A stretch of DNA of 64,000 nucleotides. Source: Balamuthia mandrillaris (Eukaryota). Made by a program: the position numbers and the translations under genes. Under the pieces are notes generated by a model that searched no databases, had not been told where the DNA came from, and was given only the letters and a program-made list of their open reading frames with translations. Positions within the stretch are counted from its first letter, which is position 1. Each line of letters opens with the position of its first letter. Shown here in pieces: positions 1 through 64,000 of the stretch. The DNA lies in assembly GCA_031835245.2 (NCBI GenBank), contig JAVKOQ020000040.1, positions 62,001-126,000 on the forward strand, in the 5' to 3' direction.

Positions 1-56
1 CAGCAGTATTTCCTGCAGAATCGCTGACATCGCCATTCTGAATGAAGCCACGTAAA

Positions 57-99
<43 letters not shown>

Positions 100-408
100 T
101 GAGAAACACGAACGTGATGAATGCCGATGGCATGAACGGTTCCAGCCTTCAGTCCTTCAATTCGAGCAATTATTTGTAACACTCCTGAATTCTGTTAAGC
201 AACATAAGTAAACCAACAAACAGAACATCAAAACATAACTATTGAAAGGGTGTTACCTTTCTGCGAATAAGCACGGTTCCAGATAGTTGCAGGTTGCGTT
301 CCCTTGCACGTCTCAACGGCTGAAGAACAGCAACAGCCTGTCTGATGTTTTCATCTTCCACTGCATTTCAACATTAGACCTTTTTTCAGGAACAGCGAGA
401 AGAGACAC

Positions 409-446
<38 letters not shown>

Positions 447-952
447 CATGGAAGAACGAACGAGAAGCTCTGTTGAAGTCCTGAGCAGCAACACCGATAA
501 CGCAGATCCCAAGACGTCCGCCAGCATTACCGACTGGCTGCCCGCAGTCATCCGCACGTTCGTGAACTACAACCGATCTTCCCAAAATCGAGTCCTCGCC
601 CGTAAGTTCCAACAGGTCCAGATCTCTGTCCTCTGTAATTCTTCTTTGAACGGCAGTCCAGTTTCCCTTTATTTTTCGTGGAGACTTTCTTTAGAACGCT
701 GAAGGGAAAGAAGAAAAAGACACAAAGAAGAAAGGAGAAAGAAAGAATAAAGGACACATTAGCACAAACCATGTCACCCGCGTGTCTTTCAGGGTTGGGA
801 GGGCATCCATGATCGATGGAACCACCACCCACAAAGTGGCCACCTGTGCTCAGACCTGATTCTTTGTCGCTGATATCTCCAAACTACAGTTTCAATACCT
901 CAAAGTTAGCAAAGTGCGGGAAGAGCTGCAGGGAAGAGGCCACACCGATAAC

Positions 953-995
<43 letters not shown>

Positions 996-1045
996 GAGAG
1001 ACGAGAGACGAGAGAAGAGAGAGAAGAGACAGACGAGAGAGGATA

Positions 1046-1076
<31 letters not shown>

Positions 1077-1147
1077 AGAGACAGACGAGAGAAGGAGAGG
1101 GGACAGACGAGAGAAGAGAGAAGAGAGAGAGAAGAAAGGAGAGGAGG

Positions 1148-1182
<35 letters not shown>

Positions 1183-1520
1183 AAGAGGAAAAAGAAAAAG
1201 AACCTCGTGGACATGAATGGCATGGGTTTGAAGGTTAAAGCCCTCGATTTGGACGGAAACGGTGGTGATGTCCCTGGGGTCGTCGTTTTGCTCCTTTCTA
1301 AAGATGATGCTGCCAGTAAGTCGGTGCTGTTCTCCAGCCTCCGTGGCCATAAGTTGACAGTGCCCCACAAAGGCTTTATCTGCACATCGGAAACAAAAAA
1401 TATAAGAAAAAAGAAAAACAAAGAGAAAAAGAGAACAAAGAGAGTACTTTGCAGTTGAGCAGACGACAGGCTTGATAGAGCCACCACCAGGACCACCAAA
1501 CAGAGACAACACCTCCACAT
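1..1520 (-). CDS. Secreted multi-domain Cu/Zn superoxide dismutase-like protein (multi-exon, 3' end runs off window)
   Basis: Signal peptide MWRCCLCLVVLVVALSSLSSA (ATG 1520). Spliced exons give HAIHVHE-FGDISDKESGLSTGGHF-DHGCPPNPERHAGDM-SILGRSVVVHERADD-GNAGGRLGICVIG, so all Cu/Zn ligands are present. A second SOD-like domain follows (QAVAVL..LSGTVLI..IEGL..HAIGIHHNGDVSD). Confidence 0.9.
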
Positions 1521-1566
1521 TGTCATCTCTTTCTTTCTTAGTCGAGGTTTTGTTTGAGGCAACAAC

Positions 1567-1598
<32 letters not shown>

Positions 1599-1931
1599 GG
1601 AGAGAGAGAGAGAGGGAAAAAAAAGGTTTCCTTTGTGTCACAAACAAAAATAACCCAAACAAAAAAAAACGAAAACAAATATTTAAAAAAAAAACAAAGG
1701 AAAAAAAAGGCTTGTTAGTGAAACATTACTGGAACGGCCTTCCTTTTCCTTTTTCTGTTTTTTGGTGCATGCTCACAGCATGCCTGGCCTTGCCCCTTCT
1801 TTCAAAGGCCTTTCTTTTTCCTTCCAGATAATCGCTGGAGATTTTCTCCTTTTTTTCTGCAAAGTTTCGGCCTAAAATGTGCTCTCTTTTCCTTCGAATT
1901 TCTTGCTGCGCATTTTTTTCGGGGAAGCAGT

Positions 1932-2057
1932 TGACGTGAGTTCGAACCCAAATGCGCGCAACCATTTTTTTGGCAGGAACCCATTGACGTGCGTTCGATC
2001 CCAGATGCTTCCAACTTCTTTTTAGAGAAGGAAGTGACGTGCGTTCGAACCCAAATG
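1932..2057. promoter_or_regulatory. Three stand-alone Pol III B-box-like repeats
   Basis: TGACGTG(A/C)GTTCGA(A/T)CCCA(A/G)ATG at 1932, 1985 and 2035, ~50-bp spacing. The core fits the B-box consensus GTTCRANNC and is near-palindromic. Confidence 0.6.
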
Positions 2058-2421
2058 AGAAGGAACTAGTTCCCGTTCTGCCCGGTGGCTCCTGCGCGGA
2101 AAGGAGGGGAGGTTGGGTGCTGCAACACCCCCCAGTGCAGCTGTTGTTTTTTGCTTTTTTTCAAGTTTCTAGATAAGCCGCGCCCTGCATATCTGTCTGA
2201 GTCTTTGTTTCCGCTTTCGCGTTGCTCATCGCACAAAACCGTAGGCAAGGGCATTGGCACATCTCTACTACTCTAGCCCTTGGTAAGCAAGCACACTTGC
2301 ATCTCTGCCGCCAAAAAGGAGCATTTCGAAAGAAAGAGAGAAGAAATAAACGTACACCACCAGAAGATAACAAAGGAGAGCTTTTTTTTTTTTATAAAAA
2401 AGAAAGGTATCGAGTTAGAGG

Positions 2422-2494
2422 CAAGCCCAGGAGGAATCGAACCTCCGAAAGTAGAAGTGCAGTCCATATACGCTTCCCACCACGGAATAGGCCC
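2422..2494 (-). pseudogene. Degenerate tRNA-Cys(GCA)-like element
   Basis: Minus strand reads GGGCCTA...GT[ATAT]GGA CTGCACT TCTAC TTTC GGAGG TTCGATT CCTCC TGGGCTT G. The acceptor stem pairs (3 G-U) and the T arm is perfect. The D arm is degenerate, position 37 is a pyrimidine and the discriminator is G. A T6 run follows ~20 nt downstream. Confidence 0.55.
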
Positions 2495-2696
2495 ACCCCA
2501 ACGTCCTTCCTGAATTGTACCTTAGTCTCGTTTGAACGAATAAAGAAGATCCTGGTGCGCTAAACTATCCACTATGGGACAACCGCCGTTTCGGTGAAAA
2601 CCATTTTCTATTTTTTTATTGTTATTTTCTCAGTTTTTTATTTATTTTTTGGCTCAAACGTTTATGCATGCTGAGCATTCATGCAAAGGTTGGTTG

Positions 2697-3084
2697 TCAG
2701 AGTCCTCCAAAGTTATCGTTGATCACCGCGTCCACTCCCAGCTGCTTCTGCAGAATAACGTTCTCCTCCAAGTTGTTCTCCTCTCCCCAGGTGAATAAGA
2801 TGAGGCCTTGCTGCTTCACGAAAGAGATCAGGGAGGTGTCCTCTAGCAAAGCCTTGGAGTTGGCCACGATTCCCAAAAACTTTTCCGACTTTGCGAAGAG
2901 GACGGCCTGCTCCAGGCTGTTGCAGCGCATGTCCTTGTGGATGCCGTATTTTGGGTTACCGCATGTGGTCAGGAACAATACCGGATACTTTGGTTGTTTC
3001 TTCCGCAAACTACAAATAAGAAAAAAGCAAAGGAACAGCAAAACAAAAAACGAAGATAGCATGTTAGTAGGGAAAGGAGAGAAT

Positions 3085-3128
<44 letters not shown>

Positions 3129-4854
3129 ACATGGTGGCCATGTCGGGATCAAACGTGGAGAAGACAATTTTACGATTGTCGTTATGGTTGTCAAAGACTA
3201 CTTTCAAAATGGCATCCGCGTATTCGTTCCTGTCCTCCCAATCGTCGGCGTCCCTCTCTCCAACCAAAGGAACGGGATACTTGACCTCTATATTCAAGCC
3301 GACCTCTTCCGGAACGTAGTCAAAGACTTCTTGTAGAGTTGGAACTCCCAAACCGACATCCTCGTCGACAGCGTTCTTCGCCGATTGTTGTTGACTCAGA
3401 CGGTCGATAAGAGGGACCAAAAGTTGGTCGGACTGACGAATGTGGTCCGAGAGGCGAGCAAAGATCTTGCCTGTGTCGTGCTCATCCAAAAAGTCCAACC
3501 GGAGAGAGCGGATCTGTTGGAGAGTCAGTTTGTTTATCGCGATTTCGAGGGGCTGTGTGCTGTTGTCTTGAATGAGAGAATCGCTGAAGTGCAGCAAAGA
3601 AAAAATGAGTTCAAGCAGAGGAAGAAAGAAACAACGCCAGCAGAAAGATAACAAAAGAATGTCGAAAGAGAGAGAGAGAGAGGAGAAAATGAAAAAAAAA
3701 AGAAACAAGAAGGAAGAAAGCAGAAACGTACTTGGACATACGCAGTTCTTTTTTGAGCAAAGCATCCGACTTTTTAACGCTAATGGCGGTGGTGTAGTTG
3801 TGGTAGATGATCGGTATCCTATCCTTAGTCAATTGCACATCAAACTCGACCCAATGGGCACCCTATGGAAGCATACAAGGCAAGTTATAACAAAAAAAAA
3901 ACAAACGATACAAACAAAAGAGAGTCGAACCATCTCAGCAGCTTTGATGAAAGAGTAAATGGTGTTTTCGGTGACGGTGGGATTGGAGTGAGGCGAGGAA
4001 TGAGCGCCGGCTCCGCGATGGCCGATGTTCAGGGCAGGGGAGTCCCAGTAGGCTCCCCAAACTTTGGAGAGGTTGTTTATGGGGTGGAAGAACGGGCGAA
4101 TGATGAGATAGTTGAGATAAAACTCTCCGATGGGAACCATGTTGTCGTTCATCACAGGGCTGATGATGGCTCCACAAGAGAGGTTGCGGTTACGGATCTA
4201 TAAGATAGAAAGAAGAAAGCAAGAAAGATAACGACAGACAACAGTCAGAACTAAAAGAGAAACCAGGAGGGTCAAAACGCGAAAAACTTGAAACCTGCGA
4301 AGGAACAATGACAGCACTGCCCAACCGAGCGGTGCGTGGAGCGCTCTCTTCGCCCTCGCTCTCGCTACCGCTGCTCTCATCGGTGCAAGGAAAGACCTCC
4401 ACCAGAATGGCGGACTTGCGTCCTCCATGTTCGAGGGAGGCCATGCGCCCCCAAAATATGTTTTGACTGCCTGGCTTCCATTCCCAACCATCACTAGGCT
4501 TAAAGAAAGAGTAAGAGAACAGAGAACAGAGACAAACGAAAGAGCAGATGCGAACCTGTTTGATGCCTTGGATGGAGACTGTCGGAATGGAGGAGTCTTG
4601 GTCTTTGTTCTTCAACTCTAGCACGGTAAGGTTGAGAGGAATAGGTTGAGGTGTTTTGCGTTTGACTTGTGTGTCGTTGTTGGCGTGGTATTGAATGGAA
4701 GATATTTTAAGCTTGTAAGGCTGTGGCTCCAGCATTGCTACTGTTGGTCTCTGTCGATACCCGATGCGAAGTCTTCAAGAGAAGAAAGTGAGACTGACGA
4801 AGAAGGAGGAGAAGTAGAGATACAAGTGACAGAGCAAGCGAATGAAAACCAGGG

Positions 4855-4887
<33 letters not shown>

Positions 4888-5589
4888 GAGAATAAGGACA
4901 AGCGAGAAGAGAGAAGATATCCAACAACAGAAGAAAAGAACGAACCTCATTTCATAGTTTTTGAAGAGCCATCCCTCATCCACGTAGTCCACTTGTTTCA
5001 CTTCATGGTCCTGCAGCCGTCCAAACTCGCCGTCATCCACCGAGATCTCCGCCATCAAAGAGCCATTGCTCCCTTCTCCTGTTGTTCCAAGCGGAGAGGA
5101 AGACGAAGCAGCACTCGTCTCTGCTTTCTTTACTTTCTGCTTCGAGTCGCTGAGAGTGCTGACGCCTCTTCGGGGCTCTCCATCCTTTGGCAAGAACGGG
5201 ACAAACCTTCGGTTCTCTCCTTTGATGCTCTCCCAGCGCTTGATGATCATGGCGTCGGCCTCGTGCTTGGAGGGCGCCACGATGAGGTACTTGTACTCCA
5301 CCTCCTCGTCCAGCGGAAGAGAGACGGAGGTGCTCCACTCCGGATAAGCGCTCTCCGAGGTGTTCAACAGGATGCATCTATAGGCGAAAATGACAAGTTT
5401 GACGGCAAAGAAGAGAGAGAGGTGAGAAAGAGAGAGAGAGGTGAAAGAGAGAAACGAAAACAAAATAAAAAAAGACAACGCAGGTTACCTATCGGGCTGC
5501 CAAGAGCCCAATGCTTCATTGGAACCTATCAAAGCGACCAGCTCTCGCTTCTTCGTGTTAGCTCTAACTATAAATTTTACGCTTATCAT
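2697..5589 (-). CDS. Glycerophosphocholine phosphodiesterase GPCPD1/GDE1-like (N-terminal CBM20 + GDPD domain), multi-exon
   Basis: CBM20: [41 protein letters not shown] motifs: [66 protein letters not shown]. Confidence 0.92.
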
Positions 5590-5769
5590 CTTTTTTTCGA
5601 AACAATAAAGGGTCCTTTCGTTCCTCTCAAGCGGCGGGAGAGGAGGGTCGACTCCGAGTTGCGGTTCCTCGCCGCCTGAAAAAAAAAAAAAAGAAACCCT
5701 TCCTTAACTTTGCAATTAAGAAGGAGTTTTCCCGTGATCTTATATTCTTTTTGCTTACCTTAAGATCAT

Positions 5770-6030
5770 TATCAAGCGTTACACAACTTACCGGTTCGAC
5801 TCATGCCTCTGCTGTTTGTTTTTTTTTGTTTAAGTTTAACAAAACGTCCCTTGGTTCGACTCCAACCTACCACGAAATTAGTTTTTTAATTCATCAAAAC
5901 AATGATTAGGCGTTACAAACGTTGCCGGTTCGACTCGTGCCTCTGCTGTTTTGTTTGGTAATGTTGCACCAGATGGCCTTTGGTTCGACTCCAACCTACA
6001 ACGAAACTTGTTTGTAACTCATCAAAAAAA
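5770..6030 (+). repeat. Two ~130-bp tandem units, each carrying two B-box/T-arm motifs
   Basis: GGTTCGACTC at 5793, 5853, 5927 and 5982. The flanks are shared between units (gcgttaca, tgcctctgctgttt, ccaacctac.acgaaa, tcatcaaaa). Confidence 0.85.
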
Positions 6031-6105
6031 ATTAATGGGGTTCCACAAGCAGTGGTGCTTCGGTGAAAGAGTGCTTTGATGGTGAACTGGTACTTCGTTG
6101 TTTAT

Positions 6106-6303
6106 GGACTCATAATCCCCAGGCCCTTGGTTCGAATCCAAGTCCGGGTAATCTTGCAGCGTTCCTGGTATCGGGACACAAGAAGCCTTGTTCGGCTGCG
6201 GAGAGAGAGTGGTATGTTCTCCTGTTCTCTCCCTCTCCAACGAGGCTTTGCGTGACGGAACTACAATCGCATTTACGCCCGGATAGCTCAGTGGTAGAGC
6301 GGG
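6106..6303 (+). tRNA. Circularly permuted tRNA-Met(CAU): 3' half 6106-6150 (nt 29-73) precedes 5' half 6277-6303 (nt 1-28)
   Basis: Joined sequence is GCCCGGA TA GCTC AGTGGTA GAGC G GG|GGA CT CAT AA TCCCC AGGCC CTTGG TTCGAAT CCAAG TCCGGGT A. All four stems pair, and U8, A14, G15-C48, G18G19, G26-A44, U33, A37, TTC-A58 and A73 are canonical. Confidence 0.85.
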
Positions 6304-6339
6304 AGAAAACACTCAGTTGCCCATGCCACTCTCTCTTTG

Positions 6340-6346
6340 TTTTTTT
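6340..6346 (+). terminator. Pol III-type oligo-dT terminator of the permuted tRNA unit
   Basis: T7 run 36 nt after the 5' half. There is no run of 4 or more T between 6037 and 6339. Confidence 0.6.
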
Positions 6347-6465
6347 AATTTTTCATTTTTTTGTGTACAGTTAGTTATGCCACTGAGTCATTACAGAACC
6401 GGTTCTGTAATGACTGTTATAGCGTGTGAGTAGGTTTTATAATCTCTTTAGTATCGTTTCCATTT

Positions 6466-7519
6466 TCAGAACAAGTTGAAGGGCAGAAGCCGATGGGAGC
6501 CGGAGCTCTCGCCCCTGCTCACTTGGAAGGTGTGGATTTTCAAGCCAGCGGTGGCGAACGCGTCGCTTCCGGACTCGAAAAGCTCCAACAACTTTTCCAC
6601 TGCTGTGGAGCCTTGAACGTGAAAACAGGTCAGAAAAAAAACAACACGAAAGAAATGGCAAAAACGCACCTGAAACGTTTTCGTCGTCGTTGTCAACGAT
6701 CCAAAAGTCAAAGTAAACGGAGCCATCAGCAGCCACCAAAAGCTGTCCCAACAAAACTCGGTTCGAAAAATCTCCGAGGTCGCTCTCTTCCAAAACCTTC
6801 ACCAGGGCGGTCACAATACCCTCTCTCTGCTCCTCCAAGCCGCTCAGAGAGGCCGATATGTAAACCGTTCCTTTCGACTGGGTCTGGACGAAACGAGCAA
6901 GAGGATCCCCGATCACTTCTTCCATCAGGAAATATTTGAAGTCGTTCATAGCTTCGCTCTTTCCTTTGAACAAATCCGTAAAGGTGAGAGAGAGAGCCTC
7001 CGAAACAGCCGTTTTCATAGGGAAGGAAAGCCCTTCAGCGCTTATAGAGGCGTCAGTGACTCTTGTGTTGAGCCGCTGCAGAGCGAACTCCGTCGTCTCT
7101 CCGCTCGCTCGGTTGCGTTGCGCACTCACCAAAAGCTCAAAAGTGACGTCCATGAAAAAAGTGGCTTCATAGACTTGATCTACAATCGTCAGCCTCACTG
7201 CCAAGGAAAGGTAGTCCAAAGAGAAAGCGGTTTTGAAGTGGCCGTTCGAAGTGACCGTCTCCAGGGTGGCGTCCCAGGAAATGGTTCCTTCGTGGAAGAG
7301 GTTCGTGTCAAAGTCGACGGAAAGGTCCACGCCGAAAAGTTCGAGAGTGAGAGAGAAGGGCTCTTCAAGTGAGGAGTAGAACACGTTTTGTAGATTATCA
7401 GCGATGAGTCTCTGTTTAGCCGCAATGTCGCGTCCTATGTCCGCGCGGGCGCTGGCACTCGATGACAGCCATACGACAGCCAGAAGGAGGAGCAGTAGAA
7501 AGAAGCGAGAGGTGTACAT
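6466..7519 (-). CDS. Secreted protein of unknown function (one short intron ~6612-6669)
   Basis: Signal peptide MYTSRFFLLLLLLAVVWLSSSASA, a long ORF, and a GT..AG intron joining to the final exon GSTAVEKLLELF...PFNLF*. The C-terminal part (GSVYFDFWIVD) loosely resembles SEA-like domains. Confidence 0.7.
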
Positions 7520-8038
7520 GTTTGCGGCGGATTTGCTTGCTTTTCGTTTGTGATGGTTTTTATTTTCGTCTCTTGTCTCACAGCCATGCTTTTTATTATC
7601 GTTTCTAGCCCACACCAAGCTTTAACGGGGCAGCTCAATCATTCCAACGAGAGCGCGGTGCAATCTATTTCTCCACTCGTGCCCCCCTTTCAAAGACTGC
7701 CCGAAACCCAATCGTTACAGCACATTTCTAACCCAATATATGGTCACGTGAATTACTAAATTAAAGGAATCTCACGGTGATTCGTCATGTTATTTCTGGC
7801 CAATCAGAACAATGATAGAAATGAAGGGACACGCTATAGCGGTCGGCTAAAGAGCACCCCATTTGCTTCTTGTTCTCTTCTATTTGTTTGTCCAGCAACA
7901 AATAACGTGTAAAATGGGAGTGAAGAACGAGAACAAAAGAACACAAAACGATTTTTTTTAAAAAAAGAATAAAATTTAATAAATAAAAAAAAAGCGGTTC
8001 AAAAAAAAAATAAAAGAAAGAAAAGTTTTTCTGTGGTT

Positions 8039-11000
8039 TTACAGAGAGAGCAGCAAATCATCATCCTCGTCCTCATCCTCTTTTCTTCGCGCCGCTGTGG
8101 AAACGGTTGTCGTGGAGGTTGCAGTCCTCCCTCCTCCTCTCGCCACATTCTTCTTTCCTGCTCCCTCCTCCTCCTCATCCGACAGCAAGTCATCGCTGAG
8201 GTTGCCGTCTTCCTCCGTCGTGTAAAACGGAATGTCGCTCCTTCTTGCTTCTCTTCTGCCGTTTCCTTCTCCACCGCCCTCATCATCCTGATAAGGCTCC
8301 ATCTCCATTCCATCGGCGTACTCCTCCAAGCCCATGGGGAAGTAGCTCCTCCGCACCATCTTCCTCTTCTTGTAGGCAAACCACACGGCCCATCCAACCA
8401 CGCCCAAAACGCTCAAGCACAACAGCACAATGCCCAGCACCTTCACAAACGCAATAAAGCCGCTCAAGCCTCCTTTTCCTCCGTTCTTTCCGTTGTCCTT
8501 GTCGTTAAAGTGTTCGCAGTTCTCGCCAGAGTAGCCGGGAGTGCAACGATCGCAGGAGGGAGAGCCATCCCAATTGGGCGGGCAGACGCAACGGTTGTGA
8601 ACGTCACAAAAACCGCCGTTCATGCAAGGAGGGCTGCAAACGCCGCTCTCGTGGCAGCGCGGCCAGTCGGTTCGCCCTGGGGCGCACTGTTGGCAGCGAT
8701 CGCCTGCGTAGAGTGAGCTGCATTGGCAATGGACGCGGCCATCTCCCGTAGTGTTCACACAAGCGCCCAAGGGAGTGCACACATTCTTTCCTGGCACGTT
8801 TGGTTGATAGTCCTCCTCCAAACATCCACAACTGTTAATGAGGCATGGTTGTCCTTCTCCTGAATGATCTCTCACGCATTGTAAAGGGGAAGAAGTGGAG
8901 ATGTTGTGATAACCAGCAGCACAACGTTGACAACGATCGCCGTCGTAGCCAATGTCGCAGAGGCAACGATCGGTGCGGAACATGCCGTTGGCGCCGCAGC
9001 CGAAAGGAGCGCTGCGGTACTTGTGAAGAGAGGGAGGGGTGAAGAGGAGCGGAGCGCTCTCAAAGAAGAGAGACTCGGACTTGAGGTCGAGTGAGTAAAC
9101 CTTGTTCTCTTTGAGCTCGTTGTGATCAAAGAGAAGTACGTAGGTGGGACGAGAGTTGCGAAGCCAGACTTGTTTGGGGAAGATCTCCTTTCTATCTTGT
9201 CTCTTGTTGTTTGAGTCTCTCTCTTTCTCGAGGAGGTAGAAAGCTGAACGAATGTGTTCAATGTCGTTCTGGCCGATGGTCAAGTTGACAAACTTTCCGT
9301 TTTCTTTGGCTTGAAGAGGAGGCAATACAGCACTGCCGCTACCAATTGTTTCCTCCTTTGGCATTCTTTGCACCGAGAGAAGAACGCTGAACTCGTCGTC
9401 GGGGTTTAAGTCTCTGGTAGCAAGAGGCAGGACCTCGCTGACGTACGCTCCCTGAGGGTCAACCAGCACTTGCAGAGAGAAGGCAAAGCGATAGCACCGC
9501 TCGTCCTTTGTGGAGGAGAGCTCGTCGAGGATGTGGCCTCGCTGTTTAATATGAAGCATGTGCTTGGCTCCTGGGTTGACATAGATGTCATTGAGAACGA
9601 GTTGATGAGTGACCATACCGTCGAGGAGCGCTTGCCTGCCCATCACCAAGTGAGAGAGGGTGCTGCGTTTGCCCCAGGAGGTATCCAGGGAGGCCTCCAT
9701 CCAAAAGTTGTTGATGAGGGGATCGAAGGAAAGAGTAGCGATGACGGTCATTCGCTGGTCCTGACCTTCAGCGGCCGAGGGCAGAGTGATTTCGATCGGA
9801 TAGTCAAACAAGGGAGGTTCCTTCTTCTTTGTCGAATCATTTGGTTTGGGGGTGGAGGTGAACTGGTCCATCTGTTGTTGAGTTACGTGAGAGTCAAAGA
9901 CAGAGTAGTGGTAGGGGAAAGCCGCATTGGGCACGTTGCTGTTCTCCTTATCCACGGTGATCTTGCTCGTTGGCAGAGACGAGGCGAGAGAGGGGCATGT
10001 CAGGCTCTTCTCGCTCAGTGCATAGGGCTCCATGATGAGGTTCATAGCAAAGACGGGACAGGTTTCCACCCAAAACTCTTGCGTGTAGATGAACTGTATC
10101 TCAAACTCTGTGCCTCTCTGTCCGTTATCTTGCGACGGCCAGAAAAAGTCGTCTTCACCAAAGTCAGGATGAAGGTCAAAGATGGCAAAGGAGGTAGTCT
10201 CTCCGGCGTTGCTGTTGGCAAAACTTTGCAAGGGCTCCACCAAAGCTCCGGTTCGGCTGTTTAGAACCTTAATGTTGACTTCGAGATGAGCAAAGTCAGC
10301 CGTTCCCGTGAAAATGCTCAACAGGCTGCGCTGCGTGATGTTGATGCGCAGGATGTCGCCAGCACCGTCAATGTGGGAGGCCAAAAAGTTGTGAGCCCAG
10401 AGATGAACCCTACCACTGTCAGTGATAGGTCCACCATAAGGGAAACTGCCGCCGGCAATGGTGGTGAGATCTGTGGGGACACGCGCCAAGTCGAAGCAAC
10501 GAGTCGTGCCTTCACGCTTGGATGCCTTCTCTACAAGTACAGTAAGAGAGTAGGGCAAACAACCTTCATTGTCGTCTTTCTTCTTTCGTGAGGAAGATGA
10601 AGAGGTTATCCAAGAGATAAGGTCATCATCATCGCTGGTACGATACAGCTCGAGAGTGTAGTTGCCTCGTCGTACGATGTTGTTGACGGTGTTCAAGTTT
10701 CGGAAGCTGCGTCCATAAGTGGTTTCTCTGTCACGATGACCAGGTGCAATGATTGGCTTTAGGGTCCACTCCAAGTCGTTAAGAAGGAAGTGGAAGCCAG
10801 CCTCCGCGTAGATGACCGCCTCCTCCATCAATTCCAGACGGAACGTGACCACTGGTTTGCCAACGTCGCCTCCCAAGGGCTGCCAAGCAACATCGCGCGA
10901 GTAAAAGAAGGATCCCGTTTGGTTGCTCAGCTTCACGTCAAATTCGTTCTTATTTTGCTGTTGAGCGGCCGCGCATTCAGAAGGAGAGATCTTCAAGCGA

Positions 11001-14000
11001 TGGAAAGCCTCTGCGGTGTGTGCCAGGGGCTCTACCGCCAGCTCCGTGTTGACAAAGAGGTTAAAGTCGAGGTTGGAGTCGGTAGCCAGCGTAAGACGAT
11101 AGTTCACATGCGGCTCCAACAGGTGAGCCAAATGGTCAGAGCCGAGCACTTCGGGCACTGCCTCTCCTTGCTTGGCAAGGCTAAGCGAAACCGCGCCATC
11201 GTTGTTGCCGTTACTACCAACACTTTCTCCTTCTGCTAACTGAGTGGACAAACGAAGGATGGACTGTTCTTCCACGCTAAAGCGAACGTCGCGACTGGTT
11301 ATGGCGGGAGTGAACATGAGATACTCGCGTTGTAAGTGCACATTGCCGCCGTGATGCAGGTAAGGCAGAGAGTTGAGGTTGGTGACAGGGAAAGGAGGAT
11401 GGCGAGAGTCGGCATGACGACCCAAGCTCGGCACAACGGACATGAGGAAGGTGAAGTAAGAGCAGCCAATGGTCAGAGGGTGGGCCTCCTCAACCGGCTG
11501 GTAGATCTCCAGCTGGTAGGAACCCTGCAGGAGACCCGCACGATGCAGCACGTGACGGTTGAAGCGATTGCTGCCATAGTAGATGGCACCGGTCTCCACG
11601 TGCGTCAGGTTCAGCGCCAAATCGCCCACTGCAAAGTCGTAACCAAGCTCCATGTAGAGATCCACAGTTTGACTGATGGTAAATGTATAAGTCATATGCG
11701 GAGAACCTTCGCCCTGGTCATCGCCGTGTTTCTGTTGGAAGTAGAGCAACTCGGACTTCGGAGCAACGGCACCGGCGTCACTGTTGCTAAAGTTCAACGA
11801 GGAGAGGTCCTCTCGCAGCAAGTTGCTGCTGTCATAGTGGAAATGGAGTGGGATGTGAGCAGGCATAGCGGGAGGCCAGTGATCCTTCTGTCCAGGACAT
11901 CCCGAGCGATCAATCATGGAGATGGGCTCAACAGAGAACTGCATGTTGAAGACGGGGCAGGAGGAGATCCTCTCAGGATACCAATTGAAAAAGGCCAAGT
12001 CCAAAACGTACTTCTTGCCAGCTTTCAACTCGCCCACAAGGGTCTCTTCCGTGTTCCATGAGAGGGAACTGGAAGCTATAGCCTCTTTGCTCTCTCCATC
12101 TTCCTTGATTCGATAGAGCATAAGGTCAATGTCCACATCATGAGGCTCCGTGTACACGCGGAAGAGAGAGTCCACGAGAGGATCCATGGTGATGCTGCGA
12201 GTTGCCAGGATGCTATCACCGTGAATAAACTCCTCAGGAATGGCAAAGGAATCAGAGTGGTAGGTCACCGAGGAGCTGCTTTGAAGGAAGCGAAGGGAGT
12301 TGAGCGTAACGGGGATTTCTTCCTTGATGCATTCTGCGGGATTGTTGTTCTTGACATGTTCGTCCTCCACACCTGAAACATCGACGACGGGCTCCAAGTG
12401 AAGATCGAACATGAAACGAGCGCAAGGGGGCATGTGGAAGGACGAGGCACGTGAGGAAGGAGTAATCATAGTGAAGAAGTTAAATGGCTGTCGGAAGATC
12501 CTGAGACGATAATGCCCTGGAGCGAGGACCTCATCTAACATCTTCCTGTTAAAATCATCCACTCCCGAAATAATCTGACTGCTGTGCATCACGTTTTCTG
12601 GCTCCAACTCCAATCGAAGGTCGGTGATGAAGAAGTTGCTCTCAAGGTTCACCCTCAGCCTCATCGACTGCTCGATGTGAATAGGATAAGTGGCTACGGT
12701 CTCCGTTTTACTTGTGTGATAAACTTCAGGAACGGTCAGTTCAAAGCTCTCACGAAGAGGATTGGGTAGCAGGGGCAGACTCTCCGAGAGAGCGAAACAC
12801 TCATCCTCATCGGTGGGAATGTTGTCGGTAGGTTCGATACCCAACTCCACAGAAGCCAAGGGACAAGCGCGTTCATCGTAGACTTGATCCGTGATCCAAC
12901 GGAAGGCGTAGGAGCCAGCAGAGAGCTGCGTCCATAACACGCCATCCTCCTTCACCTGCGTGCGAGTATAGCGGTTCTCCTTCTTGTTGACTTGATAGAG
13001 TTCCAACTTGGAGATGGCAGCAGGGGCGGAGATAGGAGTGATTGACACTTTGAAGAGGCTGCTTGTAGCGTTCAAGTCGAAATGGACCATGTGAGTAGAG
13101 GTGGAGGCGAAGATGTCTTGCACGTGGAGGGAACCACGTTGATCCAGGAAGTTGGGTTGGTTAAGGGAGTAAGGGAACTTGGCGGCAGTGGCGCAGGCGC
13201 TTGCCTCGTCCTCGTCCACAAAGTCCACCACAATGGAAAAGTCGTAGAGAGAGCATTCCAAGGAGTAGGGAGGACGGGTGAGTTGCAGAGTGAGGTTGTA
13301 GTTTCCGACAGGTAACAGTTCATCCAACACGTTTCTATTGTAAAGATTTTTGCCTGTACAGATTTTGCAACGAGAGAGGAGGTAAGTGAAAGAACAGAGA
13401 AACAAACAAGAGAAATATAACGCACCAACGATACGCAAACGATCATGAACATCACTGGTCAACATGATACTAAGGTGACTCGCAGGGAAGTCATAAGTGA
13501 CCTCGGTGTGAATGCGAGTGACCAGGCCAGCAGGTGGTTGATCAATAGTCAGTGGCACCACCCAAACCGAAAGTGGCTTGTGATGCTGCAACGAGGGCTT
13601 AGGATAGTCGATGTCAATCAAAGCAAGGGGTGCATTGGTTGCGGTGAATCCTCTATTGTACTCAAAGCTGTTTCCATCACGAATGAGAATTTCCCTCAAG
13701 GGAGGGAAGGTAGAGGCGGTGGTATGAGCTAGAGAGCGACATTGATCCGGGGAGGATTCACTGTCTAACGTTTTGGCGGGAATAATGGAGAGGTCTAAGT
13801 TGATGGTTTGGCACTGAAGACCCCCTCCAAAGTAGTACATGAAGCGAAGGGCGTAGTAATCGTCGCCAATGGTGGGCTGCAAGGTTTGATACATAGTTTC
13901 CTAGTTTTTGTTTTGTTTTAGAGATACAAGAAAGCAACAGGAAAAGAGAAAGGAAAGGAGAGAAGGGGAACCGGAAAGATGCTAACAGAAAAAGTTATAG

Positions 14001-17000
14001 GAAAGGAAAGCAGAGAAAATAACGCCTACCTCAAGATTGATGGAATAAGAGCCATCATCAATAGACTCAGTCTTTCCGTTGCTCATCTTAACCAAAGAAA
14101 TATCAGCATCCACCCAACTAGAGTCCATTACAACACGGAACACGCTCGTCTGGTTCAACTGGAACTTGATCTCTTCCGATCCTCTCTCCAGGTCAATAAA
14201 GTAATGACCGTTCAATCGAACCTCACCATCATAACCAAGATAGGCCATCGTGTTGAGGGAGGCAGGCAACAAAGGTTCCTTGCAGCGTGTGCTCTCCTTC
14301 AATGCGGTCTTCACTGGCACACATTCTGCTTTGTCTGCTCCTTCTGGCTTGCTCCATTCATAGCCAGCAGCACAAGCGGAGCAATATTTCTCTCCGACGG
14401 TGATGTAGCCGGTGAAGCAAAGACAAGTGGGATAGCCTTCCCAATCGCGACAAAAGCCGTGCTCATTGCAAAAGTTGGGAGTGCATGGTATGTTGTCTAT
14501 GCAGTTCACACCAGAGCCGTGATAGCCCTCCTCGCAGACGCAAGCTCCATCCACGCACTTGGAGTTCTCTCCACAATGACCGCCGCAATCATCGTCGGGA
14601 GAAAGGAAGGTGTACATTCGTCCTGTTTGCTGAGATCCCTCATAGGAAACACCGCCGTCGGCCTTAAACTCAGGAGAGAGATCCAGAATGAGCTCGTACT
14701 CAGTGCCCGCAGTCAAGCTGTTGGCAGCCCAAGTGGCCACCAGCACGGTATGTCTCCCTTGAAGGCCGCTCTCATCGGAAAACTCTAGTCTGGTAGGAAG
14801 GATTTCGTTCCAATCGGACTCATGCGGACGTTCCACACTGGGAGTGCGGAAGTAAAGTACCTTTGTGGCGCTGTCTCCTGTCCATTGAGTGAGCTGCTGG
14901 TCGTTGGCTGGCTCCACAACAGGATGAGAAAAGTGAACGCGCAGAGCAAATGGTTTGGTTGGATCGTAGACGTCATCACCGGGGGGGTCCACACGAATTA
15001 CTTTGGGGGCTTCCGGACGCCCATCAGCGATTAAGGAAAGAGAGAAGCGGTAGCAATAGGAGCTATGGTGCTCTCCCAATTGGTCCATTTTACGATCGAC
15101 ATACTCGTAGATGTCCAAAAAGTAGGTACCTGGCTCAAGCTCGGCGGCCAGAAGGTGATGCATGTCCACACGAAGGGAGCTTCCGTCGTCGAACGTGGGG
15201 GTGCTGTGGTGTATAGGGAAGAAGTCCTCCTCATCATTGCGAATTTGCAACATAAAGTCACTGATCAAAAAGTCGTAACCAATGTCAACCTCGATGACGC
15301 TACTCTCCTCCACGATGAGGCGCACGGTATATATAAAGGCGCCGGTGGAGGCATCATAGTTGTCATCAATTGTGGCCTGGCTGAACATGTAGTTGCCGTG
15401 GCGCTCTACATACTCTCCATTGAGACGGAACTCATCGGGCGGAAGACCGGGCAGAACCAACGGGCAGAGCAACTCGTCGTGAACTTGGGACACCGTCTTA
15501 ATCTCTAAGCCCAATTGGTAGTAGTTGCACTCTACCTGGTGGTTGATGCGGAAGTATTGAATGTTGAGGACGTAGGGCGAACTTTTTGGCTCGAGGCGGA
15601 ACAATCGGCTCTCCATCTCGCCAAAGTCGATGGAGAAGTCGATGGAGGACTCAGCGTCTTCCGATTCCATGATGTAAAAGTCCAAGTCGTTGCCGGAGAT
15701 CAAAGAGTGGAAGTAAATTCTCATGAAGACGTCTTCCGTAGGTACATTGAATGAGATGGGCTCTCTGGTAGTAATGTCGGCCGTAGGAGGAACAAGGAAG
15801 TGACTTCCAAAGAAGCGAATCGTTCCATCGTCATGCTGAAATGAAAGAAGGTTAAAACAAGGAATCTTACAAGTTTTTTTTAAAAAAAGGCAAACAAACA
15901 AACAAACAAACAAACAAACAAACAAACAAACAAACAAACAAACAAACAAACAAACAAACAAACAAACAAACAAACAAACAAACAAACAAATCAAAAAAAA
16001 AACTAAAGCGTACCTGAGGACCCCCAAAACCAACGCTACCACCTTCAGCTTCATACAAGTTACGTGGCAATGGCTCCGAAAGATCACACCCTCGATCGGG
16101 CACCGACTCCGCTGACTCCAGCACGTACCTGAGCTGGATGCGACTGCACTTGATAGGATCGGGATAGGGCAGGGGAGCGTTCTCCGTGTGACCAACGTTG
16201 GCAGAGTCAGTGATGCGGAGGGTGTAATTGCCGGCGCGAAGGCGCTCGCTAAGGAAGGCGTGGTTGTGGCCCAATTTTCCGTCGTAGAAAGAGCGAACGG
16301 GAACGTCGTGACCTGGTTCTCTTACCTCGCCGATCAGCGTCAGTTGCATGCCACTGCTAAGGAAGTCGAATCGCAAGTCAGCCAGGAAGACCTGCTGCTC
16401 TGCCAAGACAAAGCTGCTCTTCCACTCGAAGGGCTTCGTAAGCTCATCACCTCCTCTCGGTAAGGTGATGAGGACAGTCTTATTGGAGTTGAGTTTGCTG
16501 CCGTCGATAAAGTTCTCAGCAGGAAGAGAGCGTGCGCAGAGGTTGGAGGTAGTGGCAGTGGGGGGCAACAGGCGAGAGGGAGCGATGGCAAACTCCAGGG
16601 CAAACGTGGGGCAAGTGCTGGAGTGAGGGAGCTGGGCGCCCAAAGCAGGGTAATACTTCATCTGCAAGGAATAGTCGCCGCTGCTCAACAGGAAGGACAT
16701 GGCCTCTCCAAAGTAGCCTGATCGTGAAGCCAGCAGAGAATTACCTCGGAAGAGCTGGAAGTCTACATCGATGTGAGCATCGGGAGGAATGTAGAACCGC
16801 ATGACAGAGTTCTCCGTCACCGTCCAGCTCATGGTTTCCAGGCGAGTGACTACATCGGCCAGAACGCGGCGGTTGAAATGAGTGCTGTAGTCAGACAATG
16901 GTGAAAGATGGGAGATGGTGTCCAATGTGGAGGGCAAGGGGGCAGCATGGCATCCTTCGATGGTTTGGTCGGGTCGCTTGGGGTCGTACTCCTTGTCTTG

Positions 17001-17645
17001 CTCCACGATGGCGATGGTGAGGCTAAATTGCACGCAGGTTGCCTCCTCAGGATCGCTCAGCTCAGAGGTCTCGTAGATGACCAGAGTGTATCGCAGTGGG
17101 TTGTTGTTGGCATCAACAGCGGGAAGAAGCATTGTCGGCAAGTCGTTGTGGTTGTACCGGGTTTGTCCCATTGCCAATTCGAGAGTGTTATTGTTCGTCG
17201 CACTAGTTTCGCCGGTAGAAGAAAGCAACAGAAGGTTAAGATTGTTGACCAAGAAGTCGTAGCCTATAAAAGCGCGGAAGAAGACCGGCTTGGAGATGGT
17301 GAAGGGGATCTCATAGCGAAGCGGTTTCTCACCCTGAGAGAAGTTGAAAAGACCGGTAGTCTGGAAACGTCCGTTAGGTAAAGAGGCAGGTATCAGCGTC
17401 TTTGGGGGCATTAGGGTGGATGCTTCGGAGCAAGTTGGTGCTTTCTCATCGCTAGGGGCAATGCTCAGCTCCAGTTCAAAAGTCTTTGTTGTTGGTCAAA
17501 GTGAAAAATGTGAGATAGGAAAACTAAGAAAAAAACAAAATGATTGAATAGAGATAACACAATATTCAGAGATAAAATTTAAAAAATTGCTTCAAAATTG
17601 AAATGTCAGAGCGATACTGAAAGACATCATGTGGTGCGGTAAAGT

Positions 17646-17686
<41 letters not shown>

Positions 17687-17993
17687 ATACTTCGCAGCCG
17701 TCGAGAGCTTGGTCAGGTTCAAAATAACGAACAAGAAGTTCGTATTCGAAACCTTTCTTCATCTTCCAAACTAATTCTTCCTCTGCATTAAACTGCAAAC
17801 CCATGTCGACGAGTACACCGTCCTCGAAGAAAAGAAAATCAATGTCAATTTGATGAGGTTCAGAATATAACCTAAAGTCGGAGTCTACGGTTGGTGTGAA
17901 CGTCATGCTCTGAGATTTCATAAAGGCACTGCACATCATTGAAAAAGGTGAGTGAGAGTGGGAGGGGTAGGAGAGAGGGAGAGAGAGAGAGAG

Positions 17994-18027
<34 letters not shown>

Positions 18028-20160
18028 GGCAAATGAGAGGCAAAGATTAAAACAAGTACCCATCTAGTGAAGGAATCAAAAAATCGCCTTGCAAATGCAA
18101 CTCATTAGAAGCGTTGATGCTCGCCCACGTGTTCAGCGCGAATGGCAAGTCGTAATCCCAACAGTGAGGATCGTTAACCAATTTACTATTTGCTTTCAGG
18201 TGCAACTATGTATAACAAAGAAAAGCGTCGTTAAACCTTAAATAAAAATAAATAATAAAACTGGAGATGGAAGTTACCTCGAAAGTGAATGGCAAACATG
18301 TGGTGAGCTCGCTTTCTATGCCTTCCGGCGTGTTGCCCAAAGTGGGTAATTGCAGGCTGAGTATGTAAGAACCCTCCTCAAGTTCAGAGGTTGACAACAC
18401 GACCACCTCGCCTTCGTGTCGGCCATTAAGCGCCTGCGTAAACAGATATGAGAAAATAAAAAACAAGCAACAAGCAACAAGCAACAAGCAACAAGCAACA
18501 AAACGAGAGGGAGGAGTGCAATAACAGTACCACATCAGGATGATCTTTCTTGTGGAGAGAAAGACTCAAGTCTCCCAACAAAAAGTCGATGCCAACAGCC
18601 ACGTGGAGGGTAGACATCTCCGTCACTTCCAATGTTAACTCAACTAGTTTCTGCGGCGTGTCATACTTGCCATTGAAGGGATAGTAGTAAGTGTCCATCC
18701 CCAAACTGATGTCTCCGCTGTCTGCCTCCGAGATAGGATTGGGCAGTGTCGGCAACTTCGACTGGCAATCGTGGTGTTGAGGCTTTCTGGAAGAAGTAGG
18801 GGCGAGGGCGATGTGAAGGTCTGTTGGGTCGCAGAACACCTCCTCCGTGATGTAGGAATTGGGGAACTCGTAGATTCGGATGATGTAGTCCCCAGCAGCG
18901 AGGGTGGAGAAGAGAGCCTCAGGTTTGAACCAAAGGGTTGATGACATGAGTGGAGTATCACCTGTATTATTTTGTTAGAGCGAACATAAAAATACAACAG
19001 ACAAAAAGAAACAGCAAACAGGAATGGGATTAACATACTGCCAGCCTTGTGTACAGCAACGTCCAAGTCTTGGTCATATTCATCCAAGAAAATACGGATG
19101 AAACTCGGTTCATCAAGGTGGAACTGCAACAAACAAGAGGGGGATGAGTTAACACGGAAGCAGGAGATAAAAATAAGGAATAAGCATACTGAAATATCAT
19201 GAGAGTCTTCCTCTATGAAAACACGTTCATGATAATTAAGAAAACCACGATGCATGAAACCAGGATTGTTCAGATTGGTGGGAAGCCTTGGAGCTGTATT
19301 CATGAGGGAGCAATAAGATACTAGCACAAGAGAAGAAAATTGGGGGGGGGGGGGGAAAGATATTGCCAACCTTCACACGTAAGTAAGTCTTCATCGTGCT
19401 CCACAGCAAGAACATTAAGGTTGAATGTAAATGGAATACACGAAAGATCCAAGGAGGTATTCCTTTGGTCACTTCGTTCAAATATGTGGATGGAATAGTT
19501 GCCAGAAGTGAGGACCCAATTCAGCTCCTTCTCGTTGTAACGAACGCCGCTTGCCTCCACACAATCCTTAGAGAAAGGATCCAGGTACCGAGTTAAGCAA
19601 TCCAAGTTCTCAATTTGTGTGTGATTGAAGTAAAGCAACGCGCTATACGTAGATAATGCAACAACATTGTCAGGTGTGAGAGAGAAGAAAGGATGGAAGT
19701 GAAAGAGTAAAGCAAAAAGGAAAAGTACACTTACCCAACAGAACCTCCTGTCAAAAAGTCAAAGCCAAGGGCAGCTTCAACCCGCCAAAATCCAGAAGTG
19801 TAGGAAGGCAAAGTGAAATTGGTGGAAGCGAGGATACGAACGCCTTTGTCCGAAGAGGAGGGCTTCATTGCAAACGTCTCCGATGAAGTGAAGTTCCAAG
19901 CGCCGACTGGCATGGGCGACGGGAATTTCGGCAACACCTCCTGCCCTGGGCATCTGTAGGCATTAACTCTTGTCTGTGCTGTTGTCTGTTGAAGAGTGGG
20001 TCATCAGGTCCAAAGAAACAAAAAGATTAATGGAGAGAAAAAAAAAGGGTTAGGATGAGGCTACGTACCTCAGGCACAATGGAAAGTTCCAAGTTCACAG
20101 TCTCGCACTCGATAGACTCCGTTTGGAAAAAGTCTGAAAACAAAGGTCAGGCCAGAAAAC

Positions 20161-20196
<36 letters not shown>

Positions 20197-20805
20197 GCGA
20201 ATGAAACGTACTGAAGTAAAGAAAAGTGAAGGTATAAGAACCGCTGTCTAATGTAATGGCAATTACTTCCTCTTCCCAAAACTTTAACCCAGCATTCTAT
20301 GGAACGATATAAACATATTCGTTAGCGCAAATAACTCACAGAAGAGAAAAGAGAGCGAGAATAAGCAGAGAGAGAAAGAGAGAAGAAACAGGAGAAAGAG
20401 CAAACGAACCACAATAGCTTTAGGCGGCTCGCCCTCCACGATTTGATAGAGGTAGGCGTCAATGTCCCAGCGACGGTGCGGCGCCACATAAAGCCGCACC
20501 ACGCTCCTCTGGGTGAGGTTGAAGGCCATGTCGTGAGCTCCCTCGGTGAAGTTGGTGTAATACTCTCCGTGCAGGTGGAAGCCGTTCCTGCTGTTGCTCT
20601 CGTCCAGGTAGGAGAGGCTGTTGAGGGAGCGGGGCAGGCTCTCCGGCTTGTTGTCCAGGTGGCAGACGTTATGCCGAAAGGGTTGAGGGCCAGAGCTGCC
20701 ACTGAGGTCGGATTGTGTGAGGGGCTCCTGTTGGGCATAGGCAGCCGCAACTAAGAGGATGAGCCCGCATGCCAAAAACGTGGCGAGCACGCCCTGACGT
20801 GACAT
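8039..20805 (-). CDS. Very large type I membrane receptor-like protein: ~10 repeated beta-rich modules, 2 Ig-like domains, EGF/laminin-EGF repeats, one TM, acidic tail
   Basis: Signal peptide MSRQGVLATFLACGLILLVAAAYA. Collinear minus-strand ORFs (including a 1951-aa terminal one) are linked by GT-AG introns. Recurring LPxSLNxxxxL..H/F..S.FR.Y..DID motif, EGF cysteine patterns (CLCDIGYDGDRCQRCAAGY), TM LGIVLLCLSVLGVVGWAVWFAY followed by KKRK. Confidence 0.88.
15890..15989. repeat. (CAAA)n microsatellite in an intron
   Basis: About 24 perfect CAAA units between exons of the receptor gene. Confidence 0.95.
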
Positions 20806-20847
20806 GTGTGTCTTTGTGGCCTTTGCGGGGAAAGGTTTATATTTTAT

Positions 20848-20888
<41 letters not shown>

Positions 20889-22024
20889 AGGAGGAGGAGG
20901 AGAGCAGATGAAGATGGACAGATCAGAAAGATTATTTCTTTGGAAAAAAAATAGGGGGAAAGATTAAAGATGAGAAGAAAAAGTGGAGATGCGTACCAAA
21001 ATGAAGGAAACAATCTGGCTTCAAATCCCAAAAAGTAACAAGGACGCTGAGGAGAGTGTCAGCGTGCCGAGTGAAGGGATTAAATAAATAAATACCAACG
21101 AAAGAAAAAGAGAGAGAGAGAGACCAAGAAAGGGGCAAAGAAGAATGACAGACAAGGAGGAGCAGGTCAAGCCTCCCCCCTTTACCGTGGTTTTTTTTTT
21201 TCGCCTTTGGGGGTTCTCTCTCTTTTATTTTCGTTTCTTAGAGGGAAGAAAAAATAAGAAGAATCGAGGGGATGATGTCAGCAATAGAGGACCTTTCCTG
21301 CTGCAAGTCTGCTCAATTTGGTCTCCTTTGCACCTTTGCGTAAAACTCGAGGAAAAGCTGTCGAAAAATGGACCACGTGCCTATTTTAGTACCGTGACTT
21401 CCCGTTGTGGTCACTTTGTTCACAAGGGGAGCAGCTCCCGGAGTTTTTCCACTATCCGTTGAATATCTTTGAATTTCAAACGAAATTTGCATTCGTCGAC
21501 ATAAATGGGTGTCGACACAAAGGAAGAAAGAAAAGAAGAAGAAAGACGGAACATCCTAACCCAGAAAAGGCGCGCGAACGCTCCTCTTTTTTTTTTTTTT
21601 CTCCAACCAAACTAGCAAAACAACAAAAGAGATTACCTACAACTTGTGCTGAGCACGGTACAAAAAAAAAAAAATCAAAAATACTCGCAAAAATTTGATC
21701 GTACGTGGGGGAGAAGAAAAAAGAGAGAGACGCTCCACTCCTTTTCTTGTGGCTCTCTCTTTTTTTTTTTGAAAGTGATTAGGGACAACAAGGTTGAGTT
21801 TTGCATGAGGGCAACGCCTTAGTTCCACCACACCGGCCCTGTTTTTTTAAGAATATTTTGTATAGCTTGTGAATAGTTGTTGGATAGAAAGAAGAAACTT
21901 TAGAGAGGAGAGAAGTGATTGATTTGATTTTTTGTTTTTGTTATTTTTAGCATCACATTTTATTTTTTTGTAATCCAAGAGAGACGAACGGAAGAACAGA
22001 AGTAGAAAGAAAAGGGGGAAAAGA

Positions 22025-23473
22025 ATGGAAGGACTTGCAACCGCTCAAGTGCAGAGCAGCAGCGAACCGTGGGTCGTTTCGTTGGCAGAAGACGCCAAGC
22101 ATCGAAACGAAAACGAGGAACCGACAGCGGAGAGAGGAAGCGGTGAAGAGGGAACACCGGTGACCTCGGCTTCGTCGCCCGGAGATGGTGAACATGAGGG
22201 ACAATCCCTCGTTGAAAGCACCGAACGAGGAGAGAAGCAAGAGGAGGAAGGAGAAGAGGAAAGACAGCTAGAACATGAAGAAGGAGGAGCGGAAGAGGAA
22301 GAAGCAAAAGCAGGGGAGGAATGCGAGAACGAGGAAGGACATGAGAAAGGAGAAGAAGAGGAAGAACGTCACAATGAAGACGAAGCAGAAGGAGGGGAAG
22401 AGGAAGAGGAAGAAGAAAGAGAAGGAGGAGAAGAAGACGACGACTACGACTACGACGATGATGATGGTGATGAAGAAGAACAAGACTACGATGACGATGA
22501 ACTGGACGACTTCTTTTCGGAGGCAAACCCGAATCGCTCGTGGGCGGATGATATCGAGGACGAAGAGGCCTTCTATCCCGCTGATGACTTCAGTTATGAC
22601 TATCTCGCAGAGAGAAGCGAGGAAGAAGGCTCGGAGAGACATCTCTTTGTGCCTTCTCCCTTACGGGCTGCTCCTTCTGTCGCTGCTGCTCCTTCGGCGG
22701 AGAATGAAAGAAGGCGAGGAAGAGCGCGAGAAAGAAAGTCTTCGTTCAAAGCGTCGTCTGCCTCCTCTTCCGCTTCTTCCTCCCTCACTCCGAAAGGCGA
22801 AAGAAGAAGAAAGAGCCGGAACAGCAGAAGAGCAGCAAGCAATAGCCGTGGGAAGAATAAAAGAGGCAACAACAATAATGATAATAACAGCAATCGCCTT
22901 ATCAATAACAAGAAGAAGAGTAACACAAGAAAGGGAAACAACAACAGTTTGGCCGCACGAAGTCGTTCGATCGGAGAACCTTCTCTCTCCGCGCAAACAT
23001 CAACCACTTCAATAACACCAACAAACAAAAACCGTAAAGCTTCATTTCCCACCATTCACTCTTCAACAGCAAATAACAACAGTTGGCGCGACCCGGTGCC
23101 TCACCCACGAATACAAAGCCACCACCAACCTCCTCCCGCCTCTTCCTTCTCTCGTACCAGCAACAGCAATAACAGAAAGAAGAACAACAACAGCAACAAC
23201 AACAGATCGCGAGGAGGTGGTGGAAGTGGAGGTAAAAAATCGGGCAAGAGAGGAACTCTTCCTCCCCCTTCTTCCTCTTCTTCAAGCATCAACAGCAAGG
23301 ACAATGGAGCGTGGAGAAGAAGTCGTTCGATGCCTTCCACTCCGGTGAAAAGAGGAGCAGGAGGAGGAGGAGGAGGAGGAGGAATGAACGGAGGATTTAT
23401 TTCCAACGCAACTCGATTCAATAGTTCTACGCCAGGCAGATGGAGAGCCCCCCAGTCGAATAGTAGCACTTAG
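22025..23473 (+). CDS. Single-exon low-complexity protein (acidic N-half, basic S/N/R/G-rich C-half)
   Basis: Uninterrupted 482-aa ATG ORF with a SWADDIEDEE motif (similar short motifs occur in eIF3g/eIF4B) and recurring WR motifs. Probably disordered. Confidence 0.7.
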   Translation: MEGLATAQVQSSSEPWVVSLAEDAKHRNENEEPTAERGSGEEGTPVTSASSPGDGEHEGQSLVESTERGEKQEEEGEEERQLEHEEGGAEEEEAKAGEECENEEGHEKGEEEEERHNEDEAEGGEEEEEEEREGGEEDDDYDYDDDDGDEEEQDYDDDELDDFFSEANPNRSWADDIEDEEAFYPADDFSYDYLAERSEEEGSERHLFVPSPLRAAPSVAAAPSAENERRRGRARERKSSFKASSASSSASSSLTPKGERRRKSRNSRRAASNSRGKNKRGNNNNDNNSNRLINNKKKSNTRKGNNNSLAARSRSIGEPSLSAQTSTTSITPTNKNRKASFPTIHSSTANNNSWRDPVPHPRIQSHHQPPPASSFSRTSNSNNRKKNNNSNNNRSRGGGGSGGKKSGKRGTLPPPSSSSSSINSKDNGAWRRSRSMPSTPVKRGAGGGGGGGGMNGGFISNATRFNSSTPGRWRAPQSNSST

Positions 23474-23719
23474 CCAACTCATATCTAACGAAACGAACAA
23501 ACTTTGCAACTTGCTTCTCGCTCTCTTTCTTGTGCAACTTTAGAAGGCATTGGCATTCATTCATTTCCTTTCTTTGTTTCATTATTTAAAAACGAAATGA
23601 CTTAAAAACATTCTTTGCTTCTTCTTTTCTATCTTCCTTCCCTTTGGCTTGGTTCTTCTTCTTCTTTTTTTCGGTCTGCTTCCTTCTTTGTTCTTCTTTG
23701 CAGCATAAGGACCAGAGAA

Positions 23720-24115
23720 AGTCGGGACTTGTGGAGGGTGCACGGCTGTGCTGCCAGAAGATGCGAAGAAAGCCGGGAAAGAGCTCTTCACGTAGACAGC
23801 AGCAGAACTCACCACATGGTCAAGAGGGAGCAATTCACCAGGGCCGGCATTCAAGGTCTATGCGGCATGCCATGCTTTTCCGCGGTGGTGCCAAAGAGAC
23901 GGAGTCTGAAGTTCTCCCCCTTGGTGGCATCGGTCTGCGCGAAGGTAGCTTCCAAGCCTTGCGTCCTCAGTTCCTCTCCTCCACAAACCTTTGTCGTATT
24001 TTTTTGTGTTTTATCACTTTTTTCTTTCCGCCACCATCCCAAAGCTCTCCTTGCAGAGGATGGACAGGCGGGAAATCCTGTCGCAGGGAAAAGTTCCGCA
24101 AGTGGATCAGAGGGA
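23720..24115. pseudogene. Decayed mosaic of SDR and Mug135-like gene fragments
   Basis: 23780-23990 aligns by eye to SDR 27500-27845 (ggtggcatcggtctgcgcgaaggtagcttccaagccttgc). 24029-24110 matches the last exon of the Mug135-like gene in both orientations (cccaaagctctc; ggaaaagttccgcaagtgg). Confidence 0.75.
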
Positions 24116-24256
24116 GCACCCTCCCTTCTCTTCTAAAGTGAGCCTTTTTTGTGGCCAGCATGGGAGGGTACTTTTTTTTGCTTTGCTCCCTCTCTCCCCT
24201 CCCCTCTCTCCTCTTTGCAGCAAATGAGCCTAATTGACTGTTGCAGATAAGATGCA

Positions 24257-24772
24257 GTGCTATCACTGGAGCGGAATGCAGTTTGGCAGAACGACTCGAC
24301 GTGCGGCTTCCTCGTTTGCGCTGAGCAACCTTTGGCACAGTCTCCTTCTTCCTGTTTGGGAGCCGAAAAACAAAACAGCAAAAGCTACGTCTTCCCTTTC
24401 TGGCGAGAGCCTCTGCGAGACGCTACGGAAAGGCAGCAAAGGACTGGATGGCAAGCAAGCGGGAGAGCCATCAATCAGTGCAACGCATGGATGGAAGAGA
24501 GAGAGAGGGCTCCAACGCATTCCATACAATGCCAGACGGAGTCATACGGAGTCGGTAGGACCGACTTTTCGCTGGATTTCCAACTTCACCGATTCTCCGA
24601 GCCACCAGTCGGAGTACCTTACGGAACGAACGGAGTTTTTTTCTGCAAGACCTTTTATGGACGCTCTGAGGTCAGTTTTGTCTACAATAATCATCTCGTT
24701 TTGATTTATGATTGGTGCAACCGAAATTATGAATATTTGAACGGAAAAAATCAGAATACAAAAATCGTGTAG
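24257..24772 (+). CDS. Possible small ORF or gene remnant, function unknown
   Basis: 171-codon ORF of ordinary complexity in otherwise intergenic DNA. No motif recognised and no certain start. Confidence 0.25.
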   Translation: MLSLERNAVWQNDSTCGFLVCAEQPLAQSPSSCLGAEKQNSKSYVFPFWREPLRDATERQQRTGWQASGRAINQCNAWMEERERAPTHSIQCQTESYGVGRTDFSLDFQLHRFSEPPVGVPYGTNGVFFCKTFYGRSEVSFVYNNHLVLIYDWCNRNYEYLNGKNQNTKIV

Positions 24773-24839
24773 CGCTTCGGGTAGCAGAAGAGAAAAGAAC
24801 AGCACCACACGACAAAGAAGAGAGGAGAAAGAGCACGCG

Positions 24840-25864
24840 ATGGAGAAAGGCGGTGACGAGGACGGGAGGAGAGGGAGGGAGGACAGGGCAAGCAACGACC
24901 CAAAACAAAACAACCGAGCGCCGCGAAAGAGAAAAAGGCAGACGGAGGAAGGCCGCCCAAAGGTGCCTGATAGATGTTTTGTGTTTTTTATCATTGTTTG
25001 TTTCTCTTTCTGACCTTTTCTCTCACTCCTGCGCTACCTTTTTTTAATGCTGTTCCCAAACAGTGGCAGACGGCATACGAGAAATATTATAAAGAGAAAG
25101 TGCCCGAGGAACTGGCTAACCTGGAGCTGGTGGAGAGTATGGCCCTCGTCAAGAGCAAAAAAACGCGCTACTCCTCCATAGCCGAGTTTTTCGAATGTTG
25201 CGTGTATGAAGACCCGATCACCCTGATGCCCGTGATGGTGTGCACGCCGGGCGATGTGGCGGCGGCAGTGGGACCCGCTGTAGCTTTGGCTGTGGGGCCT
25301 GCCGTGGCGGCGGCTGTAGGACCTGCCGTGGGGGCGGCTGTAGGACCTGCTGTGGCGTTGGCGATAGCACCGTTGGCAGCCAAGATCAACAACATCCGCA
25401 AGATGGCTTCCAACCGTGCCGCATTTTCAGCAGTGCTGAAAGGGACACTGGCTCCTACCGCAGCAAGTTTGTTCGCCCTTGAAAAGGTTTGTTTTTATTT
25501 TTTTTTTTTTTTTGTTTGTTCGCTTGGCCCTGGACCTGGGGAACAATGTTGAACATGTTGGTGGGTATGTTCTGCTAACCCGAAGCTCTACACAAATAAA
25601 TGATAAACACAAAAGGAAAGCGGAGGTGCGGGTGTTGGCCTTCCAGGAGCTCCTCCCCCTGCCCCGCTTCCTGCCGCCCATCCCTTTGCCGTGGGGGTGG
25701 CCATCCCGCTATTTCCCGCCACGGTGGCCGCCGTCTCATCCCTCAGTCACGCAGAACTCAACCGCCTCTCAATTATCTATAATGAGAGCTTTGGGATTGT
25801 GGCGGGAGATCCAGTCGCTCTGCGAAAGGAAAAGTTCCGCAAGTGGGTCAGTGGATTCTGTTGA
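24840..25864 (+). CDS. Mug135-like C-terminal domain protein with (AAAVGPAV)x4 repeat, 3 exons
   Basis: Exons ~24840-24962, 25064-25487 and 25615-25864 join in frame. C-terminus FPATVAAVSSLSHAELNRLSIIYNESFGIVAGDPVALRKEKFRKWV resembles the fungal Mug135_C family (recalled, not searched). Confidence 0.65.
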
Positions 25865-26518
25865 GCACCCACCCACCCACCCACCCACCCGTTTAGCAGA
25901 CCCTGGTGGCATGGAGGGGAGAAAGGAGAAGGAAGGGCGGAGAGCTCTTCCTCCTCTTCTCTTCTCACCCCCATTTTTTGCTTTTATTTTGTCTTTCTAT
26001 TGTTTTTATGTATGTTTGTATTCTTTGTGAAGAGCCAGCCACCACCACCAGAGGGCAATGTGTGTACAGCCCGACGAACCATGATTTTTGTGCGCTCTGG
26101 TGGTGGCCGCTTTGTTGTGCAGTGCATTCAGCCAAAATGAATTTTGTTTCTCTCTTTCCTCTGATGTTCTCTGTCTCCTTTGTCTTCGATTCTCTGTTTT
26201 CTCTCTCTCTCTCTCTCTCATTTTCCTTGCGTATGCTCGTTCTCTCTCTCCTTCCATCACAAAAAGGCTGACTCGTTCCGGTCTTGCTACTTTTTTTTTT
26301 TTGTTTAAACCGAACAACGCCGGCCCAGCGCCTACTTGTCGGTCCTTCTGTATCTTGGACGAGCTCTGTTTGGATCTTCGTTGTTCCATACGAGAGGCCA
26401 ACAAGAGAAAGAGAGACAGCACGAAGATGGGAAGAAGCAAAAAAGCACAAACACAAGTACAAGAACCACAACGACTACAACGACTACTAGCGTGGTTGAC
26501 GAGGAGAACAAGAAGACT

Positions 26519-26554
<36 letters not shown>

Positions 26555-26565
26555 AGTGAGCCCCG

Positions 26566-26790
26566 TCACCCCAGGTCCTGCTCGCTTCTAGCACGCCATG
26601 CAAGCTCGTCCAGCACAGCGGCCAAACCGGTGGACGACAGAACTTTCCATGATGGAAACAAATCCATGGTGGGAAGGAAGTCGAATATCATGGCCAAGAG
26701 CTCTCCCAGCAGTTGCTCCAGCTGCTCCTTGATGTTGAACAACAAATGGAAGAAGAGGGCAATGCCAGAGAGCTGCCACAGCATCCAAAT
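26566..26790 (-). pseudogene. F-box gene fragment inserted in duplication arm A
   Basis: LEQLLGELLAMIFDFLPTMDLF..W..DELAWRARSEQDLG* is F-box-like, lacks the LP proline, and is followed directly by a stop. The segment is absent from arm B. Confidence 0.5.
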
Positions 26791-26934
26791 ACTTTAAAGT
26801 TTAAAAAAAAAAGAGAGTAAAGAAACAACAAGTTCACCTTTCGTCCAAATGTGTGAACTACTCCGATGGTGCTTTATTTACATTGCTGTCGTTCTTCTTC
26901 ACTTTGCCCTTCTTCCCTTCAGTTGTTTGTTTCT

Positions 26935-27982
26935 TTAGTTTGCCTTCACCTGGGGTATGGCGGTGCGAGCGGCAGCAATCCTGGAAGGCACCTCCGCCAC
27001 AGGATAGTGGTCCTTCCCAGCATCGATGGCGATGTTGGCTCCGCTCTCATACTGACCATCATGCTGCCCGGAGAAGAGCTCCACCACAAACCCTCCGATC
27101 TCGCTGCCTTTCCCCGCTCTTCCTGAAGGATTGAAGGCTGCCGCCACTTCCTCCACACGGTCCACTCCAAGGATCTGTTTGCCTGCTTTGTCCGCCATCT
27201 CGCTCTCAAAGACGAAGGGATTGATGCTGAACACTGTTGTTTTTTTGCCACCGGTGTGAGAACAAACCATTGATAGACAATAAAGACTGGAGGAGGCTTC
27301 ATAAGAGGAGTACCTTTGATGTTGCGGTCTTTGAACTCAGCAGCAGCCACGCGAGTGATGGCATCCACTGCCGTTTTGGAGGAGCTGTACACCGCTGAAC
27401 CTGGGGAGGAGAGCACGGACATCACGCTGGAAATGTTGATGATGAGACCTCCCCCATTCTTGGCCAAGAGAGGGACAGCGAAGAAGAAGCTGCGAATGAT
27501 GCTCTTCACATTGACATCATACACAATGTCAAAGTGTTTGGCGGCGTCCTGCCAGAAAGGATGGAAGAGCAGCCAAGGCCGTTACCGGCATGTCAGCATT
27601 GGAATTATACATCAACACAAGCAGAGAGAAAGGGAGAGAGAGAGAGAGAGGGAGAGAGAGAAGAACAAACGGCATGATCCAGAGGGACCCATTCCCCAGT
27701 GCCAGCATTGTTGATCAGCAGATGGAGAGCACCATACTTTGCCACCGTGGTGTCAAACAGGCGTTTGAGGTCCTCCTCCTTGGTGACATCGGTCTGCACA
27801 AAGGTGGCTTCCAAGCCTTGCTTCCTCAGTTCCTCCTCCAGAGCCTGGCCTTTGTCCTGGCGCCGTCCCGCCAGCACCACTTTGAACCCTGCCTTGGCCA
27901 GCTGGATGGACGCTCCATGCCCGATCCCAGTGGTCGCTCCCGTCACGATGGCTACTTTGTTATCGACAGTGGTGGTGCTCAT
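26935..27982 (-). CDS. Classical short-chain dehydrogenase/reductase, copy 1 (3 exons)
   Basis: VAIVTGATTGIG (TGxxxGxG), NNAG, NISS, YSSSK (YxxxK). Confidence 0.93.
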
Positions 27983-28480
27983 GGTAATGAATGAGTTTTG
28001 TGTAAATTTGTTGCTTGTTTTTTGTTTTGAGTTGGTGAGTTGAGTACCAAGAAGAAGGGGCTGGAAGCTGACTATTTATATGTGTTCTGCTTCCTCCAAT
28101 CATTCGGGGATAACTCCATCCTCCGTGGATATTGATAGCGTCAACTAACTATTTCTCCATGTTCCTTGTCCGTCTGAACCGGTTGAACGTACAGGGCTCC
28201 AAAGGCCTATTGGTGGCTTTTTCTCCTTGGGAATAAATCCACCGAATGTTGTCAGGTGAGATCGGAGAAAATAAAATTCTCCATCCACGTCGTCGCGAGA
28301 TATTTCTGTGGCTTGAGCACCGGCAGCAGACGTCCTTTCGCCGCTCTTTCCATCCATCTCTGGACGTTTCGGCCATTCCAGGCCGCCTCCCTGTTTCTTC
28401 TCTTCGGCCAGCAACAGCCAAACAGCAATAGGAAACCAAATTCAGAGGAAACAGGACGAACCAGGTCTGGCCTGCCGTCT

Positions 28481-30429
28481 TTACTCCTCGATAAGCATGC
28501 AGGAAGTCAAAAATCCAGAGGGAGAAGAGGAGGAAAACAAGCGAGGAGGTTCCTTGGCCTTCACCACCTTCACCACTCGCTCCTCCCTCAACTCCCCTCT
28601 CTCCGAGAAGACAGCCTCCATCTTCAAAAACGCCCCTCTTCCTCGTCCGCTTCCTCTTCTTCCTCTTCTTCCTCTTCTTCCTCTTCTTCCATGATCAGCA
28701 AAAGCAGCGGTGTGCAGTGAAGAAGAAGCAGACGGGTGTAAGGCGGTAAGAAGAAAAGTGTCGCGAGGAGTGCTAGCTCTCCAGTACTCAACAAGAACGT
28801 TGCAACAGCGATGTTGATGACAGTTGTTTGAAGCGGAAGCAGATGAAGAGGCAACGGAAGAAGTTGAAAGTGAGGCAGAAGCAGCAGCCGCAAAAGAAGT
28901 AGCAGTGGAGTAGAAGGAAATGGAAGAGGAATTGCCTTTCTTCTTGGAAAGAGCAGCCCCAGCAGCTACATCTCTTATCCAACCAGCCGCTAGCTTTTCG
29001 CATAACCGACATCCTTCTTTACGCTTTTTCTTCTTATCGTCGTTATCATAGCCTTCATCGTGAATGGACGAGAAAGAAGCGGAGGAAGAGGATGGTGGAG
29101 GTGATGAAGCACAATCACACCAAAAGAGACTTGCACCCCACCGGCGTAGCCACCAAGGTGTATCAGTGGGATCTTCTTGGTCTTCCTCCTCTTCTTCGTG
29201 AAGGTTCATGGCGCCTTCTTCTTCATCATAGTCTTCTTCGTCGTCTTCACCGCCAACTCCATCATCCGCTCGTCGGCGAAGAATGCTGCGTCTTCTCTTT
29301 CTGGTTTGATGTCGTGTTGTTGTAGATGGTATTGTTTTAAACGAACCTTTACCCACAATCACCGCACGGTAATCGAATCCGCTCCATCGTAACTCTCCTC
29401 TTCTTCTCGATGTTGATTGCATGGCTTGCTTGTCGTCTTTTTCTTTCTCCTTTTCCTTTTCCTTTTCTTTTTCCTTCTCTTTCATTGCTTTTCCGCTTCC
29501 GCTTCCATCTGAACTGCCATCAGGATGAGGATTCTTCAACTCTTGATACTCGTTTGCATCTTGATAATGATGTCTCCACCCGTAATGACCAACACAACCG
29601 CAACCGATATCACTTGAATTTCGTCGTATCAATTTCGTCGGAGGTTCATGGACTGAAGTAGAAGTAGACGGAACAAAGGAAGCTGCAGGAGAAAACATGG
29701 AAGAGGAAGAACTTGAACTGGCAGGAGAAGATCGAGTAAGTTTAGGCCCGATGAGAACCCAGCCAAAGCCTTTAAGAAAGAGAACCATGAACATTTGAGG
29801 ACAGTCCTTTGTGCGAAAGAAACGTGGAGACACAAAGGAGGCCAATCCCCATCCTTCTTTTCCTTCTGGCGGTTTATATAGTGTTCGTTGGCGTCTACGA
29901 TTATTGTTTCTTCCTTGTTGTTGCTGTTGTCTTCTTTGTCTTTTGCGTTTCTTACATGTAAGTTGTTCTTCGATTTCATCCGCTTCAGCAAAGTCCTCCC
30001 AAAAGCCTAATTGGTCCAACTCCGATTTGAGATCGAGAGTAGAGATTTGTTTATCGAGTTGTTGTTGCTTCCTGTGTTTAACTATCAGCTCCAGAAACGC
30101 TAACTTCATTTGCAACGAACGATACATCTCTAAAGCTGCTTCCTTCTTTCCGCCAAAGACAAGTTTCACCTTTCGAATTTCTTTTGTCAGTCCCATTGTT
30201 TTGAGTGAAAGAGAAGAGAAAGAAAGTAAAAGCATAACATACAGCTTTTGCGGGACTGTCTTCGTTGCAAGCACGTTTCTGACGTTGCCTTGCTTCTTTG
30301 GAGGCTCCGCAAACAAACAACAATTTTGCTTCTACCAGTTTCACATCCTCCCTTTGTTGTTAAGATATTATACGCAGGTCAGTGTAAGAGGGTGTAGGGA
30401 AAAACGAGAAAACGGAATAATAGAAGAGC

Positions 30430-30467
<38 letters not shown>

Positions 30468-31396
30468 CACACTCGTTCCCACATGCAGCTATCGAGGAGC
30501 CTCTCGTGCTTGCGAATGATGGCGTGCCATCGCTTACAAACTATAGAGGTCCGAATGAGGGCCAACGGGTCCAAAAACTGGAATATCAGCAACAGACACT
30601 CTGTGGGAAGTTCCTCCGGAGACAAAAGCGGAGATTTCACGCTCTCTTCGACCCTCTTCTTCCTTCTTATCCTTCTTTGGCGATGGCGCTCGTTGGAGGT
30701 GCGTATGCCATTCCTCCGCTCTCGAGTCGTCTCACAGGACGTTCTTTTCTTTCTCGTCCTCCTTCTGTGTACCGTTAAAGAAGAAGACAACGATGACGAT
30801 GACGATGATGACGACGATGATAACGCTGCAGCTGCTGCAGCAGCAATGTCGACGACTTTCTCCTTTCCTTTGTCCGCAGCAGGTTTAACCGATTGCGGTT
30901 TCATTTGCTGCTGCTTCTCCTCCTTCGACGGCTGCCTCAGCTTGCTGTTCCGTTTGTTGCATGGGGCCGTCGCCGTCGTCGTCGTCGTCGTCGTCGTCGT
31001 CATCGTCCTCCTCTTTGCCACACGTTCCACCACCCTCTTCGTGGCTCCTCCGCATGGCTTTTTCTTGTTGAGAGCATCGTCGTCGTCGTAGTGATGGTGG
31101 TGGTGCCTCTTGGCCTTCTCGTCTCGCCCTCCGCCACGTGAACTTAAGGCCTCCTTCTCCTCTCCTTCTTTGGTTCTGCTGCCGCTCGTGGCTGAGCTTG
31201 ACCTTTTGCTGTTCTTCCGTTTGCCTACCATCACCGTCGCCGCATTCGCAGCTGAAGGGGAAGCAGAAGAAGAAGATGAAGAAGAAGATGCTGCTTGCGT
31301 GGGGTGGTGCTCCTCCTCAGCGCCGGGTTCGGGTCCTCCACCAGAGCAGGAGCGTTTTGGTTCACCACCACCGTCGGTGGATGAGGAACCCTTCAT
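28481..31396 (-). CDS. F-box protein with low-complexity flanks (multi-exon; may start at an upstream ATG near 31698)
   Basis: F-box EELPTECLLLIFQFLDPLALIRTSIVCKRWHAII at ~30500-30620. Spliced into a ~570-codon terminal exon. Confidence 0.75.
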
Positions 31397-31978
31397 TTCT
31401 ACTCCACTTTTTTTAAAAAAAAAAAAGAAAATCAAAAGATGAACCGTTTCGCTCAGAAAAAAAAAACAAAACTCCTTCTCCGTTACAGTTACGTCTCTCT
31501 CGCTCTTCAACAACAAAAAGAAAAATGTACAATATTTACAAATAAAAAAAGTCCCAAATCAAAAACAACCACCCGCCCACCCGCCCACCCGCTCTCCTCT
31601 CTCTCTCTTGCTTCGCTCTCTCCTCTCTGTTTCTTTGTTCGATTTTGTGTGTAAACTTCCCTTCCCGCCGTCGGTTTTTGTTCTCCTCCGGAAGGCATTT
31701 TGAGGGAAATTTGATAAAAATTTACCAAATTAGGTTAATTTCGTCGACAACACCTAATGTCGACATGAGAATATGTCTACAAAAAACCTCTCTCTGAGCA
31801 GAGAGAAGAAAGGGAAGAGAGAGAAAGGGAAGAGAGAGAAAGGGAGAGAGGGAGAGAGGAAGAGAGGGAGAGAGGGAGAGCAGTGCTGGCTCTCTCTTTC
31901 TTGCTTTGCTTCTTCAGTTTGCATACATTTGGTTTTTTTTTTCAAAAAACAAAGGTGGTCATGATGAGGTTTGTTTTT

Positions 31979-32495
31979 TTAAGACATGAAGTTAAGAGCG
32001 CTGGAGAGCAAAGCGGCGTCGCTTTGGATGGTGTTGGAGAGCTGGATGAGCTTGGCCTTGGTGTCCAGCACGTCCACGCTCTGCGTGTAGGGATTGTAGC
32101 GGACGGCGAAGGGGCGATCCAACGCCGTCTGCGCAAAGTTGCGCATCTGGTTCTTGGCCTTCTCGAAGCTGTCCGCCACGTAGTAGAGCGGTTGGAAGGT
32201 GGTGATGGGGTACTTTTGCTTGCAGGTCTCAAAGGGGTTGAAGTTCCTCCGCTCCGCTTTGTCTGAGGTCAGACAATACTACAGGTTTGTGATGAAGACG
32301 ACGTTACGGAAGCGACAAGAAAAGAAAGAAAGAAGAACAGAGCACAAACAAACCTCCAATTCGCCAAAGGAGGAGAGGAGGCCAGCGCCATAGGCTCTGA
32401 GCTCTCCGTTCTGTCGGCACAGCCCAAACTCTACTGTAAACCAGTAGCACTAGGTATAGGATTTTGTTGCTTGTCATTAGGACAAGACTATTGCA

Positions 32496-32544
<49 letters not shown>

Positions 32545-33460
32545 AAGAAAGGAGAAAGCAATGCATACAGTGGCCAATTTTTCAATGTCTTCATCGCTGG
32601 CGCCGAGAGAGGCCAAGCCGATCTCCTGAGAAAAGTCGGCAAAAGCAGGATCAGCGAACAGAGGCACGTGTCCCAAAAGCTCATGACAGACATCCGGTTC
32701 TGTTTTTTGTTGGTTAGACACACACACGAAATTTTTTTTTTAAAAAAAGCCAATACAAAAGAAGAAGAAGGTTACCAGGAGTGTAGAATGGCTTGGAATG
32801 ATGGCGAATGTACTGGGTGGAGTGGAAGACACGGAAGGCCAACCCGTTCAAGAAGTCACGTGGAGACAGCAGGCCCATCACTGGACGCAACCTCCATCCC
32901 GTACAGTCTTTAGTGGTTGTTGTTGATAGATAACACAAGCAAGAGTAGCACAAAGATATAAAGACGATCCAGTAAAAAGAAAAACAACAACAAAGTTAGA
33001 AACGTGAATATTAAAACACAACACAAACAACGAAACCGAGACACAGAAAAACAAAAAAACAAACCTTGAAGAAAGTCAGAGATGTCCTGCAATTGCGGGA
33101 TGTTATCCTCCGAGTAACCACAGTTCTGCTCCAACAGCGGGAAGATATAGTTATGCTGCGCGCAGGCATGCGAAGGGTACATGGATGTCAGCTTTCTGTA
33201 GACCGTCCGCCAGGTCTCCTTCTCCTGGTCGGTGTACTCCACGCGCGGGATGCGCTCCCCATGGCGGTAGACCTTGGCCACGCGCACGATGTTGGCGCGG
33301 CGCTTCCTGTACTCGGGGTCCAGGAAGCCGGGGTGGTCGGCGTCCAGCTCCTCGCCAAACTCAAGCACGCGTTCGGCAAAGAGGTCCAGGTCGGCAATGC
33401 GGCGTGGGAACCATGGAATCTCCTTCGCTGTTGTTTGTTTGGGTAAGAAATATGAGAGAG

Positions 33461-33501
<41 letters not shown>

Positions 33502-33563
33502 CCAAGAAAACTAAAAGAAGCATCAAACAAGTGAGAGAGCAAGAGAGAGAGACAGAGAGAGAC

Positions 33564-33610
<47 letters not shown>

Positions 33611-34123
33611 AAAGGAGAGAAGCAGAAGAGAGGACAAAAGAACGCCCAAAAAACATCAAAACAAACCAGTAGAACTGGAGGAAGAGTCAGGGGTAGGCGC
33701 CGACAAGGGCTTATCAATGGCTCCCTTGTTCAAGATGACGACCTTCTTGGCGTGGTCCTCCAGGGTCTGCAGCAGCTTCTGGAAGACGCTGGCGTCGTCG
33801 ATCACAAAGTCAAAGCAGAGGTCGTAGGTGTTGCGGTGGGCGTTGTTGGGGCGGCTCTCGATGTGGCCCAGGTTGACGTCGTAGCGCTGAAAGATCTCGA
33901 GGACCTCCTTGAGGGCGCCCACTTTGTTGGGGACGGTGACGATGGCCTGCTTGGCATTGTCCTCGCGGTGGGTGTGTTTGAGGAGCTCGCAGTAGAGGGT
34001 GATGGGCTCCCCCGTGTCACTGAGCGGCGGGGCCGCAGGGGTGGTGGAGGCAGCAGCAGAGTCCTCCACACGTTCCTTGGACTTGCCTGGGAGACTGCTG
34101 TTCTCGTGGGTCGAGGCTTGCAT
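31979..34123 (-). CDS. pah: Phenylalanine-4-hydroxylase (ACT + biopterin-dependent aromatic amino acid hydroxylase), multi-exon
   Basis: [23 protein letters not shown]. Catalytic domain: [86 protein letters not shown]. Confidence 0.95.
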
Positions 34124-34489
34124 GATTTTCACTCAAAAAAAAAATCACTACGCTTTTTTATTGAGCGTGCGTGTGTGTGTGTGTGAAGATTTGGGTGTGA
34201 TGAGTGTTTTTGAAGCAAAAGAGGAAGAAGAAGGGAAAAAAAGTGACGAAAGAAAGAAAGAAAGAAAGAAAGAAAGAGAAGGAATGTCAGTGATGTCGAG
34301 GGAGTTTTTCTTTCGTTGTGTGTGTCGCGACTTGGCAGACGACGGGGGGAGGGAAGCAGCAGTTGAGGTTGTCAAAAAAAATTGAAAAGAAAAAAAAAGA
34401 GAGAGCGAGAGGAGAGGCGAGTCGTTGGGTTTGAGGCGCCGTTGGCTCTCCAAAAAACACAGAAATTCTGTGGCCTTTTCTTTCTTCTT

Positions 34490-34690
34490 TCTGCCGAATT
34501 TTCCTCTCAACATTCCGCCGAGGTCATCTCTGCATTCTTTGCATGTTTGGCATGCCTCTGGAGTTTTTTCCGAATTTTCCACCTGGCATTCCGGTGATGT
34601 CATCAATGCATTCTTTGCATGTTTGGCATGCCTCAAAGTGTCGAAATTTCGAGTTATTTATACATTCCTGGCAATCCTTGCATTCTTTGG
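34490..34690. repeat. ~76-bp tandem repeat (2 copies + partial) in the divergent promoter
   Basis: tgcattctttgcatgtttggcatgcctc at ~34531 and ~34607, each preceded by ccgaattttcc and cattccg. A partial third copy lies at ~34662-34690. Confidence 0.85.
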
Positions 34691-34733
34691 AAATTGAAAG
34701 AAAAAAACGGAAAGACGAAACAAAAAAAAAAAG

Positions 34734-35195
34734 ATGAAGCGGAGCAAAGAGGACGAAGGCGGACGGAAACGGTCACAATACGCGTTGCTCTCGTGGGGAG
34801 CAGGGGCGAGCGGATTTTTGCCTTTGCTGTTGTTCTTTTTGTTGAGTTGCCTGCTTTCAGTTTCGGGAGTTCGCGCTCTACGGCCTTCTTCTTCTCCGTC
34901 TTCTTCTGCTACCTCTACACCTCTTTCTGATCTCAACTCTCCTTCTTCCATACAAGTACCCACACTTCCTGACAATTTATCTTTACACGATCAACAACAA
35001 TCCTCCTCTTCTTCTTCCTCTTCTTCTGCAGAAGAGGACAGCCCTTCCGAGATCCTCGTGTTGGCCCTCAACATTGGCATCCCATTACTCTTTTGGATCG
35101 GGGTGGGGGTCTGTGGCGTGCTCTCCATCCTACGCTACCGCAACATCGTCCGATCTGCACCCAGAACCGAGCGGCTCTGGACCTCGGAACTCTGA
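34734..35195 (+). CDS. Small S-rich single-pass membrane protein
   Basis: 153-aa ATG ORF with a hydrophobic signal-like segment, a Ser-rich stalk, TM ILVLALNIGIPLLFWIGVGVCGVLSIL and a short basic tail. Confidence 0.65.
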   Translation: MKRSKEDEGGRKRSQYALLSWGAGASGFLPLLLFFLLSCLLSVSGVRALRPSSSPSSSATSTPLSDLNSPSSIQVPTLPDNLSLHDQQQSSSSSSSSSAEEDSPSEILVLALNIGIPLLFWIGVGVCGVLSILRYRNIVRSAPRTERLWTSEL

Positions 35196-35914
35196 AAAAA
35201 AAAAACCTCTTCTTCCTCTCCTCCCTTCCTCTCCTTCTCCCTCTCTTGTCGACAAAAAAGCGTTACACACAACCCTCGACCTCCAACAAATCAAAGCGAT
35301 TGGAAGATGCATTGGCCAATCAAATTTTCTCCGCAAAACTCCGTAACGTTCATTTTATTCGTTACGCGCCTTTTTCCGTTTGTTTGTGCGAAATACTTCC
35401 TGAAAAAAAAAAACGTAGCGAACCGACCCTCATCAGACCGTTATTTTTGTTTTATTCATTTTTTTTTCCAACAAAGAAAATACAGCATAAAGGCAGTGCA
35501 GGAAGTAGTGCAGTGCGTTGTGTCTGAGAGCGTTCGTAGTGGTACGTTTTTTTTTTTTTTTTTTTTTTGAACGATTGGTTTTTTCTTCTTCTTCGTTATT
35601 GTTTTTATTTTCTTCTTTGGCTTGTGTGTCTCTCTCTCTCTTTTTTTTGTTTTTTTTCAATCTCCATCGATTCGGTTGGGAGTGAGATTATGATCGTGAG
35701 ATTGATGCTTGGTGAAGCAATGCGCATCGTCCACAACCATAACAAACGAGTGGATGGAAAGGCCACAATCCTCTTCTGTAATCAACACAACAAAAAGATG
35801 AGTTATCAGTATCGCTCTGCAACCAAAAAATCTTTTTTTTTTTTGAAGAAAGCTTGCACGTCAGTCTGATGTTGTGTGATTCAAAGCACCAAATTCCACG
35901 CTCTCTTCTCCCTT

Positions 35915-35945
<31 letters not shown>

Positions 35946-36096
35946 TCTCGTTACTATTTTCACTGTTGTTGATTTTATTTATTTTTTGTGTCTTCGTTGC
36001 TTTTTCTTGTCTAATCAAATTCTTTGGATCGTTTGGTTTGTATTTCTGGTTGTCATACGTTGTGCTTCGTTTTGTTGTGTGTGTTTCTGCAGTACA

Positions 36097-37421
36097 ATGT
36101 CCAAAGAAAAGGCAGTGTCTGCTGAGGAGCTCGTGTCCAACCTGGAAGAGGACACTCTCCTCGACCTCTACTCTATGGACCACCCGGAGCGTCGTGGCGA
36201 GGTTGGCGAAAAAACAAAGAAGAATTTGGTGCGCAGCATCGTGGATAAGATCGAGGAGACCGGCTACAAGTTCTTTGTGCTGAACCTCAGCAAGGAGGGC
36301 ATGCAGGAGCTGCTGGAGGGCCTCGACATCAATTGGGGCAATGACAACAAGCACAGCAAGGCCGTTCTGGGCAAGAGGCTCATTGAGCAGTTCTACAAAA
36401 AGGGATTGGAGGAGTTTTTGGCGGAGCGTGCTGATGTTGAGGGACTCAAAGGCTTGTGTGAAATGCTTGAGCTGGAACCTGTTTCCAGCAAGAAAGAGCA
36501 ACTTGTATGTTCTCTCGTTCATTTTCCCTCTCTTTTTTTGTCTGTCTCTCTCACTCTCTGTATTTCTTTATCTTTCATTTTTTGTACCCATTTTAAAAAC
36601 GCAAAGGCAAGGCAAGTGGCCGACAGAGTGCGACAAGAGGGCTTAGAGACCTACCTCAGCAGCGTACATTTGGACTCCCTTCAAGATATGTGCGATGACC
36701 TCAAACTCAAAACCAGAAACACATCCAGCAAGAGAAAGTTGGTTGATGCCCTTTTGTACAAGGTCTCTCATCCATCCTTTTCCCTTTTTAATGTTTGATT
36801 GTCTTTGGCCTCTTTATTTTTCTAGTCTTTTTCCCTGTTCGTTCCCCTTTGTTTACTTTGTCCCTTGGTTTTATTTTTATCTTTTTTGTTATTCCCATCC
36901 TTCTCTTTTGTCATTCTTGTTTTCCCTCTCGTTGCTGATGAAATAATCATTCTATAAAACCACAGAAAGATGTAGAGGACGAGCCAAAGAAAAAGAAACA
37001 AAAAACCACAGGCAGCTTCAGCAAAACAAAGAAGAAGATCGAAAAGGGAATCACCTTTGACGACATTTTCCAACACTACTACGCCAACGAGCTGAAGGAC
37101 TGGTGCAAGGAGCATGACATCCCCACCACCGGCAAAAAGACGCTTCTCATCAAACGCATCTTGGCTTACTTGGAAGGAGGAGATACTGGCTCTTCTTCTT
37201 CTTCTTCTTCTACGAGCGGAAAAGGCAAAGGCAAAGGAAAGGGTGCAAAGAAAGGAGGTGCGGCAAAGAAAGGAGCAAAAAGCGGCGGAAATGACGAGAA
37301 GGAGCAAGAGAGCAAGGCGAAAGAAGAAGCAGGAGGAGAATCAGAGCAGAAAGGAGGAAAGAAGACCACGACTGCTTCCTCTTCAAAGGCCAAGAGCAAT
37401 GGAACAAAGGGTTCCAAGTAA
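36097..37421 (+). CDS. Protein with repeated SAP/HeH-like helical motifs and a K/G-rich basic tail (3 exons)
   Basis: Repeats such as LQDMCDDLKLKTRNTSSKRKLVDALL and ELKDWCKEHDIPTTGKKTLLIKRILAYL. Probable nucleic-acid or chromatin binder. Confidence 0.75.
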
Positions 37422-37713
37422 GTGAGACTGCTAATATTATTGTTTTTCTTTGTTCTGTTTGTTCTTTCCCCTTCTTTCTTGTTTGATCCTTTTATTTTAA
37501 CAACAACAAAAAAATACACAATTACACAAACACCTTTAGCTTTCTCTTTTCTCCCTATTCTCTTGTACTTTCGGCTTCTCTCTTTCGTTTTGTTCTCTCT
37601 CTTCCCTCGACCCTCTCTGCTCATTCTCTCTTCTCTGTTTTGCACTTTTCGGTTCTCTCTCTCTCTTTCGTTTGCTCTTTCTCTTTTGTGTGTGTGTTTC
37701 TATGATGCATCAA

Positions 37714-38872
37714 CTAGCTAGCGCATTTCTTCATGGTGAGACTGCAGTTGATGGTGTTGGAGAGGACGTCTCGGTAGCGCTGCACGTACATGCGCCAGAG
37801 CCTCTCCTGCCATTCCTGCCGCCACACCACGCTCTGCAGCAGCGGCACGTACTTGTTGACCTGGTGGCTGAGCAGCCGCCCGGTCTTGCACCAAGTGGCC
37901 ACGTGCTCGCAGTTGAAGCAGAAGAGGTCGTATTCGCCTTGGAAGAGGCCCTCGAGGCGTTGTGCGTTCTCCACCACTTTTTCTGGAGGGAGCATTCTCC
38001 CTTCTTGTTGTCTTCTTCTTGTTCTTCTTGTAGTTGCAAGGGAGGAGGAGGAAGAGGAGGAGGCAGAGGAGGAGGAGGAGGAGGAAGAGGAGGAGGAAGA
38101 GGAAGAGGAAGAGGAAGGAGGAAGAGGCAGAGGAGAGGGAGGGAGGAGGGAAGGAGGAGGAGGAAGAGGAAGAGGAAGAGGAAGAGGAAGAGGAAGAGGA
38201 AGAGGAAGAGGAAGAGGAAGAGGAAGAGGAAGAGGAAGAGGAAGAGGAAGAGGAAGAGGCGTAGGATTGGATGTGGAGAGCGCCGCCACGAAGGAAGTCG
38301 TCGAGGGAGGTACGGACGACGCGCGCTCGCTCGATGGAGTCCCCTGTGAAATGAATGACTTGCCGGTTTCCTATGTATACACCTTTTCGTTTATTTTTTT
38401 ATTTATTTTTTTATTTTTTTTGGTGTTAGGAATGAAAGAACGAAAGCGACAAGAAAGAAAGGCAAAACAACAACAAGAAAGAAACATCAGAGGGAGACCA
38501 CAGGAAAAACAAAACAGTGGGAGTGGCGCTATAAAGGATCATTACTGTACCGTGATGCTTATAGGTGCACATCCGCCAGACGTAGATGTGATCACCTACT
38601 TGTAGGTCCTCGATGGTCTTTGAGGGACGGACCTCCTCTTTTATTGTGGAGATTACTTTCTTGGCATAGTCCCACAGCCTTCTTCTTTTCGGTTGTGGTT
38701 CGGGTTGAGCTCTGTCTTCTTCTTCTTCCCCCTCCTCCTCCTCCTCCTCCTCCTCCTCAACATTACTGCTTTTCCGCTTTTCCGTTTTGTCGTCCGAACC
38801 TTCATAATGGCGCTCACGCTTCCTCTTGAGAGAAGGCCGCTTCCTCTGTCCGTCTCCTTCGTTCTCCTCCAT
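37714..38872 (-). CDS. LRAT/NlpC-P60 family protein, with an apparent frameshift in an internal Ser microsatellite
   Basis: DLQVGDHIYVWR..YKHHGVYIG..VIHF and GEYDLFCFNCEHVATWCKTG supply the H/H/C triad. The two parts are in different frames across 38040-38260. Confidence 0.8.
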
Positions 38873-39331
38873 CTCTCTCTCGTCGTCTTCTTTGGTCGAC
38901 ACAAAAGTTTCAACGTCGACAAGATCATGAGATCATACTACTGCAGAAAGCAACCAGTAGGAAATCATATATGTCGACAAACCGCGGAGTTGGCAAATGA
39001 CGACTTGTTGCCAACAATTATGGGATGTGGGGAATTTTACTCCATCAAAATTTTGGCCAAAGAAAAAATATAAAGGGGGGAAAAGCAGAGAGCGACAGCG
39101 AGAGAGCGAGAGAGAGACAGAGATTATTTTTTTTTTTGTTTGGCAACAGGTACGGTTCTGCGTAGTGCTCCTCTTCTTTGTAGTGCGATGATATTTTTTG
39201 TGATGTCGTTTTTGCTTGAACCCGAGATTGATTTTTTCTCACTCGCTCGTTATTCTTTGTATTGATTTATTGTGATTGATTGATTTTCTTTCGTGAATTT
39301 TTTTTTGTGTCTCCTAAGAAGGTCAGCGACA

Positions 39332-40851
39332 ATGTTGAAACAAACCACCAGACTGACTCCCGTGGTGCGCGGCGGTTCCATCACCTTCCAACGAAGGGGC
39401 CTCGCCACCGCAACCATCGAATACAAGCGTACCTCGCAGAGCCCCTTTGTCGGCCGTGCTCTCGGGCTCCCCGCCAGCGTCCTCTCCACCCCCGAAAAGC
39501 TGAGCTACCTGGAGGCCCCCTCCTTCCTTCCCGACCGTTGCTCCCCCAAGTTTATGCAGCTGGACACTCACACCTGGGAATGGGAGGAGCACAACCTCCA
39601 GGGACCCGTGCCCCACTCCGACTCCTTCTCACAGTTCCTCATCCCCGGCACCAAGGAGGTCGTCATCGTGAGCAGCAACGGAACTATGAGCATTGTCGAT
39701 CTGCGTATGTTCTCTCTCTGCTTTTTTTTCTGTATAATTTTTCGAGCGTGATGGAGAGAGAGCGACATTTTGTTAGGCTGATACTAACGAAACGTGTCTT
39801 TTGCCTTCTTCTTCTTGTTCTTGTTGTTGTTCTTCTTCTTCTTGTTGTTCTTCTTCTTCTTCTTCTTCTGCTTCTCTACTCCCGTTTGGACTCTCAGCCT
39901 CTAAAACCGTGATCTCGACTTGCCAATCTAAATCCCCTTTCAACTTCTACACCGCTGTGGCCACCGCTTCCCCTCAGAGACTGTGGTTCTTTGAGAAGCC
40001 CAAGGTCAAATATTTCGTGTCAAAGGAAGGCCTACGAAAACAGAAGCATGAGAACGCGATCAAAAAGGAGAAGGGTTTGCCTGAACTCGAAGAGCCTCAT
40101 GAGACCCCCAAAGGCATTGCCTTTTGGGACAAGAGCACCGACGGTACGTTTTCTTTCCTCTATTTTGTTCTCCCACCGATTTTTTATATTTCCTTTTTTT
40201 CCTTCATGTTGTTCTGGTTGCTCACATTGAACAAATAATAGCCATCACACAAATCCAACCGAAGGGCAATGGCCCCTCCAACACGGCTACCCTGCAGGTC
40301 TTGCCCTGGGAAAACAACATTCTCGTCTTTTCTGCCGAAGAAGAATCTCTCCAAGTTTTCCTGTTGGACACAAGTATGTCTATCTCCCCTCTCTCCTCTC
40401 CCCTCTCCCCTCTCCCCTCTCCCCTCTCCCTCCTTTTAACCTCTTAATCCAAACAAAAGACAAAAATGAATGGAGCAAGTTGGCAGTGACAGGAGAGGCT
40501 CCCTCCGCCAGGGACGGTTACGCCCTGAGCTTCCTCCCCGGCAAGAACAAGGCTATCCTCATCTCCGGCCTCGCCCTGGACAATAAGGGCTCCCCCGTAT
40601 CCGGCCTTAAAGAGGTCTGGAGCTTTGACCCCTCCGCCAAGAAGTGGGAGAAGGTGAACCTCGAAGGTTCTGTTCTGCAACGCATTCGCCGAAGCAGCTT
40701 CTTCGGCGGCAGGCACCCCTTCATACCTGCCTTTGGAGCGGCGGCCGCGCCCATCGCCGAGGACACCTTGGTGATGATGGGAGGCATTATGCTGTCCGTG
40801 GAACCCCCAAACCCACTCCCTGTGTTCTCCGTAAAGGTTAGTGGATTGTAA
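39332..40851 (+). CDS. Kelch/beta-propeller-like protein with a putative mitochondrial presequence (multi-exon)
   Basis: The N-terminus MLKQTTRLTPVVRGGSITFQRRGLATA is R-rich with no acidic residues. Kelch-like segment W.VTGEAPSARDGYAL..ILISG..EVWSFDPSAKKWEKV. Confidence 0.7.
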
Positions 40852-41875
40852 GCAAGGAAGAAATACACACACAAAAAAAAAAAAGAAAATGGGGTTTTTC
40901 CCGCCAAATATTTAGGGTCGTTAAATTACGCGGGGTTTGTTTGGCGTGTCGACACGAGAAACTCGGAGGCTTGCTGACAGAAAATCGAAAGAAAAACCCA
41001 CACCGCTGATTTTTTTTTTCCCTGCGCGGCTTTTTTTTTCCCCCCACCAAAGACTGAATGTCACTTTAGCTTCACGCAGAGGAGAAGAAGAAGCACTGCT
41101 TTTATTTTTTGTTTGTTGTGCTCTCTCCTCTGTGTTTTCAGTTAGTTTTTGGGGGGAGAAACCGTCAGAGGAGGTCCACATTTTATTTTCTTTTGGGTTT
41201 CTGAAAACACATTTTCAAAGGGGGAAGAGAGAGAGAGCTTGTTGAGTTTTTTTTTTAATCTCGTTACCATTTTTTTCGTCGGTTTTCTCATTGCTTAATT
41301 TATTTTGTTTTTCATAAAGGAATTGAGAAAAACACAAAAAAAAAAAAAGCAACGCAAAGAGAAGAGAAGAGAGAGAAAGATTTTTGTGTGTGTGTATGTG
41401 CTTGTGAGGACTTTTATTTTTTTTTTTTTGGGGGGGTTGGCAAGGCGCACGCACGCAACGCACTGCTCTGATTTATCGACCGGGAGAACTCGAATACTTT
41501 TCTTTTGAAGCTTCTTTCCTCTCTGACTTTTTTGTTTTAAAAACAGAGAGAAGAGCTTCCCGTCACTTCCTCCTCCTTCTTTTTATTTTATTTTGTTGCA
41601 AAGAAGAAGAAGCACTTTTTTTTTGTGTTTTAAAAAAAGCAGTCGACTCATCATCATCACCCAAAAACATCACTTCACATCAGATCAAATCACTACACTT
41701 TTTTTTTTTGAATTCTTCATCTTCAGATTATTTTTTTTTTCGTTTCATTTGTGCATAAGCTAGAATATCAGTTGTTTATATTTTTTGTTTCAAACTTTGT
41801 TTTACATTTTTATTTTTCGTTATTTTTGATTTAAAACCAACCAAAAAAAAAAAACCCAAATCACAATCTTTGCAA

Positions 41876-44131
41876 ATGTTGATGACGGATCACACACTCT
41901 TCATGAACGGGCACACGCAGCCAGCAGGGGGATACGCGCAGCCTCAGCATCCTTCGCCTCGCCCCCCTGCACAACGTTCCTATTCGTTCACCTCTCCCAT
42001 GCCTTCTCCTTCCTCTGCTTTTGCCTCTTCCAGCTGGTTCCAAGCGCCAACCCCCACAACGCCCAGCCTGCAGCAACAACAGGGCTTTGGAGGAGCAGCA
42101 GCGCTGGCTTTTAAAGAGCGACAGGCATCTTCTGTGGCTGCTCCTTCTCGTCCTTTGCTCTCTCCACGCCAGCTTTCTTCTTTCTCCACAACGTCAGCAA
42201 CGACAAGCACTCCATCGAGGGAGGCGAGTTTTTCTGTTGCTGCTGTTGATCCTTCTTCTGCCTCTTCCAATTATGTCTCTCCGTCTCTTTCTTCTCCCAC
42301 CGCACAACTTCCTTTTGAGCTGACCATCTACGAGTCCTCTTTGGCTGATCTGCTTTCATGCTATCGACAGGAACAACCGACTAACAACAACTCGGCATCA
42401 CCACTCCTCTCATCTGTAGCACAACAGCTCAACTCTCTTCTACTCGTTCTTTGTTCTTCGTCGCCATCGACTTCTTCCCCTTCCTACGCTCAAATAGTTT
42501 GTGCTCAAGCTCGTGTCTCGGTGGAAACCATCGTTCACGCTCTGCGTGCACTCTTTCCTCAACTGCAAAGCTTGTTCGCCTTTGAGCGTACCTCCACTGT
42601 AGACTCTCTGCGCGTACTCGACGAGTTTTTCACTTTTCATTTGCAGCAGCAACACCAAACGGAAGAGACAACAGAAGAACAAAATGATGAATGGTGTCGA
42701 ATGGGCAAGAAGTTGGTGCAATATTTGCACGCGCTGCTAAGCTTAGTGGAAGCGGTTCTACCCCGTCATCACTCGTCTCGTTATCATCTTCATGAACAAG
42801 TCTCGTTGTTGGATGCCGCTAGCATTCTTCCTTGCTTGTTGCAGGCAGCATCGCTCTTTTTGTTTGTGGCGACGAACGTACCTCCTCAACATCAGCAGCA
42901 ACAGCAACAACGACGACTTTCCTCTGCCTCGGTGGAAGATCCAACCGGCAGTGCGACTCATCTTTCTCAGTCCATGCAGCGTTCTCTCTCTTTAGACAGC
43001 TCTTTCGTTTCGCCGGTCCCTCATTCGGCTTCGCAATTCCTTACATCTTCCTTCCTTTCTTCTTATCCTTACCATCATTCTCATCCACCCGCGTCTTCTG
43101 CCTCATCTACTACCTCTTTTTCGTCCTCATCCTCCATTGCGCCATCTCTCCCTCTTGGGTTGGGCGAGAACATGAATATGATAACTTCTCTTTCGCCTCG
43201 AGGAGCAGGAGGAAGCAACGTTAGCAACGCAACCTCCTCCATAACCTCTATAACCACACATGCTCTGACTAATCCGTACTCGCATGCGCAGGCCTCCTCT
43301 CAGAACATCGATGAGGAAGACATTGACCACGCCATCATCGCCAATTCAGCCTTTGCTCTCTCTTCTCCTCTCTCTACTCCTCGTTCTTCTGCCTCTTCCA
43401 GTACTTCTCCACCTTCGTCCTCCGCCTCTCCTTCTCCAACTTTATCAACTTCGGTTACCTCGTTGCCATCCACTTTAAGTTCTTCCTCATCTTCTTCGTC
43501 CTCCTCCTCTTCTGCAGTTCCTTTAACCGTGTCTGGCCAACTTCCTGCTTCTACACCATCCTCTGCTTCCTCGTCTTCTTCTATTTCACCCTCTTCATCT
43601 GCTTCTGCTACCACACTTCCCCGTTCCTATTTGGCCATAGCTTCTACCCCTCCTCCCGCTTCACTTTCCTCCTCCTCCTCCTCCTCCTCTTCTTCTTGCT
43701 CTTCTGTTTCAGCCGCTTCTGCCTCCTCATCCCTTCACAAGAAAGCCGCTTGCCTCTCCGCGAGCGGCGTGGGAGGAGGCGACGGCGTCTCCGTCACGAG
43801 TCATCTCTGGATCCGCAACATCGACAAGAAAGTGACGAAACAAGAGCTGAACGACTTTTTCGCCGACTACCACGTCTTTAACATTTACATCAACTTGCCG
43901 AAAGAGAATAGCAACGCCAACGCGAAAGGCGACGTGAAAAACGACAAAGAAAGCGGCGACTCGTACGTTTACTTCACGGCCTACGTCAACTTTAAGAACT
44001 GTTTGAATGCGAGAAGAGCGTTGGACGGGCTCAACGGGAAGATACTGCACGACAGGTCCCTTCTCATCCAGTTCAACAAGTGCCCGAAGCTCATCAAGAA
44101 GGGCATCATTTGTGACTACTGCAAACGATAA
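41876..44131 (+). CDS. Single-exon Ser-rich protein with C-terminal RRM
   Basis: HLWIRNIDKKVTKQELNDFF (RNP2) and TAYVNFKN..ARRALDGLNGKILHDRSLLIQF (RNP1). Ends in C-x8-CxxC. Confidence 0.85.
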   Translation: MLMTDHTLFMNGHTQPAGGYAQPQHPSPRPPAQRSYSFTSPMPSPSSAFASSSWFQAPTPTTPSLQQQQGFGGAAALAFKERQASSVAAPSRPLLSPRQLSSFSTTSATTSTPSREASFSVAAVDPSSASSNYVSPSLSSPTAQLPFELTIYESSLADLLSCYRQEQPTNNNSASPLLSSVAQQLNSLLLVLCSSSPSTSSPSYAQIVCAQARVSVETIVHALRALFPQLQSLFAFERTSTVDSLRVLDEFFTFHLQQQHQTEETTEEQNDEWCRMGKKLVQYLHALLSLVEAVLPRHHSSRYHLHEQVSLLDAASILPCLLQAASLFLFVATNVPPQHQQQQQQRRLSSASVEDPTGSATHLSQSMQRSLSLDSSFVSPVPHSASQFLTSSFLSSYPYHHSHPPASSASSTTSFSSSSSIAPSLPLGLGENMNMITSLSPRGAGGSNVSNATSSITSITTHALTNPYSHAQASSQNIDEEDIDHAIIANSAFALSSPLSTPRSSASSSTSPPSSSASPSPTLSTSVTSLPSTLSSSSSSSSSSSSAVPLTVSGQLPASTPSSASSSSSISPSSSASATTLPRSYLAIASTPPPASLSSSSSSSSSSCSSVSAASASSSLHKKAACLSASGVGGGDGVSVTSHLWIRNIDKKVTKQELNDFFADYHVFNIYINLPKENSNANAKGDVKNDKESGDSYVYFTAYVNFKNCLNARRALDGLNGKILHDRSLLIQFNKCPKLIKKGIICDYCKR

Positions 44132-44740
44132 GGGAAAAAAAAAAAGAACTCTCCCGACACGATTCAGCCAACAGCACCGACGACATCAACCAACAACAAC
44201 AACATTTGTTTTAAAGTTTTTTTTATTCGTTCTTCTTCTTTTGTTTTTATTTCTTCGTTCTTTTTTTTTTGGTTGTTCTGCTGAAGAAGCACAACGACAA
44301 ATAAAAAATATCAGGTAAATATTGTCCAAAAGCAGCTCATCCGCCCCTCACCCTTCCTTCCCCCTCCACTTCTCCGGTTATTTCCAAGAGTGAGACACAG
44401 GACGACATGGAAGGTCCTATGTTATTTCCCGAGATGACGTCATTCGGGTAATTCGATCAACCAATCGGGAGCCAGAAACCGGAAAATGTGCCCAATACAA
44501 TAGCGCACCGTTTCGGCGCCAAACGAAAGATTGTTTGGTCAACCGACACCGTAGGGAGAGTTGACGCTATCTCAACCTCCACGGAGGATGGGCTAAACCC
44601 CGAATGTCGAGAATGGTAAAAATATAGGGGATTTGAAGGGCACTTATAAAAAGGCCACCACTTTGGATTTGTTGGTCACGACACAACAAAACAAACTTCC
44701 AGAAGAAGCACATCAATAGCAAGCACACCGAAAAAATACC

Positions 44741-45794
44741 ATGAGCACCACCACTGTTGATAACAAAGTGGCCATCGTGACGGGGGCGACCACTGGGATC
44801 GGGCATGGAGCGTCCATCCAGCTGGCCAAGGCAGGGTTCAAAGTGGTGCTGGCGGGACGGCGCCAGGACAAAGGCCAGGCTCTGGAGGAGGAACTGAGGA
44901 AGCAAGGCTTGGAAGCTACCTTTGTGCAGACCGATGTCACCAAGGAGGAGGACCTCAAACGCCTGTTTGACACCACGGTGGCAAAGTATGGTGCTCTCCA
45001 TCTGCTGATCAACAATGCTGGCACTGGGGAATGGGTCCCTCTCGACCATGCCGTTTGTTCTTTTCTCTCTCACCTTTTGTTGTTCCTTTTTTATTATTTG
45101 AAGTGGACTCACCTCTTCCTCTCCTCCCTCCTCGTTTTGTGTTTTGCTGCATTCCTTTCTGGCAGGACGCCGCCAAACACTTTGACATTGTGTATGATGT
45201 CAATGTGAAGAGCATCATTCGCAGCTTCTTCTTCGCTGTCCCTCTCTTGGCCAAGAATGGGGGAGGTCTCATCATCAACATTTCCAGCGTGATGTCCGTG
45301 CTCTCCTCCCCAGGTTCAGCGGTGTACAGCTCCTCCAAAACGGCAGTGGATGCCATCACTCGCGTGGCTGCTGCTGAGTTCAAAGACCGCAACATCAAAG
45401 GTATTCTTGTGATAAAGCCTCCTGTTGTATTCTGTCTTTGTTGTGATAATGACAGTGTTCTCACACCAATGCCAAAAAAAAAAAAAAAACAACAGTGTTC
45501 AGCATCAACCCCTTCGCCTTTGAGAGCGAGCTGACGGACAAAGCAAGCAAACAGATCTTTGGAGAAGAGCGTGTGGAGGAATTGGCGGCAGCCTTCAATC
45601 CTTCAGGAAGAGCGGGGAAAGGCAGCGAGATCGGAGGGTTTGTGGTGGAGCTCTTCTCCGGGCAGCATGATGGTCAGTATGAGAGCGGAGCCAACATCGC
45701 CATCGATGCTGGGAAGGACCACTATCCTGTGGCGGAGGTGCCTTCCAGGATTGCTGCCGCTCGCACCGCCACACCTCAGGTGAAGAGCAACTGA
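44741..45794 (+). CDS. Classical short-chain dehydrogenase/reductase, copy 2 (3 exons)
   Basis: Protein is identical to copy 1 through exons 1-2, with a few substitutions in exon 3. Confidence 0.93.
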
Positions 45795-46120
45795 ATGAAG
45801 TCAGGTTAAAGTGAAGAAGAACGACAGCAATGTAAATAAAGCACTGTCCGGATCTGGATGAAAGGTGAACAACGTGGTTATCTTCTCTTTGTCCTTCTCT
45901 GCTCTGCTCTGCTCATCTCTCACAACAGAGCGACCACCACCAGAGTGCACAAATATTCATGGTTCAGGCGAGGTGGCTGGCTCTTCACAAAAAATAAATA
46001 AAAACAATAGAAAGACAAAACAAAATTAGGGGCGAGAAGAGAAGAGGAAGAAGAGCTCTCCGCCCTTCCTTCTCCTCTCCATATCAAGAGGGTCTGCCAA
46101 ACTGCTGGGTGGGTGGGTGC

Positions 46121-46914
46121 TCAACAGAATCCACAGATCCACTTGCGGAACTTTTCCCTGCGCAGAGCAACTGGATCTCCCGCCACAATCCCAAAGCTCT
46201 CGTTGTAGAGAATGGACAAGCCGTTGAGTTCTGCGTGTGAAAGGGATGAGACGGCGGCCACCGTGGCGGGAAATAGCGGGATGGCCACCCCCACGGCAAA
46301 GGGATGGGCGGCAGGAAGCGGGGCAGGGGGAGGCGCCCCTGGAAGACCACCCGCACCTCCGCTTTCCTTTTGTATTTGTTTAAATCTTCGGGTTAGCAGA
46401 ACACACCCACCAACATGTTCAACATTGTTCCGCTGGGCCAAGCGAACAAACACTTAAAAAAAAACAAAAAAAAACCTTTTCAAGGGCAACCAACGTTGCT
46501 GCAGCAGGAGCCAGTGTCCCTTTCAGAACTGCTGAAAATGCAGCACGGTTGGAAGCCATTTTGCGGCCGTTGTTGATCTTGGCTGCCAACGGTGCTATCG
46601 CCAACGCAACAGCGGGTCCTACAGCCGCCGCCACGGCAGGCCCCACCGCCGCCGCCACGGCAGGTCCCACCGCCGCCGCCACATCGTCCGGCGTGCACAC
46701 TATCACGGGCATCAGGGTGATCGGGTCTTCATACACGCAACATTCTAAAAACTCGGCTATGGAGGAGTAGCGCGTTTTGTTGCTGTTGACGAGGGCCAAC
46801 TCTCCACCAGCTCCAGGTCGGCCAGTTCCTCCGGAACTTTTTCTTTATAGTACTTTTCGTATGCCGTCTGCCACTGTTTGGCAACAGAATAAACAAAACG
46901 GGTAGCGCAGGAGT

Positions 46915-46960
<46 letters not shown>

Positions 46961-47121
46961 GATAAAAAAAAAAACACAAAACATCTATCAGGCACCTTTG
47001 GGCGGCCCTCCTCCGCCTGCCTTTTTCTCTTTCCCCGCGCTGGGTTGTTTGGTTTCGGGTCGTTGCTTGCCCTGTCCTCCCTCCCTCTCTTCCCGTCCTC
47101 CTCGTCGCCGCCTTTCTCCAT
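46121..47121 (-). pseudogene. Mug135-like paralogue with a 1-nt deletion (pseudogene or sequence error); (AAAVGPAV)x3
   Basis: Copy A reads GAGAGTATGGCC and this copy reads GAGAGTTGGCC at ~46800, shifting the frame in exon 2. Confidence 0.65.
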
Positions 47122-47324
47122 CGCGTGCTCTTTCTCCTTGTGCTGTTCTTTCTCTCTTTGCTGCTGCTGCTACCTAACGTTCTTTTTTCATATCTTTCCT
47201 TTGGCCAAAGGAGGGAGGGAAGACCTTCCAGGATAAACGAACGCCTAACGAACCGAAAGAAGGAAGGAAGGATGCCTTTGTCTCGAGTGTTGATGCCCTG
47301 TTGCAGAAGTAAAACATACTCATC

Positions 47325-47465
47325 ACCAGGGTCAGTATGAGAGCGGGGGCCAACCATCGCCATCGATGCTTGTGCTGGGAAGGACCACCATCCTGTGGCG
47401 GAGGTGCCTCCAAGAAGGATTGCTGCCGCCACACCCCAGGCGAAGTGAAGGCAAACTGAAGAAAC
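47325..47465 (+). pseudogene. Decayed copy of the SDR 3' end
   Basis: ggtcagtatgagagcgg..atcgccatcgatgct..gggaaggaccac.atcctgtggcggaggtgcct matches 45672-45795 with indels. Confidence 0.8.
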
Positions 47466-47509
47466 AAAAAAAAAAGCTTCAAGCATTAAGAAAACTTGTT
47501 GTGAGGGAG

Positions 47510-50500
47510 ATACATGAGCAACGCTGTAACGTTCATGGCTGGACCAGCCTTTTTGCGCATTGGTAAAGGGCATGAAGGAGTTTTTGCTTTTGCGAAACAA
47601 CAACATATTTAGCTACAAAACTAAACAACCAAAAGAGAGAGCAAGAAAAAGAGTACAGTACCTTGCAATCCCCATTCGGCTCCATGAACTCGAGCTTCTG
47701 TAGTTTTGGACAAGCATTCCTCAGATGTTCAAAAACAACTTCCTCCGCCTCTTCTCTTGTCATCTTTGCCAGAGTCGTATTCTCTTCCTCCAATGACTGC
47801 ATCCAGCGAGGGTGAGCCAGAGCCAACAGCTCTGCATCCACTTTCAGACTCAACAGCCCGTTTGCTCGCTCTAATATGTGCCACAACGTATGGTATTGAG
47901 GCAGGCTCGAAGTCGTGAATGGATTGCTTTGTTGCTCGCTCTCTTCTCCATCGTCACTGCTTAATAGTTCAACATCGTCTTCAATTACAGGAATTGCTTG
48001 AATGGAGAGGGATCGTAGATGAGGAAGAGCAGAAAGCATTTCGAGGCGGAAGACGTCACTCTCAATTTCCTCGCTAGGTTCGTTGTTGTTGGTTGCATAC
48101 CCTTGAAGTAGCTGTTGCACAAGTTCTGGAAGATTCAGAACTATGCGCTTTAACCTGCGTCAAAAGTTAAGCGAAGACAGGAAAAAAGATAGGGAACAGA
48201 CCTTGGAGCGATGTCTACGGTAAGAGTTTGCAACTTGGGGCAATCCAAACTTAGCACTTTCAGAAATTCCATGTCATATAGGCTGAGTGTGCGAAGCTTT
48301 GGGCAAGACAATGTCAACACAACCACATGCCACGTTCTATCCATACTTAGGTTTTGCACAGAAATTGGACAGCTCTGTAAATGCAACAACAATATAAAAC
48401 AGGAGAATACAAGCCAAAGGAGAGAGTAAAATAGGAACCTGGATGACTATGGCTTCTTCTAGCGTGAGCTTTCTACTGCCGGGTTCAATGTAACAACTAC
48501 TGTCATGTTGGCACCAAAGATCCACCAACAAAGGCACGTTGTTCTTTGGGTTATCGGATAGAGAGGTTAGCGCACGTTCCGACATCAACGAGCAGTTGTC
48601 CAGTTCGATCTGGTATAAGCAGGGACAATCAAGCTCAAACTCTACCAACTGTAATGAATGTCAATCAATTATGAAGGAGAACAAAAGAAGAAACAGGAGG
48701 AAGAGAGCACGAAGGACAAGAGACCTTATGCCAATGGATCAATCGGATAGAGCGTAAGGATTGATGACGAAGGCGAAAGCAGGTGAGCACATGATTGTTA
48801 AAGGCGGTGAAATCCACGAGTTTAGGCGTGGCTATCTCTAACGCTTCAATCCAAGTTGTTAAAACTGGCACCATTAAAGACGTTTGAGACAGTATTCATT
48901 GAATAACGGAAAAGAGAGAGAGAGAAGAGAGAGAAGAGAGAAGAGAGAAGAGAAAGGGAGAAGAACAGAGCAGCGAAGAGAAGGAACATCAACGAGTAAA
49001 GAATCACCATGGTCAGTGTTCATGATGCACAACGAAACCAAATTCTCGAAATGATTCAATGCTATTAGCTCGAAGCTTTGGTCTCTCTCAAACGTTACAT
49101 CAATGGATTCGAGGCGTTGACACAGATAAGGATACGACGCTCCTTCTGCGACATTCACAAAATCAGTTGAAGGAAAACAAAGATGGGGTCTCTCCTGCAA
49201 AAACTTGTCTAAATAATTACACTAGCAAACCTATTAGAAAAACACAGCAAACCTCAAAAGAGAGAAAAGGAAAAAAGCTGTGCACCTCTTCATTGGTGAA
49301 GTAGTCCTTTCTTAAGAGAGGCTGTTGAGCCACTGTATGCACGGTGAGTGATTGCAACACAGGAAATAGCCAACTGTTTGAGAGCTCTGCTAGCATTTCT
49401 GGTAATAACTTTAAACGGCGTCAGAAAGTGAAAGGGAGAGGAGAGGAGGAGAGGAGGAGGAGGAGGAGAGAGAGGAGAGGAGAGGAGAGGAGAGGAGAGG
49501 AGAGGAGAGAGAGGGAGAGGAGAGGAGAGGAGAGGAGAGGAGAGGAGAGGAGAGAGGAGAGGAGAGGAGAGGAGAGGAGAGGAGAGGAGAGGAGAGGAGA
49601 GGAGAGGAGAGAGCTTGATGAAGAACAAAAAAGCAAGGAGGATCCGGCCGAGAGAGGCAGAAAAAATATCGTACAGTGTTGATATCGAGCTGTTGCAATG
49701 TGGAACCATGGAAAAGCAGAGTCTTCCATAAGTCCAACTGTTGGTCAAAGACATGAATAAAATTACTTACAAGAAAAGACACACTTGTTAAAAAGTATGC
49801 TCAGACCTGAGTGGATTCCATTCCAAATGCAGTACAAGAGAACAATCGCAACTGTGGACATTCAATGTCAAACGCAACGTGTTTGGCGTCCTTGATATAC
49901 AGCTCCTCCAAGCTCTGGGAATGAAGGCTAACGGGGGTACCATCTTCCAAAGAGAGGTGCAATGTGCGAAGGTTGGGGCAAGATGGTCCAATTTGCTTTA
50001 TGACTTGTTCAGTTAGGCAAATGTTTCCTGAGATCGAGTGAGTGACAAGAGCGAGAAGAGAGAGGAGAAGACGTGTTTAGTTATAATGCATCCGAAAAGT
50101 AGGAGAAAAGGTAACACAAATAGATAAAACAAGAAGGAAAGAATAAAGAGAAAGTTTCTTACTACCAGTCCTTCCGCCCTGCATAATCTTAAACACTCGT
50201 AGACCCACGTTGTTGCGGAGCACAGCGACAAGGCTCTCCCTTTGATTGGGCATATCCTTCACACTTTCAGCAGTGAAGGAGCAGTAAACCATAGTGAAGC
50301 TAACGAGGTTCGTACAACAACGAGCAATCATGGGCAACACGTGAGGCTGCAGGTCCACGTAAAAGAAGGAAAGGTTTGAGAGGTTGCATAAACAAGCTTC
50401 CAAAGGATCGAAAAAGTATTCAGCCCTTTGTTTTAAAAAACCAAACAATAGGTGTTAAAAAACAACGAACTGGGCAAAGGAGTGTATAACGTACGGCAAA

Positions 50501-52319
50501 GGTTCGTTACATCCACCACCGTCCCACAGGTATTCACGAAGGCAAGGGCTCTAACAGAATACCGGTTAAGCAAAGGGTGGGAATACCTTGCTTAAAGCAA
50601 CGAGTACATTCTTAAAGTCTGTACTAGCATCTGAAGGAAGGATATTCATCGCTTCTAATTTTGAAAGTTGAGTTACAAACTTCTCCAAAGCTGCGTGATA
50701 GAGAGAGATCACAACGTTAATACTCAACTAAATAAAAAAGCACCATTGGAGAGAAGAAGAAGAAAGAAGAAGAACATGAACAAGCAGAACAACAAGAAGA
50801 AGCGGAAGAGGAAGAAGCAGAAACAAAACCACTATAAGAGTAAGAATAATGGTCGAAATTGTCGATGGTAATTCGTTCTAGGGAGGGACAGTGGGTAGCT
50901 AAGGCTTCCAGTTGATCGTCTGAAGCCATTACGTTGTTTGATAAATCCACAATTCTCAACTTGTTGCAATTCTATAGAAGAAAGAAGAGTGGTGAACAAA
51001 TGGAGCAGTGGAAGAAAAGCCGAAGTGTGACTTACAGCAAATACATGGGCCAATCCTTTAGGGTGAGTGCTAGGTATATCGGTCTGGCTCGTAAGCAATA
51101 CTTCTAATTCGTGCAACTTACCAAGGTCTTTATAGGAGAAGTGAGGACAGAGAGAAGAGAGAAGAGAAGAGAGAAGATAGAAGAAAGAAAGGAGAAGAGA
51201 GAAAAGAGTATCTACCTTCAATAATGCACTGTGTAAACTTTACTGAGGAAATGTCCAGATGCCGCAACAGGGTACAAGACTCAGCCACCACTATCATGGC
51301 GAAACCGTGAAGAAGGACGAAAACACAAACAGTAACGTTAAAACAGAAAACAAAGATAAGGAACGAACAGAAAGATGAAAATACGGAACGATGGATGGCG
51401 GCCGAGCTGATAGGAACGGACGCCAAAGACAACGATGTAAGGTTTGAGCAATGCTTCAGAGCGCGTAAACCATCATCCGTTATATAACTACAGTCTGTTC
51501 AACGAGAGCAAAAGAAAATGAGAAGACAGAAAGATAGAATAGAATGGAAGAATAAGTGAGAAGATGTAAACGAGCAGGAAAGGCGAGATGGAAAGAAGGA
51601 GAGGAGCGAAGACAATGTCCAGGAGAGCAGAGAGCAGAGAGAGAGCAGAGAGCAGAGCAAAGACGAGCAAGGAGAGAGCAGAGAGAACAGAGAGCAGAGA
51701 GCAGAGAGTGAAGAGAACGAAGAGAAAGGCGGGGGCAAAGTAAAGTACGCGAAAGGTTAAGAGAGCATAATTGGGCGGAGAGAGCCCGCAAAACGGCGTC
51801 CACTTGCGCATCCGACAGCTGGCAACAACGGGAAAGGTCCAAATGGATCGTTCGTACGGAGGTGGAGGACAGAAGGGAGGAGGCGCCGGAGGACAACGAG
51901 GCGGCGAGCAGGGCCGCATCGAGAGCGGAGCAGTTGGAAAAGTCGAGATGGACCTGAGAGGGACCGACGAACCGGTTGGCGGAGAAAAAGGCAAGCAAGA
52001 CCGCTGGCAATCGGTTGCTTTGCTTCCAATGCAACAGCAGCCGTTCCAAAAGGTCCGGCGGAAGAACGACCGGTTGCTGTGTTTGTTGTGGTATGTGCAT
52101 GAAGCGAACGTTTGAAGAAGAAGAAGAAGAAGAAGAAGAACAAGAAGCAGAACAAGAAGCAGAAGAAGAAGAAGAAGAAGAAGAAGAAGAACAAGAACAA
52201 GAAGCAGAAGAAGAAGAAAGAAAGTCAGCAAAGGCGTCCATGCAGAGCCATTGCAAAGAAGGTATGGCGGCTTTTCTGAAGCTGGCCCACGGCGGTGGTG
52301 GCGGTAACGCTTCCTGCAT
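47510..52319 (-). CDS. Multi-exon cysteine-containing LRR protein with N-terminal BC-box/cullin-box-like motif (3' end uncertain)
   Basis: IPSLQWLC and LPPDLLERLL, followed by many LxxLDLSxC and CPxLxxL repeats across at least 12 exons. Confidence 0.75.
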
Positions 52320-52957
52320 TCTTATTTTGCTGGTTTGAAACAAGAACTGTTCACTTCATGTCGACCCAGCCGAAAAGTATGATCGCTGAGTAAACAGCAA
52401 CCACCAATCAAAAATCAAAAATCGGCTGTTACACAAAACGATTTACACGTCATTACTTACCATAAAACGTTATCATTACCATAAACGATCTATTTACTGT
52501 TGAAGGAATTTGTGTCATCTAAGAGATCAAACTTGTCGACAAAAATGGTTAGTCCCTCTCACCCGATGGTGGCTGCCGTGAGGACGGCCTTCTTTTTCGT
52601 CACTGTCCGTGGCCTTGGTTTGCGCATCACCGCTGTGACACAGCATCGGTCGAAGCTGATCACAATAACCTGAGCTGCTAGCTGAAAAAGTTGCCGGGGA
52701 AAGGCCAAAAAAAATGAACGCAAAATGATCCCTCACAGCAATGTAGCCATGTTTAGTGTTCACGTTGCATGATTGTTCCACGAAATTAATAAAAATTCAG
52801 AACTGAAAACGTTATTTTACGACTATTCATTCAAAGGGCCTTCTTCATTTGTGAGCTTACAAACAGTTGTTTTTTGTTCTTCTTCCCTTTCTCTTTCTTC
52901 CCTTTGCTGCACTCAAACACAAGCGAAACATTTTGCAATCTATATTTTGAGGCTATA

Positions 52958-54354
52958 ATGTCCTTCTCTTCGTCTTCGTCGTCGTCACAGCTGCAACCCT
53001 TCACAAGAATGGGCACGCTGACGCTGGAGGTGCTGCATGGGAATGACCTCGCGGCCAAGGATCGGGGCGGCACCTCCGACCCTTACTGCAAGTTCGGGCT
53101 GATTCACCTGCTCGACCAAGTGGACCCCCTCCTCAGGAAGAAGATGGGAAAGAACAAGAAGAAGAGCAAAGGAGATTCGTCCTCCTCGGCTGCCGGTAAC
53201 CAGGAGCACCTAACCAAAGTCATAGACAAGGACTTGAACCCCGTGTGGAACCACCCTCCTGTCTCTTTCAACACTCTGAACGATGGACCATGGGTTGGCT
53301 TAAAGCTAAGGTCTTTAGCTTCTTTGTTTTTTCATCTTCCTTCTTGTCTGTTTCATTCTTCTCCCTTCCTTCCTTCGTTCTTATTCTTTCTTTGCAGGTG
53401 TATGATAAAGACATCCTGACCGACGACTTCATGGGAGAGGTCTTCCTCTCGGCTGAAGAGATAGAGTCCTGGGACCTCCAACCGAGGTTCGAGCGCTCCT
53501 TCGAGGTTCAACCCAGGAAGAAACCCGAAGGCACAAAGAAGAAGAAGAAGAAGGAGGACGAGGTCTCCGGCACCATCACTTTGGCCCTCCATTTCGAATT
53601 CCAGCGCAACCAACAGGAGAAGAGCGTACAGAAGTTCTGCTCCAAGGCCGGCTTGGAGGAGGTGTTGGAGGCGGGCACTCCCGACGCCTCTCCCGACTTT
53701 AAGCTGCTGGTAGACATTTGCAAGAGCGATGCCGTGAACTATGGCAAGCTGTTGGACTCGGGACTATTGGATCAGTTGAGCGATTTCGTGGATAGGCTGG
53801 CCATGAGTGACAACACGCTGAAGGTCCTCTGCGGCCTGGAGCTGTTGCGTGCTGTATTTGCCAACCCCTGCCCCAAGGGAAGCAAGGTTTGTTAGCTGCC
53901 TTTCTTTTGTTCTTCATTCTTCATGAATTCCCCTTATCTTCTATCTTCGTTTCCACTTCTGGTTTCAACTTTCTGTCTTATCGTCTGCTCGTGTTTGTTT
54001 GCTCTGAATAAAAGATGGAGCCAGGACTCAAGAGAGCGAAAGCATGGATGAGCACCTCTGACTTGTTGCAGCGCGTCATGGCCTTCACAGGACGTGACGA
54101 TGTAGAGAGCAAGCAAGACACATGGGCCACCGGCGGCACCAGCAGCACCATCAAACAGGCGGTTGCCAAGTTCGTGGCATGGTCGTCCATCTTCCCTGAG
54201 CAAGACTTGTTGCCCACTCTCAAGATCTTTGATCATCCCGAAGTCATCTCCACTCTCTACGAAAGGATTGCTCAGTATGGTGAGGCCGAACCTGAAATTG
54301 CTAATGAGTACGTGCATGTCCTTGTTCTCATTCTTGTTCTTGTTCTCATTGTCG

Positions 54355-54389
<35 letters not shown>

Positions 54390-55240
54390 CTTCTTCTTCT
54401 TCTTCTTCTTCTTCTTCTTCGTTCTTCGTTCTTCTTCTTCTTCTTCTTCTTCTTCTTCTTCTTCGTTCTTGTTCTTCTTCATCTTCTTCTTCTTCTTCTT
54501 GTTCTTCATATTGTTTATCTGGCTTCGAAACAACACCAGATATGTCGAACCTTTCATGTACATGTCATTGTTCGATAGGATGGCAGGAAAGGAGGAATGG
54601 GACATCGCTTGGGCTTGGCTGGAGGAGAACAAGGTCGCAGAAAACGTTATCTTCTTTGCCGAAAAGTATCTAGAACTCTACACCCTCAAGTATTGCTGGG
54701 TCTCCAATACCTTGCGCAACATCGCCAAATATGCCATCGAGGTACCTGGCTTACCCCTTTTATTTTTCTCATCTCTTTCTTCTATTCTCGTCCCTGGTTC
54801 ACCTTCATCTCTCTCTCCTCTCTCTCTTACATCTCCTTGCAGCATGTTCCCGATTCTCCACATATTGCCACCATTAAGGACAAGTTCAACCGCGACTTGG
54901 AGGCTGGTCACTTCACCGTCCAGCGCCTGACCTCTATTATGCCTAAACTCCCCGAAGTGATGGCCAACAGCGTGCTGAGCAAGTTTGATGAAAGGATCAA
55001 CGGCGGGACCGGGTTTGAGAATGACACTCAGTTTGGTAAGATGCTGGAGTCCGTCTGCGATCTTTACGCGGACGCTCCTAGTTACAGGCCCAAGTTGATG
55101 GAGTGGGAACGGCAGAACCTTACAAAGGTGATGGCCTATCTTATTGAGCACAGAGATTCCAAGGGTGTAAGTAACCCTTTTAACATATCATACTGCGTAG
55201 TGAGTTTTTTAACTCTGTTCAATTTTGTTTGTTTTCACAC

Positions 55241-55306
<66 letters not shown>

Positions 55307-55832
55307 ATCTCCTGGACTCGTTTTTTTCGTTTCTCGTTTCGAAGGCTGTGACAGCAGGCGCTCGTTGGTTAGTGAGACTAACACGCGAAATATCCTTGCG
55401 TGCTCCGCTTTGGGAGGCCAAAATCTCCACCTTCTACAACGCTGCATTGAAGCTGCTTAAAGACGACAAGTGGACCGTGTTCAGATACCAGATTCCCGAA
55501 CACTTCCACAACTTTGCGCCTTCGGGAGACTTGGAGGCGTTACAGAGCTTGAGGCATCCCGATTTCCCTGTCAACAAGCTGTGGGTAGGTCCTGGCAAGG
55601 GCTACTTCTTGCTCAACGAAGGCGAGAAACCAGACGGCTCAATAATGACCACATTCTCCTACGCGGGCAAAATCACCAAAACGTTGAACACCTTCAGTAC
55701 GTTTTCCTGCGTGTACTTTTCATTCGTGATTATGTTCTCTTTGTCTCTCTCTGTCTCTCTCTCTCTCTTCTATCTCTCCTCTCCTCCTTAAATTCTCGAG
55801 AATGCTCATCCTTCTCTATCCCATTCACTTAA
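52958..55832 (+). CDS. C2-domain protein with helical (ARM-like) middle and unknown C-terminal domain, multi-exon
   Basis: GTLTLEVLHGNDLAAKDRGGTSDPYC, TKVIDKDLNPVWN, VYDKDILTDDFMGEV, with the Ca-binding aspartates present. Confidence 0.85.
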
Positions 55833-56111
55833 CATAGTTGATGGGAATCGAATTGTGGTTATTTATCCTACCGGAGTCAACCTTGGGGGTTATCTCGTGG
55901 GAGATACCATCGAATTCCACGGTCCTTTGTTGGATGGCTTGGATGGCAGGATAACCGCGAACCCCTTTGCCTCTCTCAAGTACATACGTGATGACAACTA
56001 CAAACATGTTTAGAGGAGACTGTTTTTTGACACACAGTACCACTTACATTCGCCCTAATGTCATTCGAAAAAAACAAACGGTTACATCTTTGTTTAAACA
56101 GAACCCTTGGG

Positions 56112-57248
56112 TTAATAGCTGGGTGGCCCACCCAGGTGTTTGCACTCCAACTCAGGACACCCCACACATATCTTGTCTGCATGGTCCCAGAAATGTTGCA
56201 ACATTCGCTTGTTCTCTGCCTTGTACACAGCTGAGAAGTTATATTTGTTCTTCTTTCTTCTTTCCTTCAGTACCTCTGGCACTCCTTTTATAAACTTGAA
56301 GTGGTGCACCGTCATCACCTCCGGCCAGGCCGTTGTTTGGCAACACTCCACCACGGATTCCTTCAGCATTAGGGTGTGTTGTCCGTTGTTCACCTTGTAA
56401 CTCCCTCGGAAAGCCAATACCTTCTGCACTGTTCCTCGGGTAACTACTTTTGTTACCTGACATCCCAAAGGAAACTGTTGCCAGAGGCTTGCTCCCCCTT
56501 CCGTCCAAGGAAGAATCGGGAGTAGTGTGCCATCGGCAGCCACTCGATCCATGAAATGGCCAACTACATGCGTAAAGTCCGTCTTGTCAACTGTTTCCAA
56601 CAAAAACTCCGGCACAGTTTGTCGTCTCTGCTTCACCTCTCCGCCTTCTTCCACTATTTTGTATCCAGTCATCCACTCGTGAAGCTCATCCACATCCGTA
56701 TGCAACACCCAGTCCTGCTCTCGCACTCCTCTATTTGACGTGAGCCGTGAGATAAAGTCGTGATTCTCTCCTGTCAGGTTGGTGAACAGCTCATGGTAGG
56801 CTCCGTACTGATCCAAGATGTTGACCATCTGTTGATAGATCTCCTTCCTTTCACCCTCAAGCTCCTCCGTCGCAATGACAATGATGTAGGAATACCGAAA
56901 ATCCAGTCCAAGCTGTTGGTAGTGCGTGAGGTAATATGGCAAGTAGAGTGGTGTGTTAGGCAAGATGATGGTGTTCAGAATAAGCCACACTCGAGACTGT
57001 GCATTATCCTGCTGTGTTGCTTTACGGGGATAAAGAGATGGCTTTCCGTTTGAATATAGGTTTGAGTTTGGCAGAGAGAGTTCTGTAGCTGTTGCTTCCC
57101 GAGCTAGCGGGGACGAGGCTGGGTAAGAACCGGTTTCATTGGGAAGCAAACCATGACCCAGGAAAGCAACAATGCAAAACGAGAGAATGAGGACCATCCA
57201 CAACGTAACGTACGACACTCTTGACCTCCGCCATCGCAACGCCGTCAT
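56112..57248 (-). CDS. Type II membrane GT-A glycosyltransferase (GT2/GT92-like)
   Basis: N-terminal TM, stem region, YLTHYQQLG, WVLHTDVDEL (DXD), KVLAFRG..GQH, VHHFKF. Confidence 0.8.
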   Translation of the reverse strand: MTALRWRRSRVSYVTLWMVLILSFCIVAFLGHGLLPNETGSYPASSPLAREATATELSLPNSNLYSNGKPSLYPRKATQQDNAQSRVWLILNTIILPNTPLYLPYYLTHYQQLGLDFRYSYIIVIATEELEGERKEIYQQMVNILDQYGAYHELFTNLTGENHDFISRLTSNRGVREQDWVLHTDVDELHEWMTGYKIVEEGGEVKQRRQTVPEFLLETVDKTDFTHVVGHFMDRVAADGTLLPILPWTEGGASLWQQFPLGCQVTKVVTRGTVQKVLAFRGSYKVNNGQHTLMLKESVVECCQTTAWPEVMTVHHFKFIKGVPEVLKERRKKNKYNFSAVYKAENKRMLQHFWDHADKICVGCPELECKHLGGPPSY

Positions 57249-57552
57249 GGCCTTGCTGAGCCTCCTCTCTTCAACGAAACGACACTTTGTGAAGGTGCAC
57301 AACATGAGTTCCAAAACTGGACATTTTGTCAAATTTTGTCGACATCATTTATTTCATATTTTGGATTTTTTTGGTTATTTTTTTTCCATTTTTTCATTTT
57401 TTTCATTTTTTTCATTTTTTTGATTATATTTCTCTCTTTATTCTCTTTATTCATTTTTTTTCATTTTTTTCATATTTTTTTTGGGTTTTTTGGATTATAT
57501 TTTTTCATTTTTTCATTTTTTTTTTCATGTTATTCATTTTTACTTTGTTGTT

Positions 57553-60500
57553 TTAAACAGAAGGAGTGATATCTACAATAAAGGAAGCCACTTGAAGCGG
57601 AGGCAAATAAATACGTTCATTCGGCAACAGTTCTGCACACGAAAGAGGCGAAGAAGACGAGGAACATCTCTTCGCTTTTGTTTCTCCATCAAATATATCT
57701 TTGAGCGAAAAACTGTTTTCTTCTTTCTCTCTTTCTTCTGTTTCTTCGTGTTGCGTCCTGGTGAAACGAAGAAGCAACTGCTGTTGATGCGGTTGTGGCT
57801 TGATCGAAAGGAGGTAAGCGGAATCCGGAAGAGAAGTGTGAAGGAGAGACAAGGTAGAAGAAGAAGAATGCATCTCCGCTTTCGCTCCACTGAACAGGAA
57901 AACTTGCAAAGGATGGTTGAAGCGAATTCGTTTTTGTTGTTGTCTCAGTTGTGAATGTGGATGATTCGATAAAGAGAGTAAAAGAGGGATGCCGACGGTT
58001 GAGTCATCCAGCACTGGCTCCTTCAGTCCTTTCTGTTATGGAAACAGAAGTTTAAAAACAACCAAATACATAAGAAAGAGAGAACGAGAGAAAGAAGAGA
58101 ACCTGATCATCATGCAGCGGATGTCGATGTAACATTACTTCCAGTTCGTCCCGTTCCAACAACGCCACTCCAAGTGATTGCCTCGACATCAAAGCAATTC
58201 GTCCTATTCTGCCTTCATCACCAAAAGCGGAAGAAGAGACAACCTCAACTTCTGATAAAAGAGGGTAATAGTTTCCGGGGATTCCTCTGAAATGAAGAAA
58301 AGAAGGTCGTCGAACGTGAAACATTCCGTTGAACGTTCGAAGAGTGTCAAAACGAGAAGAGGAAGAAAAGGAGAAGCGCAGAACGAGTTCTTCTCCTGGG
58401 TTTGCATGAGCGATTGGATAGAGCTCCAGTTGAGAGGCATCATTGAGATAGCGACGGACGCGAAGCTGTGCTTTTGTGTCGGAGAAACTTTGGGTTGTTT
58501 CTGTGTACAGCTCACCTGAATGGTTTTAAAATGAGTAAGAGAAGAACAAAAGGTAGCAAAGGAAGATAAGCAGAAAGAGTTACCAGTGATAGTTTGATAA
58601 CTGGCAGATGAAGAAAGAGGGACAGCCAACAAACTTGGCCAAAAGACATAGACCACCACGAAAGCAGGCAACACCGTAACGAGAACATAACATCCAAACT
58701 TCCATCCTCTCACCACAAGAACCACGAGCGCCATCATTGCTCCAATCTCAAGCCCAAAAAGTTGTTCTGAAGAAACGAAATGCTGCTGTTGTTTTTCCAA
58801 CTCTGTTGCTTCTCCTTCGAAAGAAGATGCTAATAACGTTGAATCGTGTAAATGGAAGTAATCGCGAGAGAGAAGATAGAAAAGAAGAACTCCAAACGCG
58901 ATTCCAACGACGAAATGAATGGCAACAAAACTAACTCGTTTTATGTTGTAGTTCTTTATCCTCGTTTGGGTTTGTTGTTGTAATATCGGCAGAGAATGTG
59001 TTGCTTCTTCTTTTTGTTTTTGATGACGTCGACCAAGGCGATGGCGATGACGTAGATACCATCGAAAGAAGAAGAAGAAAAGAAGAGAGAGGCCACCACA
59101 AGAAACGATCCAACCGAGCCAAAAATAAGGCCAAAAGTAAGTTCGAAAGAGATAAGCTCCACTGCCTAAATTGTTGATTGGTGGAGAGCGATAAACTTTA
59201 AATTGTGGCGTTACTGTCACTCGTTCCTCCGAAGTAAGAGAAAAAGCAAACGAAGAAGATGATGATCTAGATGATGAAGATGAAGGAGAAGAAGAGGAAT
59301 ATAAACGTAAGAAAAAGGTACGAAACCCTATTGGAGGAACATCAGAAACGAGAAAAGTGATGCGTTGAAGTTGAGAAGAAGATGGAGAGGGAGAAAGAAG
59401 AACTGATTGAACGGAAGAATGGATGTTTCCAACATCATCCAAAACAACAATCCTTTCGCAGCACTGAAAGTAGTTTGTTGTGCGAATGTCAAGTAAAATG
59501 TCGGTCCATTCTGTCCTATTCCATCCCAAAGAATTGAAGAAGAGCAACGGTAACTCGAGAATGGCATTTTCGTTTTCGTTCGTATTGAGCCGGTGAGAAG
59601 CGAATGATTCGTCGTCAATGACGAGACGAAGCTCGTGAAGAGAAGCATAATCTTCATTGTCGTTGTTTGTTTGTTCGTGAGAGAAGCTAGTCAAGAGATT
59701 CCAATTACTCTTCTTCTTTCGTTCGCTAGTTAGCGCTTGTAACGCTTTGGTCATCAAACTTTGAGCAATGTCGATTGCAGAAAACGCTTTCTGTATGATT
59801 TAACAATTAGCAAAGAAAAGAAGAGATGAAAGGAGAGAACGAGCTACAGAAAAGAGAAAAACCTTTTTGTAGTCACGATAAGCTCTCACAGTACAAGTGC
59901 CCGTAATAGCGTCATGATGCTGCAACAATGCAACAAGTCGCCGTGCTTCTTCTGCTCTTTCCATCAGCTCTGCAAACGAAGAAGCTAAGGACGAAGATGA
60001 AACAAGCGATAAAGAGAGCATGGCATCCATTGCACGAACGCGAGCTTCAGCCATTCGAATTATGGCTTTCAGCAGTGGACGAGTGCTATAGAATCCACTC
60101 CAGTAGTTTAAGAGAGTTGGTTGGCGGTCCACATACGGAAAAAAGTCGCCTTTGTTTAAACGTTAGAAGAGAGATGTTAGAGAGAGAGAGTAAGAGATAA
60201 AAGAGAAAGAAAACAGAAGATACAAACCGGTATAAGAAGGAAAACTATCGAAAGGTGTCTCAGCTTCTACCGCTCTGCACACACGAAAAAAAAAATGAGT
60301 ATTCAAAGAGACAGTGAAGAAGATCGAGAAGAAGAGGGAGGATGATGATGAAAAGAAGAAAGAAGAAGGAGAAGAAGAAGAAGAAGAAGAAGAAGAAGCA
60401 GAAGAAGAAGAAGAAGAAGAAGAAGAAGAAGAAGAAGAAGAAGAACAAGAAGAAGAAGAAGAAGAAGAAGAAGAAGAAGAAGAAGAAGAAGAAGAAGAAG

Positions 60501-61620
60501 AAGAAGAAGAAGAAGAAGAAGAAGAACGAAGAACGAAGAACGAAGAACGAAGAACGAAGAACGAAGAACGAAGAAGAACAAGAAGAAGAATAAGAATAAG
60601 AACAAGAAAAGCAGCAGCAAAGCGTACCTAAAATAAGCGGAAATAGTAGAATACTGCAAATGAAAACCATACAGGTTCTGCCTCTCGTTGATAAAAGTCA
60701 TCAAACGATCCATATTCTCAAAACATTTTGAGGGCTGAACAAACCTAAAGTCGTCTCCCCTTTTGTTCAAGTAAAAGTCAAAAGACTGAAAGAAAGGACA
60801 AGAAAGAGCATATTGTACCAAAGGAATAGAATGTTGTCTGTGGAGTACTGAGACGCTCTTTCTCTGAGATGTTCGACGAAAATCTCAGCCCTTCTTTCGA
60901 TGTTTCTATCGTTGATGCTCGTCGCTTCTCTTTCCCAATCCGTTCCTTCAGCTCCCAACAAAGAAGAGTAATGGTCATGGAGAACGTGAGTGAAGAGCCC
61001 GTTTTCTTTGTCGTTGTTGTCCGTCTGACCGAACCAAAGGAACTCTTTTCGCTTTTGTCTTCCAAAGGCCTTCTTTTGGTGTAACGGTATCCTGTTGATG
61101 ATCTTCGTGTGGAGAGTCTCAGAATATAACAAGAGCAAGAAAGAAGAAACAGCAAAATGAAAACGAGAGAATAAAGAAGACTGCAAAAGAGGATGAGAAA
61201 AGCAAGAAAACGAGGAGAGGAAGACGAACAGCAGCATGGTGACCAACGGAGGAAAAGAGAATTGGAGTTAAAGCCGAGTGGCCAAACGGATCTGTTTGTT
61301 GAAGGCAATAGTTCAACGCAGAATGAGAGAACTAGAAAAGACAGGAACAACAGGAAAGAAGAGAGGAACCTATATGATAGGCTACCGGCGGCGTCGTCAC
61401 GTTAAACTCCTCCCACAAATACTGATGACCTACAGATGTTTTTAAGATACAAAGATAAATGAACATTCTCTTGTTCTCACATTATCTCTTCTCTTCACTT
61501 TCTCTCTTCTCTTTCTCTCGTTCTCCCTTCTGTCTTCTCTTCTTCTCATCCCCTCGCCCTCTCTCTGCTTCTTTACTTCTGCTTCTTCCTCTTCTCTGCT
61601 TCTCCCTTCAGCTTCTCTCT

Positions 61621-61660
<40 letters not shown>

Positions 61661-62055
61661 CTCCCTCTTCTCTGCTTCTCTCTTTGCAACACCCAAACAA
61701 CCAACATACCGAGTTCGATCTGTTGGAGGGCAGCCTCCAAGGTGACCAGGGCCTCATCGTGCTGAACCCACCCGCCGCCAACGAGCTCCATCTGTCCCTC
61801 CTCCACCAACGCCCGCACGACCGCGCTCCAGCTCTCATCCCCTTTCGTCGTTCGTCGTGCGGAGAGTCGCTGAAGACATGGCGTGGGAAGAAGACTCGAA
61901 GAAGGGGAGGAGGAGAGAAAACGATGAAGAAAGCTTGTTTCAGACCAGATGAAGGTCTTGGTGGGATCCCCGCAAAGCGCAGCCAACGTGCGAGAGAGGA
62001 TGGTTTGCACCTTGGCTCGATGGTAGCCCTTTTTTTTTTTGTGTAAAGTGAGAAA

Positions 62056-62091
<36 letters not shown>

Positions 62092-62294
62092 ACCTCGAAA
62101 GTGTCCTTCCAGCCTGGATCCACGTGTGAGTGAGGCACGATGAACACTTCTTTGCGTTGTTGAGTGGTGGCTTGGCTGGCGATGACCACGCTGAGCGAGC
62201 AAAGTAAAAGCACGAGGCCGAACGGTGGGACAGCCGCGTTGGGGCTTCGCCCTTGCCACCACCCTAACGTTGGGGCTGTCCTCTTTCTCCTCAT
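57553..62294 (-). CDS. GH38 alpha-mannosidase with internal multi-TM insertion, multi-exon
   Basis: VFIVPHSHVDPGW, FIWSE, ELVGGGWVQHDEA, AYHI-DPFGHSA (nucleophile Asp), GDDF, YWSGFYSTRPLLK, LLQHHDAITGT, FNSLGWNR, SGAYLF, GNYYP, LEVMLHR. Confidence 0.9.
60355..60605. repeat. (GAA)n / (GAAGAAC)n microsatellite in a mannosidase intron
   Basis: About 250-bp purine tract between GH38 exons. Confidence 0.95.
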
Positions 62295-62323
62295 CCTCCT
62301 TCTTCCGTTCCCTTTCTGGTGAA

Positions 62324-63566
62324 ATGGCAGCGTTACCTGCTGACTGCAAAAAAAAAAGGGTGAAGATGGAAACGAAGAAGAAGGAGGAGGAGGAGGAGGG
62401 GACACCGCCGAGGGCGGTCGGTGTTCTACAACAACAGGACGGGGCCCCGCGACCCCCCGCCCTTCCCGCCCTCCTTCAACCCTTTGCTCATGCCACCAGC
62501 TGCGTCCTCTCCCACCGGTGGCTGTCGGCCTTGCCCCCCGAGATCGGGCAGCTGGCCGCCCTGACCAGCTGCGACCTCTCCTTCACCAGGCTGATGGCCT
62601 TGCCCCCCGAGTTCGGGCGCCTCTCCGCCCTCACCAGCTGCAACCTTTCCAACAGTTGGTTGGGCTGCAAGGGCCTGCCTCCCGAGTTCGGGCAGCTGGC
62701 CGCCCTCACCGACTGCAACCTCTCCAACAACCGGCTGCAGGGCCTGCCGCCCGGGTTCGGCCGGCTGACCGCCCTCACCCACCTCGACCTCTCCCGCAAC
62801 GAGCTAGAGGGCCTGCCCCACGAGTTCGGCCGGCTGACCGCCCTCACCCGCCTCGACCTCTCCCGCAACCAGCTGCAGGGCCTGCCGAAGGAGTTTTGGC
62901 GGCTCTCCTCCTTGACCTCCCTCGATCTGAGCCTCAACAGGCTGGAGGCCCTGCCGAGGGCGCTCGGCCAACGGCTGACCGCCCTCGCGCATTGCCGCCT
63001 GTGCTGGGGTCCCTACCCCTTGCCGCCCAGCAGCAGCAGCAGCAGCAGATGGCTGAGCTTGGCCTTCCTTGAGCAGAGGGAGGCCAATCGCTTGGCAGCC
63101 CTGCCCTCCTCGGCCTTTCGGCTGCTTCCTTTGTTTCACGCGGAGCTCTCCTACCAACCCTGCGCACAACCTGAAGCAGAACAACAACACGAAGCACAAG
63201 AAGAGAACAACGCCCACGAAGAAGAAGCGGAAGAGCAGGAGGCAGAGAGAGCGCAGAACAAGAACAAGAACGGGAAGAGGGCAAAGCCAAGTCGGCCAGC
63301 TACCGACTCCCACGGCAACAGCTGCAAGCAAGTGGGTGTGAGAAGCTTGTGGGAGTGGAGCGGAGAGGTGGTGCTGAGAAACCGGCTTTTGCCAGCAGGC
63401 ACCTTGCGCTCAGTGCCAGACTTGCCCTTTGCTTGGATTGCATCTTCTTCTTCCTCCTCATCATCCTCTGAAATGGTATATTATCCGTCTTCATGTTCTT
63501 CTTCTTCTTCTTCTTGTTCTTCTTGTTCTTGTTCTTCTTCTTCTTCTTCTTCTTCTTCTTCTTCTT

Positions 63567-63597
<31 letters not shown>

Positions 63598-63976
63598 TCT
63601 TCTGAAGGAGAAGGACCAACAACTCACCCAAACCCAGCCAGAGCAAGAGGAATCAAATGGAGGAGGACAACTACAACAACAGGAGGAGGAGGAGGAAGAA
63701 AACAGAAGGGCGGTGGTGCTACCAGAGGAGGTGAAGGAGCGATTGGAAAGGTTGCAGAGGAGATGTGATGTGTGTGAAGCCCTGTTTTTAGCAGTAGAAG
63801 ACAGGATGGGCGAACAAGAAGAAGAAGAAGAAGAAGAAGAAGAAGAAGGGATCATGCTGGTGAGACGGTTTTGGGACAAGGAAAGCAAACTCTGGTGGGA
63901 GTTGTTGTGCTGCAGCCAACGCTGCCTCGACCGTCCCCTTGCCGGCTGTTCCCTTGGCAGAAGGGAACAGAAATAA
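62324..63976 (+). CDS. Single-exon LRR protein with C-terminal BC-box-like and Cys-rich motifs (LRRC58/LRRC28-like architecture)
   Basis: About seven 23-aa LRRs (LTALTHLDLSRNELEGLPHEFGR), then VRSLWEWSGEVVLR, LPEEVKERL, CDVC and CCSQRC. Confidence 0.82.
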
Positions 63977-64000
63977 GTCTCAAGCGGCAATATAGAGCAC

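What the first reader, a model, noticed from the sequence alone, without database searches (positions are those of the whole stretch)
6106..6303. Circularly permuted tRNA-Met(CAU) gene with a non-canonical 28/29 junction
Seen: a tRNA 3' half (6106-6150: GGA-CT-CAT-AA-TCCCC-AGGCC-CTTGG-TTCGAAT-CCAAG-TCCGGGT-A) lies 126 nt upstream of a tRNA 5' half (6277-6303: GCCCGGA-TA-GCTC-AGTGGTA-GAGC-G-GG). Neither has its partner in normal order. They complement exactly: acceptor GCCCGGA/TCCGGGT, and anticodon stem GG|GGA/TCCCC with no gap or overlap. Cross-half tertiary pairs (G15-C48, G26-A44) are kept, which argues for selection. Known: permuted tRNA genes that mature through a circular intermediate are described in Cyanidioschyzon, prasinophytes, a chlorarachniophyte nucleomorph and Thermofilum, with BHB-type junctions mostly at 37/38, in the D loop or in the T arm. 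I know of no amoebozoan example or 28/29 permutation, but could not search. Inference: this lineage may have its own permuted-tRNA maturation route. I found no strict BHB, only a relaxed helix (TGTTT 6099-6103 with AAACA 6307-6311), so the processing may differ from standard TSEN ruler splicing at 37/38.
Basis: partly seen in the sequence, partly recalled or inferred. Interest (0 to 1): 0.95.

Follow-up and report, generated by a model that had tools for sequence, protein, structure and literature searches.

The report
Back-to-front tRNA gene in an amoeba
The amoeba Balamuthia mandrillaris carries a transfer RNA gene written back half first, apparently in two copies and split at a point not found in the published cases consulted; it is likely transcribed as one piece and predicted to be cut and rejoined by a route the standard enzyme of this lineage should not manage.

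Summary
Confirmed. A tRNA 3' half (6106-6150) lies 126 nt ahead of its 5' half (6277-6303). They rejoin into a canonical 72-nt tRNA with anticodon CAU, and only the 28/29 register gives a full anticodon stem. The window is Balamuthia mandrillaris. An independent DNA run holds the same layout and a second copy: its halves appear identical, its spacer does not align and its trailer is diverged. No identical contiguous gene shows in that run. Eight RNA reads (four fragments) lie within the unit and are of precursor type, but their strand is uncalibrated and none spans the junction, so maturation is not shown. Two features differ from published permuted genes. The leader holds an A-box-like word 49 nt ahead of the B box, which would restore a normal Pol III promoter. 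The junction has no bulge-helix-bulge motif, in a lineage whose endonuclease is thought to cut only at 37/38. The tRNA body is 62/73 identical to E. coli tRNA-Phe. Best reading: a working permuted gene matured through a circle (0.5). Main rival: a transcribed relic (0.25). New variant of a known kind.

The parts
6106..6150 (+). tRNA 3' half, positions 29-73 (anticodon CAT at 6111-6113, B box 6129-6139, discriminator A at 6150)
   Evidence: identical in both copies of run X5, shared unitig 6101-6151 at depth 80
6277..6303 (+). tRNA 5' half, positions 1-28 (own A box 6284-6294)
   Evidence: shared between the two X5 copies from 6275 to about 6312 (inferred from contig ends)
6151..6276 (+). 126-nt intervening spacer that bridges the acceptor ends
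   Evidence: 3 substitutions in run X5, and replaced by an unalignable spacer of about 130 nt in the second copy
6182..6249 (+). long hairpin inside the spacer (predicted)
   Evidence: z -3.5 for 6180-6250, a region chosen after seeing the fold, and z -2.4 for the whole spacer; the X5 change at 6189 turns a U-G pair into C-G
6073..6105 (+). leader resembling a decayed 5' half; G6073 lies 7 nt ahead of an A-box-like word at 6080-6090, which starts 49 nt before the B box
   Evidence: Rfam tRNA hit 6073-6150, 21.5 bits, below the gathering score of 29; likeness to the 5' half is weak (282 of 5000 shuffles as good)
6304..6339 (+). trailer; 6307-6321 is predicted to pair with leader 6089-6103
   Evidence: conserved with 5 differences in the second copy; weak likeness to a decayed 3' half (61 of 1721 background windows as good)
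6340..6346 (+). T7 run, likely Pol III terminator; no run of 4 or more T between 6040 and 6337
5748..6039 (+). tandem duplicate holding four extra B-box words (5793, 5853, 5927, 5982), with T runs after most of them; role unexplained
   Evidence: five of the 7 GGTTCGANTC words in both strands of the window lie in 5793-6129

Best explanation
This is a circularly permuted nuclear tRNA(CAU) gene, likely functional, that is predicted to be transcribed by Pol III as one RNA of about 280 nt and would be matured by cutting at 28/29, ligation into a circle and reopening at the acceptor stem. Steps: (1) Shown: the layout leader - 3' half - spacer - 5' half - trailer - T7, with no internal T run. (2) Inferred: TFIIIC binds the leader's A-box-like word (6080) and the 3' half's B box (6129) in normal order and spacing, so no upstream TATA is needed. 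(3) Predicted by folding: the spacer folds on itself, the cloverleaf forms, and leader and trailer pair into an interrupted 12-bp helix that leaves the anticodon stem at the nick through 3-nt and 2-nt linkers. (4) Inferred by analogy with algal genes: a tRNA-splicing endonuclease with relaxed specificity cuts after G28 and before G29, and the tRNA ligase closes a 198-nt circle. (5) Inferred: RNase P and RNase Z remove the spacer and CCA is added. The product lacks initiator marks and is most likely an elongator tRNA-Met; an Ile2-type role after import into mitochondria is the alternative identity.
For: Unique perfect register and single matching partner. The layout is present in an independent sample (X5 record 3). 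A second copy appears to keep both halves unchanged while its trailer differs at 5 places and its spacer does not align: 0 of 72 against 5 of 43, Fisher p 0.006. No identical contiguous gene appears in X5: there is no 6303-to-6106 joint and the 3'-half unitig is unbroken from 6101 to 6151. All 8 RNA reads laid fall in 6087-6322 and all four fragments point the same way. A decode that matches every count has one fragment of the second copy carrying both halves in permuted order. The circular 6106-6303 RNA folds into the full cloverleaf without constraints. The A-to-B spacing fits the 32-57 bp reported for Dictyostelium tRNA genes (PMC5391098).
Against: 0 of 8 RNA reads show the junction or a mature end. 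The first mate lies on +, which in most stranded libraries would mean antisense RNA, and the strand is uncalibrated. No BHB at any 72-nt register, and a review states that the four-subunit endonuclease, which Dictyostelium has, cuts only at 37/38 (PMC10485636). In the full-length transcript a rival fold (trailer 6322-6336 with spacer 6202-6216) is about 17 kcal/mol lower than the cloverleaf fold; the gap is only 3 kcal/mol for 6087-6322. Against the Dictyostelium A-box consensus the leader word has 1 mismatch, which 21% of equal spans reach by chance. The same-locus comparison alone is not significant (0 of 56 against 3 of 126, p 0.55). One of the two X5 copies must differ at 6100, inside the proposed helix. 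The genome has 427-560 annotated tRNA genes, so redundancy is likely. No permuted relative was found outside the species.
Confidence: 0.5

Rival explanations
1. Transcribed or silent relic: a tandem pair of tRNA genes lost its outer halves, and the inner halves still look complementary because they descend from one gene. The two copies match through recent duplication or gene conversion. No tRNA is made.
For: Leader and trailer weakly resemble the lost outer halves. More T-arm-like remnants lie upstream. No BHB, no junction read, and a large tRNA gene set. A review notes that odd insertions in one of many synonymous eukaryotic tRNA genes are usually taken as pseudogenes (PMC4090602).
Against: Decay would have to stop at exactly complementary bases on both sides, with no gap or overlap. 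The 72 kept bases are perfect while the outer halves are barely recognisable. The halves are unchanged between copies whose flanks and spacer have diverged (p 0.006). No intact parent gene with this 3' half shows in X5.
Confidence: 0.25
2. Two-piece (nicked) tRNA: RNase P and RNase Z remove the spacer and the leader and trailer are trimmed, but G28 and G29 are never ligated; the halves stay together by base pairing.
For: There is no splicing motif. The nick lies inside a G-C-rich stem, and the halves share the acceptor stem and two anticodon-stem pairs.
Against: Exact trimming at both ends without an endonuclease motif is equally unexplained. The algal permuted tRNAs that were tested are ligated through a circle (PMC3978253).
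Confidence: 0.1
3. The cloverleaf serves only as a processing handle or tRNA mimic: RNase P and Z cut out the spacer hairpin as the functional small RNA, or the uncut RNA acts as a decoy.
For: The spacer is longer than the 1-74 nt tabulated for permuted genes, folds better than shuffles and shows one pair-improving change.
Against: The spacer is the part that is not conserved between the copies, while the anticodon loop is. Rfam finds no family in the spacer.
Confidence: 0.1
4. Split (trans-spliced) tRNA: each half is transcribed separately and the two pair through their flanks.
For: Leader and trailer can pair.
Against: No T run between the halves. RNA fragments cross the spacer from one half into the other. 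No B box follows the 5' half.
Confidence: 0.03
5. Assembly artefact.
For: None found.
Against: A contig of another sample runs unbroken from 6122 to 6304 at depth 40.
Confidence: 0.02

Closest known systems
Circularly permuted nuclear tRNA genes of Cyanidioschyzon merolae (Soma 2007, 2013; reviewed in PMC3978253)
   Same: 3' half ahead of 5' half in one unit, spacer bridging the acceptor ends, T run behind, no encoded CCA, junctions outside 37/38.
   Different: Junction 28/29 is not among the 34 tabulated genes (15/16, 20/21, 37/38, 50/51, 59/60). The spacer is 126 nt against 1-74. No BHB here. C. merolae relies on an upstream TATA and lacks recognisable TFC1/TFC3, whereas this gene has an A-box-like word ahead of its B box. 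C. merolae has 43 tRNA genes, B. mandrillaris 427-560.
Permuted tRNA genes of Ostreococcus, Micromonas, the Bigelowiella nucleomorph, Auxenochlorella and Thermofilum pendens
   Same: Same gene order; permuted CAU tRNAs occur there as initiator tRNA-Met. O. lucimarinus has a 'no H' intron at 27/28, one base from this junction.
   Different: Those junctions are at 37/38, 15/16 or 59/60 (Auxenochlorella positions are in a figure not seen). This one is non-initiator and lies in Amoebozoa.
Archaeal split and intron-containing tRNA genes broken in the anticodon stem (29/30 in Caldivirga, 30/31 in Nanoarchaeum and Staphylothermus; PMC4090602)
   Same: Break in the 5' strand of the anticodon stem with paired flanks.
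   Different: Those use BHB-type motifs and archaeal endonucleases, and split halves have separate transcripts.
Enterobacterial tRNA-Phe(GAA) and bacterial-type tRNA(CAU) genes
   Same: 62 of 73 positions identical to E. coli tRNA-Phe; up to 60 identities with contiguous tRNA(CAT) genes from metagenomes.
   Different: Anticodon loop and variable loop are of the CAU type. No prokaryote genome matched the 3'-half motif with its T stem, so a donor is not identified and the likeness may be partly convergence.

Membership tests
Circularly permuted tRNA gene | 3' half upstream of the 5' half on one strand; halves rejoin into a canonical cloverleaf | tested here: met
Circularly permuted tRNA gene | One transcription unit: no terminator between the halves, T run behind | tested here: met
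   RNA fragments cross the spacer
Circularly permuted tRNA gene | Sense precursor RNA exists | tested here: inconclusive
   8 reads, four fragments, one direction, strand uncalibrated
Circularly permuted tRNA gene | BHB or relaxed BHB (hBH, HBh') at the junction | tested here: not met
   no central helix at 28/29 or any other 72-nt register; the nearest motif is one base off. 'No H' junctions are accepted in T. pendens, so this does not exclude membership
Circularly permuted tRNA gene | Circular intermediate and ligated, CCA-ended, charged tRNA | tested here: inconclusive
   0 of 8 reads in 150-nt RNA-seq libraries read at 3-5% depth; such libraries seldom keep mature tRNA
Circularly permuted tRNA gene | Upstream TATA-type promoter in place of A/B boxes | tested here: not met
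   only AATTAA at 6030 in 6001-6075; an A-box-like word at 6080 instead
Circularly permuted tRNA gene | Only gene for its anticodon (no contiguous substitute) | not testable with these tools
   no genome held; no identical contiguous copy in X5, but non-identical tRNA-Met genes are untested
Split (trans-spliced) tRNA gene | Separate promoter and terminator for each half | tested here: not met
Initiator tRNA-Met | A1-U72, three G-C pairs at 29-31/39-41, A54 (marks recalled; A54 also) | tested here: not met
   G1-U72, A31-U39, T54
Elongator tRNA-Met | CAU anticodon, A73, U54, charged with methionine | tested here: inconclusive
   sequence marks met; charging not testable
Bacterial-type tRNA-Ile2 (lysidine) | C4-G69 and C29-G41 identity pairs, lysidine at 34 (PMC9976931) | tested here: inconclusive
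   C4-G69 present, position 29-41 is G-C not C-G; modification not testable

The most novel reading that the evidence does not exclude
Balamuthia has a small family of working permuted tRNA genes broken inside the anticodon stem. They are transcribed from an ordinary A/B-box promoter whose A box is supplied by the vestige of the lost 5' half, and they are matured without a BHB by an endonuclease activity not expected in Amorphea. This member is a bacterial-type tRNA(CAU) that may serve the mitochondrion, which encodes only 13-18 tRNAs.
Probability: 0.25. Interest if true: 0.92.

Novelty: new variant of a known kind. Interest (0 to 1): 0.72.

Why it matters
Published permuted tRNA genes come from algae and one archaeon, and are explained by two preconditions: an upstream TATA promoter and an endonuclease that reads local BHB structure (PMC3978253). 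A working gene here would break both. It lies in Amoebozoa, where the four-subunit endonuclease is thought to cut only at 37/38 and where tRNA annotation is assumed to be reliable (PMC10485636). It would show how a permuted gene can keep TFIIIC-dependent transcription, would preserve a trace of the tandem-duplication origin model, and would mean that standard tRNA scans miss genes in amoebozoan genomes.

Tried and rejected
No whole genome is held, so other tRNA-Met genes, other permuted halves and the TSEN/RtcB genes of this species were not examined. X21 gave 0 reads, which is no test. Only one lay of reads was obtained, so the library strand and further strains remain open.

Pattern scans for the 3' half with its acceptor end found 0 stretches in viral contigs and 0 in metagenomes. 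With the T stem they found 0 in prokaryote genomes and 0 in viral contigs. Looser anticodon-arm patterns gave 14 viral and 42 metagenome loci. Of these 56, 53 scored 7/7 acceptor pairs in normal order; L058 is contiguous by eye, L057 is cut by its contig end, and L049 is a lone 3' half with no 5' half within 300 nt. None is permuted. Phage hit H36 is a tandem tRNA cluster, not a permuted gene.

ARAGORN over all junction registers was too lax to rank them, so pair counting replaced it. Likeness of leader and trailer to lost halves did not reach significance in global alignments (282 and 2053 of 5000 shuffles). The four upstream B boxes have no A box with fewer than 2 mismatches 30-70 nt ahead. 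Rfam found nothing above a gathering score in 4000-9000. The supplement of PMC10471605 held none of six tRNA-processing terms. Misassembly, split-gene and initiator readings were rejected for the reasons given under rivals and membership.

Full report
Observation. Joined in a script, 6277-6303 and 6106-6150 give a 72-nt tRNA-Met(CAT) with all four stems intact; the raw window has 0 ARAGORN genes. Of 18 registers, only 28/29 gives a full D stem and a 5/5 anticodon stem, and both strands of the window hold just one 5' half that can pair with this 3' half. Two outside checks show that the halves belong to one tRNA. They hit adjoining parts of a single E. coli tRNA-Phe gene (62 of 73 identical). 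Positions 22-48 across the junction also occur letter for letter in a contiguous tRNA(CAT) gene (L004, L040).

Host. A window protein matches Balamuthia mandrillaris phenylalanine 4-monooxygenase at 100%. The locus lies between two minus-strand genes: a CBM20/GDPD gene and one with no Pfam family. No whole genome is held. The species has 427-560 annotated nuclear tRNA genes (PMC10471605, passages) and 13-18 mitochondrial ones (PMC10196457 and PMC4665321, passages).

Conservation. DNA run X5, a different sample from the possible source, has a contig from 6122 to 6304 with 3 differences, all in the spacer. This excludes misassembly. A second contig of 187 nt matches 6122-6151, then runs unlike the window and rejoins at 6275. 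Each spacer has depth about 40 and the shared 3'-half unitig (6101-6151) depth 80. Downstream, two contigs leave the shared part: one continues into this locus, the other has 5 differences to 6346 and then diverges. I read this as two copies with identical halves, a paralogue or a strongly diverged allele; the pieces are not phased. Counting 0 of 72 changes in the halves against 5 of 43 in the trailer gives p 0.006. The same-locus comparison alone gives p 0.55. Gene conversion could mimic selection. There is no joint from 6303 to 6106 and the unitig is not broken at 6106, so this run shows no contiguous gene with an identical 3' half. A filter omits some records, and non-identical tRNA-Met genes are untested. 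Nothing from X5 was laid on 5720-6068.

RNA. Of three RNA runs, each read at 3-5%, X19 gave 2 reads, X20 6 and X21 0. All 8 lie in 6087-6322, none in the rest of 5720-6460, and all first mates are on +. One decode reproduces every bin and site count of X20 (my inference, not shown to be unique): a fragment from about 6087 to 6284, a short one at 6199-6286, and one of the second copy whose mates cover 6105-6151 and 6275-6322. All are of precursor type, and none ends like a mature or junction read. The strand is uncalibrated, and the tool's default reading would make these reads antisense. Read-through from the downstream gene is unlikely, because no read covers 6323-6460. Expression is therefore suggested, not shown.

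Promoter. Soma's review notes that permuted genes have their A and B boxes inverted and are thought to rely on an upstream TATA (PMC3978253, parts 1-3 of 11 and passages). Here the leader has an A-box-like word at 6080, 7 nt after a G and 49 nt before the B box. That fits the Dictyostelium geometry (PMC5391098, passages). The word with its following TA occurs 4 times in 128 kb, two of them here and in the tRNA's own D arm (motif chosen after inspection). By the stricter Dictyostelium consensus it has 1 mismatch, a level that 21% of equal spans reach. Rfam aligns 6073-6150 as a sub-threshold tRNA with the leader as its 5' half. Shuffle tests of leader and trailer against the lost halves are weak. 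They fit, but do not prove, the tandem-duplication origin described in the review. The first T run after 6040 is at 6340.

Processing. As a circle, 6106-6303 folds into the cloverleaf with the spacer looped out. The spacer hairpin is stable (z -3.5). The stretch covered by reads folds with acceptor, D and T arms in place and a leader-trailer helix. The full-length RNA has a rival fold about 17 kcal/mol lower, so the model needs the spacer hairpin to form first during transcription (inference). No BHB exists at 28/29. Among 1600 register pairs, 46 have a 4-bp central helix and none of them yields 72 nt. The nearest pairs G22-C25 with 6100-6103: it places the 3' cut exactly at 6105/6106 and the 5' cut one base short. 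It is G-U-rich and may be chance. 'No H' motifs are known, including an intron at 27/28 in Ostreococcus lucimarinus (also PMC3728597 and PMC4090602, passages). A review says the four-subunit endonuclease, found in Dictyostelium, cuts only at 37/38 (PMC10485636, passages and section 6). The cutting step is thus both the weakest link and the most interesting one.

Identity. The product lacks initiator marks (marks partly recalled). Its body is bacterial-like, but no prokaryote genome matched the 3'-half motif, so no donor is named. C4-G69 is an Ile mark but the 29-41 pair is not (PMC9976931, passages). Elongator Met is the likelier identity; a mitochondrion-imported Ile2 or Met role remains open.

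Novelty. The 34 tabulated permuted genes have junctions at 15/16, 20/21, 37/38, 50/51 or 59/60 and spacers of 1-74 nt. A 2026 review of photosynthetic lineages (PMC13578239, passages) and the Auxenochlorella paper (PMC12633428, passages; its Figure S1 was not seen and may bear on junction positions) add no amoebozoan case. Searches for 'permuted tRNA' (74 papers, 40 listed), with 'amoeba' (4 of 4 listed), with Amoebozoa (20 of 211 listed) and for Balamuthia with tRNA terms showed none in titles and abstract starts. The library lacks most subscription papers. Unchecked notes of this scan report permuted tRNA genes in other protists, three with anticodon-stem junctions and one of them at 28/29. 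They are leads only, but suggest the class may recur. No permuted relative appeared among 56 viral and metagenome loci with the same anticodon arm.

Verdict. The feature is real, conserved in another sample and apparently duplicated. It works like a permuted tRNA gene in layout. Membership stands on layout and single-unit structure, fails on the BHB and TATA features, and is open on maturation. Working gene matured through a circle 0.5; relic 0.25; nicked tRNA 0.1; processing handle 0.1; split gene or artefact 0.05. New variant of a known kind, interest 0.72.

Noticed in passing
window 5748-6039: Tandem duplicate (period 129-134 nt) with four B-box words. Two of them (5853, 5982) keep a T arm 90% like the tRNA's and are preceded by a hairpin with an apparent A-U to G-C pair swap between units. 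They could be extra TFIIIC sites, decayed 3' halves or small Pol III genes; no good A box lies ahead of them.
   Followed up: partly
run X5 record 1, matching window 6069-6099: The A-box-bearing leader piece recurs (1 difference in 31) on a 289-nt contig with other flanks at depth 9.9. Nineteen bases later comes the same TTTAT leader end followed by TCACTC, which could begin another permuted 3' half.
   Followed up: no
window 6202-6216 and 6322-6336: Spacer and trailer are complementary at 14 of 15 bases and form a fold that competes with the cloverleaf; the spacer segment also resembles leader 6057-6078 at 77%.
   Followed up: partly
window 6386-6415: Perfect 30-nt palindrome just behind the terminator; a contig of run X5 skips 6374-6415.
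   Followed up: no
window 6106-6150 and 6277-6303: The rejoined nuclear tRNA is 62/73 identical to E. coli tRNA-Phe although its anticodon is CAU; origin unresolved.
   Followed up: partly
window 26946-28075 (-) and 44567-45602 (+): Two near-identical short-chain dehydrogenase-like genes in opposite orientation about 17 kb apart (family name from the look of the translation, not searched).
   Followed up: no
window 8039-20847 (-): Several very long ORFs with cysteine-rich EGF-like repeats and a membrane-spanning end, probably one or more large surface proteins (by eye, not searched).
   Followed up: no
L049 401-445 (-): Lone tRNA(CAT) 3' half starting at position 29 in a metagenome contig, with no 5' half within 300 nt; probably an integration-site remnant.
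   Followed up: partly
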